From contig CAXXLV010000002.1 of the NCBI GenBank assembly GCA_963664305.2, positions 256,001 through 320,000 of the forward strand: a stretch of DNA of 64,000 nucleotides, given 5' to 3'. Below are positions 1-64,000 of the stretch, piece by piece; positions within the stretch are counted from its first letter, which is position 1, and every line of letters starts with the position of its first letter. A model generated the notes under the pieces. It did not search any database, was not told where the DNA came from, and saw only the letters and a list, made by a program, of their open reading frames with translations. Source of the DNA: an uncultured Aliarcobacter sp. (lineage in GTDB: Bacteria; Campylobacterota; Campylobacteria; Campylobacterales; Arcobacteraceae). A program made the translations under genes and the position numbers.

Positions 1-1
1 A

Positions 2-238
2 AATATTTCAACAACTTTAGAGTTAATTGATAATGTAACATTGGCAAGTAAAGAACAAGCTACAGGAATGGTACAAATAAATGATGCTGTTAATAACTTA
101 GACCAAATAACACAAATAAATGCACAAAGTGCTTCTGAAGCAAATAATATTGCTCAACAAACTTTAGAAATTTCTAAAAAGATTATTGAACAAGCAGATG
201 CAAAAGAGTTCAATGGAAAAGATTCGGTTAGAGTTTAA
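2..238 (+). CDS. Methyl-accepting chemotaxis protein, C-terminal end (partial, runs off window start)
   Basis: Frame is open from base 2; ASKEQATGMVQINDAVNNLDQITQINA is a typical MCP signalling-domain tail. Confidence 0.85.
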   Translation, partial: NISTTLELIDNVTLASKEQATGMVQINDAVNNLDQITQINAQSASEANNIAQQTLEISKKIIEQADAKEFNGKDSVRV

Positions 239-254
239 ATTAAACTCTAACCCC

Positions 255-283
255 TTGCTTTTATTTTTTTATTCAGTTATACT
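255..283 (+). promoter_or_regulatory. Sigma70-like promoter
   Basis: TTGCTT (255-260), 17-bp spacer, TATACT (278-283). Confidence 0.6.
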
Positions 284-427
284 GTGTCCACATAAGATGA
301 ATTCGAGTTTCATCTGTTATTTGCCTTTTATTGATTCTCACACCGTTAATATTACTCATTTAGACAACAAGCTCATATTTATCTTTTAATAACTTCATTG
401 AATTGAAGAATAAAAAGGAAAAATAAT

Positions 428-574
428 ATGTCAATTACACATATAAAAACAAACAAAAAAATCGAAGTTTTATTAAGACTTTTACAAAATAATGAAAGTT
501 TAGAAGATGCTAGTTCAAAAGCTGGATTAAATATAGAAAAAACAAAACTTATTGTAAAAAGTAGAAATTTCTAA
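428..574 (+). CDS. Small unannotated protein (48 aa), possible HTH-like
   Basis: Read by hand: MSITHIKTNKKIEVLLRLLQNNESLEDASSKAGLNIEKTKLIVKSRNF. AAGGAA SD at 415-420, promoter upstream, hairpin at 577-598 downstream. Confidence 0.65.
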   Translation: MSITHIKTNKKIEVLLRLLQNNESLEDASSKAGLNIEKTKLIVKSRNF

Positions 575-596
575 TTAAAAGAGATGAAAAACTCTT

Positions 597-1073
597 TTAG
601 GGAATATAACTTAGTTTACTTTTTATAAAAGAGGTTGTATAAAAAATTTCTCTTAAAAATAAGAATAGAGAGATTATCAAAGAACTCATTGCAAGAATAA
701 AAAGAATTGCAATAAGAAGTGAATCTTTAAATTCGAAAATAGCACTTAAAAACATTGTAACAATTACTAAAGCTATTAATAATCCTGTTGTTGTACAAAA
801 TAAAATAGCTAAATTAGTATTTTTCATTCTCATTGTAAGGAATTTTCTTCTTTGTTCAATCTTTGAATAAATTTCTTCATTGTTTTTTAAAAGCTCTATA
901 TTATCATTTTCATATTTATCGAGTCTATCAACTTTATCAATAATTCTTGAAAGTCTTCCCGTAAATACATTTAAAAGTCCAGCAACTCCTGCAAGTAAAA
1001 AAACAGGTGCAACAGATAATTGTATTAGTTGCGAAACATTGTTTATTGTACTTGCATCAATTGGACTTATCAT
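597..1073 (-). CDS. DUF2721-family membrane protein
   Basis: IQLSVAPVFLLAGVAGLLNVFTGRLSRIIDK motif; three hydrophobic segments. Confidence 0.8.
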   Translation of the reverse strand: MISPIDASTINNVSQLIQLSVAPVFLLAGVAGLLNVFTGRLSRIIDKVDRLDKYENDNIELLKNNEEIYSKIEQRRKFLTMRMKNTNLAILFCTTTGLLIALVIVTMFLSAIFEFKDSLLIAILFILAMSSLIISLFLFLREIFYTTSFIKSKLSYIP

Positions 1074-1076
1074 AGT

Positions 1077-1454
1077 TTATTTCACTTCATCAATTAGTTC
1101 TAAAAGTTCTTCTTGTACTCTTTGTGCAAGTTCAATTAAATCAGGATTTATATCATCAACTGATTGTACTATAGAGTTTAATGTAATTGTTGTTTCACCA
1201 TCTTGTGTGTAAACAGCAATTCTGCAAGGCATAATTATAGATAAAGAAATATCTTCATTTAAAAATTCTTCTGCATAAGATGGTTTACAAATATCAATTA
1301 TTTGACACTCATTGTCTAAATTTTTACCTTTAGATTTTAGCGTTTCTTGAATATTTAAAACATTTAAAACTCCAAAACCATATTTTGATGCCACTTCTTT
1401 AACAGAATTTACAACTTCTTGAACACTTTTATTTGATATTTCTATATATTGCAT
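1077..1454 (-). CDS. DUF302-family protein
   Basis: GFGVL...IIDICKP...MPCRIAVY pattern. Confidence 0.8.
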   Translation of the reverse strand: MQYIEISNKSVQEVVNSVKEVASKYGFGVLNVLNIQETLKSKGKNLDNECQIIDICKPSYAEEFLNEDISLSIIMPCRIAVYTQDGETTITLNSIVQSVDDINPDLIELAQRVQEELLELIDEVK

Positions 1455-1490
1455 GATTTCCCTTTAAAAATTTTAATTGATTATAACAAA

Positions 1491-3116
1491 TTAGTTTTTA
1501 TAAAATGCTCTTTTTTTAACTTCAAGTTTATCAAACATACTTAACATATTTTTATAATCTTGATGTAAAGTTCTATTTATTAAATACTCTTTTCCTTCTA
1601 ATATATTTACAGCTCTTTGAATTTTTTCTTCACCATAAATATTAAAAAGTGATTCTTCATAATCATTCCATTCTAACTCATCATTTTGCATTCTAATAAG
1701 TTGAGCTACTAAATGTCCTAGTTTATTATTTGAAAACTCCAAAATTTCTAAAGCATCATCATACTCTTCTAAAAGCAATAAAAGTTGAGCTTTAAAATCT
1801 TGCATTGTAAAGTTTTCTTCAAAAATTACACCAATATAAAGTTGCATATTTAGTGAATCATCTAGACTATCAATTACATCTAAAATATCATTTGCATCAT
1901 ATTTTTCAAAGTTTAAAACCATATCACGAATTAGTTTTCCATTGTTTTTATTGTTATAAACCATATCATCAAGTGGATAAACTTCTGAAAAATTTGGAAC
2001 TATCATTTGACAAGAGTAAAAGTCTAAATAAGTATATTCTCTTAAATACATCTCTCTATCTTGAGATTTTAAAATGTCAAGTAAAAATGCATATTCTTCA
2101 TCACTACCATTTCCCTCATATTTCCAAGGAGCGTATTCAAAGCTTTTTTTAGCACTTAAAAACGGGAAACCTAACTTTCCATTTGAATCAATAAAGTGAG
2201 CTTCTAAGTTAAAACTATCACTTACTAAACTCATATCAAAAGTTGGAATTTCAAAGGCATCAAGATTTGTTAAATCTCTTCCTTGCATAAGTTCAGTCAT
2301 AGTTCGCTCTAAACTTACTTCTAAAATAGGGTGAGCTCCAAAAGATACAAATAAAGTATTATTTTTTGTATTTATAAGAGATATTGCAGTTACAGGGAAA
2401 ACTCCACCAAGACTTGCATCTAAAACTTCGATGATATAACCTAAGTCTCTTAACGCTTGCACATCTTTATATACTTTAGGAAAAGATTTTATTATCTCAT
2501 CTGGAAATTTTGGAAGAGCGTAACCTTCTTTGATAATCTCTATTTTTGCATATCTTTCAAATATTTCACTTAATGCTTGAACTTTTGCTTCATTTGCTGT
2601 ATTTCCAGTTGCTAGACCATTACTTACAAATAAGTTACTTAAGATATTTATTGGAATATATGTTTTTTCATTTGTTGATTGTTTTATAAACGGAAGAGCA
2701 ACTATTTTATCCATATAATCGCTGTTAAAATCAACTAAATCTTTGTCTTCAAGTTCATTTGTAGGATTATAGATTTTCTTTAATTCATCATTTAAATAAT
2801 CACCACCAAATTCAAATGCAACTTCATCTGGATAATATTTTCTATTTGGAAGATGGAAATCTATAAAAAAGTTGTTAGTTTGTAATCTTTCTATATATTC
2901 TCCAAATGCACTTGCTATTGAAGCATCTGAGATTACACCTTTCCCATTTGAATAGATATGGTTTGGAGCTTCATTTGAAGCTAAGTTCACAGAAAAACAG
3001 TTTTCTAAAGGATGTTTTTCTTGAGAAAAAGAGGCTTCACAGCCAACATCTTTTAATACTGCTTTCATTTTTAAAATTGATTGTTCAACGGGAGAGTTTT
3101 TTGATAGTAAATTCAT
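1491..3116 (-). CDS. ycaO: YcaO-like family protein (stand-alone, E. coli YcaO type)
   Basis: SNGKG...ASAFGEYIER, SNGLATGNT..EA..QALSEIFER and SFGAHP..ERTMTEL motifs. Confidence 0.85.
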   Translation of the reverse strand: MNLLSKNSPVEQSILKMKAVLKDVGCEASFSQEKHPLENCFSVNLASNEAPNHIYSNGKGVISDASIASAFGEYIERLQTNNFFIDFHLPNRKYYPDEVAFEFGGDYLNDELKKIYNPTNELEDKDLVDFNSDYMDKIVALPFIKQSTNEKTYIPINILSNLFVSNGLATGNTANEAKVQALSEIFERYAKIEIIKEGYALPKFPDEIIKSFPKVYKDVQALRDLGYIIEVLDASLGGVFPVTAISLINTKNNTLFVSFGAHPILEVSLERTMTELMQGRDLTNLDAFEIPTFDMSLVSDSFNLEAHFIDSNGKLGFPFLSAKKSFEYAPWKYEGNGSDEEYAFLLDILKSQDREMYLREYTYLDFYSCQMIVPNFSEVYPLDDMVYNNKNNGKLIRDMVLNFEKYDANDILDVIDSLDDSLNMQLYIGVIFEENFTMQDFKAQLLLLLEEYDDALEILEFSNNKLGHLVAQLIRMQNDELEWNDYEESLFNIYGEEKIQRAVNILEGKEYLINRTLHQDYKNMLSMFDKLEVKKRAFYKN

Positions 3117-3213
3117 TTAATTTTTTGTTCTCGATTCATATTATTTTTGTTAAAAGGTTAACAGTATAGCTAAAAAGAGTAGATTATGATACAATCAACA
3201 AAAAAAGGTAATC

Positions 3214-4560
3214 ATGTCATTTTCAAAATTAGGTTTGTGTTCAGAAATTCTTCGTGCAATTAAAGAAGAAGGATATACAACTCCAACTCCTATACAAGCG
3301 CAATCTATCCCAATAATTTTATCAAAAAAAGATGTTTTAGCAGGTGCTCAAACAGGTACAGGGAAAACAGCTAGTTTTACACTTCCATTACTTCAGAGAT
3401 TAACAAAATCAACTTCAAAAGATTCAAAATATCCAAAAGCTTTGATTTTAACTCCCACAAGAGAACTTGCAGCTCAAGTTGCACAAAGTGTAGAAACTTA
3501 TGGAAAATATCTTCCTTTTAAATCAGCAGTAATTTTTGGAGGAGTTGGAATAAATCCTCAAAAAGCTCTTTTAAAAAAAGGTGTTGATATTATTATTGCA
3601 ACTCCAGGAAGATTGATAGATTTAATCTCTCAAGATAGTTTGAATTTATCAAAAATAGAATTTTTGATTTTAGATGAAGCAGATAGAATGCTTGATATGG
3701 GATTTATAAATGATATTAAAAAGATTTTGGCTATCTTACCAAAACAAAGACAAAATCTACTTTTTTCAGCAACTTTTTCAACTGAAATAAAAAAGTTAGC
3801 AGATGGTTTACTTAAATCTCCTGTTTTAATTGAAGTAGCAAAAGCAAATAGCACTTCACATAAAGTTCAACAAATAGTTCATCATGTTGATAGAGACAGA
3901 AAAAAAGAGCTTTTAACGCATTTGATTAATAAAAATGATTGGAAACAAGTTTTAGTTTTTACAAGAACAAAACATGGAGCAAATAAACTAAGTGAAGCTT
4001 TAATAAAAGAAAATATAACATCATCAGCAATTCATGGAAATAAATCACAAGGTGCAAGAACAAAGGCATTGGATGATTTTAAAGAGGGAAAAGTAAGAAT
4101 ATTAGTTGCAACTGATATTGCTGCAAGGGGAATTGACATAGACCAACTTCCTCATGTAATAAATTTTGAATTACCAAATGTTGCAGAAGATTATGTTCAT
4201 AGAATTGGAAGAACTGGGCGAGCTGGAAATGAGGGTGTGGCTATTTCTTTAGTTTGTATAGATGAACATGAATATTTGTTTGGAATTGAAAGATTAATCA
4301 AACAGAAAATTAAAAAGATTGAAGTTGCGGGATTTAAAGTAAATCCAAATATTAAAGCTGAACCAATTGGAAATAAAGGGAATAGAAGTAAATCTAATAC
4401 TAATCAGAAAGAAAATCCAAAAAAACATTTCGGAAAGAAAAAAGATGAAAGTTCATCTATAAAATCAAAAAGTAAAAATAGATTTGATTCTAAAAAAAAT
4501 GAACCTTCATCAAACACTTCAAAAAATAGAAGAACTAATTCTAGATTTAAAAATAATTAA
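3214..4560 (+). CDS. rhlE: DEAD-box ATP-dependent RNA helicase (RhlE-like)
   Basis: [21 protein letters not shown] and HRIGRTGR motifs; basic C-terminal tail. Confidence 0.9.
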
Positions 4561-4562
4561 TT

Positions 4563-4685
4563 TTAAAAATAACCAATTAAAGTATGATGTTTATACAAAA
4601 ATGACTTTATTTGGTTAAAAATTAAAGTTAAAACTTCTAAAATCTCATCCTGTAAACTTTTTTGTTTATATATTGATGTTTGCAT
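4563..4685 (-). CDS. Putative small protein (40 aa)
   Basis: Read by hand: MQTSIYKQKSLQDEILEVLTLIFNQIKSFLYKHHTLIGYF. AAGGAT lies 5 nt before the ATG and the ORF ends 2 bp from the rhlE stop. Confidence 0.45.
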   Translation of the reverse strand: MQTSIYKQKSLQDEILEVLTLIFNQIKSFLYKHHTLIGYF

Positions 4686-4782
4686 AATTTATCCTTTTTA
4701 AGATAATTTTTTATTTTAGCACTATTTATAATAATCATCAATAAATTTTGTTAAAATGAGGAATATTTGAAAAAGGCAATAG

Positions 4783-5544
4783 ATGTTTAAAAATATATGT
4801 ATTTTATTTTTTTTAATAATTTCTGCAAATCTTTTTGCACAAGATTTAGAAATAAAAAGAATATTTGATGAAAAAAAAGTTGAAGGTACGATTGTAATTG
4901 AATCGTTAAATAAAAAGAAAATTTATATTTACAATGATAAAAGAGCAGATAGCTTTTTTTCTCCAGCTTCAACTTTTAAAATTCCAAATACATTAATCGC
5001 TTTAAATGAAGGTATCGTAAATAAAGATTCTGTAATTGTTTGGGATAAAAAAGTAAGAGAATTTGACTCGTGGAATAAAAATCAAACTTTACAATCTGCT
5101 TTTAAAAACTCTTGTGTTTGGTGTTATCAAGAGTTTGCTTCAAAAGTAGGGCTTGAAAAATATAAAAAATATTTAGAAGATATTGATTATGGAAATAAAA
5201 CTTTAGGTGATGATGTAAAAAACTTTTGGTTAGATGAAAGTTTAAAAATCAGTGCTTTTGGAGAGATAAAATTTTTAAAAAGATTGTATCTAAATGATTT
5301 ACCTTTTAAACAAGATGATATAAACACTCTAAAAGAAATGATGATAGATGAAAAAAATGAAAACTATATAATCCGAGCAAAAACAGGTTGGGAAGGTAAA
5401 TATGGTTGGTATGTGGGATATGTTGAAACAAAAGATGATGTTTGGTTTTTTGCTTTAAATATTGATACCAAAACAAAAGAAGATTTGGCAAAAAGAAAAG
5501 CAATAACTTTAGAAGCTTTAAGAGTTGAGGGAATTATAAATTGA
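4783..5544 (+). CDS. blaOXA: Class D (OXA-type) beta-lactamase
   Basis: Signal peptide; STFK, SCV, YGN, FWLD and KTG motifs. Confidence 0.92.
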   Translation: MFKNICILFFLIISANLFAQDLEIKRIFDEKKVEGTIVIESLNKKKIYIYNDKRADSFFSPASTFKIPNTLIALNEGIVNKDSVIVWDKKVREFDSWNKNQTLQSAFKNSCVWCYQEFASKVGLEKYKKYLEDIDYGNKTLGDDVKNFWLDESLKISAFGEIKFLKRLYLNDLPFKQDDINTLKEMMIDEKNENYIIRAKTGWEGKYGWYVGYVETKDDVWFFALNIDTKTKEDLAKRKAITLEALRVEGIIN

Positions 5545-6407
5545 ATTATGAAATAAAAAATGAATATATAAAAGCAAAAATCAAATCATTGGGTGCTGAA
5601 CTAAATAGTTTACAAAAGTGTACAGATAGTTGTGAGTATATTTGGCAAGCAGATGATAAATATTGGGCAAGACATTCTCCTATACTCTTTCCAATAGTTG
5701 GAAGACTAAAAGAGGATAGTTATATTTATAAAGATAAAAAATATTCTATGTCGCAACATGGTTTTGCAAGAGATAAAGAATTTGAAGTTGTAAATAAAGA
5801 AGAGAACTTTATAGAGTTTAGACTTTGCAATGATGAAAAGAGTTTAGAAATTTATCCATTTTTGTTTGAACTAATTATTAGTTATAAAGTAGAAAAATCA
5901 AAATTAATAATCTCTTATAAAGTAAAAAATAAAAGTAATGAAATTATGTTTTTTTCAATTGGTGCACATCCTGCTTTTAATTGGAGTTTAGAAGAAAATT
6001 TAAAAAAAGAGGATTACTTTTTAGAGTTTGAAGTAACTAATTCAAAAAGATATTTTTTAGATAATTTAGGTTTAATTTATAAAAATATTGATTTGAAATT
6101 TGAAGATAAAAAACTATTTTTAAATGAAGAACTATTTAAAGATGATGCTTTAGTTTTTAATGATTCTAATATAAAACAAGTAGTTTTTAAAAGTTTAAAA
6201 AGTGATAAGTTTATAAAAGTAAATTTTGATAATTTTCCATATTTAGGTATTTGGTCAAAGCCTAGTGGTGCACCTTTTTTATGTATAGAACCTTGGTTTG
6301 GAGTTGCAGATGATGAAAATTCAAATCAAAAACTAGAAGAAAAAAGAGGGATAAATAGTTTAAAAAAAGATGAAGAATTTTCTTGTTTTTATAGTATAGA
6401 GATTTAA
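5541..6407 (+). CDS. Aldose 1-epimerase family protein (LacX-like)
   Basis: PILFPIVG, QHGFARD, GAHPAF and CIEPW motifs; TTG start overlaps the bla stop. Confidence 0.85.
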   Translation: MNYEIKNEYIKAKIKSLGAELNSLQKCTDSCEYIWQADDKYWARHSPILFPIVGRLKEDSYIYKDKKYSMSQHGFARDKEFEVVNKEENFIEFRLCNDEKSLEIYPFLFELIISYKVEKSKLIISYKVKNKSNEIMFFSIGAHPAFNWSLEENLKKEDYFLEFEVTNSKRYFLDNLGLIYKNIDLKFEDKKLFLNEELFKDDALVFNDSNIKQVVFKSLKSDKFIKVNFDNFPYLGIWSKPSGAPFLCIEPWFGVADDENSNQKLEEKRGINSLKKDEEFSCFYSIEI

Positions 6408-7111
6408 ATATCTTTTAAAAAACAACCATTTCCAAATGGTTGTTTTGAATAAAAAAGTTTTGAATGATTTACTATTAAGGCATGATATTCTTGATAAACA
6501 ATCACTAATTTTTTTTCATCAAAAATTTCTTTTTTTAGTTCACTTTCCATAAAATATTTTATATCATGGTATTTCACATTTTCAGGAAGCAGTTTATTAT
6601 GAACCAATAGACGTTTAGTATATGCATCTACTTTGAATTGAACTTGATTATATGCATATAAAAGTATAGAATCAGCAGTTTCAGGACCAATTCCTTTTAT
6701 AGCTAAAAGTTCTTCTCGTGTTGGAATTTTACCTTTTAGAGATTCAAAAAAATTGATAAATTCTAAAATATAATTTGATTTTTGGTTATGATACCCAGAT
6801 GGTTTGATAAGTAATCTTAACTCTTCAAGAGGTAATTCTTTGATTTTTTTATAGTTTAAAGAGTTGATATTATTTAAATTGTTTAGTGATTTTATAACAG
6901 AAGTAAATGTCGTATTTTGTGTTAAAATCGAACCTAAACAAACTTCAAATATCTCATCTTCATCTCTTGGAAAACTATAATCTAAAATATGATAACCATC
7001 GTTATTTCCCTCTTTTAAATCATTTTTTCCTTTATAATTTATAAAAGGCCACCAACCTTGGGGACCATAAGTATCATAAAGTTTTTGATAAATACTAAAA
7101 ACTTTATTCAT
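6404..7111 (-). CDS. HhH-GPD DNA glycosylase (endonuclease III-related / MagIII-like)
   Basis: ILTQNT, HhH LLAIKGIGPETADSILLYA, VDAYTKR, EYHALIV; no 4-Cys Fe-S motif. Confidence 0.8.
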   Translation of the reverse strand: MNKVFSIYQKLYDTYGPQGWWPFINYKGKNDLKEGNNDGYHILDYSFPRDEDEIFEVCLGSILTQNTTFTSVIKSLNNLNNINSLNYKKIKELPLEELRLLIKPSGYHNQKSNYILEFINFFESLKGKIPTREELLAIKGIGPETADSILLYAYNQVQFKVDAYTKRLLVHNKLLPENVKYHDIKYFMESELKKEIFDEKKLVIVYQEYHALIVNHSKLFYSKQPFGNGCFLKDI

Positions 7112-7114
7112 ATT

Positions 7115-7945
7115 TTAAATATTTTCTTTATTTACAGATTCATAAGCAATTAGGATTTTTTTTCGTTCAATTCCCCATCTATATCCACTCATAGCTCCAC
7201 TTTTAGCAATGACTCTATGGCAAGGAATCAAATATCCAATATGATTTCTTCCAATAGCACTTGCAATTGCTCTTACAGCTTTTGGTTTATCTAAATAATT
7301 AGCAATATCTTGATATGTTGCAACTATTCCATTTGGTAGATTTAATAAGGCTTTCCAAACATTTATTTGAAGATTTGTTCCTTTTACAAAAAGGTTATAT
7401 TTTTTATTTTTTATGAAGATATTTTCTAAGTATTCATTTGCAGCAGTTTCATCGTGAACTAAATTTGCATTTTCCCAAAGTTCATTGAAACGATTAAAAA
7501 TTTCAGTTTTATTTTCATCAATAAAACCTAGGTAGCAGATTCCTTTATCAGTAAATCCAATCAAAGCTTCACCAAAAGGAGTTTGTCCAAAACCATAAGT
7601 GATTTGTACATCTTTCCCTTTTTCTTTCCACTCTTTTGGAGTAACTCCAATCAAGTTTACAAAAAGTTCATGAAGTCTACTAGTACTTGATAGTCCAATA
7701 TCCAAACTACTATCTAGTATGGACTTGGACTCTTTTATATGCTCTTTTGCATAATTTAGCGTTACGCAATGCAAAAATTGTTTTGGAGTAACACCCACAT
7801 ACTCTTTAAATACTCTTATAAAATGAAATTTGCTCATACCTATATTTTTGGCAACTTCTTCAACACTAGGGTGTTGTTTGAAGTTTTCATCTATATATTT
7901 TATGGCTTTTTCTATTTGTTTATAAGTAGTATCTAAAGTGGGCAT
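7115..7945 (-). CDS. ada: AraC-HTH fused methylated-DNA--protein-cysteine methyltransferase (Ada-like)
   Basis: N-terminal AraC HTH; C-terminal IPCHRV active site and YRWG. Confidence 0.85.
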   Translation of the reverse strand: MPTLDTTYKQIEKAIKYIDENFKQHPSVEEVAKNIGMSKFHFIRVFKEYVGVTPKQFLHCVTLNYAKEHIKESKSILDSSLDIGLSSTSRLHELFVNLIGVTPKEWKEKGKDVQITYGFGQTPFGEALIGFTDKGICYLGFIDENKTEIFNRFNELWENANLVHDETAANEYLENIFIKNKKYNLFVKGTNLQINVWKALLNLPNGIVATYQDIANYLDKPKAVRAIASAIGRNHIGYLIPCHRVIAKSGAMSGYRWGIERKKILIAYESVNKENI

Positions 7946-7967
7946 TAATACTCCATATTATAAAATC

Positions 7968-9230
7968 CTAGAAAGTCGATTGATTGTAAATCACAAAACC
8001 AGAAGCTAATTCTTCTAATTCTTTGTTGATTTTAGCATGTAATGCTGAATCTTCAATGTTATCTAATACATCACAAATTTTGTTTGCAATAATTTCAAAC
8101 TCTTTTTCTTTCATTCCACGTGCAGTTAATGCAGGACTTCCTATTCTAATCCCTGAAGTAACAAATGGACTTCTTGTCTCTCCTGGTACTGTGTTTTTAT
8201 TTACAGTAATTCCAGCATTTCCTAAAGCTGCATCTGCATCTTTTCCACTGAATGGTTTATTTAAAAATGATACTAAAATTAAGTGATTATCTGTTCCACC
8301 ACTTACAATGTCATATCCTCTTTTTGTAAGAACTTCTGCTAATACTTTTGCATTTGCTTTTACTTGTTTTGCATAATCTTTCCATGATGGATCTAAAATT
8401 TCTTTAAATGCAACAGCTTTTGCAGCAATTACATGAACAAGTGGTCCACCTTGTAATCCTGGGAAAATAGCTGAATTTATTTTTTTAGCAATCTCTTCAT
8501 CATTTGTCATAATCATACCACCTCTTGGACCTCTTAAAGTCTTGTGAGTAGTAGTTGTAACAACATCAGCATATGGGAATGGACTCATGTGTTCACCAGC
8601 AGCAACAAGTCCTGCAATGTGAGCAATATCAGCAAATAAAATAGCACCAACAGCATCAGCTATTTCTCTGAATTTTTTAAAGTCAATTTCTCTTGCGTAT
8701 GCAGAAGCACCACATACAATTATTTTTGGTTGACAAATTTTTGCAATTTCCATAACTTTGTCATAGTTGATTCTACCATCTAATTCAACACCATAATAAA
8801 AAGCAGAATAGTTTTTACCAGAGAATGAAGGTTTAGAACCATGAGTTAAATGTCCACCATGAGATAAATCCATACCTAAGATTTTATCACCAGCACTTAA
8901 TAATGCAGCATAAACAGCACCATTAGCTTGGCTTCCAGAATGAGGTTGAACATTAGCATAAGAACAACCAAAGATTTTACAAGCTCTGTCAATAGCTAAT
9001 TGCTCAACTTGGTCAGCAAATTCACAACCACCATAATATCTTTTATAAGGATAACCCTCAGCATATTTGTTAGTGAAAACAGAACCCATAGCTTGCATAA
9101 CAGCTGGAGAAGTAAAGTTCTCAGATGCAATCATTTCTAAATGGTTTGTTTGTCTTTTTAATTCGTTTTCAATTATTGAAAATACTTCATTATCTGCTTG
9201 CTCTAAATTCGCACTTGTTATATAACTCAT
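7968..9230 (-). CDS. glyA: Serine hydroxymethyltransferase
   Basis: [28 protein letters not shown]. Confidence 0.98.
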
Positions 9231-9310
9231 ATTTGTTACCTCTTTAATTTAACTTTTTTATTTTGGAATAATAACTCAATTAATACTATTTAACAATCCA
9301 AAAATTGCTA

Positions 9311-9634
9311 TTATTCAGAAATTTCTTCCTCATCTTCTAGTTCTTCAATCTCTTTTACTTTTTTAATATCAGCTCTAGCAATAAGTTCTAAGTAGAAACT
9401 ATCATAACCTTCATTTGTAGCAAAATCAATAGATTTTGTTACATCAACAAATTTAATTTCATTTGCTTCATCTGCTGTTTTACCAAACTTACAATCAAAA
9501 GCCCAAAAATTAAAACCTTCAGGAGGTCTTTTACTTTTTTCTCTTTTTATATATTTTCTTACTTCATTTTTGATTGAATCAACTTGTCTATCTCTATTTT
9601 TATTTTTTACATTTATTTGGAACGTTTTTTTCAT
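9311..9634 (-). CDS. Conserved hypothetical protein (DUF6172-like)
   Basis: MKKTF...IKNEVRKYIKRE...FWAFDCKFG pattern. Confidence 0.65.
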   Translation of the reverse strand: MKKTFQINVKNKNRDRQVDSIKNEVRKYIKREKSKRPPEGFNFWAFDCKFGKTADEANEIKFVDVTKSIDFATNEGYDSFYLELIARADIKKVKEIEELEDEEEISE

Positions 9635-9763
9635 ATTAAATCCTTTGGCGCAATTATATCAAAAAAAATCAAATTACAAATTGATTATATTTTAATCAGT
9701 TCAATATAAAATAAACAATTTATTTTAAGATATAATTTTTTTTACAAAAAAAGAAAGAGGAAA

Positions 9764-11377
9764 ATGGAAAATATATTATTCACGTTATTTTTAACCATAT
9801 CAATTGCAACAATTCTAAATATCATATTAAAAAAATTTGGAATTTCTCATATCATTGGTTACATAATGACAGGGACATTGATAAGTTATGGGTTTAATTT
9901 TAACGGAGTAGATATTGGTTCTTTAGAATTAATTGCTGAGTTTGGTATTGTATTTTTGATGTTTACAATTGGTCTTGAAATGAGTGTTGATAAAATCAAA
10001 AAAATGAAAGAGATACTTTTATTAAATGGTTTTTTACAAGTAACTATTAGTGCTGCATTGATATATTTGGTTGCATTTTATGTGTTTCATTTAAGTATTG
10101 AAGTTTCACTTATAGTATCTTTGGCTTTTTCTTTATCTTCAACAGCAATTGTTTTAACATACTTAAAACAATCAAAAGATATTCATACACCTTATGGAGA
10201 AAAATCAACAGCAATTTTGATATTTCAAGATTTAGCTGTAATTCCAATCCTTTTACTTATTACATTTTTAACAAATGATACATTATCAATTAGTGAAGTT
10301 TTAACAAAAACTTTTATATCAGCTGTAATTATCATTTTGTTTATGTTTACAATTGGTAAAAAATTAATCTCTTGGCTTTTGAAATTTGCTTCAAATAGTA
10401 GAATTGAAGAGTTATTTTTAGGAGCAGTTTTATCAATCGTTATAGGAACTTCTCTTTTAGCACATGAAATGGGATTTACTTACTCTTTAGGAGCATTTAT
10501 AGCTGGAATGATAATTTCTGATACGAACTTTAGTGTGAAGGTTGAATCAGATATTGCAAGTTATAAAGATTTACTTTTAGGAGCATTTTTCTTCTCGGTT
10601 GGAACAAAAATTGATGCTTTATATTTTTTAAATAACGTGCATATTATTCTAGGTATTTTTATAGCAATTATGTTTATAAAAGCGTTAGTTGTTTATGTAA
10701 TAATTAGAAGAAAAGCTGATAAGAGTACAGCTGTAAAATCAGCCCTTGCTCTTTGTCAAGTGGGAGAGTTTTCATTTGCAATATTTGCATTAGCATCAAG
10801 TAATAATTTGATTTCTCATGAAACAGCTAGTTTCTTGATTTTAGTTTCAGTATTATCAATGATTTTAACTCCATTTATTGTAAACAATATATATAAATTG
10901 GCTTCATATGTAGTTGTTGAGTTTTATGAGTCAGATAAAATTACGCCAATTAAAGCAAAAAATCACGTTGTAATTTGTGGTTTTTCTATTTTAGGAAGAG
11001 TAATAGCACGAGATTTGAGTGAAAGAAATATTCCTTTTGTAATTATTTCAGATGATTTAAGACACGTATTACTCGGAAGAAAATTAGGATATATGGCTTA
11101 TTTTGGACACTTAGATAAACTTCCTGTTTTAGAGTCATTGAAAGTTGATGAGGCTTCAAGTGTGATTATAACAGTAAGTGACACTCATATAAAAAGATTA
11201 ATTTGTGAAGCAGTTCTAAATTTTCATAAAGAAGCTAATATTTTATTAAAAATAGAATCAATAGATGAAAAGGCTCAATTAAAAGATTTAAATATTAAAA
11301 AGTTTGTACATGCTCATATAGAAGTAGGGCGATTATTGGTAGAGGAAGCTTTGAGTGTTAGAGATGAAAACAAGTAG
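9764..11377 (+). CDS. CPA2 cation:proton antiporter with TrkA-N domain (KefB/KefC-like)
   Basis: AEFGIVFLMFTIGLE, LSSTAIV, FQDLA, QVGEFSF; C-terminal RCK-like domain. Confidence 0.9.
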   Translation: MENILFTLFLTISIATILNIILKKFGISHIIGYIMTGTLISYGFNFNGVDIGSLELIAEFGIVFLMFTIGLEMSVDKIKKMKEILLLNGFLQVTISAALIYLVAFYVFHLSIEVSLIVSLAFSLSSTAIVLTYLKQSKDIHTPYGEKSTAILIFQDLAVIPILLLITFLTNDTLSISEVLTKTFISAVIIILFMFTIGKKLISWLLKFASNSRIEELFLGAVLSIVIGTSLLAHEMGFTYSLGAFIAGMIISDTNFSVKVESDIASYKDLLLGAFFFSVGTKIDALYFLNNVHIILGIFIAIMFIKALVVYVIIRRKADKSTAVKSALALCQVGEFSFAIFALASSNNLISHETASFLILVSVLSMILTPFIVNNIYKLASYVVVEFYESDKITPIKAKNHVVICGFSILGRVIARDLSERNIPFVIISDDLRHVLLGRKLGYMAYFGHLDKLPVLESLKVDEASSVIITVSDTHIKRLICEAVLNFHKEANILLKIESIDEKAQLKDLNIKKFVHAHIEVGRLLVEEALSVRDENK

Positions 11378-11381
11378 ATTT

Positions 11382-11669
11382 TTAATCTTCTTGTTCTAAA
11401 TTATGTCCGTGTTCATGCTCTTCTAAATTTTGTATAATATAGTCATATATTCTTTGGTATTCACTATCAGGAGTTTTATCTTCTTCTATAACAGCTAAAA
11501 TATTTTGAAGCTCAACTAAAAACGATTCCATTTCTTCCATAGCTTCTTTGTCATCTTCAGTTTGAGAATTTGTTTCAAGAAGTTTATATAAATCCTCAAG
11601 ATATGCTTCAACTTCAGGAATCATAAGATTTTCAACTATATCTTTTAGTTTATCTTTTATAGTTTCCAT
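11382..11669 (-). CDS. Hypothetical acidic protein
   Basis: 95-aa ORF with AAGGAA SD; C-terminal HEHGH. Confidence 0.7.
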   Translation of the reverse strand: METIKDKLKDIVENLMIPEVEAYLEDLYKLLETNSQTEDDKEAMEEMESFLVELQNILAVIEEDKTPDSEYQRIYDYIIQNLEEHEHGHNLEQED

Positions 11670-11751
11670 ATATTTCCTTTTTTTGTTTTGTAGTTTATTA
11701 TATTATCTTATTCATTTAATTTACAAATGAAATTTTTGATACAATCCCTCC

Positions 11752-12384
11752 ATGAAAAATATATTAATAATAATCAGTTTTGTTCTAACTTTAAATGCAA
11801 TAGAAATAAAGCAATTACCCTTTGATTTTGGTGAAACAAGAATTAACTTAACGAAAGAGTATATAAAAAATTCTTACGATTTAGAAGTTTCTAATATTCA
11901 TATAATTCCTAAAATAATTGTAATTCATCACACAGCAATAGATAGTTTGGAAGAATCATATGAAAGATTTAAGCCTGAAATTTTAACAAGTGATAGAAAG
12001 TATATACAAAAAGCAGGAAATCTTAATGTTTCAGCTCAATTTCTTGTAGATTTTGATGGAACAATTTATTCAACAATGCCAGAAACTTATATGGCAAGAC
12101 ATGTAATAGGGCTAAATCTTTCAAGTATTGGTATTGAAAATATTGGAGGAAATAAAAAGCCTTTAACAAAAGAGCAACTAAAAGCAAATATAAAACTTGT
12201 AAAATATTTAAAAGAGAAGTACAAAACAATAGAGTATTTGATTGGTCATTATGAATATACAAAATTTGAAAATCATTCTCTTTTTTTGGAAAAAGATAAA
12301 AATTATAGAACTATAAAACATGACCCAGATGAGAATTTTATGGAAAGTTTAAGAGCAAACTTTCCTGATTTAAAATCATTTTAA
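11752..12384 (+). CDS. N-acetylmuramoyl-L-alanine amidase (Amidase_2/PGRP family)
   Basis: Signal peptide; IVIHHT, ARHVIGLN, SIGIE and LIGHYE motifs. Confidence 0.85.
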   Translation: MKNILIIISFVLTLNAIEIKQLPFDFGETRINLTKEYIKNSYDLEVSNIHIIPKIIVIHHTAIDSLEESYERFKPEILTSDRKYIQKAGNLNVSAQFLVDFDGTIYSTMPETYMARHVIGLNLSSIGIENIGGNKKPLTKEQLKANIKLVKYLKEKYKTIEYLIGHYEYTKFENHSLFLEKDKNYRTIKHDPDENFMESLRANFPDLKSF

Positions 12385-13157
12385 AAGTGGTCTTTTATAT
12401 TTATTATTATTTCAAAAGCAATTAAAATGATAATAATCCATTCTAAAAAAGATGAATATCTATGCTTTTGTTCATCACCTAAAACATGTAAAAGTTCTTG
12501 AATAACTTCTAGTTTTTTATTTAGAACTTCTACTCTTGATTTTATATCAAGATATTTTATCAATTTTTCATATTGACTCTCATATTCTGGATATTCCCAA
12601 AAAAATTCAGGAGTATCAAGTAAATCATAGTGTAAATTCATTTTACTTTTTACTAAAAAAAGTTCTCCAATTTTTTTAGAAATCTCTTTTTTTGTAAGAT
12701 TTATTTTTCCAGTATGTGCTAATTGTAAAGGAATATTAGAATTATCTTCTATTGAAGTTAAAAGTTCTTTTTCAAATTGGTCAAGTTTTACGTTTTGAGC
12801 TAATGCTTGAGAAATAGCAATTTTTGAGATATTTGATAAATTATTTAGATAAATCGTATCAAAATTAATTTTAAATTCATTCTCTAAAGTATAATTTAAC
12901 TCTTCAATAAATGGAATTTCAAAACTATTTATCTCAAAATTTTTTACAAAATCCATAAAAAATTTAATATTTTCAAATTTTACATTCCAACAAATAAATA
13001 CACCATATTTAAATAAAATTATTTGTTCATCTTCTTCTAAATTTATGATAACAGCATCTTTGATTATATTACATTTATATCGCTCTTCTAGGCTTGTAAA
13101 GATATCTTTTTCAAATTTTTCACAACTTAAATAAGAGATTAGTTTTTTTGTTTGCAT
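12381..13157 (-). CDS. RMD1/DUF155 family protein
   Basis: FKYGVFICWN, ALAQNVKL, LLDTPEFFWE, RVEVLNKKL, LEWIII. Confidence 0.88.
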   Translation of the reverse strand: MQTKKLISYLSCEKFEKDIFTSLEERYKCNIIKDAVIINLEEDEQIILFKYGVFICWNVKFENIKFFMDFVKNFEINSFEIPFIEELNYTLENEFKINFDTIYLNNLSNISKIAISQALAQNVKLDQFEKELLTSIEDNSNIPLQLAHTGKINLTKKEISKKIGELFLVKSKMNLHYDLLDTPEFFWEYPEYESQYEKLIKYLDIKSRVEVLNKKLEVIQELLHVLGDEQKHRYSSFLEWIIIILIAFEIIINIKDHF

Positions 13158-13269
13158 ATTTTTTCCATAAAAATAATTTATAATAATTATATAACAATTG
13201 CGTTACTTTTTAGAAACAAATTGAACACTTAAAAGAAAAATTTAAGAACAGATATGTTACCTTGAAAAA

Positions 13270-14544
13270 ATGAATGATAATATAAACACAAACTCGTATA
13301 TAGATAAATTCACATTAAATCCTGTTTCTTCTCTATTTTTTGCTATAGGTTTTTTAGCAATAGGTTATGGAATGATTTTGACTTATGTGGGAGTTTATCT
13401 AAAGAATTTAGGTTTAAATGATGCAGTCATTGGTTTGATAAATGCTTCATTTTTTTTAGGCGCCATTGGCTCCTCAATACTTAGTCAAAAAATAATATCC
13501 TCCGTCGGACATATTAGAAGTTTTACAACTTTTGCTTCTTTGATGGTTATATCTTTTTTACTACAAGCTCTCTTTTTTAATGAATATCTATGGGGATTTT
13601 TACGTTTTGTCTCTGGTTTTGCTTTTTATGCACTTTTAATAATCATCGAAAGTTGGTTAAATGAAAAAAGTAGTCAAACTCACAGAGGAAAAATACTTGC
13701 GATTTATACAATTATTTTTTATCTAGCTACTGCACTTGGACAAATATTTTTAAATATTAAAGGTGATACAACTTTTATAATTTTTATAATAGGTTCTATT
13801 TTAATCCTTTTTTCTGTTCTTTTTATATCAATGACGAAAATAAAAGAACCTATTTTAAAACCTTTTGAAAAATATAGTTTTCCTAAACTTTATAGTGTAG
13901 TTCCACTTGCTCTTACAGGAAGTTTTATTGGTGGATTTTTTGTAGGTGGCTTTTTTACAATGGTACCTATTTATTTAATGCAGAAATATTCATCTATTGA
14001 AACAGTATCTCTTTTTGTGGCTTATTCAATAATTGGAGGATTGATTTCACAATGGCCAATTGGACTTTTATCTGATAAATATGGAAGAAGAAAAATTATA
14101 GCGTACAGTGGTTTTTATATTTTTATAATATCTTTACTTTTTTTATTTTCATCATTTTTTGATGAGTATATCTATTTTTTAGGAATATTTTTAGGTTTTT
14201 CTATTTTTAGTATTTATCCTTTATCTCTTGCGCGGGCAAATGATGTCGTTGATGAAAATAAAGATATTGTTGAAATAAGTAGAACTTTACTTTTTGCCTA
14301 TGGATTAGGTTCATTCATAGCTCCTATTATTTTAGGTATTGGACTTTTTTATTATTTAGAGTTTATCTTTCTAATATTTGCTATTTTAGGAATATTTTTA
14401 GGTTTTTATTCTTTATCAAAAAAACGTGTAGCAGATGATGATATGAGTATATTTGTAAATATTCCAGTAGCTTCAGGAAGTGTAGTTGTGGAGTTAGACC
14501 CAAGACAAAATTTAGAAAAAGAAAAGGAAAATAATGAAAAATAA
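13270..14544 (+). CDS. MFS transporter (YcaD-like)
   Basis: About 12 TM segments; VGHIRSF, IIESWLN, SDKYGRR. Confidence 0.85.
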   Translation: MNDNINTNSYIDKFTLNPVSSLFFAIGFLAIGYGMILTYVGVYLKNLGLNDAVIGLINASFFLGAIGSSILSQKIISSVGHIRSFTTFASLMVISFLLQALFFNEYLWGFLRFVSGFAFYALLIIIESWLNEKSSQTHRGKILAIYTIIFYLATALGQIFLNIKGDTTFIIFIIGSILILFSVLFISMTKIKEPILKPFEKYSFPKLYSVVPLALTGSFIGGFFVGGFFTMVPIYLMQKYSSIETVSLFVAYSIIGGLISQWPIGLLSDKYGRRKIIAYSGFYIFIISLLFLFSSFFDEYIYFLGIFLGFSIFSIYPLSLARANDVVDENKDIVEISRTLLFAYGLGSFIAPIILGIGLFYYLEFIFLIFAILGIFLGFYSLSKKRVADDDMSIFVNIPVASGSVVVELDPRQNLEKEKENNEK

Positions 14545-16534
14545 TTTAAAAACAACAATTTTAAAACCAGTATTTTTACCCTCAGTTATTTTTATAGTAA
14601 TATTAGTAACTTTTGCAATTTTTATACCTCAATTAGCAAATGAAGTTTTTACAAATGTTAAAAATTTTGTAGCAGATAAATTTGGATGGCTTTATATGTT
14701 AAGTGTAGGTATTTTTACTATATTTGCACTTTTTTTAGCTGTTTCTCCCTTTGGAAAATTTAAATTAGGACCAGATCAGTCAAAACCAGTTTATAGTAAT
14801 CTTTCGTGGCTTGCTATGCTTTTTTCAGCTGGAATGGGAATAGGGCTTATGTTTTGGAGTGTTGCAGAACCAGTTATGCATTATGTGTCACCTCCTGTAG
14901 GAACAGCTCAAAGTATTGATTCAGCAAAAATGGCAATGAATATTTTATTTTTCCATTGGGGATTACATGCTTGGGCAATTTATGCAATAGTTGGTCTTGT
15001 TTTAGCATATTTCTCTTTTAGACATGGTTTACCTTTATCTATTAGGTCAGCTTTATATCCCTTAATTGGAGATAGGATTTTTGGAAAGATTGGTCATAGT
15101 GTTGATACAATCGCTGTTTTAGGTACAGTTTTTGGTGTTGCTACATCTTTAGGATTTGGTGTATTACAAATTAATTCTGGATTAAACTATCTTTTTGATG
15201 TTCCTGTTGGAATTACAACTCAAATTATTTTAATAGCATTAATTACTGCAATCGCAACTATTTCAGTTGTTTTAGGTTTAGATGGAGGTATTAAAAGATT
15301 ATCTGAATTAAATCTTTATTTAGCAGTTTTTTTACTTTTATTTATATTTTTAGCTGGACCTACATTTTTTTTATTAAATACATTAATTCAAAATATTGGT
15401 TCATATTTTTCAAATATCGTATTTATGACTTTTAACCAATACTCGTATGATATAACTTCTTCTTGGATGAGTTCTTGGACTCTATTTTATTGGGCTTGGT
15501 GGATAGCTTGGGCTCCCTTTGTTGGAATGTTTATAGCAAGAGTTTCAAGGGGAAGAACAATTAGAGAGTTTGTTATTGGAGTTTTATTTGTACCCGTTGG
15601 ATTTACTTTTATTTGGATGACAGTCTTTGGAAATAGTGCTTTATATTCTATTATGAATGAAAGTTTTACTCTTTTATCAACTGCTGTTTCAGCTGATGTT
15701 TCAACAGCACTTTTTAAATTTTTAGAGCATTTTCCATTTTCAAATTTTGTATCTATTATTGCAATTATTTTAGTAGTTACATTTTTTGTTACATCTTCTG
15801 ATTCTGGTTCTTTAGTTGTAGATACAATAGCTTCAGGGGGAAGAGTAAATAATCCAGTTTGGCAAAGAATATTTTGGGCTCTTAGTCAAGGAGTTGTAGC
15901 AATTGCTCTTTTACTAGCAGGTGGTCTTCAAACTTTACAATCAGCATCAATAATCATAGCTTTGCCTTTTGTTTTTGTTATGTTAATTGCTTGTTGGGGA
16001 ACTTATAAGGCTTTAAGTTTAGAAACAATTAGAAATGAAAGTTTACAACATCATATGAATGCTGGTCGTCATGGAAAAATAAGTGGAACATGGCAATCAA
16101 GATTAAGTAGAATAATAGAATTTCCAAAAGTTGAAGAGACGAAAAGATTTATAAATGAAGATGTTATAAGTGCAATGAATTTAGTGAAAAATGAACTTTC
16201 TAAATATTCATGGAATGTGGAAGTTTCAAATGATAAAATAAATGCAATTTCAATTATAAGAGTTGAACACTCTGATGATTTTGACTTTATTTATGAAGTT
16301 AGAGCAAAAAATTATGATACTCCAAGTTATGCTTATCCTGAATCAGTAAATCCTACAAAAGCACAAAAAAAATATGCAAGAGCCGAAGTTTTTTTACAAG
16401 ATGGAAATAAAGCTTATGATATTTATGGATATGATGAAGATGTGATAGCAACGGATATAATTGACCAGTTTGAAAAACATAGACACTTTTTAAATAATAC
16501 TTCTAGTTTAAATCCAGTAGTACCAATTAATTAA
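14534..16534 (+). CDS. betT: BCCT family choline/glycine betaine transporter
   Basis: MLFSAGMGIGL, FHWGLHAW, WTLFYWAWWIAWAPFVGMFIARVSRGRT; long BetT-type C-terminal domain. Confidence 0.92.
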   Translation: MKNNLKTTILKPVFLPSVIFIVILVTFAIFIPQLANEVFTNVKNFVADKFGWLYMLSVGIFTIFALFLAVSPFGKFKLGPDQSKPVYSNLSWLAMLFSAGMGIGLMFWSVAEPVMHYVSPPVGTAQSIDSAKMAMNILFFHWGLHAWAIYAIVGLVLAYFSFRHGLPLSIRSALYPLIGDRIFGKIGHSVDTIAVLGTVFGVATSLGFGVLQINSGLNYLFDVPVGITTQIILIALITAIATISVVLGLDGGIKRLSELNLYLAVFLLLFIFLAGPTFFLLNTLIQNIGSYFSNIVFMTFNQYSYDITSSWMSSWTLFYWAWWIAWAPFVGMFIARVSRGRTIREFVIGVLFVPVGFTFIWMTVFGNSALYSIMNESFTLLSTAVSADVSTALFKFLEHFPFSNFVSIIAIILVVTFFVTSSDSGSLVVDTIASGGRVNNPVWQRIFWALSQGVVAIALLLAGGLQTLQSASIIIALPFVFVMLIACWGTYKALSLETIRNESLQHHMNAGRHGKISGTWQSRLSRIIEFPKVEETKRFINEDVISAMNLVKNELSKYSWNVEVSNDKINAISIIRVEHSDDFDFIYEVRAKNYDTPSYAYPESVNPTKAQKKYARAEVFLQDGNKAYDIYGYDEDVIATDIIDQFEKHRHFLNNTSSLNPVVPIN

Positions 16535-16538
16535 GATT

Positions 16539-16573
16539 AACAATCAGAAGTTTTAAGACTTCTGATTGTTTTT
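16539..16573. terminator. Intrinsic terminator between convergent betT and glucan synthase
   Basis: 13-bp stem AACAATCAGAAGT/ACTTCTGATTGTT followed by a T-run. Confidence 0.7.
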
Positions 16574-19084
16574 GATAGAGTAAACTTCTAAATATCTCAT
16601 AATAATTGCTGAGATATAAGGAATACTTTGAATAAAAATAGTTGCAGCAAATACATAGATTTCTGTAATACCAGTTTTATTAGTAAAAATTAAAGCAAAG
16701 AATGAAGCTAATAATAAAACTCCAAGAATTGTTTCATGTTTTATTGGATTAGCACTTTTTTTAGCCGCTTTTCCACCTTTTTGAGTTCTTTTAAATGGTA
16801 ATCCATCTTTAACAAATCCATCATAAACAGCTTTGAAAATAATAAGTTGTAAACTCATAGAAGCTATTGAACTTAAAATAGTATTTTTAATACTTGTTTT
16901 TACTTTCATTCTATATAAAATAAATGTATGTAAAATATTTACCAAAAATGCTGTAATAATTGGAATAGTCAATGGAATTGTTGGAATTGTCACCCCAACA
17001 AAAATGATAACTGGAACCCAAATAATATTCATAATAGCCATAACAGGACCCATAGCATCACTTAACCAGAAGAACCAACCAGCTACGAATTTTTTCTTTT
17101 GATTTGGAGTTAATTTATTTGCTGATGGTTTAAACTCTTTCCAGTGTTTTTTAAGAATTTGAATTGCTCCATAAGCCCATCTATGTCTTTGTGTTTTAAA
17201 TGCTTCAACAGTATCAGGAAGTAATCCATAACCATATCTTCTATTTGTATAGTGAGCAATATATCCAGCTTCAAATAGTCTTAATCCTAATTCACTATCT
17301 TCAACAATTGTGTCAGTTCCCCAACCACCAACTTCCATCATAGCACTTAGTCTTACCATTACCATTGTTCCATGAACAACAATAGCGTTTTCTTCATTTC
17401 TATCAATCATACCAATATCAAAGAAACCAGCATATTCTGCATTCATAGCTGCTTTAATAATTGATTCATCACCATCTCTATGATCTTGAGGAGCTTGAAC
17501 AATAGCAACTTTTGGGTCATCAAATAAAGGAACTAAATCTACTAACCAAGGTGACTCAACTACATAATCAGCATCAATAACTGCAATAATTTCAGCTCTT
17601 TTATCTGTTTGTTCAAGTGCTGCATTTAGAGCACCAGCTTTAAATCCAGTACATGTAATATTCATAAATACAAATTTTTCACCTAACTCTTCACACAATT
17701 TTTCAATTGGTTTCCAGTAGAATTCTTCTGGTGTGTTATTGATAATAACAAGAACTTCATAATTTGGATATTTAAGTCTACTTAATGCTCTTAATGTCTC
17801 TTCTAAAACATGAGGTTGTTCTTTATAAGCTGGAACATGAATAGAAACAAAAGGTGCATTTTCTGATCTTAAATCAAGTGGTACTAATCTTGTTGGAGGA
17901 GTTCCAATTGAACATTTAAATAATTCATTAGCTTTTGCAAGAGTAATAATAACTAATGGAATCATTAAGAAAGTTCCCATTCCCCACATTACCCACATAC
18001 CAAAGTTCATATAGTTTGTGAATGGATAAATAACAGCCATTACAATACCAAATGCCATACCTTGTGCTGCAATTGCATAAGCTATTGAGTGACTTAAATT
18101 TAATCTTTGATTTCTTAAACCATAAAGAGTGATTAATGCCCCAATTATAATGGCAGCAATCATTTGATATAACCAATATTGATTTAATTCAATGTCACCA
18201 TTTAAATTAAATTTTAGTTCTCTATCAGATGTAAAAATTCCCCAATATTGTCCAACATTTCCTTCATCATAACCTTTCCATTGTTGGTCAAATGCTTCGA
18301 TTATGTTATATGTCCATCCATTTTCTTTTGCAAGGTTAATAAATCCTCTAATAGCCATAGCTTGGTTTTTTAAACTAGGAACTGCACCTCTATTATTATA
18401 ACCATGACTTGGCCAACCTGTTTCACCAATTGCTATTTTTTTATTTGGATGAATGTTTTTTACAAGATTGTATTTTTCAACTACAAATGAGTTGTATTGG
18501 TCAATAGGAATTTTTTCCCAATAAGGTAAGATATGAATTGTTAAAAAGTCAACATGTTTAGCAAGTTCTGGAACTCTTTCCCAAACATCCCAAGTTTCAG
18601 CAGTTGTGATTGGTTTATCTGTATATTCTCTCATAAAATCAATATAAGCCATAAGTTCAACTTCAGTTATATCAGCTCTTAAAAGAGTTTCATTTCCAAC
18701 TATTACATTTGCAATAGAATCAGGATATTTTTCAAGTAACTTAATTGCTCTTTCAATTTCTTTGAAGTTTTCTTTTAAATCACCACTTAACCAAAGTCCT
18801 AAATCAATAGGCATATCAGTTTTAGAAGTTACTTCTAAAATAGCTTTTGCTTCTGAAGCTGCATATGTTCTAACTTTGTTTGTGAAATGTGACAACATAC
18901 TAATGTCATCTTCAATTTGTTGATATGACAACATTTTTTTATCATATCCCTCATATGGAGAATACGAAAGTGACTCAATTTTGTCAAAAGAGTCTTCAGA
19001 TAAAGACACACGATTATCTTGAGTAATCCAAAAGAATACTTGAAATAATCCTGCCATAATAAGACCTAAGATAATATATCTCAA
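16553..19084 (-). CDS. GH17-GT2 fusion glucan synthase (Pseudomonas NdvB-like)
   Basis: N-terminal GH17-like domain (VGNE, IGETGWPS, EAFDQQWK); GT2 domain with FKAGALN, DAD, VEDSE and QRHRW. Confidence 0.85.
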   Translation of the reverse strand: MRYIILGLIMAGLFQVFFWITQDNRVSLSEDSFDKIESLSYSPYEGYDKKMLSYQQIEDDISMLSHFTNKVRTYAASEAKAILEVTSKTDMPIDLGLWLSGDLKENFKEIERAIKLLEKYPDSIANVIVGNETLLRADITEVELMAYIDFMREYTDKPITTAETWDVWERVPELAKHVDFLTIHILPYWEKIPIDQYNSFVVEKYNLVKNIHPNKKIAIGETGWPSHGYNNRGAVPSLKNQAMAIRGFINLAKENGWTYNIIEAFDQQWKGYDEGNVGQYWGIFTSDRELKFNLNGDIELNQYWLYQMIAAIIIGALITLYGLRNQRLNLSHSIAYAIAAQGMAFGIVMAVIYPFTNYMNFGMWVMWGMGTFLMIPLVIITLAKANELFKCSIGTPPTRLVPLDLRSENAPFVSIHVPAYKEQPHVLEETLRALSRLKYPNYEVLVIINNTPEEFYWKPIEKLCEELGEKFVFMNITCTGFKAGALNAALEQTDKRAEIIAVIDADYVVESPWLVDLVPLFDDPKVAIVQAPQDHRDGDESIIKAAMNAEYAGFFDIGMIDRNEENAIVVHGTMVMVRLSAMMEVGGWGTDTIVEDSELGLRLFEAGYIAHYTNRRYGYGLLPDTVEAFKTQRHRWAYGAIQILKKHWKEFKPSANKLTPNQKKKFVAGWFFWLSDAMGPVMAIMNIIWVPVIIFVGVTIPTIPLTIPIITAFLVNILHTFILYRMKVKTSIKNTILSSIASMSLQLIIFKAVYDGFVKDGLPFKRTQKGGKAAKKSANPIKHETILGVLLLASFFALIFTNKTGITEIYVFAATIFIQSIPYISAIIMRYLEVYSIKNNQKS

Positions 19085-19194
19085 CTTAGTTTCCTTTAAT
19101 AATAAATAATGGCGAATATTAACATTTTTTAGTTTATTTTTGTTAATAAAATGAAATTAAATTGAGATAGATGGTTTAATTTTGTTTATTTTTA

Positions 19195-19677
19195 TTAGAT
19201 TAGTCTGTTTTTTGTAACAATTACTCCATCATTATCTGCATAAATATAATCACCATTATTAAAAGTTACTCCTTCAAAATTCAGTTCTACATCTCTTGAA
19301 GATTCAGTTTTTTCAAAATTTCTTAAAGGACAAGTTCCAATTGCATATAATCCAACATCAATATTTTTAGTTTCATCTGTATCTCTTACATAACCATTTA
19401 AAATAATTGCTTGCCAGTTATTATTTTTTGCAAAAGTCATTAATTTATCACCAACTACTCCAAAAAATTCTTGAGAATTGTCAACAACTACAATTTTACC
19501 TTCTCCATCTTCATCTCTTAACATTTCAAGTAATCTCCAGTTACTTTTATCTAATTTTACAGTTACTATTTGTCCACTAAATTTTTTTAGTCCACCATAG
19601 TTTTTAAATTTTGAAGATAATACTTGTATATTTTTATCTCTGTTATCATCACATAAATCTGCTGTTTGAATGTTCAT
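19195..19677 (-). CDS. rraA: RraA-family protein / HMG aldolase
   Basis: TADLCD, GYVRD and DYIYADNDG motifs. Confidence 0.88.
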   Translation of the reverse strand: MNIQTADLCDDNRDKNIQVLSSKFKNYGGLKKFSGQIVTVKLDKSNWRLLEMLRDEDGEGKIVVVDNSQEFFGVVGDKLMTFAKNNNWQAIILNGYVRDTDETKNIDVGLYAIGTCPLRNFEKTESSRDVELNFEGVTFNNGDYIYADNDGVIVTKNRLI

Positions 19678-19854
19678 TTCTTTTCCTTCTCTCCTAAGTT
19701 ATAATGTAATAGTAATCAAAACAAATGTATAAAAAGTGTATAAATTAAAAAAAAATAAAATTTTTAAACTAATTTTTAAAGATAAGCAAAAAAGTAACAA
19801 TGTGATAATTATATGAAATATTATATAATCCCAAAAAAATTTATGTGAGAAAAA

Positions 19855-20784
19855 ATGAAAAAATTTACCCAAGAAACAATGTTTGAGATAATTTCTTATT
19901 TAGAAAATGAGTTGAAAGAAAAAGATGAGATTTTATTTGAAGTATTAAATCCAGATATAAAAATTGATATTTATGCAGGAGAAATTTACAAAAAAGAAAA
20001 TGAGAAATTTATTTATAGGTCATATAAATCTTGGTGTGATTTAGCTGAATTGCTTTTTTGTAAAATGTTAATAGAGTCTTTAAATAAAGATATTGTAGTT
20101 TTGAAATTTCAAAAGTTAAATAAATTTGATTCTTTTCATAATGATACAAATGATGAAAAAAATGAGAAATATGGTGAAGATTCTACATTTTTTAGAATAA
20201 ATAAAAATGAAGAACCAGTTTTTTTGTATTCATATATGAAAGCATTAATAAATGTAAAAATAGAAGAGAAAAAAAATATTTTGAATTTAGGAATAAATAA
20301 AGCAGATGAGTTTGAAGTTATAAAAGAACTTTTAGATGAAGAAACTTTAAAAAATATTTCATTTACCGGAATTGATTATTCATCAAGTGCAATAGAATTT
20401 GCAAAAAAAAGATTTCCAAGTGAAAATTTCAATTTTTATACCCATGATATAAATAAATTGAGTGAGTTAAATTTAAAAAAAGCAGATTTAATAATTTCAA
20501 TTGGAACATTACAAAGTTCAGGATTAAATTTTAAACTATTATTTATGGATTTAATTCAAAACTATTTGGAAGATAAGGGTTCTATAATTTTAGGTTTTCC
20601 AAATTGTAGATGGATTAATGGAGAAATGATTTATGGAGCAAAGGCTCCAAACTATTCTTATAGTGAACAATCAATTTTATATAAAGATGTATATTTTTGT
20701 AAAAAATATTTACAACAAAAAAAATATAGAGTCACTTTAACTGGAAAAAACTATCTTTTTCTGACAGCAACTTCTATAAAATAA
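19855..20784 (+). CDS. Class I SAM-dependent methyltransferase-like protein
   Basis: ILNLGIN, FTGIDYS and DLIISIGTL in the C-terminal half; N-terminal region not recognised. Confidence 0.7.
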   Translation: MKKFTQETMFEIISYLENELKEKDEILFEVLNPDIKIDIYAGEIYKKENEKFIYRSYKSWCDLAELLFCKMLIESLNKDIVVLKFQKLNKFDSFHNDTNDEKNEKYGEDSTFFRINKNEEPVFLYSYMKALINVKIEEKKNILNLGINKADEFEVIKELLDEETLKNISFTGIDYSSSAIEFAKKRFPSENFNFYTHDINKLSELNLKKADLIISIGTLQSSGLNFKLLFMDLIQNYLEDKGSIILGFPNCRWINGEMIYGAKAPNYSYSEQSILYKDVYFCKKYLQQKKYRVTLTGKNYLFLTATSIK

Positions 20785-20851
20785 TAAAAATTTAGTTTCT
20801 TTATCTATTTTTTTTTGTTACAATTAGTTATATAAATTTAAGGAGTCTATT

Positions 20852-21136
20852 ATGCCAGCAAAACATATAGAAATTAAAACGTTTAAGTTAGCTCATACAA
20901 CTGATGATGTTGTAAAAATAGAGCATGTTGAAAAACCTTATGGTGAATATAGTAGCCCTGTAGTTAGTATTGCTGTTTATTCTCACGGTAAAACTAAAAT
21001 TTCAGAGGTTGAAATTCCTTATGAAAATATACAAGAATTTTTAAAAGCTTTAAATGAATCTATTGCTTTATGTGAATCAATACCTCACAATCCAATTCAT
21101 GGAGAATTAAATTCTGAAATTGGTGGAGGAGCCTAA
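20852..21136 (+). CDS. Hypothetical protein
   Basis: AAGGAG SD; extended -10 TGTTACAAT at 20816-20824. Confidence 0.75.
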   Translation: MPAKHIEIKTFKLAHTTDDVVKIEHVEKPYGEYSSPVVSIAVYSHGKTKISEVEIPYENIQEFLKALNESIALCESIPHNPIHGELNSEIGGGA

Positions 21137-21139
21137 TAG

Positions 21140-21595
21140 ATGAATGAAATTTCATCAGATATCAAAAGGTCGAACTTCTCAAGTTCGACCTTTATTTTTT
21201 TAGCCTTTTTAGTATCTTTAGTTGCAACGTTAGGAAGTCTTTTTTTCTCAGAGATTATGCATTTTATTCCTTGTTCTTTATGTTGGTATCAAAGAATTTT
21301 TATGTATCCATTGGTTTTATTATTTTTAATTAATCTTTTGTATCCTGATGATAAAATTTTTAAATATAGTTTTCCTTTAGTTATTATTGGATTGTTAATT
21401 TCAATTTATCATAACTTATTGATTTATAAAGTAATTCCTGAAAATTTATCTCCATGTGTTAGTGGAATTCCATGTTCTGTTGATTATTTAAATTGGTTTG
21501 GTTTTATTACAATTCCTTTGTTATCTTTTTTTTCTTATACTATCATTCTTATTTTATTAATTTTATTTAAAAGGAAAAGTGTAGATGCAGAATAA
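21140..21595 (+). CDS. dsbB: Disulfide bond formation protein B (BdbC-like)
   Basis: ATLGSLFFSE, PCSLCWYQRIFMYP, second Cys pair CVSGIPC. Confidence 0.9.
   Translation: MNEISSDIKRSNFSSSTFIFLAFLVSLVATLGSLFFSEIMHFIPCSLCWYQRIFMYPLVLLFLINLLYPDDKIFKYSFPLVIIGLLISIYHNLLIYKVIPENLSPCVSGIPCSVDYLNWFGFITIPLLSFFSYTIILILLILFKRKSVDAE
21165..21201 (+). terminator. Intrinsic terminator-like hairpin inside the dsbB coding sequence
   Basis: Perfect 13-bp stem AAAGGTCGAACTT-ctc-AAGTTCGACCTTT, then ATTTTTTT. Confidence 0.65.
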
Positions 21596-22232
21596 AAAGT
21601 TAGTATTAGGTTCATTGGTTAGTTTGATTATTTTATTTATAGGATTAGCTATTTTTTACAAAAATAATGAAGTTAAAGAAGATGAAAAAAAAGTTTTAAG
21701 TAAAAGTGATTTATTAGTTAGAGAACATTCTATTAAATTTGGTGAAAATAAAAAAAATATTTCAGTTGTTGAGTTTGTTGACCCTGAGTGTGAATCTTGT
21801 GCAATGTTTTATCCAATTCTTAGAAAATTATATAAAGATTATCATGAAGATATTCAGTTAGTTGTTAAATATATTCCAAATCATTTAAATTCAAAATTTG
21901 CTATAAGAATTTTGGAAGCTTCAAGAGAACAAAACAAATATGAAGAAGTTTTAAGTATGATTTTTGAAAAACAACCTTTATGGGCACAACATAATAATGA
22001 AAAACCAGAGTTATTATGGGAGTTTTTAGCAACAATTCCTGATTTAGATATGAATAAATTAAAAGAAGATTCAACAAATCCTAAAATTGATAAAATTATG
22101 GAAATTGATTCTTCTGATGCCAGAGAAATTGGAGTAAGAGGTACCCCAACAATTTTTGTAAATGGAAAAAGATTAGCAGTTTTATCTCAAAAAGATTTAT
22201 TTGATTTAGTTGAAGCTGAGATTTATAAATAA
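21585..22232 (+). CDS. DsbA/BdbD-like thiol-disulfide oxidoreductase
   Basis: N-terminal anchor, EFVDPECESC, GVRGTPTIFVNG. Confidence 0.88.
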   Translation: MQNKKLVLGSLVSLIILFIGLAIFYKNNEVKEDEKKVLSKSDLLVREHSIKFGENKKNISVVEFVDPECESCAMFYPILRKLYKDYHEDIQLVVKYIPNHLNSKFAIRILEASREQNKYEEVLSMIFEKQPLWAQHNNEKPELLWEFLATIPDLDMNKLKEDSTNPKIDKIMEIDSSDAREIGVRGTPTIFVNGKRLAVLSQKDLFDLVEAEIYK

Positions 22233-22241
22233 GGATATTTA

Positions 22242-23423
22242 ATGTCATTTTTTGAAGAAATAAAAAATAGTTTGTCTCTTTTAAAAGAGTCAAATTATGA
22301 TTTTGGAGTTGTTTATTCGCAAAATCCAAATAATATAAATATATTTATTTTAATTTCTATTGTTTTATTTATAAGTGCAATTATTCTTATTGTTAATGCA
22401 TTTAAAAAATCTCAATTATCAAAAGATGTTTCAACTATTAAAGATTGTTCAGATTTTATAGAATTTGATAAAAAATTGACAAAAATCTCAAGTGAAATAT
22501 CAAAAAGAGGTTTAGAAATAGCAAATAAATTAAATCTTACAAAAAATGATATTTATGAAAAAGCTCTATTTTTAATCAAAGATTTTAATATCAAAGAAAA
22601 AATTGATGCTTATAAAAAAATCTCAAATAATTTTGATTTGATTTCTAAAAATACAAAAAGATATGAAATAGGGGAATTAAACAATTTTTTTGAAGAAAAA
22701 TCTATTTCATTATTGGAAAAAAATCTTTTGAAAGAGATAGAAAGTTATTATAAAAATACAAGATTTTGTGAAAATGATGTCGAATTTGTAAATAGTATAG
22801 TTTCTTATTCAAAGAATTTACCAAATCCTTTTTCTATTTTAAATCCTTTACAAGAAGAGATAAACAAATTTAGTTTAGCATTTAATTTAGATGTATATAA
22901 ATTTATTAAAAAATTAACAAAAAACTTTTCAGGAGAAATTTTTGTTAAATCTAATAAAAAATTAGATGATTTATTTAAAAATGAAGAAGCAATTATTTCA
23001 GAAGTTATTTTGAAATATATTTTAGAAAATGAAAATAAACAAAAAGTTTATGATTATATTTCAAATTTGAAAAATAAAATTTATTTACAAAATTTGTATT
23101 ATAAATTTTTTGAACAAAGTGATGATTTAGATTTTAATTTATCATTTATAAAAAATAAAACAGAAATAGAAAATGATTATAAAGAGTATTTAGATAGCCA
23201 AATAACTTATCATTGGAAAGATTTAGATTATATAAAATATATTTTAAATGCTCCAAGAGTTTTACAAATAATTGGACATGATGATTATAGAACTATTTTA
23301 GAAAGAATGGAAAAATTGGAAAAAGAAGTTGATTTTAAAGCAACAGTATCAGAAATTTTGAATGTTGCAAAAAATGCAGAAAAAATTGCTAAAGAAGCAA
23401 AAGCAATAGCAAGAAGTAAATAA
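22242..23423 (+). CDS. Hypothetical protein, one N-terminal TM, helical
   Basis: 393-aa ORF within the operon, AAGGA SD. Confidence 0.75.
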   Translation: MSFFEEIKNSLSLLKESNYDFGVVYSQNPNNINIFILISIVLFISAIILIVNAFKKSQLSKDVSTIKDCSDFIEFDKKLTKISSEISKRGLEIANKLNLTKNDIYEKALFLIKDFNIKEKIDAYKKISNNFDLISKNTKRYEIGELNNFFEEKSISLLEKNLLKEIESYYKNTRFCENDVEFVNSIVSYSKNLPNPFSILNPLQEEINKFSLAFNLDVYKFIKKLTKNFSGEIFVKSNKKLDDLFKNEEAIISEVILKYILENENKQKVYDYISNLKNKIYLQNLYYKFFEQSDDLDFNLSFIKNKTEIENDYKEYLDSQITYHWKDLDYIKYILNAPRVLQIIGHDDYRTILERMEKLEKEVDFKATVSEILNVAKNAEKIAKEAKAIARSK

Positions 23424-23426
23424 ATT

Positions 23427-23723
23427 ATGGAATACATATTTGCTTTATTATTAAGTGCTATATTTACATTTCTCTTTATATCTTTTAAGAGAAAAAATAG
23501 TAGTGTTTTAAAATCAAAAGTAGTAAAAAAAGATGAATTAATCGAGTCTTATAAACTTGAACTTCAAGATATTTTAAAAGAGTATGAAGATAATAAAGAG
23601 TTACAGATGCAAGAAAGAATAAAATTTCTTAAAAGAGTAAATCATGAATTATCAATGAATATCTTTTTTGATGAAAATGAAGCGAAAGAGTTACTACAAG
23701 AATTGTCAAGGTTAGGAAAATGA
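23427..23723 (+). CDS. Hypothetical membrane-anchored protein
   Basis: 98 aa, N-terminal TM, ATGA overlap with the next gene. Confidence 0.75.
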   Translation: MEYIFALLLSAIFTFLFISFKRKNSSVLKSKVVKKDELIESYKLELQDILKEYEDNKELQMQERIKFLKRVNHELSMNIFFDENEAKELLQELSRLGK

Positions 23724-24295
23724 TGAGAAAATGTTTAGTTTTTAGTTTATTAGTTTTAGGTGTATTATTTAGTGGTTGTGATTCAAAATCTACAATAGAT
23801 GGAAATGTTCTTGCAAAACAAAAAAAAGAGGAAGTAAATACAAACTTTGAACCTCAATCTTTTGCATTAATTACAACAGATGAAAAGTTTATCAGTTTTA
23901 CAAGTACAGCTCAAGGTTTAGATTTTGATGAATTTAAAGGTAAAAAAGCAGTTTTAATTGATGTTTTTGCAACTTGGTGTCCACCTTGTATAGAAGAAAT
24001 ACCAACTTTAGTTGAATTAAAAGAAAAATATAAAGACCAATTTGAAATAGTTTCAGTTTTATTTGAAAGAGATAAAACAAAAGAAGAGATAGAAGCTTTT
24101 ATGAAAGAACATGGAATTAATTATCCAATTACAATGGGTGAAGAAAACTTTAGACTTGCAAAAGAGTTAGGTGATGTAAAAAAAGTTCCAGAAATGTTTT
24201 TATTCTCAAAAGATGGACGATTTATAAATAAATTTATTGGTAAAACATCTAAAGAAGATTTAGAACAGTATATAAAAATGGCAATTGAAAACTAA
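23720..24295 (+). CDS. TlpA/ResA-like thioredoxin lipoprotein
   Basis: Lipobox FSGC; FATWCPPC; VPEMF. Confidence 0.88.
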   Translation: MMRKCLVFSLLVLGVLFSGCDSKSTIDGNVLAKQKKEEVNTNFEPQSFALITTDEKFISFTSTAQGLDFDEFKGKKAVLIDVFATWCPPCIEEIPTLVELKEKYKDQFEIVSVLFERDKTKEEIEAFMKEHGINYPITMGEENFRLAKELGDVKKVPEMFLFSKDGRFINKFIGKTSKEDLEQYIKMAIEN

Positions 24296-24927
24296 TTTAA
24301 AATAGTTTTCAATTCTTTTAGAGTTTCTATAAAATAACTTGCTTTTGAAAAATCTTGTGTGAGAGTAAATTCATTTTTTACAATCACACATTCTATTCCT
24401 GCTTTATGAGCTGCTGTTAAACCCCTTGTTGAGTCTTCAACTACAATTGCCTCACTTTTTTTTGCTTTAAAGAGTTCTAGACCTTTTAAATATGGTTCAG
24501 GATGTGGTTTTGCATAATTATAATCTTCTTCACAAAGAACAAAATCCATAAAATCAACTATTCCTAGATTTTTATGAATAATTTCAAAATCAACTCTTCT
24601 TGATGTAGTTACTATTCCCATTTTATAATCTTTAGATAATTCTTTTAGAACATCTTTTACACCATCAATTAGAATATTTTCCGTTCTTAAAAAATTTTGA
24701 TAATATTCATTTCTTTTATTTCTTGCAATTTCAACTTCAGTAAATGAAAAACCTTTATTTAAAGCTTTTTGCCAAACAGTTGTTCCTTCACTCATTATTT
24801 TCATATATTCTTCAAATTCTAACTCTACATTAAAAAACTCTTTTAAAGCTTGTATATTTGCTTTAAAATATAAAGGTTCAGTATGAACTAAAACACCATC
24901 ATTATCAAAAAGTATATATTTTTTCAT
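24292..24927 (-). CDS. HAD-family phosphatase
   Basis: FDNDGVL, KPHPEPY, VEDS. Confidence 0.88.
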   Translation of the reverse strand: MKKYILFDNDGVLVHTEPLYFKANIQALKEFFNVELEFEEYMKIMSEGTTVWQKALNKGFSFTEVEIARNKRNEYYQNFLRTENILIDGVKDVLKELSKDYKMGIVTTSRRVDFEIIHKNLGIVDFMDFVLCEEDYNYAKPHPEPYLKGLELFKAKKSEAIVVEDSTRGLTAAHKAGIECVIVKNEFTLTQDFSKASYFIETLKELKTILN

Positions 24928-24961
24928 TTATTAAGATTATTCCTATTTTAAAAATTTAGTT

Positions 24962-25069
24962 AAAAAAAAAGGAAGCTTATAAAAAGCTTCCTTTATCTTG
25001 TATATATTAGGAGGAGTAAAGTTAAAAAAAATCTTAACATCGCAAATTAAGGTTTGTCTATCAACTTAT
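24962..25069 (-). ncRNA. Candidate small RNA (~105 nt) with a CUCCUCCU anti-SD motif
   Basis: Minus-strand TATAAT at 25081-25076; CTCCTCCT at 25016-25009; 11-bp stem at 24968-24994 with a U-tail; no ORF with an SD. Confidence 0.5.
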
Positions 25070-25145
25070 AAAGTAATTATAATAGCTATGTATTAACCTT
25101 TCTTAAATCAAAAGTTAACAAAGTGTGAATAAGATAAAAAAACTC

Positions 25146-25709
25146 TTAATTTTGCCATTTATCTTTAGGTGCATTATAATTTAAAATTCTTTCAATAATT
25201 TCGTCAATATTATCAGAAACGATTAACATATCAACATAATCTTTTTTTATAAAACCTTCTTTTACACAGTTTCTTAAGAAATCAAGTAACTTATCATAAT
25301 AACCATTTATATTAAAAAATGCACAAGGTTTTTTATGATAACCAATTTGTGCAGATGTTATAACATCAAAAATTTCTTCAAATGTTCCATAACCACCAGG
25401 AATTGCTATAAATGCATCAGATAAATCTTCCATTTTAGCTTTTCTTTCATCCATAGTATTTACTCTATAAATTTTTGTAAGATTTTTATTTTCAAGTTCT
25501 TTATTTATTAAATCAAAAGTAATTACACCTGTAACACTATTGCTACATTTTAAAGATTCATTTGAAACTATTCCCATAAGTCCTTGTAAAGAGCCACCAT
25601 AAACAATATTTAAATTTCTTTGTGCAAGTTTTTGGGCTAAAATTTTTGTTTGTTCTTCATAAATCTTATCATTTCCAAATGAAGAACCACAGTAAATAGC
25701 AATGTTCAT
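25146..25709 (-). CDS. LOG-family nucleotide phosphoribohydrolase (TIGR00730)
   Basis: YCGSS, VYGG, PGGYGTFEE; TAATG coupling to the upstream MMPL gene. Confidence 0.9.
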   Translation of the reverse strand: MNIAIYCGSSFGNDKIYEEQTKILAQKLAQRNLNIVYGGSLQGLMGIVSNESLKCSNSVTGVITFDLINKELENKNLTKIYRVNTMDERKAKMEDLSDAFIAIPGGYGTFEEIFDVITSAQIGYHKKPCAFFNINGYYDKLLDFLRNCVKEGFIKKDYVDMLIVSDNIDEIIERILNYNAPKDKWQN

Positions 25710-28195
25710 TATTTTTTCTCCTTAATTTTGTCAAAAGGTTTAAATATTAGTAATAATTTTGGAAGTAGTAATAAATCTGCAAGTAATACTGTAAACATTG
25801 TAACAACAGTTAATAATCCAAAATATATTGTTGGAATTAGATTTGATAAAACTAAAATTGAAAAACCAATAATTATTACTAAAGAAGTATAGTACATCGC
25901 ATAACCAATACTTTGATGAGATCTTCTCATTGCATTTATATAGTTATGGTCAACTTTAAACTCTTCTTTAAATCTATGAATAAAGTGAATTGTATCATCA
26001 ACACCAATTCCAATAGCAATTGCTGCAATTGTAATAGTCATAATATCCAAAGGAATATTTAACCATCCCATAATACCAAATATAGCTGATATTGGTATTA
26101 TGTTTGCAAGTATTGCAATAGTTGCAAGTTTTAAAGTTCTAAATAAAATCAGGAACATTATAAATAAAACAATAATTGTAAATCCTAATGTAGAAATTTG
26201 AGATTCAAATAAAGATTGAAGCATATTATTATATAAAACCATTAGATTTGAAAGTCTAAAAGTAGTCTCTTTATTTTTAATAATATCTCTTAAATCACTG
26301 TTTATTTTATTGATTAAATCATTTCTTCTTAAATCTGGATTTGAATCCATAATTCTCATTGTAATTCTTGCTTCATTTTTATCGATATTAATAAATGGAG
26401 AAAGTATTAAGGTTTTATATTTTTCTGGGAACTGATTGTATAGTAAAGCTAATGTTATACCATCTAAAGATTTTCCATTATTAAGAGATTGACCAATTTT
26501 TAAAAGTGTAGCTAAAGATTGAACTTTTCCAACTTCTGGAATAGTTTCCAAGTAGTTATGAACAGCTGTAATTGTGTCCATTTTATCTTGACTAAACCAA
26601 TATTGTTTGTCATCTGCTGTTTTTGCAAATTCATTTTCAAAATCATCAAATTCATCAGTTGAATTTTTAGTTATTTGTGGTTTTGGTTCATCTTTAAATT
26701 TGATGATAATATCAAGAGGAGTAGTTCCTCCTAAATTTTCATCAATAACTTTCATACCTTTATAAATATCTGTTGATTGTTTAAAATAGCTAATAAAACT
26801 ATTTTCAACAAGAAGTTTTAATGCTCCTGTTGTTGAAAAAACAATAACTAAAATTGTTGTAATAATTATAGCTTTACTGTGATATTCAACAATATCTGAT
26901 GATTTTGCAATGAATGAAAACTTTTTATTTTTTTGTTCATGTTCATCTTTTTTATTCATTAGAATCAATAGAGCAGGGAAAGTTATAAACGCTAAAAATA
27001 AAGATATCGCAATACCTGTACTCATCATAAGACCAAGATTTATAACTGGTTCAATATTTGATAAAACAAGTGAGCCAAAACCAATTACTGTTGTAATAAT
27101 TGCAAAAAATGAAGGATTGAATTTTGACAATACAGTATTGATTATAAGTTTATATTGGCTTGCATTTTTATATTTTACGTTTAATTCTCTATATCTTACA
27201 ATTAAATGTAGAACTATTGAAATAGTGATGATTAATTGTAATGCTATAAAGTTTGAAGATATTACAGTTACTTCCCATCCAAATAATCCTAAAAGTCCTG
27301 CTGTTGAAACTACTGAAATTAAACATACAAATAGAGGTAAAACAATCCATCTAATATGTCTAAAAATATACCAAAGTATAAAAATTAAAATAGCAAGTAA
27401 ACCAGAACCATAGATGATTAAATCATTTTTTACATAGCCAACAATATCGCTAGCTATCATATTTACACCACCAAGAAATATTTTTGCTTCACCTTGATAG
27501 TTTTTTATAATATCTCTTATATTTTCAATCTCTTGGGCTTCTTGTACTCTTAAAATATCTCTATAATCTTTAAACTCTAAAATAGCCTTTTTTAATTCAT
27601 CTTTTTCTTCTTTAGAGATAGTTTTATCTTTTTCTTTTTTTAATAAAGCATTTCTTTTTTCTAAAAGCTCAAAATATTTTGTATCAGTTTTTAGATTTAA
27701 AATAATTGCTGTTGTTTTAAAATCACTACTTACAAGTGAGTTTGAATATAAAGGTGAGTGTAACAACTCATTTTTAACAAGATTTGTATCAAACTCTTTT
27801 GTTTCAAGTGAATCAACTCCTTCAACTAAATCAGAAATAGGACGAATAGGAGATTGAAGTAAAGGTACATTTAAAATAGAAGTAATACTTTCAACATTTT
27901 TTACTTTTAAAAAATCATCAGATATATTTTTGATAATTTTCAAATTTTTTTGTGATAGAAGGTCTTCATTTTTTGGAGAAAAAGTAACTACTAAAAAATC
28001 AGAATTGTCATAAGTCTTATTTACTTCTCTAAAAAATTGTAAATCTTTATCATCTTCTAAAAGTAAAGTTTCTGCAGATGCATCTATTTCAAGCTTTGTG
28101 GCATAGTAGCCCAAAGTTGAAACAAATAACATTAAAAGAGTAAGAACAATTAATGGATACTTTAAAATTAAAGTATCATAGATTTTTTTTAACAT
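25709..28195 (-). CDS. MMPL/RND-superfamily transporter
   Basis: Two repeats of TM bundle plus large periplasmic loop; GIGVDDTIH. Confidence 0.88.
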   Translation of the reverse strand: MLKKIYDTLILKYPLIVLTLLMLFVSTLGYYATKLEIDASAETLLLEDDKDLQFFREVNKTYDNSDFLVVTFSPKNEDLLSQKNLKIIKNISDDFLKVKNVESITSILNVPLLQSPIRPISDLVEGVDSLETKEFDTNLVKNELLHSPLYSNSLVSSDFKTTAIILNLKTDTKYFELLEKRNALLKKEKDKTISKEEKDELKKAILEFKDYRDILRVQEAQEIENIRDIIKNYQGEAKIFLGGVNMIASDIVGYVKNDLIIYGSGLLAILIFILWYIFRHIRWIVLPLFVCLISVVSTAGLLGLFGWEVTVISSNFIALQLIITISIVLHLIVRYRELNVKYKNASQYKLIINTVLSKFNPSFFAIITTVIGFGSLVLSNIEPVINLGLMMSTGIAISLFLAFITFPALLILMNKKDEHEQKNKKFSFIAKSSDIVEYHSKAIIITTILVIVFSTTGALKLLVENSFISYFKQSTDIYKGMKVIDENLGGTTPLDIIIKFKDEPKPQITKNSTDEFDDFENEFAKTADDKQYWFSQDKMDTITAVHNYLETIPEVGKVQSLATLLKIGQSLNNGKSLDGITLALLYNQFPEKYKTLILSPFINIDKNEARITMRIMDSNPDLRRNDLINKINSDLRDIIKNKETTFRLSNLMVLYNNMLQSLFESQISTLGFTIIVLFIMFLILFRTLKLATIAILANIIPISAIFGIMGWLNIPLDIMTITIAAIAIGIGVDDTIHFIHRFKEEFKVDHNYINAMRRSHQSIGYAMYYTSLVIIIGFSILVLSNLIPTIYFGLLTVVTMFTVLLADLLLLPKLLLIFKPFDKIKEKK

Positions 28196-28196
28196 C

Positions 28197-28784
28197 TTAT
28201 TTTTCTAGTAAAGCTAACATTTCATCAAATGTTTTTTCTTTTAATAAGCCTGAAAATTGTTGTCTATATGTTTGAATGATACTAACCCCAACTAAATCAA
28301 CATCATAAATTAACCACTCTTCATTATCTTTAGATTTATTATAAAAATTATAGTTAATTTTATAAATTCCATCTTTACCTAAAAGTTCAGTTTCTAGCTG
28401 TAATCTTGTGTTGTTATATGGTTTTAATCCAATAATTTTTACTTTTTGATCATTATAAAGTTCTAGTTTTTCAATATATGATTTTTTTAATTTATTTTCA
28501 AAAACTTTTGTAAATTGTTTTTGTTTTTCAGGTGTTAATGTACTCCAAGTCTCTTTTCCTAATGCAATTTTTGCCATTAATTCATAATCAAAAACATCAT
28601 CAATAATTTTGATAATTTCATCACCTTTTTGTGCAAAAGTTTTGTCTTTTTTTTCTAAAATTTGTAAAACATTATCAATTTTTTTTGTCATTTCTTGTTG
28701 AATTTCATCTTGTTTTAAAGCATTTGCATAAGAAAATGTAACTGCTAATAACAATAAAAATTTAATAAAACTTTTTTTAATCAT
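28197..28784 (-). CDS. mlaC: MlaC/Ttg2D-family lipid-binding protein
   Basis: FDYELMAKIALG, WLIYDVDLVGVSIIQTYRQQF. Confidence 0.85.
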   Translation of the reverse strand: MIKKSFIKFLLLLAVTFSYANALKQDEIQQEMTKKIDNVLQILEKKDKTFAQKGDEIIKIIDDVFDYELMAKIALGKETWSTLTPEKQKQFTKVFENKLKKSYIEKLELYNDQKVKIIGLKPYNNTRLQLETELLGKDGIYKINYNFYNKSKDNEEWLIYDVDLVGVSIIQTYRQQFSGLLKEKTFDEMLALLEK

Positions 28785-28787
28785 CTA

Positions 28788-29531
28788 TTATTCCTCTATT
28801 TGTCTTTTTCTTGCTTGTGAATAAATATCTCTTAAGAATGGATATAAATCTAAAGCATCTTTTTTAATTGTTTCATATTGATCTGGATTTAATGAAGTGT
28901 TATTTACTACATCAAATGTTTTGATTCCTACTTCTTCTAACACAGTATTTGGAATTTTGTAATCAATTGCATCTTCTCCTGCTCTACTTAGAGGTGATAC
29001 AAAACTATCTCCTGCAAAACCAACCATATCTCTTAAATTAGATGGGCCTAAGAAAGGTAAAACAACAGGAACTCCTTCACCAACTCCATAAAAACCTAAT
29101 GTTTGTCCAAAGTCTTCTTCGTGTGCTTTTATGTTTAATTCAGAAGTCGCTAAATCCATAAATCCACCAAGTCCCCAAAGAGTATTTATTAAAAATCTTT
29201 CTAATTCTTCAAGTGAATTTTTAAATTTTAGTTGTAATAAATTGTTTGTAAATCTTACAGGAAACATTATATTATTGAAAAAATTATCTATTCCTGTTCT
29301 TGCAGTTTCAGGTACTACATAAGCATAACCTTTTGAAACAGGTACTAATACATTGATATAAACTTTATCATTAAATGTAGTCATAAGTCTATTATATCCA
29401 CTTAATGGGTCAAATATTTCTTCTGTTTTATTTGAAAACTCTGAATCAAATTCTTGTGAAAAATCATCATTATTAGTTTCATTAGCAAAACTTAAAATTG
29501 CGAATATTAATATAAAAATAATTTTTTTCAA
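28788..29531 (-). CDS. mlaA: MlaA/VacJ-family protein
   Basis: DPLSGYNR, EDFGQTLG, LPFLGPSNLRD, DLYPFLRD. Confidence 0.9.
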   Translation of the reverse strand: MKKIIFILIFAILSFANETNNDDFSQEFDSEFSNKTEEIFDPLSGYNRLMTTFNDKVYINVLVPVSKGYAYVVPETARTGIDNFFNNIMFPVRFTNNLLQLKFKNSLEELERFLINTLWGLGGFMDLATSELNIKAHEEDFGQTLGFYGVGEGVPVVLPFLGPSNLRDMVGFAGDSFVSPLSRAGEDAIDYKIPNTVLEEVGIKTFDVVNNTSLNPDQYETIKKDALDLYPFLRDIYSQARKRQIEE

Positions 29532-29703
29532 ATTGAATCCTTTTTGTGATAAACAAGAATTATATTGAAATTTTGTGGAAATAATCTTTAAGCATTATTT
29601 TTTATATACAAATAGTTTTTATTTTGAGCATTTATTTATAAACATATTATCACAAACTTGCTATAATCAGCGAAAAATTTTGAAAAATAAATTGGGAGTG
29701 ATT

Positions 29704-30414
29704 ATGGGAAGAGCCTTTGAATATAGAAAAGCGGCTAAAATGAAAAGATGGGGAAATATGTCAAGAGTTTTCCCAAAACTTGCACGTGCTATTGAAGTAG
29801 CAGCAAAATCAGGAGTTCCAGATCCAGAAATGAACTCAGCTCTTAGAACAGCTATTTTAAATGCAAAAGCTGAAAATATGCCAAAAGCAAATATTGATGC
29901 AGCTATAAAAAGAGCAAGTGGTAAAGATGCAGCAAACTTTTCCGAAGTAAATTTTGAAGGAAAAGGTCCTCATGGAGTTTTAGTGTTTGTTGAAACAGCA
30001 ACAGATAACAACACAAGAACAGTTGCAAATATTAAAATGTATTTTAATAAAACACAAGGTCAAGTTGTTCCTACTGGTTCTTTAGAATTTTTCTTTGATA
30101 GAAAAGCAATTTTTGAATTTAATAAACCAAGTAATTATGAACTTGAAGATTTAGAAATGGAATTAATAGATGCTGGACTAGAAGAACTTGAAGAAGAAGA
30201 TGGTTTATGTTTAGCTTATGCTAATTATACTGACTTTGGAAATATGAATAATAAGTTTGAAGAGTTAGGTATTCCTTTAACTAAAGCAGAATTAAAAAGA
30301 ATTCCAAACAATCCTCAAGAGTTTACTGAAGCTCAACAAGAAGATATTGGTAAATTAATTGAAAAGCTTGAAGATGATGATGATGTTCAAGCTGTTTATA
30401 CAAATATAGCTTAA
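29704..30414 (+). CDS. yebC: YebC/PmpR family protein
   Basis: MGRAFEYRK start after GGGAG SD (start moved from 29575); EGKGPHG, ATDNNTRT, LEDDDDVQ. Confidence 0.95.
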   Translation: MGRAFEYRKAAKMKRWGNMSRVFPKLARAIEVAAKSGVPDPEMNSALRTAILNAKAENMPKANIDAAIKRASGKDAANFSEVNFEGKGPHGVLVFVETATDNNTRTVANIKMYFNKTQGQVVPTGSLEFFFDRKAIFEFNKPSNYELEDLEMELIDAGLEELEEEDGLCLAYANYTDFGNMNNKFEELGIPLTKAELKRIPNNPQEFTEAQQEDIGKLIEKLEDDDDVQAVYTNIA

Positions 30415-30415
30415 T

Positions 30416-30439
30416 TAAATAGAGAAACTTCTCTATTTA
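30416..30439. terminator. Bidirectional terminator hairpin
   Basis: TAAATAGAGAA/TTCTCTATTTA between convergent genes. Confidence 0.55.
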
Positions 30440-31261
30440 ATATAACTTTTCTCCTAGTAAATTACTCGTATTTTCTTTCGTTGGACTACTTTTTTGAAGT
30501 ATAGTTGGATTATTTTTCATTTTTAAAATTAGTGCTTTAATGTCATTTATTCTTGTTGTTGAACTTGGATGTGTTGAGAAAAATTCAATTGTTTCATTTT
30601 TCCCTTGAGACATATTTTCCCAAAATTTTAAAGCTTCATCAAGATCGTATCCTGCTTGTGCCATTAAGTATATTCCAATTTCATCAGCCTCACTCTCTTG
30701 CATTCTTCCATAAGGAAGCATAACTCCTACTTGTGAACCAATTCCATAAGTTTGATTAAATAAGTTTTGATATTGAGGTGCTGTAACTCCTAATGCAATA
30801 TTTCCAACAACTCCAATTCCTTGTTGAACCATCGATGCACTCATTCTTTCTGCTCCATGACGAGCAAGAGCATGGGCAATTTCATGTGATATTACTGTAG
30901 CTAATTGGTCATCATTTTTAGCAACTTTTAGAATTCCTGTGTAAACAACAACTTTTCCACCAGGTAAACAAAAGGCATTTTGGCTGTCATTTTCAACTAA
31001 ATTAAATTCCCAGTTAAAATCATCTCTATTTGCAACTTTTGCTATTCTTTGACCAATATTGTTAATTCTATTAGCATCTTTTGTTCCAACAATAACTTTT
31101 GAAGTTGAAAGTGCATCTTTATAAGATTTTTCTCCTAAAGCTAGTTCTTCTTTTGGTGACATAAAAATCATTTGAGATCTATTTGTATATGGTGTTTTTG
31201 CTGTACACCCAATGAGTATTAAACCACTTAAACTAAGTAAAAAAGTTTTTTGAAGTTTCAT
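30437..31261 (-). CDS. M48 family metallopeptidase lipoprotein
   Basis: Lipobox LIGC; NAFCLPGG, HEIAH, ESEAD, STHP. Confidence 0.9.
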   Translation of the reverse strand: MKLQKTFLLSLSGLILIGCTAKTPYTNRSQMIFMSPKEELALGEKSYKDALSTSKVIVGTKDANRINNIGQRIAKVANRDDFNWEFNLVENDSQNAFCLPGGKVVVYTGILKVAKNDDQLATVISHEIAHALARHGAERMSASMVQQGIGVVGNIALGVTAPQYQNLFNQTYGIGSQVGVMLPYGRMQESEADEIGIYLMAQAGYDLDEALKFWENMSQGKNETIEFFSTHPSSTTRINDIKALILKMKNNPTILQKSSPTKENTSNLLGEKLY

Positions 31262-31264
31262 TTT

Positions 31265-33391
31265 TTATCCTTGTTTTAAAAAATTTAAAATATAAATAAA
31301 TAAATCATTTGTATTTTTATCTGTAACAATTACATGATTTTTTGCTTCAATCAAATGTAAAGTTTTATACCTTGATTGAATATTTTCAAAGATTTCATGA
31401 GCTGAACTTGGATTTACAACTGGGTCATCTTTTCCTTGAATTATTAATATAGGTTTTTTGATTTTAGGCAGAATTTTTTTTGTTTTATTCATAAGTAAAT
31501 TTAACTGCTCAATTGAATCAATATAATGTTTTTTATAATTGATATCTGGGTTTTCTGGAAAATTATCTACATACTCTTTTGTGTATTTTTCTTCATGAAA
31601 AACTTTAACAATATCATTCCAAAATGAAATTGCTGGAAGTAGAGTTTTTATTCTCATATCATTTAAGTGAAGCGCTGCATTTATACAAATAACACTTACA
31701 AACTCTTTGTATTGTTTTTTTGTACTTAAAAGTGCAAGTAATCCACCTGTCGAAAAACCTACAATAAAAATTTTTTTATATTGTAAAGAAGCAATTATTA
31801 TAGACCTTGAAATAGATTTATACCAATCTTGCCAAGTTTTTGTTTTTAAATCTTCTGGTGCTGTTCCATGACCTGCTAATCTTGGTGTTTGAACATTAAA
31901 ATTATTTTCATTTAAAAATAGTGCTAATTTTTCCATCTCTTTTGGTGCTGCTCCAAAACCATGAATTGCAATAACACAACTATTTGAATCTTTTGTTTCA
32001 AAATATTTACTTTTTCCTATCTCTATAGGTTTAATATCTTTATTACTTTTAAACTTTTCATAACTTGTTTCATACTCTTTTTCTTCTTCATATTTTAAAA
32101 TATTTACAAGTTCTTTTAGATTTATTTCTTCATTATTTGAAACTAGATTTTTTACGATATTAACGCTTTCTTCATGTATTAAGATTTCATTTAAAATTAC
32201 TTTCAAAATATTTTTCATTCTAATAGTATGATGGGTAAAACTATTTAAAAGGTTCTTTTTATTGATTATATATTTATAACAGTTGATTTCATCAACTTGT
32301 AAAATCTTGTCATTGATTGCAACTTCTAAAATATTGTCAAAAGCTTTGAATTTTTCATAAGAGATTAGATATATTAAATCTTTATTTATATCACTATCAT
32401 AAAAGATATTTTTTTCTTTTATTTTAAAAATAGTTATATAAATTAATCTTTTGAAATATTCAATTTCTATTTCTTTTTTTGGAAATAAAAAAAGAATTAA
32501 AACAAAAATATGGTCAAAATTTATAGTTAGAGATTCATAAATTTTATCCATAAAAGAGTGAGTTATTTCATATCTTAGTTTATTTATAATCTCTTCTTTT
32601 GGTAAGTTTTTTTTATATAATTTTTCTAGAATATTTTTTGTTGAAATTGGTTCTAAAATTCTTATGGTAATTTTTGAGTTTAGTACTATATTACTCTCTA
32701 TTTCTATCTCTTCTTTAAAATGATTTCCCATATCATCTAAAAGTTTATTTGTCATATCAACTAAAAAGTTTTTTCCATTTCTGATATTTGAGTAACTGAT
32801 ATTTATTGGAACAATCATTGTTTCATGTTTGTTTATATCTGTGCATTTATTTACAAAATATTTTTTGCTAAATTCTTCATAATTTTCAAGCTCTTTATCA
32901 AAATATTTTTGTCTAAAAAATTGAGAAAGTAGAGCAAAAACTGCAGCTCCTGTATGAACTCTTTGACAAGTTCCATCAATTTTCACACAAAAATTTTTAT
33001 CTATTTTTGAAATATCTTTTGATTTTACCATTATTCCTTCTGGAAAAATCATCCAATCTTTACACGAAGTTATTAAATCACCGATTATATGCTCATTTCT
33101 ATTGGGAGCACTTGTTCTTAATGCTCCTAAATTTTCTAAAAAATCTCCAAAAAAACTCTTAAATAAAGAATCAGCAGCAATAACTCCAACTTTTTTATTT
33201 GTTAGATTGTACAAAGTATAAGGAACAAGCATCGCTTCTGTTCTTGTAAAATGATTTGCAACAAACATTCTTGGATTCTCTTTTGGAATATTTTCAACTC
33301 CAATTACTTCAATATTTGCATCAAGAATTTTTTGAAGTAGACTTAAAACATAACCATTTGTGTTTATTAGCAAATCATTTTTATCAATCAT
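31265..33391 (-). CDS. PlsC-like acyltransferase fused to an alpha/beta-hydrolase (esterase)
   Basis: N-terminal ANHFTRTE and IFPEG; C-terminal IHGF, GFSTGG, QGKDDPVV and NHV. Confidence 0.8.
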   Translation of the reverse strand: MIDKNDLLINTNGYVLSLLQKILDANIEVIGVENIPKENPRMFVANHFTRTEAMLVPYTLYNLTNKKVGVIAADSLFKSFFGDFLENLGALRTSAPNRNEHIIGDLITSCKDWMIFPEGIMVKSKDISKIDKNFCVKIDGTCQRVHTGAAVFALLSQFFRQKYFDKELENYEEFSKKYFVNKCTDINKHETMIVPINISYSNIRNGKNFLVDMTNKLLDDMGNHFKEEIEIESNIVLNSKITIRILEPISTKNILEKLYKKNLPKEEIINKLRYEITHSFMDKIYESLTINFDHIFVLILFLFPKKEIEIEYFKRLIYITIFKIKEKNIFYDSDINKDLIYLISYEKFKAFDNILEVAINDKILQVDEINCYKYIINKKNLLNSFTHHTIRMKNILKVILNEILIHEESVNIVKNLVSNNEEINLKELVNILKYEEEKEYETSYEKFKSNKDIKPIEIGKSKYFETKDSNSCVIAIHGFGAAPKEMEKLALFLNENNFNVQTPRLAGHGTAPEDLKTKTWQDWYKSISRSIIIASLQYKKIFIVGFSTGGLLALLSTKKQYKEFVSVICINAALHLNDMRIKTLLPAISFWNDIVKVFHEEKYTKEYVDNFPENPDINYKKHYIDSIEQLNLLMNKTKKILPKIKKPILIIQGKDDPVVNPSSAHEIFENIQSRYKTLHLIEAKNHVIVTDKNTNDLFIYILNFLKQG

Positions 33392-35748
33392 TTTTGAGCC
33401 TTATAATCCTTTGCATCAAATGAATCAACACTTATTACTTCTTGTTTTAGTGCATGAGCTTCAAGCATTTTTTCTATCTCTTCTTTTGATAAAAGATTTT
33501 TTTCTAAAAGTTCTTTAGTCATATTTTCTGGACTATCTTTTTTTATAGTTCCATTTTTAATAGCATCTTTTAAAATTTTAAATGAACTCTCACACTCTTT
33601 ATTTAGTTTAACAGCTAGTTGAAGTTTTGTTAATCTATCTTTTTCATTTTTTGAAATAAATAAAGATGATGTTAATTTTTGTAAATAATCTTGATTTGAT
33701 AGATTTTTTACTATTTTTGCATTTAATTTATCTTTTGCTTTAACTGAAAAAGGATTGATTTTAAAAATCGGAAGTAAATAGTCTAAATAACCAATATTTG
33801 TGATTATCTCTTCTCTTGATATTTGAATTTCATTAAAACAATAGTTACAAATGTAATCAACTAAAAGTTCATCTTCTTCATTTGGATTATTTTCAAATTT
33901 TCTTAAAGTTGCAGTTATCAAATAGCAGTTTGATAAAATATCTCCAAATCTAGCACTTATATTTTCTCTTTTTTTTAGACTTGGTCCTAAAATTCCTAAA
34001 GCAACATTTGTTAAAAGAGTAAATTCAGCACTAACCCAAGCTAGTTTTTGTTTATATCTTTGGAAGTTTCCTTTTTGACAAGAGATATTTCCTCTTGTGA
34101 TATAAAAAATAAAAGATTTACAAAAAGATGAAAATACTAAACCAATGTGAGAAAAAAATGCTTTATCAAAATTTTCTACATTGTTACTATTTAATGCTGT
34201 AATTTGTTTGTAAATATATGGATGAGATTTTATTAATCCTTGTCCAAATTGCATTAAATTTCTAGTTAAAATATTTGCACCTTCAACAGTTATTGAAATA
34301 GGTAAGGCAAAATAAGCATGTGCTAGAAGGTTATTTTCTCCTCTAATAATCGCACTACCACCTAAAACATCCATAGAATCATTTATAACTGTTCTAAATT
34401 TTTCTGTTGCATGGTATTTCATAATAGAGTTTATAACACCTGGTTTTACACCATCATCAATTGCATCAAGTGTATAGTTTCTAGAAGCATTTAACATATA
34501 TGTAAGTGCAGCAATTTTTGCAATTTTTTCTTCAATACCTTCAAAATGATTGATACTTAATCCAAATTGCTCTCTAAGTTGTGAATATGAAGCTACAACA
34601 TTTAAAGCTAATTTACTTCCACCAAGACTAACGCTAGGAAGTGAAATTCCTCGTCCTATAGATAAAGATTCAACAAGCATTTGCCAACCTTTTCCTATAC
34701 CTTCACTTTCACCTATAATATTTTCTAAACCAATAATTACATCTTTTCCATAAAGTGGAGAGTTTACAAAAGGAATTCCAAGTGGGTCATGTCGTTTTGA
34801 GTTATCAATACCTTTTGTATTTGAATCAATTACAGCAAAAGTAATACCTAAATCTTCATTTTCACCAAGTAAATGTTCTGGGTCTTTTAAAACAAAAGCA
34901 AGTCCAATTAAAGTTGCGATATTTCCTAATGTGATATATCTTTTTTCAAAATTTAATTTGATTTTTATTTCACCATTTTCATCTTTAAATAAAACTCCAT
35001 TTGAAGTTATTGATGTTGCATCACTTCCTGCATTTGGTTCTGTTAATCCAAAACAAGGAACAAGTTTTCCTGTTGCTAAATCGCTTAAGTATTTATCTTT
35101 TTGAGCCTGACTTCCATGTTTTAAAATAAGTTCAGCAGGGCCTAGTGAGTTTGGAACCATTACAGTTATTGCTAAAACTTGAGATCTTGATACTAATTTT
35201 TCAATAACTTTTGAGTGAGCAGTTGCACTAAATCCAAGACCTCCATACTCTTTTGGAATAATCATCCCAAAAAATTTTTTATCTTTTATAAACTGCCAAA
35301 CTTCATTAGATAAATCTCTATTTTGGAAAATTTCCCAGTCAGTTGTTTTTTCACAAAGTTCATCAACAACATCATCTAAAAATGATTGTTCTTCAGCTGT
35401 AAGTGTTGTAACTTTTTGAGCATTTATCTCTTTGAAATTAACTTGAGCCTTGAAAAAATCAGCTTCTACCCAGTTTGTTCCAGCTTGAAGTGCAGCTTCT
35501 TCTGTTTTTGATATTTTTGGTAATAGACCATTTTTATTTATAAAATTTACTATTTTTGAAGTAATAAATTTTATTCTAAAAGTAGGGATTAATAATATAG
35601 TAGCAAGTACTATAAAAATAGCCCAAAAAACTGTTCCAACATCAAAAAATATTGCACTATAAATTCCTATTAAGGCAAAATAGCTGTAAAGTGGAAATGA
35701 AAAAAATCCAAAAGCTAAAATAATTAGTATTAAAATCAATGTTTCCAT
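33388..35748 (-). CDS. fadE: Acyl-CoA dehydrogenase (FadE-type)
   Basis: N-terminal TM; VPNSLGP, CFGLTEPNAGSDA, ITVEGANILTR. Confidence 0.9.
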   Translation of the reverse strand: METLILILIILAFGFFSFPLYSYFALIGIYSAIFFDVGTVFWAIFIVLATILLIPTFRIKFITSKIVNFINKNGLLPKISKTEEAALQAGTNWVEADFFKAQVNFKEINAQKVTTLTAEEQSFLDDVVDELCEKTTDWEIFQNRDLSNEVWQFIKDKKFFGMIIPKEYGGLGFSATAHSKVIEKLVSRSQVLAITVMVPNSLGPAELILKHGSQAQKDKYLSDLATGKLVPCFGLTEPNAGSDATSITSNGVLFKDENGEIKIKLNFEKRYITLGNIATLIGLAFVLKDPEHLLGENEDLGITFAVIDSNTKGIDNSKRHDPLGIPFVNSPLYGKDVIIGLENIIGESEGIGKGWQMLVESLSIGRGISLPSVSLGGSKLALNVVASYSQLREQFGLSINHFEGIEEKIAKIAALTYMLNASRNYTLDAIDDGVKPGVINSIMKYHATEKFRTVINDSMDVLGGSAIIRGENNLLAHAYFALPISITVEGANILTRNLMQFGQGLIKSHPYIYKQITALNSNNVENFDKAFFSHIGLVFSSFCKSFIFYITRGNISCQKGNFQRYKQKLAWVSAEFTLLTNVALGILGPSLKKRENISARFGDILSNCYLITATLRKFENNPNEEDELLVDYICNYCFNEIQISREEIITNIGYLDYLLPIFKINPFSVKAKDKLNAKIVKNLSNQDYLQKLTSSLFISKNEKDRLTKLQLAVKLNKECESSFKILKDAIKNGTIKKDSPENMTKELLEKNLLSKEEIEKMLEAHALKQEVISVDSFDAKDYKAQK

Positions 35749-37841
35749 AAAGCTTCTCCTGTTTCAAAATCTTCATACTCTTCAACCAATTTAACTAAAA
35801 GATTAGAAGGTTTAAATCTCTCTCCATACTCTTTTTCAAATTTTTTTAAAGATTCTAAGATGTTTTTTAGTCCAATTTCATTTGCATAACTTAATAATCC
35901 ACCTTTGTAAGCTGGGAAACCAGTTCCTGCAATCATTGCAAAATCAATGATAGAAGCCTCTGTTACGATGTTTTCTTCTAAACATCTACTAGCTTCATTT
36001 ATCATAATATATATACATCTTTGAACTATCTCTTCATCGTCAAAAATTCTACCATTGTTCTCTAGCATAGACGTAACATGTGAGTTTGGATATTTGTCCC
36101 GACCTGCATATTCATAAAATCCAGCTTTTGTTTTTGCTCCTAAAAGTTTTGTGTTATACATTTTTTCTATTAAAGAAGCTATTGGCATTCTACTTCCATA
36201 AGACTCGTTTAAAATACTAGCAACTTTATAACCTATATCAATTCCAACTGTATCAGCAAGTGTAAATGGACCCATAGGCATTCCAAAATCTTTTATAATT
36301 GAATCAATTCTTTCAATTCTTGAACCTTCTTCAAGTATAAATGCTGCTTCATTTAGATATGGAAGTAAAATTCTATTTACTATAAATCCCGCACAATCTT
36401 TTACAACAATCGGTGTTTTGCCACTTAAAATAAGCATTTCACAAACTTTATTTATACTCTCTTTTGAAGTTTGTTCTGTTGGGATTATTTCAACAAGAGG
36501 CATTAAATTTACTGGATTGAAAAAGTGAACTCCTAAGAAATTTTTTTTATTTTTGATTTCACTTCCTAGTTTTTCTATTGAAATAGATGAAGTATTCGTG
36601 GCAATTATTGTACTTTCACCTATAACATTTTCAAGTTCTTTATAAGTTTCTTTTTTTACTTTTTCATCTTCAATGATAGCTTCAATAACAAAATCAAAAT
36701 TTTTAAATCCTAGAAATTTATCTGTATAAGAGATTTTATTTAGTTTAAAATCCACTTGATTTTTAGTCATACTTCTTGATTTTATAGAGTGGTCATAGAT
36801 TTTTGCTACATCTTTTAAAATCTCATGAGCTTGAGTTAAATCTCTTAGTTTTATTCTTACGTCTTTTAGATATTTTGAGAATAGATAAATAATTCCTTTC
36901 CCCATTACTCCGTTTCCAAGAACTACAGCATTTGAAATTGGATTAGATGTTTTTTCATAATTTTTATTCAATTTCTCAAATAAGAAAAATAGTTTTATCA
37001 TATTTTTTGATTCTTTTGTAACAGCAAGTGCTGAGAACTCTTTTGCTTCAATTTTTATAGAATCTTCAAACTCTTTATTTATAGTCTTTTTTATCACTTC
37101 CAAAGCAACATAAGGAGCTTTAAAATCTTTATTTACTTTTGATTCTAAGTTTTTATATGCTTTTTTAAATACAAGTTCATTTAAAGGAGCATAATTTAAA
37201 AAGTTGAAAGTAAATCTCTCTTTTATTGTTCCATAAATAGCTTTTTTTACAAAATCATCTAACATAAACTCTTTTTGAGCATCATCAAAAATCATATCTG
37301 CAAGTTTGATTTTGTAAGCTTTTTTTGCATCTATTGTTTTTCCAGTTAAAATTAAATCTAAGGCATTAACTAAACCTATGATTTTTGGAGCTCTTATTGT
37401 TCCTGCAAAACCTGGGAAAATTCCTAGTTTTATTTCTGGAAATGCTATTCTTGTTTTTGGATTTGTACTCATTACTCTATATTTACAAGCAAGGGCAAGT
37501 TCAAGTCCTCCGCCCATACAAGCACCATTTATATATGCAATTGTTGGGATTGGTAAATTTTCTAGTTTATTAAATATCTCATGAACTTCCATTAAAGCAT
37601 CATAAACTTCTTTTTCATCTTTTAATTTTTCAATCTCTTTAATATCTGCGCCAGCTATAAAAATATCTTTTTTTGCACTATCAATTACTAATGCTTTTAT
37701 TGAAATATCATTTTTAATAAGATTTAGTTTTTCATCAAACTCTTTTAAAATTTCAAATGATAATTTATTTATTTTTTCATCTTTTAAATCAAAAGTTAGT
37801 GTTGCTATATTTTGTTTAATTTCTAAAATAATGTTACTCAT
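35736..37841 (-). CDS. fadJ: Enoyl-CoA hydratase / 3-hydroxyacyl-CoA dehydrogenase
   Basis: FIAGADI, GGGLELALAC, PEIKLG, GNGVMG, HFFNP; start moved to ATG 37841 (MSNIILE) after GGAG. Confidence 0.88.
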   Translation of the reverse strand: MSNIILEIKQNIATLTFDLKDEKINKLSFEILKEFDEKLNLIKNDISIKALVIDSAKKDIFIAGADIKEIEKLKDEKEVYDALMEVHEIFNKLENLPIPTIAYINGACMGGGLELALACKYRVMSTNPKTRIAFPEIKLGIFPGFAGTIRAPKIIGLVNALDLILTGKTIDAKKAYKIKLADMIFDDAQKEFMLDDFVKKAIYGTIKERFTFNFLNYAPLNELVFKKAYKNLESKVNKDFKAPYVALEVIKKTINKEFEDSIKIEAKEFSALAVTKESKNMIKLFFLFEKLNKNYEKTSNPISNAVVLGNGVMGKGIIYLFSKYLKDVRIKLRDLTQAHEILKDVAKIYDHSIKSRSMTKNQVDFKLNKISYTDKFLGFKNFDFVIEAIIEDEKVKKETYKELENVIGESTIIATNTSSISIEKLGSEIKNKKNFLGVHFFNPVNLMPLVEIIPTEQTSKESINKVCEMLILSGKTPIVVKDCAGFIVNRILLPYLNEAAFILEEGSRIERIDSIIKDFGMPMGPFTLADTVGIDIGYKVASILNESYGSRMPIASLIEKMYNTKLLGAKTKAGFYEYAGRDKYPNSHVTSMLENNGRIFDDEEIVQRCIYIMINEASRCLEENIVTEASIIDFAMIAGTGFPAYKGGLLSYANEIGLKNILESLKKFEKEYGERFKPSNLLVKLVEEYEDFETGEALWKH

Positions 37842-37842
37842 G

Positions 37843-39117
37843 TTATATCTCCAATAAGAAAGATGCACCTTGTCCACCACCAATACAAAGTGTTGCAAGT
37901 GCCAATTTATCTTTTCTTCTTCTTAATTCTTTAAGTGCTGTTAAAACAATTCTAGCTCCACTCATTCCAACTGGATGACCAAGGGCAATTGCTCCACCGT
38001 TTACATTTAAAATTGATTCGTCAATTTCACCAAGAGCATTTGAATTAAAAGTTTTTTTACAAAAATCATTTGAAGCAAAAGCTTTTTGATTTGCAATCAT
38101 TTGAGCAGCAAAAGCTTCATTCATCTCAATTAAATCTATATCTTTTAAAGTAAGATTAGTTTTATCAAAAAGTTTTTTTGTTGCATAGATTGGACCTAAT
38201 CCCATTCTATTTGCATCAAGTCCTGCATAAGCATAATCTTTTATAAATCCAAGTGGTTCAAGATTTAATTCTTTTGCTTTTGATTCACTACAAACTATCA
38301 AACTACAAGCTCCATCTGAAACTTGTGAAGAATTACCAGCTGTTACTGTTCCACTTAATCTATCAAAAATAGGTTTTAACTTATTTAAGGCTTCGATATT
38401 TTGATTAAATCTTACTCCATCATCTTGTGTAATTGAAGCATTACTTGTCATAATTGGATGAATTTCATCTTTAAAAATCCCAGTTTCTATTGCTTTTTGA
38501 GCTTTTTGATGAGATTTTAACGCATATTCATCTTGAGCATCTCTACTTATTTTAAACTCATTTGCTAGATTTTCAGCTGTTAATCCCATGATTTTTCCTG
38601 AAATTGGGTCAGTAAGACCAGTTAGTAAACCAACAGTAGGTTTTAAAAAACTTGGTCTAAAAGAGCTTAATAGTTGGATTTTTTCAATAAATGATTTTGA
38701 ATATGTAAATTTTGTTATTAGATTTTTTAACTCATTACTATAATATAAAGGAAGATTACTCATAGATTCAATTCCTCCAACAAGGTATAAATCCCCTTGA
38801 TTTGAATGAATCTTTTCAATAGCACTTGATATTGCTTGCATTCCTGAAGCACAATTTCTATGAACTGTATAAGCAGGAGTTTGTGAAGGAAAACCAGCAC
38901 GGCTAGCCATAACTCTTGCGATATTTGTAGCATTTGCAGGATTTGCAACATTTCCCATAATTACTTCATCAAATTGTTCATATTCTAAATTATTTCTAAG
39001 AACTAACTCTTTTGTAATAATACTTCCTAAAATATCAGCACTTACATCATTTAATTTACCATTTGCTTTAGCTATTGGACTTCTTAATCCATCAATTATG
39101 GCAATTCTCTCTTTCAT
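37843..39117 (-). CDS. fadI: 3-ketoacyl-CoA thiolase
   Basis: RNCASG, NEAFA, GHPVG, CIGGG. Confidence 0.88.
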   Translation of the reverse strand: MKERIAIIDGLRSPIAKANGKLNDVSADILGSIITKELVLRNNLEYEQFDEVIMGNVANPANATNIARVMASRAGFPSQTPAYTVHRNCASGMQAISSAIEKIHSNQGDLYLVGGIESMSNLPLYYSNELKNLITKFTYSKSFIEKIQLLSSFRPSFLKPTVGLLTGLTDPISGKIMGLTAENLANEFKISRDAQDEYALKSHQKAQKAIETGIFKDEIHPIMTSNASITQDDGVRFNQNIEALNKLKPIFDRLSGTVTAGNSSQVSDGACSLIVCSESKAKELNLEPLGFIKDYAYAGLDANRMGLGPIYATKKLFDKTNLTLKDIDLIEMNEAFAAQMIANQKAFASNDFCKKTFNSNALGEIDESILNVNGGAIALGHPVGMSGARIVLTALKELRRRKDKLALATLCIGGGQGASFLLEI

Positions 39118-40856
39118 TTTTGCTCCTCATACATGCTATTTATAAAACTAGCATATTTTTGTTCAATTTTACTTCTAGCAATTTTCATTGATGGAGTTAA
39201 TTCTCCACTTTCAATGGAAATATCGTTTGTTATAATTCTAAAATCAACAATTTTTTCCCATTGATTCAAGTCTTTATTGATATTTGATATGTGTTTAGAA
39301 ATGTTATCTAAAATTTCTGGTTGCTTATAATACTCTTCTATTGTTAAGTTATTATTTATTTTTTTTGCTAATTGATATTTCTCTTTATCTACAAAAAGTA
39401 GGGCAGTAGTGAATTTTTTATTTTCTGAAATGACTACAGCAAACTCTATATATCTATTTTTTGATAGTTTTTGTTCAATTGCAACTGCATTTACATATTC
39501 ACCAGTTGAAGTTTTAAATATCTCTTTTAATCTACTTGTTATAAATAAATAACCTTCTTCATCAAGATAGGCAATATCTCCTGTATGAAGCCAACCATCT
39601 TTATCTATTGTTTTTGCTGTTAATTCTTCTTGATTTAAATATCCTTTCATTAAAGATGGTCCAGATACTAGAAGTTCTTTGTTTTGGGCTATTTTTATTT
39701 TTGCACTTGGGATTACTTTTCCACAAGAACCTACTTTATTGGCAGATGGATAGTTTGTAGAAATAACTGGTGAAAATTCTGTTAAACCATAACCTTGATA
39801 AACGGGAACGCCAATATTTACAAAAAACTGTGCTATCTCTTTTGATAAAGGTGCACCTCCACTTACAAGTTTTTGAACTCTTGAACCAAATATTTCTCTA
39901 AATTTTGAATAAACAAGTTTGTCATAAATTTTAAATAAAATAGAACCTTTATCTAAGTTCTCTTTTAACGCATAAGAAAAGGCTAATGAAGCAATTATTT
40001 TACTAAAAAATGGTTTTTCTAAAATTTGAGTTTTTATTTTGTTAAATATTTTTTCAAGAAGTCTTGGAACAACAGTCATAATTGTTGGTTTTACAATCTT
40101 CATAAGATTTGCAACATTTAAAATATCATCTACAAAATAAATACTAATTCCACGACTTAGATAATAACTCATAACAGTTCGCTCAAATATGTGTGCTAAA
40201 GGAAGAAGTGAAAGTGCAACTTCATTTTGTGGTAAATCTATTAGTTTATTTATATCTTGAAGTTGTGAAATTATATTTTTATGTGTAAGCATCACTCCCT
40301 TTGGAGTTCCTGTATTTCCACTTGTATAGATAATAGAAAATGTTTCATCTTCTTCTGCTTTATGCGGAATAAACCCTTTTGAATCGCAAATTTGTTGTCC
40401 AATAACTAATATCTCATCATAATTATAAAAATTTGGCTCTTTTATACAAAAATTATGAGTTATAAAAGTTAGATGTGAATTTTTTTCTTCAATATCTTTT
40501 AATCTTTCAAGTGAATCAATAAACATATATTTCATATTTGAATCGTTTATTTCATAGTTTAAGTTTTCAGTTGAGATATTTGCAAAAATAGGCACACTTA
40601 TAGCTCCTACTTCATGAATTGCAAAATCAAAAATAAGCCAAAAAGGAGAACTTGAGGCAAAAATACCAACTGTATCACCTTTTTGTATTCCCATATCTTT
40701 TAAAGCAAGAGATAAACAAATAACTTTATTTTTAAAAGTAGTAGTTGAGATGTTTTTATAAGTTCCATTTGAAAGATAGTTTAAAAAATATTCATTATCT
40801 AAATTACAAATATGAGTGAAAAGTTCATTGTAGGTTTTAAAGTTGTAATTTTCCAC
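39114..40856 (-). CDS. fadD: Long-chain fatty acid--CoA ligase
   Basis: YTSGNTGTPKG, QGYGLTE, TGD; likely GTG start at 40856 after AAAGGA. Confidence 0.88.
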   Translation of the reverse strand: MENYNFKTYNELFTHICNLDNEYFLNYLSNGTYKNISTTTFKNKVICLSLALKDMGIQKGDTVGIFASSSPFWLIFDFAIHEVGAISVPIFANISTENLNYEINDSNMKYMFIDSLERLKDIEEKNSHLTFITHNFCIKEPNFYNYDEILVIGQQICDSKGFIPHKAEEDETFSIIYTSGNTGTPKGVMLTHKNIISQLQDINKLIDLPQNEVALSLLPLAHIFERTVMSYYLSRGISIYFVDDILNVANLMKIVKPTIMTVVPRLLEKIFNKIKTQILEKPFFSKIIASLAFSYALKENLDKGSILFKIYDKLVYSKFREIFGSRVQKLVSGGAPLSKEIAQFFVNIGVPVYQGYGLTEFSPVISTNYPSANKVGSCGKVIPSAKIKIAQNKELLVSGPSLMKGYLNQEELTAKTIDKDGWLHTGDIAYLDEEGYLFITSRLKEIFKTSTGEYVNAVAIEQKLSKNRYIEFAVVISENKKFTTALLFVDKEKYQLAKKINNNLTIEEYYKQPEILDNISKHISNINKDLNQWEKIVDFRIITNDISIESGELTPSMKIARSKIEQKYASFINSMYEEQK

Positions 40857-40939
40857 TGTATATCCTTTATTCAAATATACAGTTTATTCTATAATGTTTA
40901 TTATAATAATAGCTTAAAAAATAATTTTTTATAAAAGAA

Positions 40940-41467
40940 TTAAATTAGAGAGCGATAAATCTCTTCACTTATGATATCTTTATTTGTTTCAACCCTATCA
41001 ATATATACATGTCCTATTAAATGGTCATATTCATGTTGAAAAATTCTTGCTATAAAGTCTTTGAAAACAATGGTTTTTTTCTCATTTTCTAAAGTTTTAT
41101 ACTTTACTTCAATTTTATTATATCTTGGAACTTTTGCTCTAATTCCTGGAATACTTAAACATCCTTCCCAATCTTTATTTTTACCTTTTGAAGTTTTTAT
41201 TATTTTTGGATTTATTAAAACTAAATCTTCCATAACTGGAGCGTTCGGATATCTTTCATTTGGTTTTGATGAGATAATCATAATTTGTTTTGAAATAAAT
41301 ATTTGAGGAGCAGCAAGACCAACACCATTTGATTTTTTTAGGGTTTCAAGCATAAGTGAAACGATGTTTTTTGTCTCTTCACTTTGTATATCTTTAACTT
41401 TTTTTGCTTTTTTTCTTAAAACTTTTTCACCAAGTTTTGCAATTTTTATTTCATTTGAATTTGACAT
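40940..41467 (-). CDS. def: Peptide deformylase
   Basis: GVGLAAPQ, EGCLS, QHEYDH. Confidence 0.95.
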   Translation of the reverse strand: MSNSNEIKIAKLGEKVLRKKAKKVKDIQSEETKNIVSLMLETLKKSNGVGLAAPQIFISKQIMIISSKPNERYPNAPVMEDLVLINPKIIKTSKGKNKDWEGCLSIPGIRAKVPRYNKIEVKYKTLENEKKTIVFKDFIARIFQHEYDHLIGHVYIDRVETNKDIISEEIYRSLI

Positions 41468-41589
41468 TTTTCACCTTTAAATTAAAAAATAAGATTTTAT
41501 TAAATCCTATTTAATGAGATATATTATATAGTACATAACGATAGAATTTAGTAAAATTACAATGATTTTCTAAATATTTTATAAGGAAA

Positions 41590-42588
41590 ATGATGAAAGA
41601 AGTTATAAATTATGAAGCATTAGTGATTAAAACAGCTTTTTTAGAAAAGGAAGTTAGATTTAACGACTCTTTTTTAAAAAAATTGTTTGATATTATTCCT
41701 AGTCCAATGTTTTATAAAGATAAAAATGGAGTTTACCAACACTGTAATGACGCTTTTTCAAAGTTGATTCTTGGTATTCCAAAAGAAGAAATAATTGGAA
41801 AAACACTTTATGATTTATCTCATGTTATTCCAAAAGAGAATGCAGATGTTTATTATGAAAAAGATAAAGAACTTTTTTTATCACAAAAAGAGCAATTTTA
41901 TGAAGGTAAAGTAAAATGTTCAGATGGAGAAACAAGAGATTATCAATTTTATAAATCATCATTTGTTTTAGATGGGGAAATAATTGGATTAGTTGGATTA
42001 ATGCTTGATGTTAGTGATTATAAAAAAGCTTTAAGAGAGTTGGATGAAAAAAATAGATTATTAAATGAATTATCAATTACTGATTCGTTAACAGGTTTAT
42101 ATAATAGACGATATTTTCAAACAATTTTTGACAAAAAAGTTAGTGCTTTGAGTCGATATAATCATCCATTCTGTTTTGCAATTATTGATATAGATTTTTT
42201 CAAAGATTATAATGATTCTTTTGGGCATTATGAAGGTGATTTAGTTTTAGAAAAATTAGGAAAAGTTTTTAAAGAGAGTTTTTTAAGACCTACGGATTAT
42301 GTTTTTAGATTAGGTGGAGAAGAGTTCGCAATACTATTTGATGTTATTGATTTTAAAGATGCGATTTCAGTAATGGAAAATTTAAGAAAAAAAGTTGAAG
42401 ATTTAAAGATAAAAGCTTCTCCAAATTCAACATATGAATATTTGACTGTTTCAATAGGATTAGGAAATATAAAAGAGTTGAAAAATGATATTAATCCTTC
42501 AAAAATCTACCATGAGGTAGATAATCTTTTGTATAAATCAAAAAGTGAAAATCGAAATAAAATTTCAGTATCTGAAATCAAATTTTAA
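41590..42588 (+). CDS. PAS-GGDEF diguanylate cyclase
   Basis: PAS domain; DSLTGLYNRR, DIDFFK, RPTD I-site, GGEEF. Confidence 0.92.
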   Translation: MMKEVINYEALVIKTAFLEKEVRFNDSFLKKLFDIIPSPMFYKDKNGVYQHCNDAFSKLILGIPKEEIIGKTLYDLSHVIPKENADVYYEKDKELFLSQKEQFYEGKVKCSDGETRDYQFYKSSFVLDGEIIGLVGLMLDVSDYKKALRELDEKNRLLNELSITDSLTGLYNRRYFQTIFDKKVSALSRYNHPFCFAIIDIDFFKDYNDSFGHYEGDLVLEKLGKVFKESFLRPTDYVFRLGGEEFAILFDVIDFKDAISVMENLRKKVEDLKIKASPNSTYEYLTVSIGLGNIKELKNDINPSKIYHEVDNLLYKSKSENRNKISVSEIKF

Positions 42589-43018
42589 TCACATAATATC
42601 CAGTAAAATCTACGCAAACTTCGTCATTTTCAATAATCTGAGATTCTATTTTTATAGAAGCACTTTTTTTAGAAAGCAATTTTTCTTTTAATCTTTCTAT
42701 TTCTTCTTTTGAAGGTTTTTTTGTAAAACAAACTATATCTTTTGTTACAGGTTTTTTATAAGAATGTTCATTTTTTATTACAACAATATTATTGCTATTA
42801 AAACCTAATTCTTTTGAAATTAGCCAACAAATACTCCAAGCAGAAATAATTGTTGTTGTTGCTAAACTTCCTCCAAAAGCAGTTCCTTTATCATTTATAT
42901 TTGGTCCAAGTGGTGCTGTTGTAATAAGTTGATTTTCATCGTAATTTTGGATTTTTAAATCCATAAATTTTGTTAATGGTATTTCATTATGTAGTTTTTT
43001 TTCTAGTTCAATTATCAT
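42578..43018 (-). CDS. YiiD C-terminal-like hotdog thioesterase
   Basis: IPLTKFM, NINDKGTAFGGS. Confidence 0.82.
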   Translation of the reverse strand: MIIELEKKLHNEIPLTKFMDLKIQNYDENQLITTAPLGPNINDKGTAFGGSLATTTIISAWSICWLISKELGFNSNNIVVIKNEHSYKKPVTKDIVCFTKKPSKEEIERLKEKLLSKKSASIKIESQIIENDEVCVDFTGYYVIKI

Positions 43019-43091
43019 ATTTTTCTCTTATTTTTATACTTTTTTAAATGTGAAAATATACAAAAAAACAATTGAACAAATAATAAAAATT

Positions 43092-43291
43092 ATGTACAAT
43101 TTTTGTACATTGAAAAAACAATAAGACTTAAACTAAATTTAATAAAAAGCCTTAAAAGATGAATTTTTGAATGACTAAAATTAATATTTGATAAATATAA
43201 AGATTTAGTGTAACTTTTATTTACATAAATAAAAACTTGTACAATTCTTTCCAAAAATTGTACATACTTATTTTTCTCTTTGTGATATAAT
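43092..43291 (+). promoter_or_regulatory. acnB control region: repeated TGTACA boxes and extended -10
   Basis: ATGTACAA-TTT-TTGTACAT at 43092-43110; TTGTACAA at 43237; TTGTACAT at 43258; TGATATAAT at 43283-43291. Confidence 0.6.
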
Positions 43292-43325
43292 GACTAAACT
43301 TTCTAAAATCAAGAGGAGATAATAT

Positions 43326-45902
43326 ATGAGTTTATTAGCAAACTATAAAGCACATTCGCAAGAAAGACTTAATGAAGGTGGATTACCTGCATTACCTTTA
43401 ACTGCTGAGCAAGTTGCTGAATTAGTAGAATTATTAAAAGCTAATCCAGTTGTTGAAGCTGAATATGCATTAGATTTATTCAAAAATAAAATCAATCCAG
43501 GTGTTGATGATGCTGCTTATGTAAAAGCTGCATTTTTAAATGATATTGTTCAAGGAAATGTTTCTTGTTCAGTTATTTCAAAAACTGATGCAATTGAAAT
43601 TTTAGGAACAATGATGGGTGGATATAACGTACCACCATTAGTTGAAGCTTTAAAAATTGCTGAAGTTGCAGATGCTGCTGCTGAGCAATTAAAAAATACA
43701 ATCTTAGTTTATAATTCATTCAACGATGTAAAAGATTTAATGGATGCTGGAAATGCAAAAGCTAAAGAAGTAATCGAATCTTGGGCAAATGCTGAGTGGT
43801 TCACAAACAAACCAGCTTTAGAAAAAGAAATTACATTAACTGTATACAAAATTCCTGGTGAAACAAATACAGATGATTTATCTCCTGCTACAGTTGCATT
43901 TACAAGAGCAGATATTCCATTACACGCAACAGCAATGTTACAATCAAGAATGGAAAAACCATTAGAAAAAATGGCTGAATTAAAAACAAAAGGTCACCCT
44001 TTAGCATACGTTGGAGATGTTGTTGGAACTGGTTCATCAAGAAAATCAGGAATCAACTCTGTTCAATGGCATATGGGTAGAGATATTCCAGGTGTTCCTA
44101 ATAAAAGAACAGGTGGGGTTGTTATTGGTTCTATTATTGCTCCAATTTTCTTCAATACTGCAGAAGATTCAGGATGTTTACCAATTCAAGCTAATGTTGA
44201 TGCATTAGAAACTGGTGATGTAATTGTATTAAAACCATACGATGGTGTTATTGAAAAAGATGGAAAAGTAGTTTCTGAATTTAAATTAGCTCCAAATACA
44301 TTAACAGATGAAATGAGAGCAGGTGGAAGAATTCCATTAATTATTGGAAAAGGTTTAACTGCAAAAGCTAGAGCTGCATTAAAATTAGCTGCTTCTGATA
44401 TGTTTATTGCTCCTGAGCAACCAGCTGATAACGGTAAAGGATTTACTCAAGCACAAAAAATGGTTGGAAAAGCTTGTGGTATTGCTGGTGTTAAACCAGG
44501 TATGTATGTTGAGCCAATCGCTACAACTGTTGGATCACAAGATACAACTGGACCAATGACAAGAGATGAGATTAAAGAACTTGCTGCACTTTCTTTTGGT
44601 GCTGATATGGTTATGCAATCATTCTGTCACACTGCTGCTTATCCAAAACCAGCAGATATTAAATTAAGACATACTTTACCAGATTTCATCAACTCAAGAG
44701 GTGGAGTTACACTTAAGCCAGGTGATGGTGTTATTCACTCATGGTTAAATAGATTATGTTTACCAGATACAGTTGGAACTGGTGGAGATTCTCATACAAG
44801 ATTCCCAATTGGTATTTCATTCCCAGCTGGATCAGGATTAATTGCATTCGCAGGTGTTACAGGTATGATGCCTTTAACTATGCCAGAATCTGTATTAGTT
44901 AAATTTACAGGTGAAATGCAACCAGGTATTACTTTAAGAGATTTAGTAAATGCTATTCCATACCAAGCAATTAAAGATGGTTTATTAACTGTTCCTAAGA
45001 AAAATAAAAAGAATATCTTTGCTGGTACAATCATTGAAATCCAAGGTTTACCAAATTTAAAAGTTGAGCAAGCATTCGAATTATCTGATGCATCTGCAGA
45101 AAGATCAGCAGCAGCTTGTTCTGTTCAATTAAATAAAGAACCAATTATTGAATATTTATCTTCAAATATTGCATTAATTGAAAAAATGATTGAAGAAGGT
45201 TACGAAGACGCTAAAACTTTACAAAGAAGAGCTGACAAAATGAAAGAATGGATTGCTAATCCAGAATTATTAGAGCCAGATGCTGATGCAGAGTACTTAG
45301 CTACAATCGAAATCGACTTAAATAAAATTACTGAGCCAATTTTAGCTTGTCCAAACGATCCAGATGATGTTGCTACATTATCAGAAATCTTAGCTGACGA
45401 GTCTAGACCTAAAAAAATTGAAGAAGTATTCGTAGGTTCTTGTATGACTAATATCGGTCTATTCAGAGCTTTAGGAGAAGTATTAAAAGGTGAAGGTGTT
45501 GCTAAAGCTAAATTATGGGTTGCACCTCCTACAAAAATGGACGAAGCTCAATTAACTGAAGAAGGTTACTATGCTGCATTTGCTGCTGCTGGTGCTAGAA
45601 TTGAGATTCCAGGTTGTTCATTATGTATGGGTAACCAAGCACAAGTTTCTGAAGGATCAACTGTATTCTCTACATCTACAAGAAACTTTGATAACAGACT
45701 TGGTAAAAACTCTAAAGTTTATTTAGGTTCTGCTGAAGTTGCTGCAGTTGCTGCACTTTTAGGAAGATTACCATCTGTTGAAGAATATATGGAAATCGTT
45801 TCTAAAAAAATCAATGAATCAAACAAAGATGGTGTTTATAAATACTTAAACTTCCACCAAGTTTCTTCAGATTATTTAACTACATTAGTATCTTCAAGAT
45901 AA
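43326..45902 (+). CDS. acnB: Aconitate hydratase 2
   Basis: [40 protein letters not shown]. Confidence 0.98.
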
Positions 45903-45906
45903 TTTT

Positions 45907-45940
45907 AAAAGCTTAGGAATTTTCCTAAGCTTTTTTCTTT
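45907..45940 (+). terminator. acnB intrinsic terminator
   Basis: AAAAGCTTAGGAA/TTCCTAAGCTTTT plus T-run. Confidence 0.85.
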
Positions 45941-46012
45941 TCTAACCCTTTTCTTTTATTCTTATTTAAAAATTTGATATTATTCCTTACTAAAAAACTA
46001 AAAAGATGATAT

Positions 46013-46585
46013 ATGGCACAAAAAGATAAAATAAAATGGAATAAAAAATATCAAGAAACTACTTCATTATTAGAAGATAGAGAACCAAGTAAAAGACTGA
46101 TTAATATTGTTGAAAAAGTAAAAGGTAAAAAAGCACTTGATGTTGCAAGTGGGGCTGGAAGAAACTCTATATATTTAGCAAATAAAGGTTTTGAAGTTGA
46201 GGCTTTAGATATTTCAGAAGTTGCACTTGATAAATTAAAAAGCAAAGGTTTTACAAATATATTTTGCAATTTAGTAGATTTAGATGATTATGAGATAGCT
46301 AAAAATAGTTACGATTTAATAGTAATGACAAATTTTTTAGATAGAAATATAATTTCTAAACTTGCAAATGCATTAAATGTAAATGGTGTACTTTTTATAG
46401 AAACTTATATGGATGATGAAGTAAATGAAAAACCACCTTCAAATCCAGACTTTTTACTAAAAAAAGAGGAACTTAAAACATTTTTTAATGAAAATTTTAA
46501 AATATTGGATTATGAAGAATTTTTAAATGAAGAGTGTGAAATTTACAGAATGAAAAAACAATTTATTGCTGTTCAAAAACTTTAA
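46013..46585 (+). CDS. Class I SAM-dependent methyltransferase (TehB-like)
   Basis: ALDVASGAGRNS, ALDIS, YDLIV. Confidence 0.82.
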   Translation: MAQKDKIKWNKKYQETTSLLEDREPSKRLINIVEKVKGKKALDVASGAGRNSIYLANKGFEVEALDISEVALDKLKSKGFTNIFCNLVDLDDYEIAKNSYDLIVMTNFLDRNIISKLANALNVNGVLFIETYMDDEVNEKPPSNPDFLLKKEELKTFFNENFKILDYEEFLNEECEIYRMKKQFIAVQKL

Positions 46586-46675
46586 TAGAAGTTATAAAAG
46601 AAATATTTTTATAAAATTCATATTTTATTAACAATAAATGTATTATCATAGAGAAAATTTTTTTAAGGAAAAAAC

Positions 46676-47269
46676 ATTTCAGCGTCAAAAGAAAACAAAA
46701 AAAATACTATTATAGAAAATGCATTAAAGCTTTTCTCTCAAAAAGGTTTTTATAATACTACAATCCCAGACATTGCAAAAGCAATGAAAATGAGTGTTGG
46801 AAATATGTATAATTATTTTGCTTCAAAAGAAGAATTAGCTAAATTTGCAATAAAATATTCAACAAATATTTTAGCTGATGAATTAAGAGAAGTTAATAAT
46901 ATGGATATTTCATCAAAAGAGAAAATATATATATTTGTAAAAAAATATTTAGAAAATGTTCAAAAATCTCCTGAAATTATTGAGTATTTTTTAAGAGTTT
47001 ACTTATCAAATAGAGAAGTTTTCAAACAAGGATGTGAAGGCTTTTTATGTGTTGGAGAGTTTGTAACAGAAGTTATGATTTTACTTGATGATGGTGCACA
47101 AAAAAAAGAGTTTAGAGAACAAGAATTTTTTCCTGCATTTGGAATGATTATGGGATGTTTAGGTGGATTTGCATTTTTAAGTGGAGAAAATGTACTTGAT
47201 AAAGAACTATTAAGTTATTCAGATGCTGTTGCTGATAATATTTATCGAGCATTAAAGTATGATAAGTGA
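46676..47269 (+). CDS. TetR/AcrR family regulator, probable ATT start (197 aa)
   Basis: The full TetR HTH (IIENALKLFSQKGFYNTTIPDIAKAMKMSVGNMYNYFASKEEL) begins upstream of ATG 46784. In-frame TAA at 46664, AAGGA SD at 46665-46669, ATT at 46676. Confidence 0.85.
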   Translation: MSASKENKKNTIIENALKLFSQKGFYNTTIPDIAKAMKMSVGNMYNYFASKEELAKFAIKYSTNILADELREVNNMDISSKEKIYIFVKKYLENVQKSPEIIEYFLRVYLSNREVFKQGCEGFLCVGEFVTEVMILLDDGAQKKEFREQEFFPAFGMIMGCLGGFAFLSGENVLDKELLSYSDAVADNIYRALKYDK

Positions 47270-48152
47270 ATCTAAACCAACAGTTGTATGGTTTCAAGCA
47301 ATAACATGTAATGGAAATACGCACTCATTATTGAGTGCAAATTCAAATAGATTTGAATTATTTTTAGATAATTTCGATTTTATTTATCATCCTAGTTTAA
47401 CAATTAACAAAACACTTGAAGATATTTTAGAAAATGAAGAAAAAATAGACTTTTTACTAATTGAAGGTTCAATTTCTTCAAATGAATATATATTTTCACT
47501 AACTAACAATTCTACAAAAACTTTATTAGAAAAATTAGCTTTAAAAACAAAATATATTATCTGTGTTGGTTCATGTGCCTCTTTTGGAGGGATACATGCA
47601 AAATTTACTCAACATAATGATATTTTTAGTGTAAAAAAATCTTTAGAAAAATCAATTTTAGATAATTTAGAACATCAAATCATAAATCTTTCAGGTTGTC
47701 CTGTTCATCCTGAGTGGATATTTCAAACACTTTTTATTCTAAAAAATTATGGAAAAATTTCTTTAGATGAACAAGGACGTCCAAAAGAACTTTATAGTTC
47801 TTTAACTCATCATGGTTGTACAAGAAATGAGTATTTTGAATGGAAAGTTGAAGGTGAATTTGGACAAAAAGAGGGATGTCTGTTTTACAATCAAGGATGT
47901 CGTGGTCCTATGACACATAGTTCTTGCAATAAAATTCTTTGGAATGAAATTAGCTCAAAAACAAGAGTAGGGATGCCTTGTATTGGTTGTACAGAAGCTG
48001 ATTTTCCAAGAACAGATTTACTTGAAACGAAAAAAAATATGGGAATACCACAAGATGTTCCTTTTGGAATTTCAAAAAGAGCTTATCTAACAATAAGTGG
48101 AGTTGCAAAAACTTTTAAAATAGATAGATTACATAAAAAATTAATGGAATAA
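47259..48152 (+). CDS. hupS: Cytoplasmic group 2-type (probably 2d) [NiFe]-hydrogenase small subunit
   Basis: No Tat signal and no TM; TCNGN, GSCASFGG, GCPVHP, HHGCTR, GCRGP, PCIGC. Confidence 0.85.
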   Translation: MISESKPTVVWFQAITCNGNTHSLLSANSNRFELFLDNFDFIYHPSLTINKTLEDILENEEKIDFLLIEGSISSNEYIFSLTNNSTKTLLEKLALKTKYIICVGSCASFGGIHAKFTQHNDIFSVKKSLEKSILDNLEHQIINLSGCPVHPEWIFQTLFILKNYGKISLDEQGRPKELYSSLTHHGCTRNEYFEWKVEGEFGQKEGCLFYNQGCRGPMTHSSCNKILWNEISSKTRVGMPCIGCTEADFPRTDLLETKKNMGIPQDVPFGISKRAYLTISGVAKTFKIDRLHKKLME

Positions 48153-48154
48153 AA

Positions 48155-49510
48155 GTGAAGACAGTAGATATAGTAGAAAGAATTGAAGGTGAAGCAAAAC
48201 TTAACTGTTCATGGGATAATGGAATTATTAGTGATGCACGAATTGATTTTCTAAATTTTAGAGGTTTTGAATATATTTTAGAAGGAAAATCACCTTTAGA
48301 TGCTTTGATTTATACTCCACGAATTTGTGGAATTTGTGGACAAGCACATTTAAAAGCTACTGTTGATGCTTTAGAAAATATATATGAAAACATTGGTGAA
48401 AAAATAGAAGTTTCAGAAAAAGCTAAACTTTTAAGACAAATTGGTTTAAATATAGAGATTATTGATTCTCATATAAAATGGTTTTATCTGTTTATAATGC
48501 CTGATATTATTAAACTTGACAAAAATGATTTAGGAATTTATGAACCTTTAAAAGGAAAAAGATGGCTAGAAGCTTGTAAAACTGCAAGCGAAACTATAAA
48601 AGCATTAGCTGTTATTGGAGGGCAATGGCCACATAGTTCTTATATGCTTCCTGGTGGGGTAATGAGTGATCCAACTTTAATGGATTTACTTACTATGCAA
48701 AATTATCTACAAACTGCTTTAAATTTTTTTGAAAATTCAATTGCAGGAGTTTCATTAGATAATTATTTATCATTTGATAGTTTTAAAGATATAGAAAAAC
48801 TTCAAAGTGATATGAGATATTTTAAAGAATTGTCTTTTAAATATGAGTTACATAATTTTGGAAAGTCATACAATAGATTTATAACTTTAGGAGAGTCAAA
48901 TCTATTTAAAAATGGGAAAATTAAAATAAAATTGGTAAATAGAATTGATTTATCAAAAATAAATGAAAATGAAGAATTTACTTTTTCATTAAATAAGCAA
49001 AATAATAGTGAAAATAAACATACTTGGAGTAAATCAGTTTCATATAATGATAATTTTTATGAAACTGGACCTTTATCAAGAGCAATTATATCAAATAGGA
49101 AATTTATAAAAGATATTCATAAAAATTTATCAGATAGTGTATTTACTAGAGTTATTGCAAGAATGGACGAACTTGCTTTTTTAATAGATGATACGAAGTC
49201 ATTAATTTCACAAGTAAATATTTCTGAACCATCATTTATTGAACCTAAAATTTCATTGATTGATATTGAAAAAGCAAATGGAAAATCTGCAATTGAAGCT
49301 ACAAGAGGTTCTTTATATCATAATGTAAACATTGAAAAAGGAAAAATTAAATCTTATGATGTAATAACACCTACTGTTTGGAACTTAGGACCACAAAACA
49401 AAAAACAAAAAGGAATTGCACAAAATGCAATTATTGGAGCTACATCAATTGAAATAGCTAAAATCATTTTGAGAAGTTTTGACGTCTGTTCAGTTTGTAC
49501 AACACATTAG
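48155..49510 (+). CDS. hupL: Cytoplasmic group 2-type [NiFe]-hydrogenase large subunit
   Basis: GTG start; RIEGE, RICGICG; ends FDVCSVCTTH-stop. Confidence 0.88.
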   Translation: MKTVDIVERIEGEAKLNCSWDNGIISDARIDFLNFRGFEYILEGKSPLDALIYTPRICGICGQAHLKATVDALENIYENIGEKIEVSEKAKLLRQIGLNIEIIDSHIKWFYLFIMPDIIKLDKNDLGIYEPLKGKRWLEACKTASETIKALAVIGGQWPHSSYMLPGGVMSDPTLMDLLTMQNYLQTALNFFENSIAGVSLDNYLSFDSFKDIEKLQSDMRYFKELSFKYELHNFGKSYNRFITLGESNLFKNGKIKIKLVNRIDLSKINENEEFTFSLNKQNNSENKHTWSKSVSYNDNFYETGPLSRAIISNRKFIKDIHKNLSDSVFTRVIARMDELAFLIDDTKSLISQVNISEPSFIEPKISLIDIEKANGKSAIEATRGSLYHNVNIEKGKIKSYDVITPTVWNLGPQNKKQKGIAQNAIIGATSIEIAKIILRSFDVCSVCTTH

Positions 49511-49524
49511 TGAATATTCATTCA
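49511..49524. promoter_or_regulatory. Putative TetR operator
   Basis: TGAAT-ATTC-ATTCA. Confidence 0.55.
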
Positions 49525-49724
49525 AAAAAAGTGTATATTAGTAACAGAGTTAAAAAAAACTGAATTAATATACCACTTATATGAAATTCGAACAAAAAAA
49601 TCACCTAAATACCATAAAATCAAAGATAAAAACTATAAATATTTTTATAAAAACTTAAATGTTATTTTAATGCTATTTTTAAATGTTTATTATTAAGTAA
49701 GACCTAAGTTTCTTATTGTTACTT

Positions 49725-49751
49725 TACAATAAAGTAAATGAATATTCATTT
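49725..49751 (+). promoter_or_regulatory. hydA -10 box and adjacent putative TetR operator
   Basis: TACAAT at 49725-49730; TAAAT-GAAT-ATTCA at 49735-49748, overlapping the 16-bp palindrome AAATGAATATTCATTT (49736-49751). Confidence 0.6.
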
Positions 49752-49765
49752 TAAGGAGCAAAACT

Positions 49766-51001
49766 ATGATTGATTCAACGGAAATGGTAAAAAAAGTTTT
49801 TACCCAAAAGTCAGGAAAAGTTGAAACAAATAAAGGTGAAGTTTACTACAACTCTTTATTTGAGAAAACTAAACAAAGATTAAAAGATTTAAGAGCACAA
49901 GAACCTCTTAAAGATATTGATATGATGGATATAATTGAAAGTGAAGGAATAAATAGAAGAGATTTTATGAAGTGGGTTAGTGCTACAACTGCTACACTTA
50001 TGCTTCCTCCTATGTTTGCTCCACTTGTTGCAGAAGCAACTGAACTTATGAATAGAGTTCCAGTTATCTGGATAGAGTTACAAGACTGTGCTGGAAACTC
50101 TGAAGCTCTTTTAAGAAGTTCAGCTCCAACAGTAGATGACTTATTATTTGATGTGTTAAGTTTAGAGTATCATGAAACGCTACAAGCTGCTGCTGGACAT
50201 GATGCAGATAAACAACTTGAAGAAGCTGTTGAACACTTCAAAGGTAAATATATATTATTTGTTGAAGGTGCTATTCCAATGGCTATGAATGGTCAATATG
50301 GAACAATTGGTGCTATGGGTGAAACTTTCCATGACCATCTTGTAAGAATGTCAAAAGATGCTGCAGCTGTTGTTGCTGTTGGTACTTGTGCAACATTTGG
50401 AGGAATTCCTGCTGCTGCTCCAAATCCAACTGGTGCTGTTGGTGTTATGGATATTGTAAAAGGTAAGCCAATTATTAATATTCCTGCATGTCCTGCAAAC
50501 CCAGCTAACATGGTTGGTGTTGTTTTACACTATGTATTAACTGGACAAATTCCAGAACTTGATTCTTTACTAAGACCTAAATTTGCATTTGGATATAGAA
50601 TTCATGATAACTGTGAAAGAAGAGCACACTTTGATGCTGGTGAATTCGTAGAAGAGTGGGGTGATGAAGGTGCTAAAAATAACTGGTGTTTATATAAAGT
50701 TGGATGTAAAGGTCCTATGACATTTAATAACTGTTCAATCATCAGATATAACGAAGGTACAAACTGGCCAATTGGGGTTGGAAGAGGATGTATTGGATGT
50801 TCTGAGCCAGATTTCTGGGATAAATATGCTTATGAAAGACCAATGGCTGATGCAAAAATTAAAGCACCAACAGGCGGAGTTGAAAAAACAGTTGATGAGT
50901 TTGGTCTTGGATTATTAACAGCAACGGCTGTAGGTATTGGAGTTCATGCAGTTGCAAGTGTTGTTGCTGGTAAAAAATCAAATGAAGGAGAAGAAAAATA
51001 A
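49766..51001 (+). CDS. hydA: Membrane-bound uptake [NiFe]-hydrogenase small subunit
   Basis: Tat motif NRRDFMK; Fe-S Cys motifs; C-terminal anchor GIGVHAVAS. Confidence 0.95.
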   Translation: MIDSTEMVKKVFTQKSGKVETNKGEVYYNSLFEKTKQRLKDLRAQEPLKDIDMMDIIESEGINRRDFMKWVSATTATLMLPPMFAPLVAEATELMNRVPVIWIELQDCAGNSEALLRSSAPTVDDLLFDVLSLEYHETLQAAAGHDADKQLEEAVEHFKGKYILFVEGAIPMAMNGQYGTIGAMGETFHDHLVRMSKDAAAVVAVGTCATFGGIPAAAPNPTGAVGVMDIVKGKPIINIPACPANPANMVGVVLHYVLTGQIPELDSLLRPKFAFGYRIHDNCERRAHFDAGEFVEEWGDEGAKNNWCLYKVGCKGPMTFNNCSIIRYNEGTNWPIGVGRGCIGCSEPDFWDKYAYERPMADAKIKAPTGGVEKTVDEFGLGLLTATAVGIGVHAVASVVAGKKSNEGEEK

Positions 51002-52743
51002 TGGCAAAAAAACATTTAGTAATTGACCCAATTACAAGAATAGAAGGACATCTTAGAATTGAAGCAATCATTGATGAAAACAATGTTGTAACAGATGCTT
51101 ACTCTTCTTCAACTATGTTTAGAGGAATTGAAGAGATTTTAAAAGGAAGAGACCCAAGAGATTGTGGACTTTTAGCTATGAGAATTTGTGGAGTTTGTAC
51201 AGGAACTCACTATCAAAGAAGTATTGAAGCTGTTGAACATGCATTTAATATTACAATTCCTAAAAATGCAAGATTAGTAAGAAACCTAATCCAAGGTGCT
51301 TTATATGTTCATGACCATATTGTTCACTTCTATCATTTACATGCTCTTGACTGGGTTGATATCACAGAAGCTTTAAAAGCAGATCCTAAAGCAACAGTTG
51401 CAGAAGCTCAAAAATGGGCAGCAGTTTCAGGACATAGACCATGGAATGCAACAGAAGATGTTTATGCACAAGTTCAAGAAAGAGTTACAAAATATGTAAA
51501 ACAAGGAAGACTTGGGATTTTTGGAAATGCATATTGGGGAAGCAAAGGATTTAAACTTACTCCTGAGCAAAACTTAATTGGACTTTCACACTATTTAGAT
51601 GCACTTGAATTACAAAGAGATTTAGCAAAAATGATGGCTATTTTTGGTGGTAAAAATCCACATCCACAATCTTTCGTTGTTGGTGGAGTAACTTGTGTTC
51701 AAGATATTAAAAATCCTGCAAGAATTGCAGAATTTAAACAAATCTTAAAAAGAGGTCAAAAGTTCACTAAAGAAGCATATTTACCAGATGTTTATATGGC
51801 TGGAACAATGTATGCAGAAGAAGCATTAGAAGGAATTGGTGGTGGTTTAGGAAACTATATGTCTTATGGAGACTTTAGATTAGATGATTTACCATTCTAT
51901 GAATCTTCAAAATTATTCCCTTCAGGAATTGTAAAAAATAAAGATTTATCAAAAGTTTATGAAATTGACCAAACAAAAATTACAGAAGATGTAACTCATG
52001 CTTGGTATGAAGGAAATACAAATCTTCACCCATTTGATGGAGTAACAAAACCTAACTATACAGGATTTGGTAAAAAAGAAGATAATATCGCTTATTTAGA
52101 TACAACTAAAAAATATTCTTGGATTAAATCACCATTATATAATGATGAAAGAATGGAAGTTGGACCATTAGCAAGGATGATTGTTGGTGTTGCTAAAGGT
52201 GATGAAAGAATTACAAAATATGTAACAACTTTCTTAAAAAATGGTAATTTACCAACAAAAGTATTATTCTCAACAGTTGGAAGAACAGCTGCAAGAGCTA
52301 TTGAAACTGAATTAATGGCTGATGTTATGATGGAATGGGTTGATGAATTAGCATCAAACGTTGCACATGGTGATTTATCAACTTGGACAGAATTTAACTT
52401 TGAAAATGTTTCTAAAGATTGTCAAGGTTATGGAATGGCTGAAGCTCCAAGAGGTGGATTAGGTCACTGGATAAAAATAAAAGATGGTAAAGTTGTAAAT
52501 TATCAAGCAGTTGTTCCATCAACTTGGAATGCAGCACCAAGAGATTATAAAGGAAGATTAGGTGCTTATGAATCATCATTAATTGGTACAAAAGTAGCAA
52601 ATCCTGATCAACCACTTGAAATTTTAAGAACTGTTCATAGTTTTGACCCATGTATTGCTTGTGCAGTACATATTATTGATACTAACGGTAAAGAGTTAGG
52701 AGTTTATAAAGTAGATCCAATTGGAGGAACAAGCCGTGCCTAA
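51001..52743 (+). CDS. hydB: Membrane-bound uptake [NiFe]-hydrogenase large subunit
   Basis: DPITRIEGH, RICGVC, DPCIACAVH plus a cleavable C-terminal extension. Confidence 0.97.
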   Translation: MAKKHLVIDPITRIEGHLRIEAIIDENNVVTDAYSSSTMFRGIEEILKGRDPRDCGLLAMRICGVCTGTHYQRSIEAVEHAFNITIPKNARLVRNLIQGALYVHDHIVHFYHLHALDWVDITEALKADPKATVAEAQKWAAVSGHRPWNATEDVYAQVQERVTKYVKQGRLGIFGNAYWGSKGFKLTPEQNLIGLSHYLDALELQRDLAKMMAIFGGKNPHPQSFVVGGVTCVQDIKNPARIAEFKQILKRGQKFTKEAYLPDVYMAGTMYAEEALEGIGGGLGNYMSYGDFRLDDLPFYESSKLFPSGIVKNKDLSKVYEIDQTKITEDVTHAWYEGNTNLHPFDGVTKPNYTGFGKKEDNIAYLDTTKKYSWIKSPLYNDERMEVGPLARMIVGVAKGDERITKYVTTFLKNGNLPTKVLFSTVGRTAARAIETELMADVMMEWVDELASNVAHGDLSTWTEFNFENVSKDCQGYGMAEAPRGGLGHWIKIKDGKVVNYQAVVPSTWNAAPRDYKGRLGAYESSLIGTKVANPDQPLEILRTVHSFDPCIACAVHIIDTNGKELGVYKVDPIGGTSRA

Positions 52744-53437
52744 AATAAAAGAGGTTAAAAGAATGACAGGAACTATGAGAATCATACATTGGGCAAATGC
52801 TATATGTATGGTAGTTGCTGTTGTAACCGGTTTATATATAGGTCATCCATACTATCAAACATTTATAGCAGATCCAGCAGTGGATAAATATGTAATGGCA
52901 TGGAATAGATGGGGACATTTTATTGTTGCAATTATTTTTGACGTAACTGCTGTATTAATTGGTTATTTATACTTCTTTTCAAGATTTGAAAAACCATATA
53001 AAAAACTAATTCCTACAAAGAAAAATATTGTTGAATTTTGTGAGGTATTTTTAAATTTAATTACTTTTAATAGAAGAAAAAATTTTGATTCTTCTCATAG
53101 TGATAGTTATAATATTGTATTTTTTACAATATTTCACTTATTGTTAATATTTATGTTATTTACTGGACTTCAGTTATATGTTCATGGTTTAGCTTCAGGA
53201 AACAGCTCTATTGGTGCTTGGTGGCCTGCCATGTTACATTTAACAACAGATTGGACTATAACAGTTTTTGGTGGAAATATGGGAGTTAGAATTGCTCATC
53301 ATACATCAATGTATTTGATTTTAGTTTGGGTAATGTGTCATATTTATTATCAAATCTGGAGAACAATCTTCTGGAAAGAGGGAGATATTGCTATTGTTAT
53401 TGGTGGTAGTAAATTTGTAAGAGAAGAAGAGAAATAA
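52736..53437 (+). CDS. hydC: Hydrogenase cytochrome b subunit
   Basis: RIIHW, RWGHF, AHH and CHIY heme His motifs; GTG at 52736 after GGAGG. Confidence 0.93.
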   Translation: MPKIKEVKRMTGTMRIIHWANAICMVVAVVTGLYIGHPYYQTFIADPAVDKYVMAWNRWGHFIVAIIFDVTAVLIGYLYFFSRFEKPYKKLIPTKKNIVEFCEVFLNLITFNRRKNFDSSHSDSYNIVFFTIFHLLLIFMLFTGLQLYVHGLASGNSSIGAWWPAMLHLTTDWTITVFGGNMGVRIAHHTSMYLILVWVMCHIYYQIWRTIFWKEGDIAIVIGGSKFVREEEK

Positions 53438-53506
53438 GACTAAGCGCAAAGCTTAGTCTTATAACTTTTTTATAAGTTTAAATTGTAGATTTATAAAAGA
53501 GTTATA
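53434..53506 (+). other. Tandem RNA hairpins between hydC and hydD
   Basis: 12-bp perfect stem at 53434-53462; 21-bp stem at 53460-53506 with three G-U pairs. Confidence 0.65.
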
Positions 53507-53519
53507 AAGGGTGTAATTT

Positions 53520-54110
53520 ATGAAAAAAAATATTGTTGTTGGCGTTGGAAATATGCTTTTTAAAGATGAAGGCATAGGAATTTATGCAAGTGAATATATC
53601 AAACAAAATTATGAGTTTGATGATAAAGATTTAGAAATCATTGATGGTGGAACATTAGGATTTAAATTAATGGCATATTTTCAAGAGTATGATAATGTAA
53701 TTATTTTAGATACAGTTTCTATAGAAGATGAAGTTGGAGGCATCTATAGACTTCCAAGTGATGTTCTTTTAGGACTTGGAAATTATAGAAAAACAGCTCA
53801 CGAAGTTGAAATTGTTGAGATGTTAGAGATAGTTTCTGTTTTAGATTCTCATGCAAATGTAACAATCATTGGAATTATTCCACAAGATATTGAAAGTGTT
53901 GAAATAGGGCTTACAAAAGCTATGGAAGATAAGTTTGAAGAGTTTATTCTAAATGGTATCAAAGAGATAGAATCTTTAGGTATTAAAGCAACAAAAATCA
54001 ATGATATAAAAATTAGTGATGTTGTAAAAAGCATGATTGGTAGTTACAATGGTGAACACTTAACTAGAATTCCAAATGAGGAAGATTTTACACATGCAAT
54101 TAATTTATAA
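53520..54110 (+). CDS. hydD: Hydrogenase maturation protease
   Basis: GVGNMLFKDEGIG, IDGGTLG, TAHE. Confidence 0.95.
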   Translation: MKKNIVVGVGNMLFKDEGIGIYASEYIKQNYEFDDKDLEIIDGGTLGFKLMAYFQEYDNVIILDTVSIEDEVGGIYRLPSDVLLGLGNYRKTAHEVEIVEMLEIVSVLDSHANVTIIGIIPQDIESVEIGLTKAMEDKFEEFILNGIKEIESLGIKATKINDIKISDVVKSMIGSYNGEHLTRIPNEEDFTHAINL

Positions 54111-55626
54111 AATAGAATTTAATACAACAAATTTATATTTTAAATATATTATAAACTCTTTAATAAAAGAAGCTAATGTAAATGCTGTTTGTAAACAATA
54201 TAAAGGCTTTATATTAATTATTTTAGAAGAAACATCAGAAAATATAGAGAGTTTTTTTGCTTTATTAGAAAAAAAACTTCCTATGTCTATTTTCATTGGA
54301 AATTCTTATGTAGTTGAAAGTTATGATGAAAATTTAGAAGAATTAGAAGATTTTGAAATAAAACAAAATCTTCATTTACTTACAAATGATGAAATAAAAA
54401 AGATTATAGAAGAAAACAATATTGATTTTTTAAATGATATTGTAAAAATATCAAAAGGTGAGATTTCAAGATTTGAAACACATAATGGTCTAAAAGACTA
54501 CTTTCTACCAAATAAAGATATTAGAGAAGATTTTGAAAGAAGAGGTTTTGAAGTTAAACTTCTTATTACTGATGTGTCAAAATTAGATGAACTTTTTGAT
54601 TTAAATATGAAAGATTTTCAACTTCTTTGTTCGATAGAAAGACCATTGGTAAAACTTAAATTTAAACTTTTAAAAAATGCTAATAAAGAGTTTAGTTCAA
54701 CAAATTTTATTTATGCAAAAATTCCTGATGATAAAGAAGTAGTTTTATTTGCAAAAGCTTTAAAAGAAAATGGCATAAACTATGTTTTATATACAAATGA
54801 TGAAGTTTATCAAGATGGATTAAAAGTTACATATACAAAAGAACAAAACATTATTATCTCAGGAGATAAAGGTTTATTCCCTAAATATGATTTTATTGCA
54901 AGAGAAAAGTTTAATAGTTCAAAAGAGTATTTTGATGCAAATGGTGGAGTTTACAAAGCAATTCTTGCTCAAACTGCAAAAAGATTAATTCCAACTGTTG
55001 GAGTATATTTTTCTTTAAATTCTCAAAATAGTTCAATTTCAATAAATATCCCAACAAAAGGTATTAAACAGATTATTGAAATACCAAATATTCATAATAG
55101 TATTAAAAATTGTTTTGAAGAAATAGCTGATATTGATGAACATTGTTCAAGATTAATTACTAATTTTTCTAAAAAATTTCCAAAAGTATTGGAAAATGAT
55201 GTTCCTGCAAATGCAAATGGATTTGAATCTATTATAAATTTATGTGCAAAAGTTTTAGGCGTAAATAGTGCTAAAGAGTTTGAAGATTATGCTTTAAGTA
55301 CAAGTTTATCAAGTGGTATTCAAATAGATATGAAACTTATAAATTTTAATGGGACTAATTATTTAGATTATAGAAGAGTAGTTCAATCAATCATGGCTTA
55401 TAAAATGGCAGATGTTGATAATATAACTCTAATTTATTCATTTTATGAAAGCTTGAGTGAATTTATTAGTAACTATGTAAATGAAATTGCAAAAGAGACA
55501 AAAGCAAATGATGTTGTTTTGTGTGGAAATATGTTTGCAAACTTAATTTTACTTTCAAAAACAACAAAAGCTTTAAGTAAAACTTACAATCTTATCCTTC
55601 CAAAAGAGTATCCATTAGATTATTAA
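54094..55626 (+). CDS. hydE: HydE-like hydrogenase accessory protein (degenerate HypF-related)
   Basis: Position after hydD; LCSIERPLV and VVLCGNMF resemble HypF segments; ATG 54094 is the likely start. Confidence 0.65.
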   Translation: MQLIYKIEFNTTNLYFKYIINSLIKEANVNAVCKQYKGFILIILEETSENIESFFALLEKKLPMSIFIGNSYVVESYDENLEELEDFEIKQNLHLLTNDEIKKIIEENNIDFLNDIVKISKGEISRFETHNGLKDYFLPNKDIREDFERRGFEVKLLITDVSKLDELFDLNMKDFQLLCSIERPLVKLKFKLLKNANKEFSSTNFIYAKIPDDKEVVLFAKALKENGINYVLYTNDEVYQDGLKVTYTKEQNIIISGDKGLFPKYDFIAREKFNSSKEYFDANGGVYKAILAQTAKRLIPTVGVYFSLNSQNSSISINIPTKGIKQIIEIPNIHNSIKNCFEEIADIDEHCSRLITNFSKKFPKVLENDVPANANGFESIINLCAKVLGVNSAKEFEDYALSTSLSSGIQIDMKLINFNGTNYLDYRRVVQSIMAYKMADVDNITLIYSFYESLSEFISNYVNEIAKETKANDVVLCGNMFANLILLSKTTKALSKTYNLILPKEYPLDY

Positions 55627-55655
55627 GAATAAAATTTATCTTTTGATATTCTTTT

Positions 55656-55689
55656 TTCATAATTATTATAGTAATATAATAATTATGAA
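55656..55689. promoter_or_regulatory. Perfect 15-bp inverted repeat with tandem Fur/PerR-like boxes
   Basis: TTCATAATTATTATA-GTAA-TATAATAATTATGAA, containing TATAAT. Confidence 0.55.
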
Positions 55690-55706
55690 TTATAAAAGGA
55701 AATATT

Positions 55707-56588
55707 ATGGATACTACATTTGACACACAAAATCTAAAAAAAGCACTTAGACAGCAACAAAATGAGATAAATGACCATACTATTTATAAGATTTTAGCAA
55801 CCTATCAAGATGATGAAAACAACAAAAAAATTTTTGAAAAAATATCAAAAGAAGAAAAAGCACACTATGATTTTTGGGTAAAAATTACAAATAAAGAGAT
55901 AAAAGCACAAAAATTTGTAGTATTGTGGTTTGTTTTTCTAGTAAAAATTTTTGGAACATCTTTTGCTTTAAAATCTTTGGAAAAAAGAGAAGCGGGAGCA
56001 GAGGAGTTTTACAAAGAACTTTTTGAAATCTATCCTGAATCACAAAAAATATATAAACAAGAAACTGAACATGAGTTTGAACTTATTGATATGTTAAATG
56101 ATAAAAAACTTTTATATGCTGGAGCTATAGTTTTAGGAATGAATGATGCTTTAGTTGAATTAACTGGAACATTAAGCGGAATAGCATTAGCTTTTGATAA
56201 AAGTTTGGTTGTTGGATTAACAGGATTGATTATGGGAATAGCTGCATCTTTATCAATGGCGGGATCAGCTTATCTTGAAGCTAAAGAAAATCCAATTGAA
56301 GAGATAAATCCTTTAGTTTATTCACTTTATACAGGTGTTTCTTATATTTTAACAACAGCTATTTTAGTTATTCCATTTTTTATATTTGATTCAATGATAG
56401 AATCATTAATAATGATGTTTATTGGTGCATTTATAGCTATTCTTTCTTATAATTTTTATATTAGTGTAGCAAAAGATTTAAGTTTTAGTAAAAGAGTGCT
56501 TCAAATGTCAGCAATTACATTTGGAGTTGCAATAATCTCATTTTTGATAGGTTACTTAGTAAAATATTATTTTGGACTTGAAATATAA
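55707..56588 (+). CDS. Ferritin-like (rubrerythrin) domain plus VIT1/CCC1 transporter
   Basis: EEKAH and ETEH ExxH motifs; VLGMNDALVE, AASLSMAGSAYL. Confidence 0.88.
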   Translation: MDTTFDTQNLKKALRQQQNEINDHTIYKILATYQDDENNKKIFEKISKEEKAHYDFWVKITNKEIKAQKFVVLWFVFLVKIFGTSFALKSLEKREAGAEEFYKELFEIYPESQKIYKQETEHEFELIDMLNDKKLLYAGAIVLGMNDALVELTGTLSGIALAFDKSLVVGLTGLIMGIAASLSMAGSAYLEAKENPIEEINPLVYSLYTGVSYILTTAILVIPFFIFDSMIESLIMMFIGAFIAILSYNFYISVAKDLSFSKRVLQMSAITFGVAIISFLIGYLVKYYFGLEI

Positions 56589-56614
56589 ATAAGGTTTCTA
56601 TAAAACCTTATTTA
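56586..56614 (+). terminator. Hairpin after the VIT1 gene
   Basis: TAAATAAGGTTT/AAACCTTATTTA. Confidence 0.6.
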
Positions 56615-56646
56615 GTTTCAAAGAATAAAACTCTCTTTTTTTATTG

Positions 56647-56730
56647 AAATGAATCTTTATTCATTTAGTCAAGAAAATTTAACCAAAAAGATTATAGAAT
56701 GCTTTTAATAAAAAAGTGAATACCTATTCA
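56647..56730 (+). promoter_or_regulatory. Two putative TetR operators flanking a -10 box
   Basis: AAATGAAT-CTTT-ATTCATTT at 56647-56666; TAGAAT at 56695-56700; TGAAT-ACCT-ATTCA at 56717-56730. Confidence 0.6.
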
Positions 56731-56745
56731 TAAAAGAGAGAAGCA

Positions 56746-58146
56746 ATGGTTAAAGAACTTCCTAATAAAAGTTCAATTTCTTTATTTGAAGAGAAAAAAA
56801 TCCCCTTTTGTCAGACTTGTTTAAAAGAAGTAGAAGAAGAGGGAAATAAAGAGTATTACAATGCTTTTAAATCTTGTAAAAATTGTACGGGATTTGAAGA
56901 AGCAAAATTTATTTTTGAAAAAAAAGAGATAGCTTCAAATAAAATATTATTTGAAAAACTTGCTTCATTAATAAATGAAGATAAAAAGATAAAAATAAAA
57001 ACATTAAGTGGAATATTTATCTTTTCTAAACTAAAAAACATTGAGAATAGTTCAAAATTATTAGTAACAAATCTAAAAAATATCAATACTCTAGTTATTG
57101 AAAAAAAAGTAGAAATAGAAGCTTTATCCAGCGTGGAAAAACCATCTATTGATTTTGAAATAAATGAGAGTTATAAACAAAAGAACAATATAAAAAAAGA
57201 GAAGATTAATATCAGATTTTCAAATGATTTAACTTTATTTTTATTGTCAAAAAAGTTAGAGAAATATGAGATAAATTTTTTAAATATTGAAGAAACTGGT
57301 GAATTTGACTATTTTTTAGATGTAAAATGTAAAAAAGATATTTATATAGATATTCCAAAAATCAAATGTTTTGATGATAAAAAATTGATTTTAGAATCAA
57401 ATTCTTATCCAAAAAAGTTAGATTTGGTATTTGAAAAATTTAAAGAAAAAAATAAAGCTCAATTTATGACAGTTTTATGGGAAAATAATCTTTTTAAAGA
57501 GTCAATATTAAACTTTTATATTAGTAGTAAAAATAATGATGGAATAAGTTACTATTCTGAAGAAATAGATGGCTTAGTTGATATTATAGAGCCATTACCT
57601 ATTCCAAAATCTATAAAAAAGATATTTGAAGAAATAGAAAAAGAGTCAAAAGGTAAAAAGCTTATTTCAAGCTATAAAAAAAAGTTTCCAGAAGATTATA
57701 AAATAGCTTTAAATAGTCCAATATCTTTCGTAAATAATTCCTTTTTTACATACTTTCAAATAGCTAAAATAGTTTTAAATTTTGAAAAAGAGATACTTGA
57801 AAATGCAACAGAATGTTTGTTAGAAAAAGGACTTAGAATAGATTATAAATTATTTGATTCTAAAAAGATATTTCATAGAAAATTTGATTATATAGCACTG
57901 TTTAGCTCAGCAATTAGTTTTAAACTAGCAGGTGTGGATGAAAGAGCTATATCTCTAGGATTTATTGAAAGTTTAGCGAATTTTATTGCAAATGAAATAG
58001 ATAATATAAATAGTGTTTATGCTATTTCAGGAATTAGTTTATGTGGAGATATGTTTACTAATGATAAGTTCAATTTTTTAGTAGAAAAAAATATAACAAA
58101 GAGTTTTAAAATCTATTACAATAAAGAGTTTGTCATTCAAAAATAG
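56746..58146 (+). CDS. HypF/HydE-related accessory protein with one CxxC-x18-CxxC zinc finger
   Basis: CQTC-x18-CKNC; segments align by eye with the adjacent HypF; C-terminal ISLCGDMF. Confidence 0.65.
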   Translation: MVKELPNKSSISLFEEKKIPFCQTCLKEVEEEGNKEYYNAFKSCKNCTGFEEAKFIFEKKEIASNKILFEKLASLINEDKKIKIKTLSGIFIFSKLKNIENSSKLLVTNLKNINTLVIEKKVEIEALSSVEKPSIDFEINESYKQKNNIKKEKINIRFSNDLTLFLLSKKLEKYEINFLNIEETGEFDYFLDVKCKKDIYIDIPKIKCFDDKKLILESNSYPKKLDLVFEKFKEKNKAQFMTVLWENNLFKESILNFYISSKNNDGISYYSEEIDGLVDIIEPLPIPKSIKKIFEEIEKESKGKKLISSYKKKFPEDYKIALNSPISFVNNSFFTYFQIAKIVLNFEKEILENATECLLEKGLRIDYKLFDSKKIFHRKFDYIALFSSAISFKLAGVDERAISLGFIESLANFIANEIDNINSVYAISGISLCGDMFTNDKFNFLVEKNITKSFKIYYNKEFVIQK

Positions 58147-58179
58147 GTATAGTTTTAAAATTGTACAAAAAGTGAAGAA

Positions 58180-60426
58180 ATGATAAATTTAAAAATAGAA
58201 GTTACAGGTATAGTTCAAGGGGTAGGTTTTCGTCCTTTTATATATAATCTAGCGATAAAACATAATATAAAAGGCTGGGTTAATAATGACGAAAAAGGTG
58301 TAAATATTTTTCTTTATGCAAAAGAAGAAGATATAGAAAACTTTACAGATGAACTAAAATCAAATCCTCCAATCTTGGCAAAAATAGATTCAATAAAAAT
58401 TGAAAAAATAACTAATAAAACTGACTATAAAGATTTCCAAATAATAGAGAGTTCAAGCTCAAATAATAAAACTACAATTATCTCTCCTGACATTGCAATA
58501 TGTGAAGATTGTATCAATGAAATCAATGATATGTCTAACTTTAGATACAATTATTGTTTAACAAATTGTACAAATTGTGGCCCTAGATATTCTATAATAA
58601 AAACTGTACCTTATGATAGAGAAAATACCTCTATGAGAGAGTTTAAATTATGCAAAAAATGCCAAGAAGAGTATGAAAATCCTACAAATAGAAGATATCA
58701 TGCTCAGCCAGTTTCTTGTGAAGTTTGTGGCCCTAATGCAACTTTGTATAATAAAAAAAATATAGAAATATCTAACAATATAGAAGCGATAGAAAAAACA
58801 GCTAAATTAATAGATGAAGGTTACATCGTAGCTGTAAAAGGAATGGGTGGTTTTCATTTAATATGTGATGCTACAAATGATAAAATTGTAAGTAAATTAA
58901 GGACTATTAAGAATAGACCAACTAAGCCATATGCACTACTTTTTAATAATATTAATACTATTAAAGAATATACAAATATAGATTTTATAGAAGAAGAGAT
59001 TTTAAACTCTAAAGAGAAACCAATTGTTCTTGTAAATAAAAAAGAAAATAGCTCCTTATCAAAATACATAGCACCAAATGTTAATAAATTAGGATGCTTT
59101 ATAGCTTATACACCTTTACACCATTTGTTATTTAGATATATAAACAAACCACTTGTTGCAACAAGTGCAAATCTTAAAGATGAACCAATAATAAGAAGTA
59201 AAAAAGAGATTTTTGAGAAGTTGATAGATGTTGTTGATTTTATTTTAGATTTTAATAGAGAAATCGTAAATGCATGTGATGATTCTATTATACAAGTTGT
59301 TAAAAAATATAATATAAAACTAAGAAATGCTAGAGGTTATGCACCAACTGCAATAAAATTGGATAAAAAAGTTGATAAAAAGATTTTATCTTTAGGTGCA
59401 AATCAAAAATCTACTATCTCATTAGCCTTTGAAAATAATTTAATTTTATCTCCTCATATTGGAGATTTAAACTCTATAGAATCAGTTGAATATTTTGAAA
59501 GAACAATTAATACTTTTAAAAATTTTTATGATTTTGAACCAGAAGTTGTAATTTGCGATAAACATCCAAATTATGAATCTACAAAAATAGCTTTAAAACT
59601 AAAAGAAAATAATCCAAATATTAAATTGGTTCAAATACAGCATCATTATGCACATATTCTTTCTGTAATGGCTGAAAATAGACTTGATGAAGAAGTTTTA
59701 GGCTTTGCATTTGATGGAACAGGTTATGGAGATGATGGGAATATTTGGGGAGGTGAAGTATTATTAACTACAAGAAAAGAGTATAAAAGGGTTAAGTATA
59801 TCAAATACTTTAGACTTTTTGGTGGAGAAATGGCAGTAAAAGAGCCAAAAAGAGTTGCTTTGAGTCTTTTATTTGATACTTTTTCATTAGATGAAATTTT
59901 AGCTTTAGATATTCCAACTGTAAAGGCATTTAAAGAAGCAGAAATCAAAATGTTTTATACAATGTGGCAAAAAGGATTAAATGCACCTTTATGTAGCTCT
60001 ATAGGGCGTTTATTTGATGCAATTTCTTCTTTTGCAGATATTTTACATACTCAAACTTATGAAGGTGAAACGGGCTTACAAATAGAGCAAAACTATGATA
60101 GTTCGATAACTTCATCATATTCTTATGAAATAACTGAAAATGAAATAGATTTAAGACCAATAATAAAAGAATTAATTAAAGAAAAAGATAAAAAAATCAT
60201 CTGTTCTAAATTCATAAATACTATTGTAAATCTTATTTTAGAAATCTCAAATTCATACAAAAATTTACCTGTTATTTTAAGTGGTGGAGTTTTTCAAAAT
60301 AAAACTTTACTTGAAATTTTAATTGATAAATTTGAAGAGCAGGGTAGAGTTCTTTACTTCAATATTGATATTCCATCAAATGATGGTGGTATCAGTATAG
60401 GACAAATATATCATCAATACATATAA
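58180..60426 (+). CDS. hypF: Carbamoyltransferase HypF
   Basis: GIVQGVGFRPF, two CxxC-x18-CxxC fingers, QHHYAH, DGTGYG, NDGGISIGQ. Confidence 0.97.
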   Translation: MINLKIEVTGIVQGVGFRPFIYNLAIKHNIKGWVNNDEKGVNIFLYAKEEDIENFTDELKSNPPILAKIDSIKIEKITNKTDYKDFQIIESSSSNNKTTIISPDIAICEDCINEINDMSNFRYNYCLTNCTNCGPRYSIIKTVPYDRENTSMREFKLCKKCQEEYENPTNRRYHAQPVSCEVCGPNATLYNKKNIEISNNIEAIEKTAKLIDEGYIVAVKGMGGFHLICDATNDKIVSKLRTIKNRPTKPYALLFNNINTIKEYTNIDFIEEEILNSKEKPIVLVNKKENSSLSKYIAPNVNKLGCFIAYTPLHHLLFRYINKPLVATSANLKDEPIIRSKKEIFEKLIDVVDFILDFNREIVNACDDSIIQVVKKYNIKLRNARGYAPTAIKLDKKVDKKILSLGANQKSTISLAFENNLILSPHIGDLNSIESVEYFERTINTFKNFYDFEPEVVICDKHPNYESTKIALKLKENNPNIKLVQIQHHYAHILSVMAENRLDEEVLGFAFDGTGYGDDGNIWGGEVLLTTRKEYKRVKYIKYFRLFGGEMAVKEPKRVALSLLFDTFSLDEILALDIPTVKAFKEAEIKMFYTMWQKGLNAPLCSSIGRLFDAISSFADILHTQTYEGETGLQIEQNYDSSITSSYSYEITENEIDLRPIIKELIKEKDKKIICSKFINTIVNLILEISNSYKNLPVILSGGVFQNKTLLEILIDKFEEQGRVLYFNIDIPSNDGGISIGQIYHQYI

Positions 60427-60738
60427 AGTGAAAAATATCAAAAATTTCGCACTTTATATAAAAATAAATATTATACAAATAATTAAATATTAATATATAT
60501 AATAATACATACAAAATGTAATAAAAATATTTTAAATTGCTATAAAATAGGCTTTTATTGGAAAAATAATTTTTTTAAAAAATCAATAAAATTTTAACTT
60601 TCAAATAATCAAATAAAAATAAAAATGTAGTATACAAAATGAATATATTTAAATATATAAAATACTATACATAAATTCAAATTAGTAGATATAAATTTAT
60701 TGTATGTTAGAATAAAAATAAAATTAGGAAACAATTTT

Positions 60739-61155
60739 ATGATTAAAACAACCTCTTTAATATCTGATGAAAATGGATATAAGAAATATAATCTTTTTGA
60801 AATACATGAAGATTTAGAATCAATTATTGCAGATGATTATCTTGACTTTTCATCTAAGGAATTTAAAAAAGATTCATATTGTGAATTGATGTATAAAAAG
60901 AATTTCTATGATAAATATGATAAAGAAATTTATAAAGAAGTATATGAAAAATATATTGATAACGAAAAATTTAAAGATAAAGCAAAATTTGTTTATAGCA
61001 TTATTGATTATGATAAATATATAAAGTTTGTTGAACTTAATGAAACAATAGAAAATCCAGATGAATTGATTATTTCCTATAGTGTTGTTGATAGTGAGGG
61101 AGTAAAAGTTAATATTTATAATATTGGAATTAGGGATATAGCTTTTGTATTTTAA
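60739..61155 (+). CDS. Hypothetical protein
   Basis: ATG 60739 after AGGA (start moved from 60700); acidic and Tyr-rich. Confidence 0.7.
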   Translation: MIKTTSLISDENGYKKYNLFEIHEDLESIIADDYLDFSSKEFKKDSYCELMYKKNFYDKYDKEIYKEVYEKYIDNEKFKDKAKFVYSIIDYDKYIKFVELNETIENPDELIISYSVVDSEGVKVNIYNIGIRDIAFVF

Positions 61156-61322
61156 AAGAAAGGAAATTTATTTTCTTTCTTTTTCTTCATTTATTTCATT
61201 ATCTTTTTTACTATTCGAATAACAATTAAAACTAAGTAATTTAATTTTTTCTTTTGATTTTACCTAAAGCTATTTTTGATAAAATCTTAAACTTTAAATA
61301 AACCTAACATTGGAGATTATCA

Positions 61323-63419
61323 ATGCATCATAGCTCTGATATAAATTCAGTTTGTACATATTGCGGTACAGGATGTGATATTACAGCACAAGTTGAAGAT
61401 AACAAAATTATAAAGATATATGCTCAAAACGATGGATATGTATCTCAGGGAAAACTTTGTATAAAAGGTGCACAAGGTTTTACTTTTGTTGATTCAAAAG
61501 AGAGAATTAGAAATGCAAGAGTGAAAAAACTTTTCATTGAAAAAAATAGTGAAGAATTACCAAGAGAATTAAAAGCTAGAGTTAAAACATTAAAAGAGTT
61601 TGATGAAACATATTATGAAGTTCCGTATGAGTTTGCTACATCATTAGCAGCATGGAAACTAATGGATATAAAAGAAAAATATGGAAGACATGCTTTTTGT
61701 GGAATGGGAGGAGCTAGAACTTCATGTGAGAGTGCTTATGTTTTCCAAAAATTTGTAAGAGATGCTATGAATTCTCCTCATGTTGATAACTGTGCTAGGG
61801 TTTGTCACTCACCATCACTAAAAGGTATGAGAACAACTATTGGAGAAGGAGCTGCTACTAATCCTTTTGATGATATTTATCAAACTGAAAATATCATCGT
61901 AATGGGTTCAAATACAACTGAAGCTCATCCAATTGTTGCAAATAGAATTATCAAAGCTGTTAGAGATAAAACAGCAACATTGAGTGTACTTGATGTTAGA
62001 GAAACACAACTTGCTAAGTTTGGTGAAGCAGTTGTAATTCCATATGAAGCAAATCTATTAGTTTTAAATATGATGGCATATGTAATTTTAAAAGAGGAAC
62101 TTTATAATAAAGAGTTTATAAATTCAAGATGTATTGGTTTTGAAGATTATAAAGAATCAATTTTAAATGACCCTTATGCAAATCCTGAATTTATGGCTCA
62201 AGTTAAAGGTTATGAATATTTAGTAGAACAAATTCCTACTGTTGCAAGACTTTATGCAACAAAAAAATCAATGTTCTTTTGGGGACTTGGAATTACTGAG
62301 CATTTAGATGGAAGTTATGCTGTTATGGCAATTACACATTTAGCAATGCTAACTGGAAATATTGGAAAAACTGGTGCTGGATTAATGCCACTTCGAGGTC
62401 AAAACAATGTTCAAGGTGCATGTGATACGGGTTGTTTACCATATTATGGACCTGATTATTCTGTTCCTGAAGAAATTGGATTAATGACACCACAACTAAT
62501 TGATGAAATGATAGCTGGACGTGTAAAAGCTATGTATGTAATGGGTGAAGATATCGCTCATATTCATCCAAATCAAAATAAAGTTCATAAAGGTTTAGCA
62601 AATTTAGAATTAATCATTTCAAATGAATTATTTATGAATGAAGTTACAAAAATGGCAGATATTATCTTTGGTGTAAAATCAGCTTATGAAAAAACAGGTG
62701 TTTATGTAAATGCTATGAGAAGATTACATCTTTCTCAACCTTTAGTTGATACAGATTTACCTGATGATTGGGAAGTTTTAAGAGATATTGAAAATAAAAT
62801 CAATGGAGAGTTTGAGTTCAAAGATAGTGAAGATGTTTGGAATGAAGCAAAAGAAGCAGTTGGTTCTAGATTCTCAGGAGCAACATATCACAAACTTTCA
62901 AAAAATAGAAATAGAGGAATGCTTTGGCCAATTAAAAAAGATGATACTCCAATACTTCACGTTGAAGATTTTAGAACAGAAGATGGAAAAGGAAAGTTTG
63001 CTTATCATCAATATCAATTAAGAGAGCAAATCAAAAAACTTGTAAACAACGAAGAGTTTGCTTCAAATGAGTTTTATTTAACAACAGGAAGAACTATTGT
63101 TCAATATAATAACGCAGCTCAAACACAAAGAAGTGAAGCTTTAAATTCAAGATATGATAGAGATGTTGTTTTAGCTTCAATTGAAGATAAAGATAGAATT
63201 GGAAGTAATGAAATCATAATGAGAACACAGTATGGTGAAACAGCAATTTTACCTGTAAAATTTGTTAAAACTATAAAACCTGGAACTCTATTTACAACAT
63301 TCCATCATGCAGCATCAAAAGTAAACTATATTTTTGGTGATGAGGCTGATGAATTGATTATGACTGCAAAGTTTAAATCAATTAGAGTAGAAATAGAACC
63401 AATTTCAAATGCATCATAA
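61323..63419 (+). CDS. Cytoplasmic formate dehydrogenase alpha-like molybdopterin oxidoreductase (FdhH/FdhF-like, Cys-type)
   Basis: CTYCGTGC..C 4Fe-4S motif; NCARVCHSPS; PLRGQNNVQG; no Tat signal. Confidence 0.85.
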   Translation: MHHSSDINSVCTYCGTGCDITAQVEDNKIIKIYAQNDGYVSQGKLCIKGAQGFTFVDSKERIRNARVKKLFIEKNSEELPRELKARVKTLKEFDETYYEVPYEFATSLAAWKLMDIKEKYGRHAFCGMGGARTSCESAYVFQKFVRDAMNSPHVDNCARVCHSPSLKGMRTTIGEGAATNPFDDIYQTENIIVMGSNTTEAHPIVANRIIKAVRDKTATLSVLDVRETQLAKFGEAVVIPYEANLLVLNMMAYVILKEELYNKEFINSRCIGFEDYKESILNDPYANPEFMAQVKGYEYLVEQIPTVARLYATKKSMFFWGLGITEHLDGSYAVMAITHLAMLTGNIGKTGAGLMPLRGQNNVQGACDTGCLPYYGPDYSVPEEIGLMTPQLIDEMIAGRVKAMYVMGEDIAHIHPNQNKVHKGLANLELIISNELFMNEVTKMADIIFGVKSAYEKTGVYVNAMRRLHLSQPLVDTDLPDDWEVLRDIENKINGEFEFKDSEDVWNEAKEAVGSRFSGATYHKLSKNRNRGMLWPIKKDDTPILHVEDFRTEDGKGKFAYHQYQLREQIKKLVNNEEFASNEFYLTTGRTIVQYNNAAQTQRSEALNSRYDRDVVLASIEDKDRIGSNEIIMRTQYGETAILPVKFVKTIKPGTLFTTFHHAASKVNYIFGDEADELIMTAKFKSIRVEIEPISNAS

Positions 63420-63449
63420 AAAAGATAAACCTTTATAGGTTTGTCTTTT
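63420..63449. terminator. Bidirectional terminator
   Basis: AAAAGATAAACCT/AGGTTTGTCTTTT between convergent genes. Confidence 0.7.
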
Positions 63450-63452
63450 AAT

Positions 63453-63848
63453 TTATATACTACAAAGAGCTGTTAAATAAGCTTGCTCTTGATATTTCTT
63501 TAACTCTTTTGGAAAACTAATCTGATTCTTTTTTTCATAACTAGTTATAGTTTGACTTGAAACTAAATCAACATTACAAAACGGATTTAGTTGTATTAAT
63601 CCTTCAATTTTAAAAGTAACTGCTCCACCTGAAAAAGCACCTTTTTTTGCTCGTTTTTTTATAAATACTTTTTCTATCTCATTTTTTTGTAAGAAATCTA
63701 AAAACTCATTACAAAACTTTCTAATATCTTCTTGTTTTTCATCATCTTCAACTATAATTTTTTTAATTTTTGTTTCTATATAACTACCATTTTTTAATAT
63801 AACTAAAATCACATTATTAGCTTTTAATTCAATTCCACAAATATTCAT
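63453..63848 (-). CDS. DUF3010-family protein
   Basis: MNICGIELK, KGAFSGGAVTFKIEGLIQL; start moved to 63848 after AAGG. Confidence 0.8.
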   Translation of the reverse strand: MNICGIELKANNVILVILKNGSYIETKIKKIIVEDDEKQEDIRKFCNEFLDFLQKNEIEKVFIKKRAKKGAFSGGAVTFKIEGLIQLNPFCNVDLVSSQTITSYEKKNQISFPKELKKYQEQAYLTALCSI

Positions 63849-64000
63849 TTTATACCTTGATTTTTTAATATTAAACAAATTATAGTCAAGAATTTTTTTC
63901 TAAATGGATTTTATTGCAAATTGTAATAAAAGTAAAAAAAATTATTTATAACTAATGGTTAACTTTTTTATTTTAAAATCTAATAATAAAATAATTTAGG

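Follow-up and report, generated by a model that had tools for sequence, protein, structure and literature searches.

A TetR-family regulator joined to a cytoplasmic group 2d [NiFe]-hydrogenase in Aliarcobacter: a candidate kinase-free module over the respiratory hydrogenase

Gene organization of the tetR-hupSL locus

The window, i.e., the whole 64,000-nt stretch of DNA analyzed here, contains three consecutive forward-strand genes, which encode a TetR-family regulator (tetR, 46676..47269) and the small (hupS, 47259..48152) and large (hupL, 48155..49510) subunits of a cytoplasmic group 2 [NiFe]-hydrogenase. The coordinates confirm the tight packing described in the original prediction: hupS starts at 47259, ahead of the tetR stop codon (47267-47269), which produces an 11-bp overlap, and hupL begins with a GTG at 48155, 2 bp after the hupS stop at 48152. 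The 11-nt overlap recurs in 12 of 13 loci from the genus. Downstream, hydA, hydB, hydC, and hydD (49766..54110, forward strand) were assigned through Pfam, NCBIfam, and synteny to a Tat-exported, membrane-bound uptake hydrogenase with its cytochrome b and maturation protease, and are the predicted main target of TetR. HydA carries the motif RRDFMKW and a hydrophobic C-terminal anchor, and HydD is a HycI/HupD-type protease. Farther downstream are o466 and hypF (56746..60426, forward strand), a predicted target in this genome; o466 has weak Pfam matches to the HypF finger and to Kae1-like proteins, and no homologue of it was found at the corresponding place in the 7 TetR-plus genomes of the genus that were checked. 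As had been predicted for this island, ORFs of at least 60 aa between 43.3 and 64 kb yielded no histidine kinase or response regulator domain.

The cytoplasmic hydrogenase HupSL

HupS (297 aa; PF01058, PF14720) begins with MISESKPTVVWFQAITC and has no Tat peptide, as its first cluster Cys is already residue 17. Its Cys and His ligands are retained, and the first of the motifs reads CxGN, as it also does in Huc, a group 2a enzyme whose small subunit is the best solved relative of HupS (7UTD, E 3e-54). Beyond its last CxxC, HupS has a C-terminal tail that is conserved across two phyla. HupL (451 aa; PF00374) ends in ...FDVCSVCTTH and the stop codon, with no C-terminal extension, and HydB, which has its protease HydD, extends 23 residues past the His that matches the last His of HupL; the absent Tat peptide, the CSVCTTH end, and the HydB tail had all been read correctly in the original prediction. 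None of the four Ni-Fe Cys of HupL (C58, C61, C445, and C448) varies among 36 sequences, and all 58 complete HupL orthologues end in ...C[SA]VC..[HQ] without an extension.

HupL is 75% identical to its A. butzleri counterpart, and the window gene sizes match those of the A. butzleri huaSL pair (huaS, 894 nt; huaL, 1,350 nt), which is classed as group 2d (PMC12286921, supplement). On this identity and on synteny, HupSL is assigned to group 2d (Aquificae type). Its intact Ni-Fe and Fe-S ligands are as for a cytosolic group 2d heterodimer, and the distribution of this group (Aquifex aeolicus Hase III, Hydrogenobacter Hup2, and Campylobacterota HupSL/HuaSL) is likewise across Aquificota and Campylobacterota. 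HupSL shares with group 2b a large subunit without C-terminal extension and a small subunit without Tat peptide; membership of group 2b was rejected, the A. butzleri orthologue being classed as 2d (PMC12286921).

The regulator TetR

The TetR reading frame is open from 46667 and its first ATG is at 46784. Since the helix-turn-helix (HTH) precedes this ATG, translation has to begin upstream, at the ATT at 46676, which lies 6 nt after AAGGA and yields a protein of 197 aa, the length at which NCBI orthologues are likewise annotated. The ATT (ATA in one locus) and a stop codon just upstream are conserved in 13 of 13 same-genus loci. A candidate tetR promoter (46617..46646, forward strand; TTCATA-18 nt-TATTAT, with TG before the -10) comes from a consensus scan that does not rise above shuffles in this AT-rich DNA, and the block that holds it is conserved in 13 same-genus loci.

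TetR has an N-terminal TetR-type HTH (PF00440, E 4.5e-15, residues 12-55), and its AF2 model (pLDDT 89.8) is an all-helical, two-domain fold of 10 helices. Structure comparison of this model gave 366 PDB matches at E<=0.001, with TetR-family or TetR-like proteins throughout the matches listed. The top folds are those of Bacillus FadR (YsiA), a TetR-family acyl-CoA sensor (TM 0.81-0.85), at an identity of only about 20%. The most conserved stretch of TetR lies in the C-terminal domain rather than in the HTH and coincides with the α6-α7 ligand-switch region of FadR. It holds the loop GCEGxxC, of which C120, E121, G122, and C125 are invariant in 36 sequences. All three Cys that the original prediction had proposed as a possible switch are present, but the idea would hold for C120 and C125 only; in other genera the third (MGCL) is replaced by Y, S, or A. 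Conservation is higher for TetR than for its hydrogenase, both within the genus (87-95% vs. 69-83% identity) and across families (55-61% vs. 35-44%). Paralogues of the same subfamily exist without hupSL and have other versions of the loop, some without any Cys; other inputs are therefore possible within the subfamily.

A predicted operator at the hydrogenase promoters

The palindrome TGAAT-N4-ATTCA has 10 exact copies in the 2.78-Mb genome, against 12-21 in Markov-3 simulated genomes, and is therefore not common as such. Four of the 10 are near hydrogenase operons. O1 (49511..49524, TGAATATTCATTCA), present in 8 of 13 same-genus loci, immediately follows the hupL stop codon, at the upstream end of the hupL-hydA spacer and about 240 nt before the hydA start. 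O3 (56650..56663, TGAATCTTTATTCA) lies upstream of o466, and O4 (56717..56730, TGAATACCTATTCA) abuts the o466 ribosome-binding site; the fourth exact copy is outside the window, 33 nt before hypB-hypC-hypD (G000:C2:348449). An additional element, O2 (49735..49752, TAAATGAATATTCATTTT), is a one-mismatch double site containing the perfect 16-bp palindrome AAATGAATATTCATTT. It lies between a candidate hydA -10 box (TACAAT, 49725..49730, forward strand) and the hydA ribosome-binding site, which it abuts, and its sequence AATGAATATTCATT occurs once in the genome. O2 is kept in 13 of 13 TetR-plus loci of the genus, and ..AATATTTACTTTT.. stands in its place in 7 TetR-minus relatives; the -10 box is conserved in both.

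The operator of Bacillus FadR, TGAATGA-N4-TCATTCA, is of nearly the same type, with two overlapping inverted repeats. On the mapped FadR boxes (WTGAATGAMTANTCATTCAN), a dimer of dimers occupies two inverted repeats that are shifted by 4 bp relative to each other (PMC5397183), and O2 has this architecture. The two regulators differ in that the predicted regulon of TetR comprises hydrogenase genes, not fatty-acid genes.

Conservation of the module and of the operator

Related loci were compared with the proteins of the window alone. Around HupL orthologues of relatives, 18 of 18 loci carry tetR-hupS-hupL and, after it, a hydrogenase operon of the hydABC type, which in one of them lies 3.5 kb farther downstream. 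Species genomes of Campylobacterota and Aquificota provided 80 loci with a TetR orthologue, and in 76 of these hupS is directly downstream; two loci are cut by contig ends and two, both from Aquificaceae, have no hupS. One draw of 251 genomes of the order gave 111 with both TetR and HupL, 7 with TetR only, 4 with HupL only, and 129 with neither; in 101 of the 111, tetR precedes hupL by no more than 5 kb on the same strand, and in the other 10 the genes are on different contigs. Some loci have a PIN-domain or a transglutaminase-like gene inserted between hupS and hupL, and some (e.g., L094 and L097) have no hupL adjoining hupS. The tetR-hupS-hupL set is one conserved unit across Campylobacterota and Aquificota; the original prediction had mentioned similar gene orders in other Campylobacterota.

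The operator tracks this unit. With up to one mismatch allowed, 53 of 59 loci, including three from Aquificota, have the motif within the 200 nt that precede the hydA-type gene (an exact one in 33). It stands there in all 41 loci where HydA is at least 65% identical (orthologous and TetR-linked); among the 18 loci whose hydA is of the less similar type, 6 lack it. These upstream regions, 12.1 kb in total, hold 37 of the 58 exact motifs counted over 807 kb. The motif was upstream of the orthologous hydA in none of 23 TetR-less genomes from 9 families, nor in any of 7 TetR-less genomes of the same genus, which are not independent, as they may form one clade. Both states occur within each of five families. 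Where hydA is unlinked to the module or spaced from it in TetR-plus genomes, the motif stands 12-61 nt before the start in 11 of 14 cases, and so would act in trans; three extra hydA copies in TetR-plus genomes have no motif. An exact motif is also present 31-32 nt upstream of hypB in 4 of 5 TetR-plus genomes of the genus and in none of 5 TetR-less ones. The palindromes that the original prediction had placed at the hydA and maturation-gene promoters are real and far beyond chance, and their co-occurrence with the module and their position mark them as a predicted TetR-type operator.

A model for kinase-free control

The module, the operator with its positions, and their co-occurrence were established by computation, and this comparative evidence bears out part of the interpretation first proposed for the locus. 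A repressor joined to a cytoplasmic hydrogenase, with a predicted site upstream of its predicted target genes, points to what may be a simple hydrogen or redox switch. We slightly favor the reading of TetR-HupSL as a kinase-free, three-gene regulatory module over hydABC and the maturation genes. Its parts differ in strength. TetR very probably represses these genes: as a repressor of FadR type, produced in small amounts from its ATT start, it would bind TGAAT-N4-ATTCA sites (in full form resembling the 18-bp FadR box) between the hydA -10 and ribosome-binding site, before hypBCD, and here also before the hypF-like gene and hypF, and so hold down the respiratory uptake hydrogenase and its maturation. 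That group 2d HupSL provides the H2 or redox input of TetR is about evenly balanced. HupSL, co-translated with TetR and needing no C-terminal processing, would serve as the input device; H2 or a reduced state would change TetR, which would then leave the DNA, with no part for a kinase or response regulator. The unextended HupL, the ATT start of tetR, and the 11-nt tetR-hupS overlap are sensor-like. The most likely receiver would be the invariant C120/C125 loop in the α6-α7 region, and this C-x4-C loop is possibly the input route. A bolder and rather doubtful version has H2 electrons passing through the HupS cluster chain directly onto TetR. Their acceptor would be a disulfide between C120 and C125, or else a cluster that the Cys loops of the dimer hold, and TetR would then leave the promoters of the hydABC, hyp, and perhaps nrf genes.

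The H2-sensing cascades of Ralstonia, Rhodobacter, and Bradyrhizobium provide the closest comparison. The group 2b hydrogenases HoxBC/HupUV, like HupSL, are cytoplasmic [NiFe]-hydrogenases without Tat peptide or large-subunit extension; in both systems their genes lie next to a regulator gene for a membrane-bound uptake hydrogenase, with hyp genes among the targets, predicted ones here. They signal through the kinase HoxJ/HupT and the NtrC-type regulator HoxA/HupR, and classical sensor operons are constitutive. In contrast, no linked histidine kinase with NtrC-type regulator is encoded between 43.3 and 64 kb here; a one-component TetR repressor is linked to a group 2d enzyme, and control would be by derepression rather than σ54-dependent activation. 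In NemR and other Cys-based TetR regulators, DNA binding is switched by Cys chemistry in direct response to oxidants or electrophiles. We know of no such regulator that takes its signal from a hydrogenase.

There are three rival readings. TetR may repress the hydrogenase regulon and sense a small ligand or metal of its own (e.g., nickel, a metabolite of acyl-CoA type, or an oxidant that reacts with the two Cys), with HupSL a low-abundance cytoplasmic enzyme of ferredoxin reduction or H2 recycling that merely shares the operon. This is in keeping with the FadR-like fold and operator, FadR being ligand-gated, with the paralogues that lack hupSL, with the constitutive hydB of S. multivorans (see below), and with a catalytic role, like that of Aquifex Hase III, which the literature has proposed. 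We consider it unlikely, as the near-perfect co-occurrence and overlap of tetR and hupS in two phyla are hard to explain unless they cooperate, hupSL is mostly not behind an operator, and the enzyme is, by published reports, scarcely detectable where it has been looked for. A less likely variant still is that HupSL reduces a diffusible carrier (a thiol, flavin, quinone, or ferredoxin) whose state TetR senses by way of its Cys loop or pocket. In favor of this, HupS and HupL retain every metal ligand and the TetR ligand domain is normal; against it, the module has no conserved gene for a candidate carrier, and translational coupling suggests a fixed stoichiometry, as between partners.

TetR could also repress only its own hupSL operon, with another factor on the hydA and hyp palindromes. 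This follows the suggestion that TetR "might repress" hupSL in S. multivorans (Kruse et al., 2017), and in some Arcobacteraceae genera a site with one mismatch does precede tetR by about 52 nt. Such sites (up to one mismatch) precede tetR in just 14 of 77 loci (1 exact), as opposed to the 53 of 59 at hydA-type genes, so hupSL is not simply a regulated target. The motif is gone along with the module in 30 of 30 TetR-less genomes, the module encodes no DNA-binding protein other than TetR, and the motif resembles the FadR box, all of which makes this arrangement highly improbable.

If the bolder version with direct electron transfer is correct, HupSL would act as a "domain in trans" that reads H2 for a one-component repressor, a function would be defined for all group 2d hydrogenases in two phyla, and the module would be the first kinase-free H2 sensor. 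The original prediction placed any novelty in the mechanism rather than the gene order. The tetR-hupSL adjacency is indeed in print (Kruse et al., 2017, citing Goris et al., 2014), and so are proposals of ferredoxin reduction, sensing, and "regulatory" roles for group 2d; what looks new is TetR as the transducer, with its operator and regulon. Among the papers that could be searched, none was found on a TetR operator or regulon, or on a constant TetR partner, of group 2d.

Published data touch on both hydrogenases. In line with the preferred reading, Aquifex Hase III is described as hard to detect, and group 2d as one that "could have a regulatory function" (PMC10052474); hupL transcripts of S. 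multivorans were near the detection limit (PMC5357620), and S. denitrificans is reported to show no soluble activity (PMC4584964). S. multivorans has the module, and its hydB was transcribed under almost every condition, including after 50 transfers without added H2 (PMC5357620); hynAB of Sulfurospirillum sp. hDNRA2 was equal under H2 and formate. Both observations argue against simple H2 induction, though both organisms can make H2. In A. butzleri given H2, huaSL went down, which counts against the preferred reading (classical sensor operons are constitutive), and both hynAB sets rose 2.3- to 6.2-fold and nrfA 4-fold, which speaks for it (PMC12286921).

Gene Order at the Locus

The source genome of the window is an Arcobacteraceae genome of 2.78 Mb, in which a whole-genome check found two [NiFe]-hydrogenases only, HupSL and HydAB; the closest proteins to its TetR and HupL come from species named Aliarcobacter and Arcobacter in their source records. 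Every listed gene between 43 and 64 kb lies on the + strand. This region starts with acnB and a TehB-like methyltransferase gene, followed by tetR (46676-47269), hupS (47259-48152), hupL (48155-49510), and hydA, hydB, hydC, and hydD (49766-54110). Thereafter come a gene for a 516-aa protein with a weak HypF C-terminal (Kae1-like) match (54076-55626), a rubrerythrin/VIT protein gene, o466 (56746-58146), which encodes a 466-aa protein with weak HypF-like matches (HypF finger, Kae1-like), hypF, a 151-aa ORF, and a formate-dehydrogenase-like gene. As the original prediction had stated, tetR and hupS overlap by 11 bp, hupL follows hupS after 2 bp, and the island contains no kinase or response-regulator domain.

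The 516-aa ORF lies 3' of hydD in all relatives, and o466 was not seen at its place in 7 same-genus genomes checked that carry this TetR orthologue (TetR-plus). A perfect palindrome with 15-nt arms (TTCATAATTATTATA, 4 nt, TATAATAATTATGAA) occupies 55656-55689, 18 nt 5' of the rubrerythrin/VIT gene, and each arm includes a Fur/PerR-like ATAAT-T-ATTAT core.

A consensus scan found no intrinsic terminator between hupL and hydA, and its 21 promoter-like sites (25.2 expected from shuffles) are uninformative in such AT-rich DNA. The only RNA matches to the stretch were contigs of relatives from wastewater RNA libraries, which fall on tetR, hupS, hupL, and hydAB. Their depths cannot rank genes, as at 85% likeness the more conserved genes draw more relatives, so they give no basis for stating how strongly genes are expressed, where operons end, or where transcripts start.

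Conservation of the Module

All 18 fetched HupL-orthologue loci of relatives (12 from the same genus, 6 from other families) have tetR-hupS-hupL followed by a hydABC-type operon, which in one locus (L051) begins 3.5 kb downstream of the module. Searching species genomes with an alignment of the TetR gave 80 loci, in Campylobacterota (Arcobacteraceae, Sulfurimonas, Sulfurovum, Sulfurospirillum, Nautiliaceae, Hydrogenimonas) and in Aquificota (Persephonella, Hydrogenothermaceae, Aquificaceae); the gene order, expected in other Campylobacterota, thus extends to a second phylum. The synteny survey that had been proposed bears this out: hupS lies directly 3' of tetR in 76 of the 80 loci, two of the others being cut by contig ends and two, from Aquificaceae, being without hupS. 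A single even draw of 251 genomes from the order had TetR in 118 and a HupL orthologue in 115 (both in 111, TetR only in 7, HupL only in 4, neither in 129), and tetR and hupL were adjacent and co-oriented in 101 of the 111, the other 10 being split over contigs. All 4 genomes with HupL only are fragmented assemblies, and two of the HupL matches lie at contig starts. Several of those with TetR only come from a family in which HupL is very divergent and near the match threshold.

Foreign genes, for an opposite-strand transglutaminase-like protease and PIN-domain toxins, separate hupS from hupL in several genomes (L079 7463-8098, L093 2590-3006; compare L097 2330-4220), and the hupS-hupL gap reaches 3-3.7 kb in L081 and L118. 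L094 lacks a hupL after hupS, and in L097 the genes that follow hupS encode an ABC-ATPase and a PIN protein, hupL again being absent.

The Predicted Operator

The spacer between hupL and hydA includes conserved blocks, two of which contain the palindrome: TGAATATTCATTCA (O1), at 49511 directly 3' of the hupL stop, and TAAATGAATATTCATTT (O2), just 5' of the hydA ribosome-binding site and 5 nt beyond a conserved TACAAT. Its general form is TGAAT-N4-ATTCA, of which the genome holds 10 exact copies (12-21 in simulated genomes), 3 of them intragenic. Copies in the island lie at 49511, 56650, and 56717, the last two 5' of o466, and a further one lies 36 kb beyond the window, 33 nt 5' of hypB-hypC-hypD, so that palindromes at both the hydA and the maturation-gene promoters, as first proposed, were recovered. 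Others precede genes for a sulfite-oxidase-like molybdoenzyme (C2:1353390), malic enzyme (C2:704997), and a TIM-barrel/flavoprotein pair (C1:615073 in the same genome, G000), which are possibly extra regulon members or chance sites. A one-mismatch site lies ~95 nt upstream of nrfH, where the chance of such a site in a given 300-nt stretch is about 3% (315 in 2.78 Mb).

In the 80-locus set, the hydA-type gene is preceded within 200 nt by the motif, with at most one mismatch, in 53 of 59 loci, rising to 41/41 among those with a HydA identity of 65% or more; the usual position is 10-35 nt before the start, Aquificota included. These 12.1 kb of hydA-upstream DNA contain 37 of the 58 exact copies in 807 kb. 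Upstream of tetR the motif is rare (14/77 loci, one exact).

Genomes without the orthologue (TetR-less) provide the complementary observation. Seven of the same genus carry no tetR-hupSL but an orthologous hydABCD (HydA identity 85-91%); they keep the flanking blocks and TACAAT, and AATATTTACTTTT replaces the palindrome. In 23 further TetR-less genomes from nine families, the motif was absent, even with one mismatch, from ~400 nt upstream of hydA. Conversely, where hydA is unlinked to or spaced from the module in TetR-plus genomes, the motif stands 12-61 nt before its start in 11 of 14 cases, the three without it being extra hydA copies; one such genome has two motif copies further upstream. 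The site is still present in L179, whose tetR has an in-frame stop. At hypB, the exact motif lies at -31 or -32 in 4/5 TetR-plus and 0/5 TetR-less same-genus genomes. Relatives in these counts are not independent and the counts were made without a tree, but five families hold both states, and therefore the link between module and motif does not rest on one event. Fur/PerR or NikR was considered as the binder of the palindrome and rejected, since only 10 exact copies exist, since no iron or nickel uptake gene was evident next to those that are intergenic, and since the palindrome vanishes together with the module.

The TetR Protein

The helix-turn-helix of TetR is encoded 5' of the first ATG, and a stop codon, located in the spacer between the ribosome-binding site (AAGGA) and the start, closes the frame just before a conserved ATT. 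This ATT start (46676 in the window; loci L034-L045) is kept in 13/13 same-genus loci (ATA once), whereas other families use ATG or TTG. Its use points to deliberately weak tetR translation, as with infC. Together with the overlapping stop and start codons, the ATT is consistent with TetR and HupS being made in small amounts at a fixed ratio.

TetR is more conserved than either hydrogenase subunit, and forms a narrow subfamily, with only 9 clusters matching at E ≤ 1e-30 among 1.84 billion proteins clustered at 50%. Its structural model is confident, and the best structural matches are Bacillus FadR proteins. FadR is described as binding its boxes, WTGAATGAMTANTCATTCAN, as a dimer of dimers that spans a pair of inverted repeats with a 4-bp offset, and as switching upon ligand binding through the end of alpha6 and a kink in alpha7 (PMC5397183). 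The corresponding region of TetR is the invariant stretch YLSNREVFxxGCEGxxCVxxFVTE, a lower-confidence loop in the model. Three Cys had been put forward as a redox or metal switch; all three are present, and C120 and C125 (GCEGFLC) are invariant across 36 orthologues from two phyla, while the third is genus-specific and drops out as part of a conserved switch.

Some genomes (L207-L224; G051, G222, G200, G033, G055, and others) carry 2-4 TetR paralogues, often in tandem near other hydrogenase or hypF-like genes, and their switch loops fall into separate classes (FCxxxxCGF, RCDNGYEC, and loops without Cys). TetR is absent from the expression supplement of PMC12286921.

HupS and HupL

The localization and processing features first described were upheld: the N-terminus of HupS leaves no space for a signal peptide, while HydA has RRDFMKW and a membrane anchor; HupL ends in FDVCSVCTTH, while HydB, which has the protease HydD, extends 23 residues beyond the matching His. 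No endopeptidase is needed for HupL. The N-terminal motif is EGE in HupL and EGH in HydB, and HupL keeps all metal ligands. The 45 residues of HupS beyond its last cluster motif form a tail that is strongly conserved; in classical sensors, this end of the small subunit is where the kinase docks.

Among 58 complete HupL orthologues (L066-L144), 20 end in Q rather than H (CSVCTTQ). Both small subunits have Asn in the first cluster motif (HupS ITCNGN, 47307-47318; HydA DCAGNS, 50096-50107), where many [NiFe] small subunits have a second Cys. This "CxGN" motif was rejected as a sensor mark, as the window's HydA and Huc (CSGN) carry it too.

Proposed Mechanism and Rival Explanations

Operator binding and HupSL signaling are both computational predictions. 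TetR is the predicted binder because it is the only DNA-binding protein in the module, has a FadR-like fold, and is matched with a FadR-like box, the predicted operators being nearly the same word as the FadR boxes (e.g., TGAATGATTATTCATTC in L050, TAAATGAATATTCATTT in the window). The operator lies past the -10 box and ahead of the ribosome-binding site, a placement that fits repression, and TetR bound there would repress hydA. The repressor, operator, and regulon part of the proposal is very probable.

HupSL would be the input of this repressor, a reading for which the chances are about even. It is suggested by the retained metal ligands, the lack of need for an endopeptidase, the conserved HupS tail, the scarcity of the enzyme, and the H2 response of A. 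butzleri: the group 2d enzyme is described as barely expressed or without detectable activity (PMC5357620, PMC4584964, PMC10052474), and both uptake hydrogenases and nrfA of A. butzleri are reported to be raised by H2 (PMC12286921). Reports from the same literature count against the proposal, namely that hydB is constitutive in S. multivorans (PMC5357620), that hynAB of another Sulfurospirillum is the same on H2 as on formate, and that huaSL of A. butzleri is lowered by H2 (PMC12286921). Some promoters also break the motif rule, hupS and hupL are apart or hupL is absent in some loci, and same-subfamily TetR paralogues occur without hupSL and with different loops (FCxxxxCGF, RCDNGYEC, no Cys). 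Beside these exceptions stands the rival explanation that TetR is self-sufficient and senses a ligand, metal, or redox state itself.

Should HupSL be the input, the receiver of its signal would most likely be the two conserved Cys, though direct Cys or cluster transfer to TetR is rather doubtful. Sensing could instead be indirect, through a reduced carrier between HupSL and TetR. The complex prediction for HupS, HupL, and TetR counts neither for nor against binding: it scored 0.42, 0.37, and 0.40 (alignments A3, A4, A2; controls 0.00 and 0.00 with the partner replaced), and because the control with HupL replaced reached 0.23, the required margin of 0.20 was missed.

Relation to Known Systems

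The HoxBC-HoxJ-HoxA circuit serves the same purpose as that proposed for tetR-hupSL, but the kinase and regulator that define group 2b were not found in the tetR-hupSL island, and the HupSL hydrogenase probably belongs to group 2d. The TetR adjoining hupSL has been mentioned for S. multivorans, where it was read as a hupSL repressor (PMC5357620); an H2-sensing or "regulatory" role for group 2d has been guessed in print (PMC4584964, PMC10052474), and a review dates the sensing proposal to 2007. Literature searches returned no paper on the operator of this TetR, its hydABC/hyp regulon, the two-phylum co-occurrence, a TetR transducer, or a TetR-coupled H2 sensor. What group 2d does (Aquifex Hase III, Campylobacterota HupSL/HuaSL) has been asked ever since vent bacteria were first sequenced, as has how Campylobacterota control hydrogen uptake without a HoxJ/HoxA-type cascade at the locus. 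Primary producers at vents depend on H2 use, which also matters to relatives of Arcobacter, Campylobacter, and Helicobacter that live with hosts. The present analysis supplies a named regulator, a defined 14-18-bp predicted operator with mapped copies, and two candidate Cys. If the hydrogenase does feed the repressor directly, this would be a new coupling of a gas-sensing metalloenzyme to transcription and a compact H2-responsive switch for synthetic biology.

Other Elements of the hupL-hydA Spacer

A direct repeat, TGCTA-N6-TGCTA (49660-49682), is conserved in 13 TetR-plus same-genus loci and absent from the 7 TetR-less genomes of the genus and from other families. It may be the site of a second regulator; a sigma-54 reading was rejected by eye, as there is no GG. 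The block AAAAAAAGTGTATATTAGTAACA (49518-49545), ~220 nt 5' of hydA, is conserved in TetR-plus and TetR-less relatives alike and could represent either a distal promoter or a further binding site.
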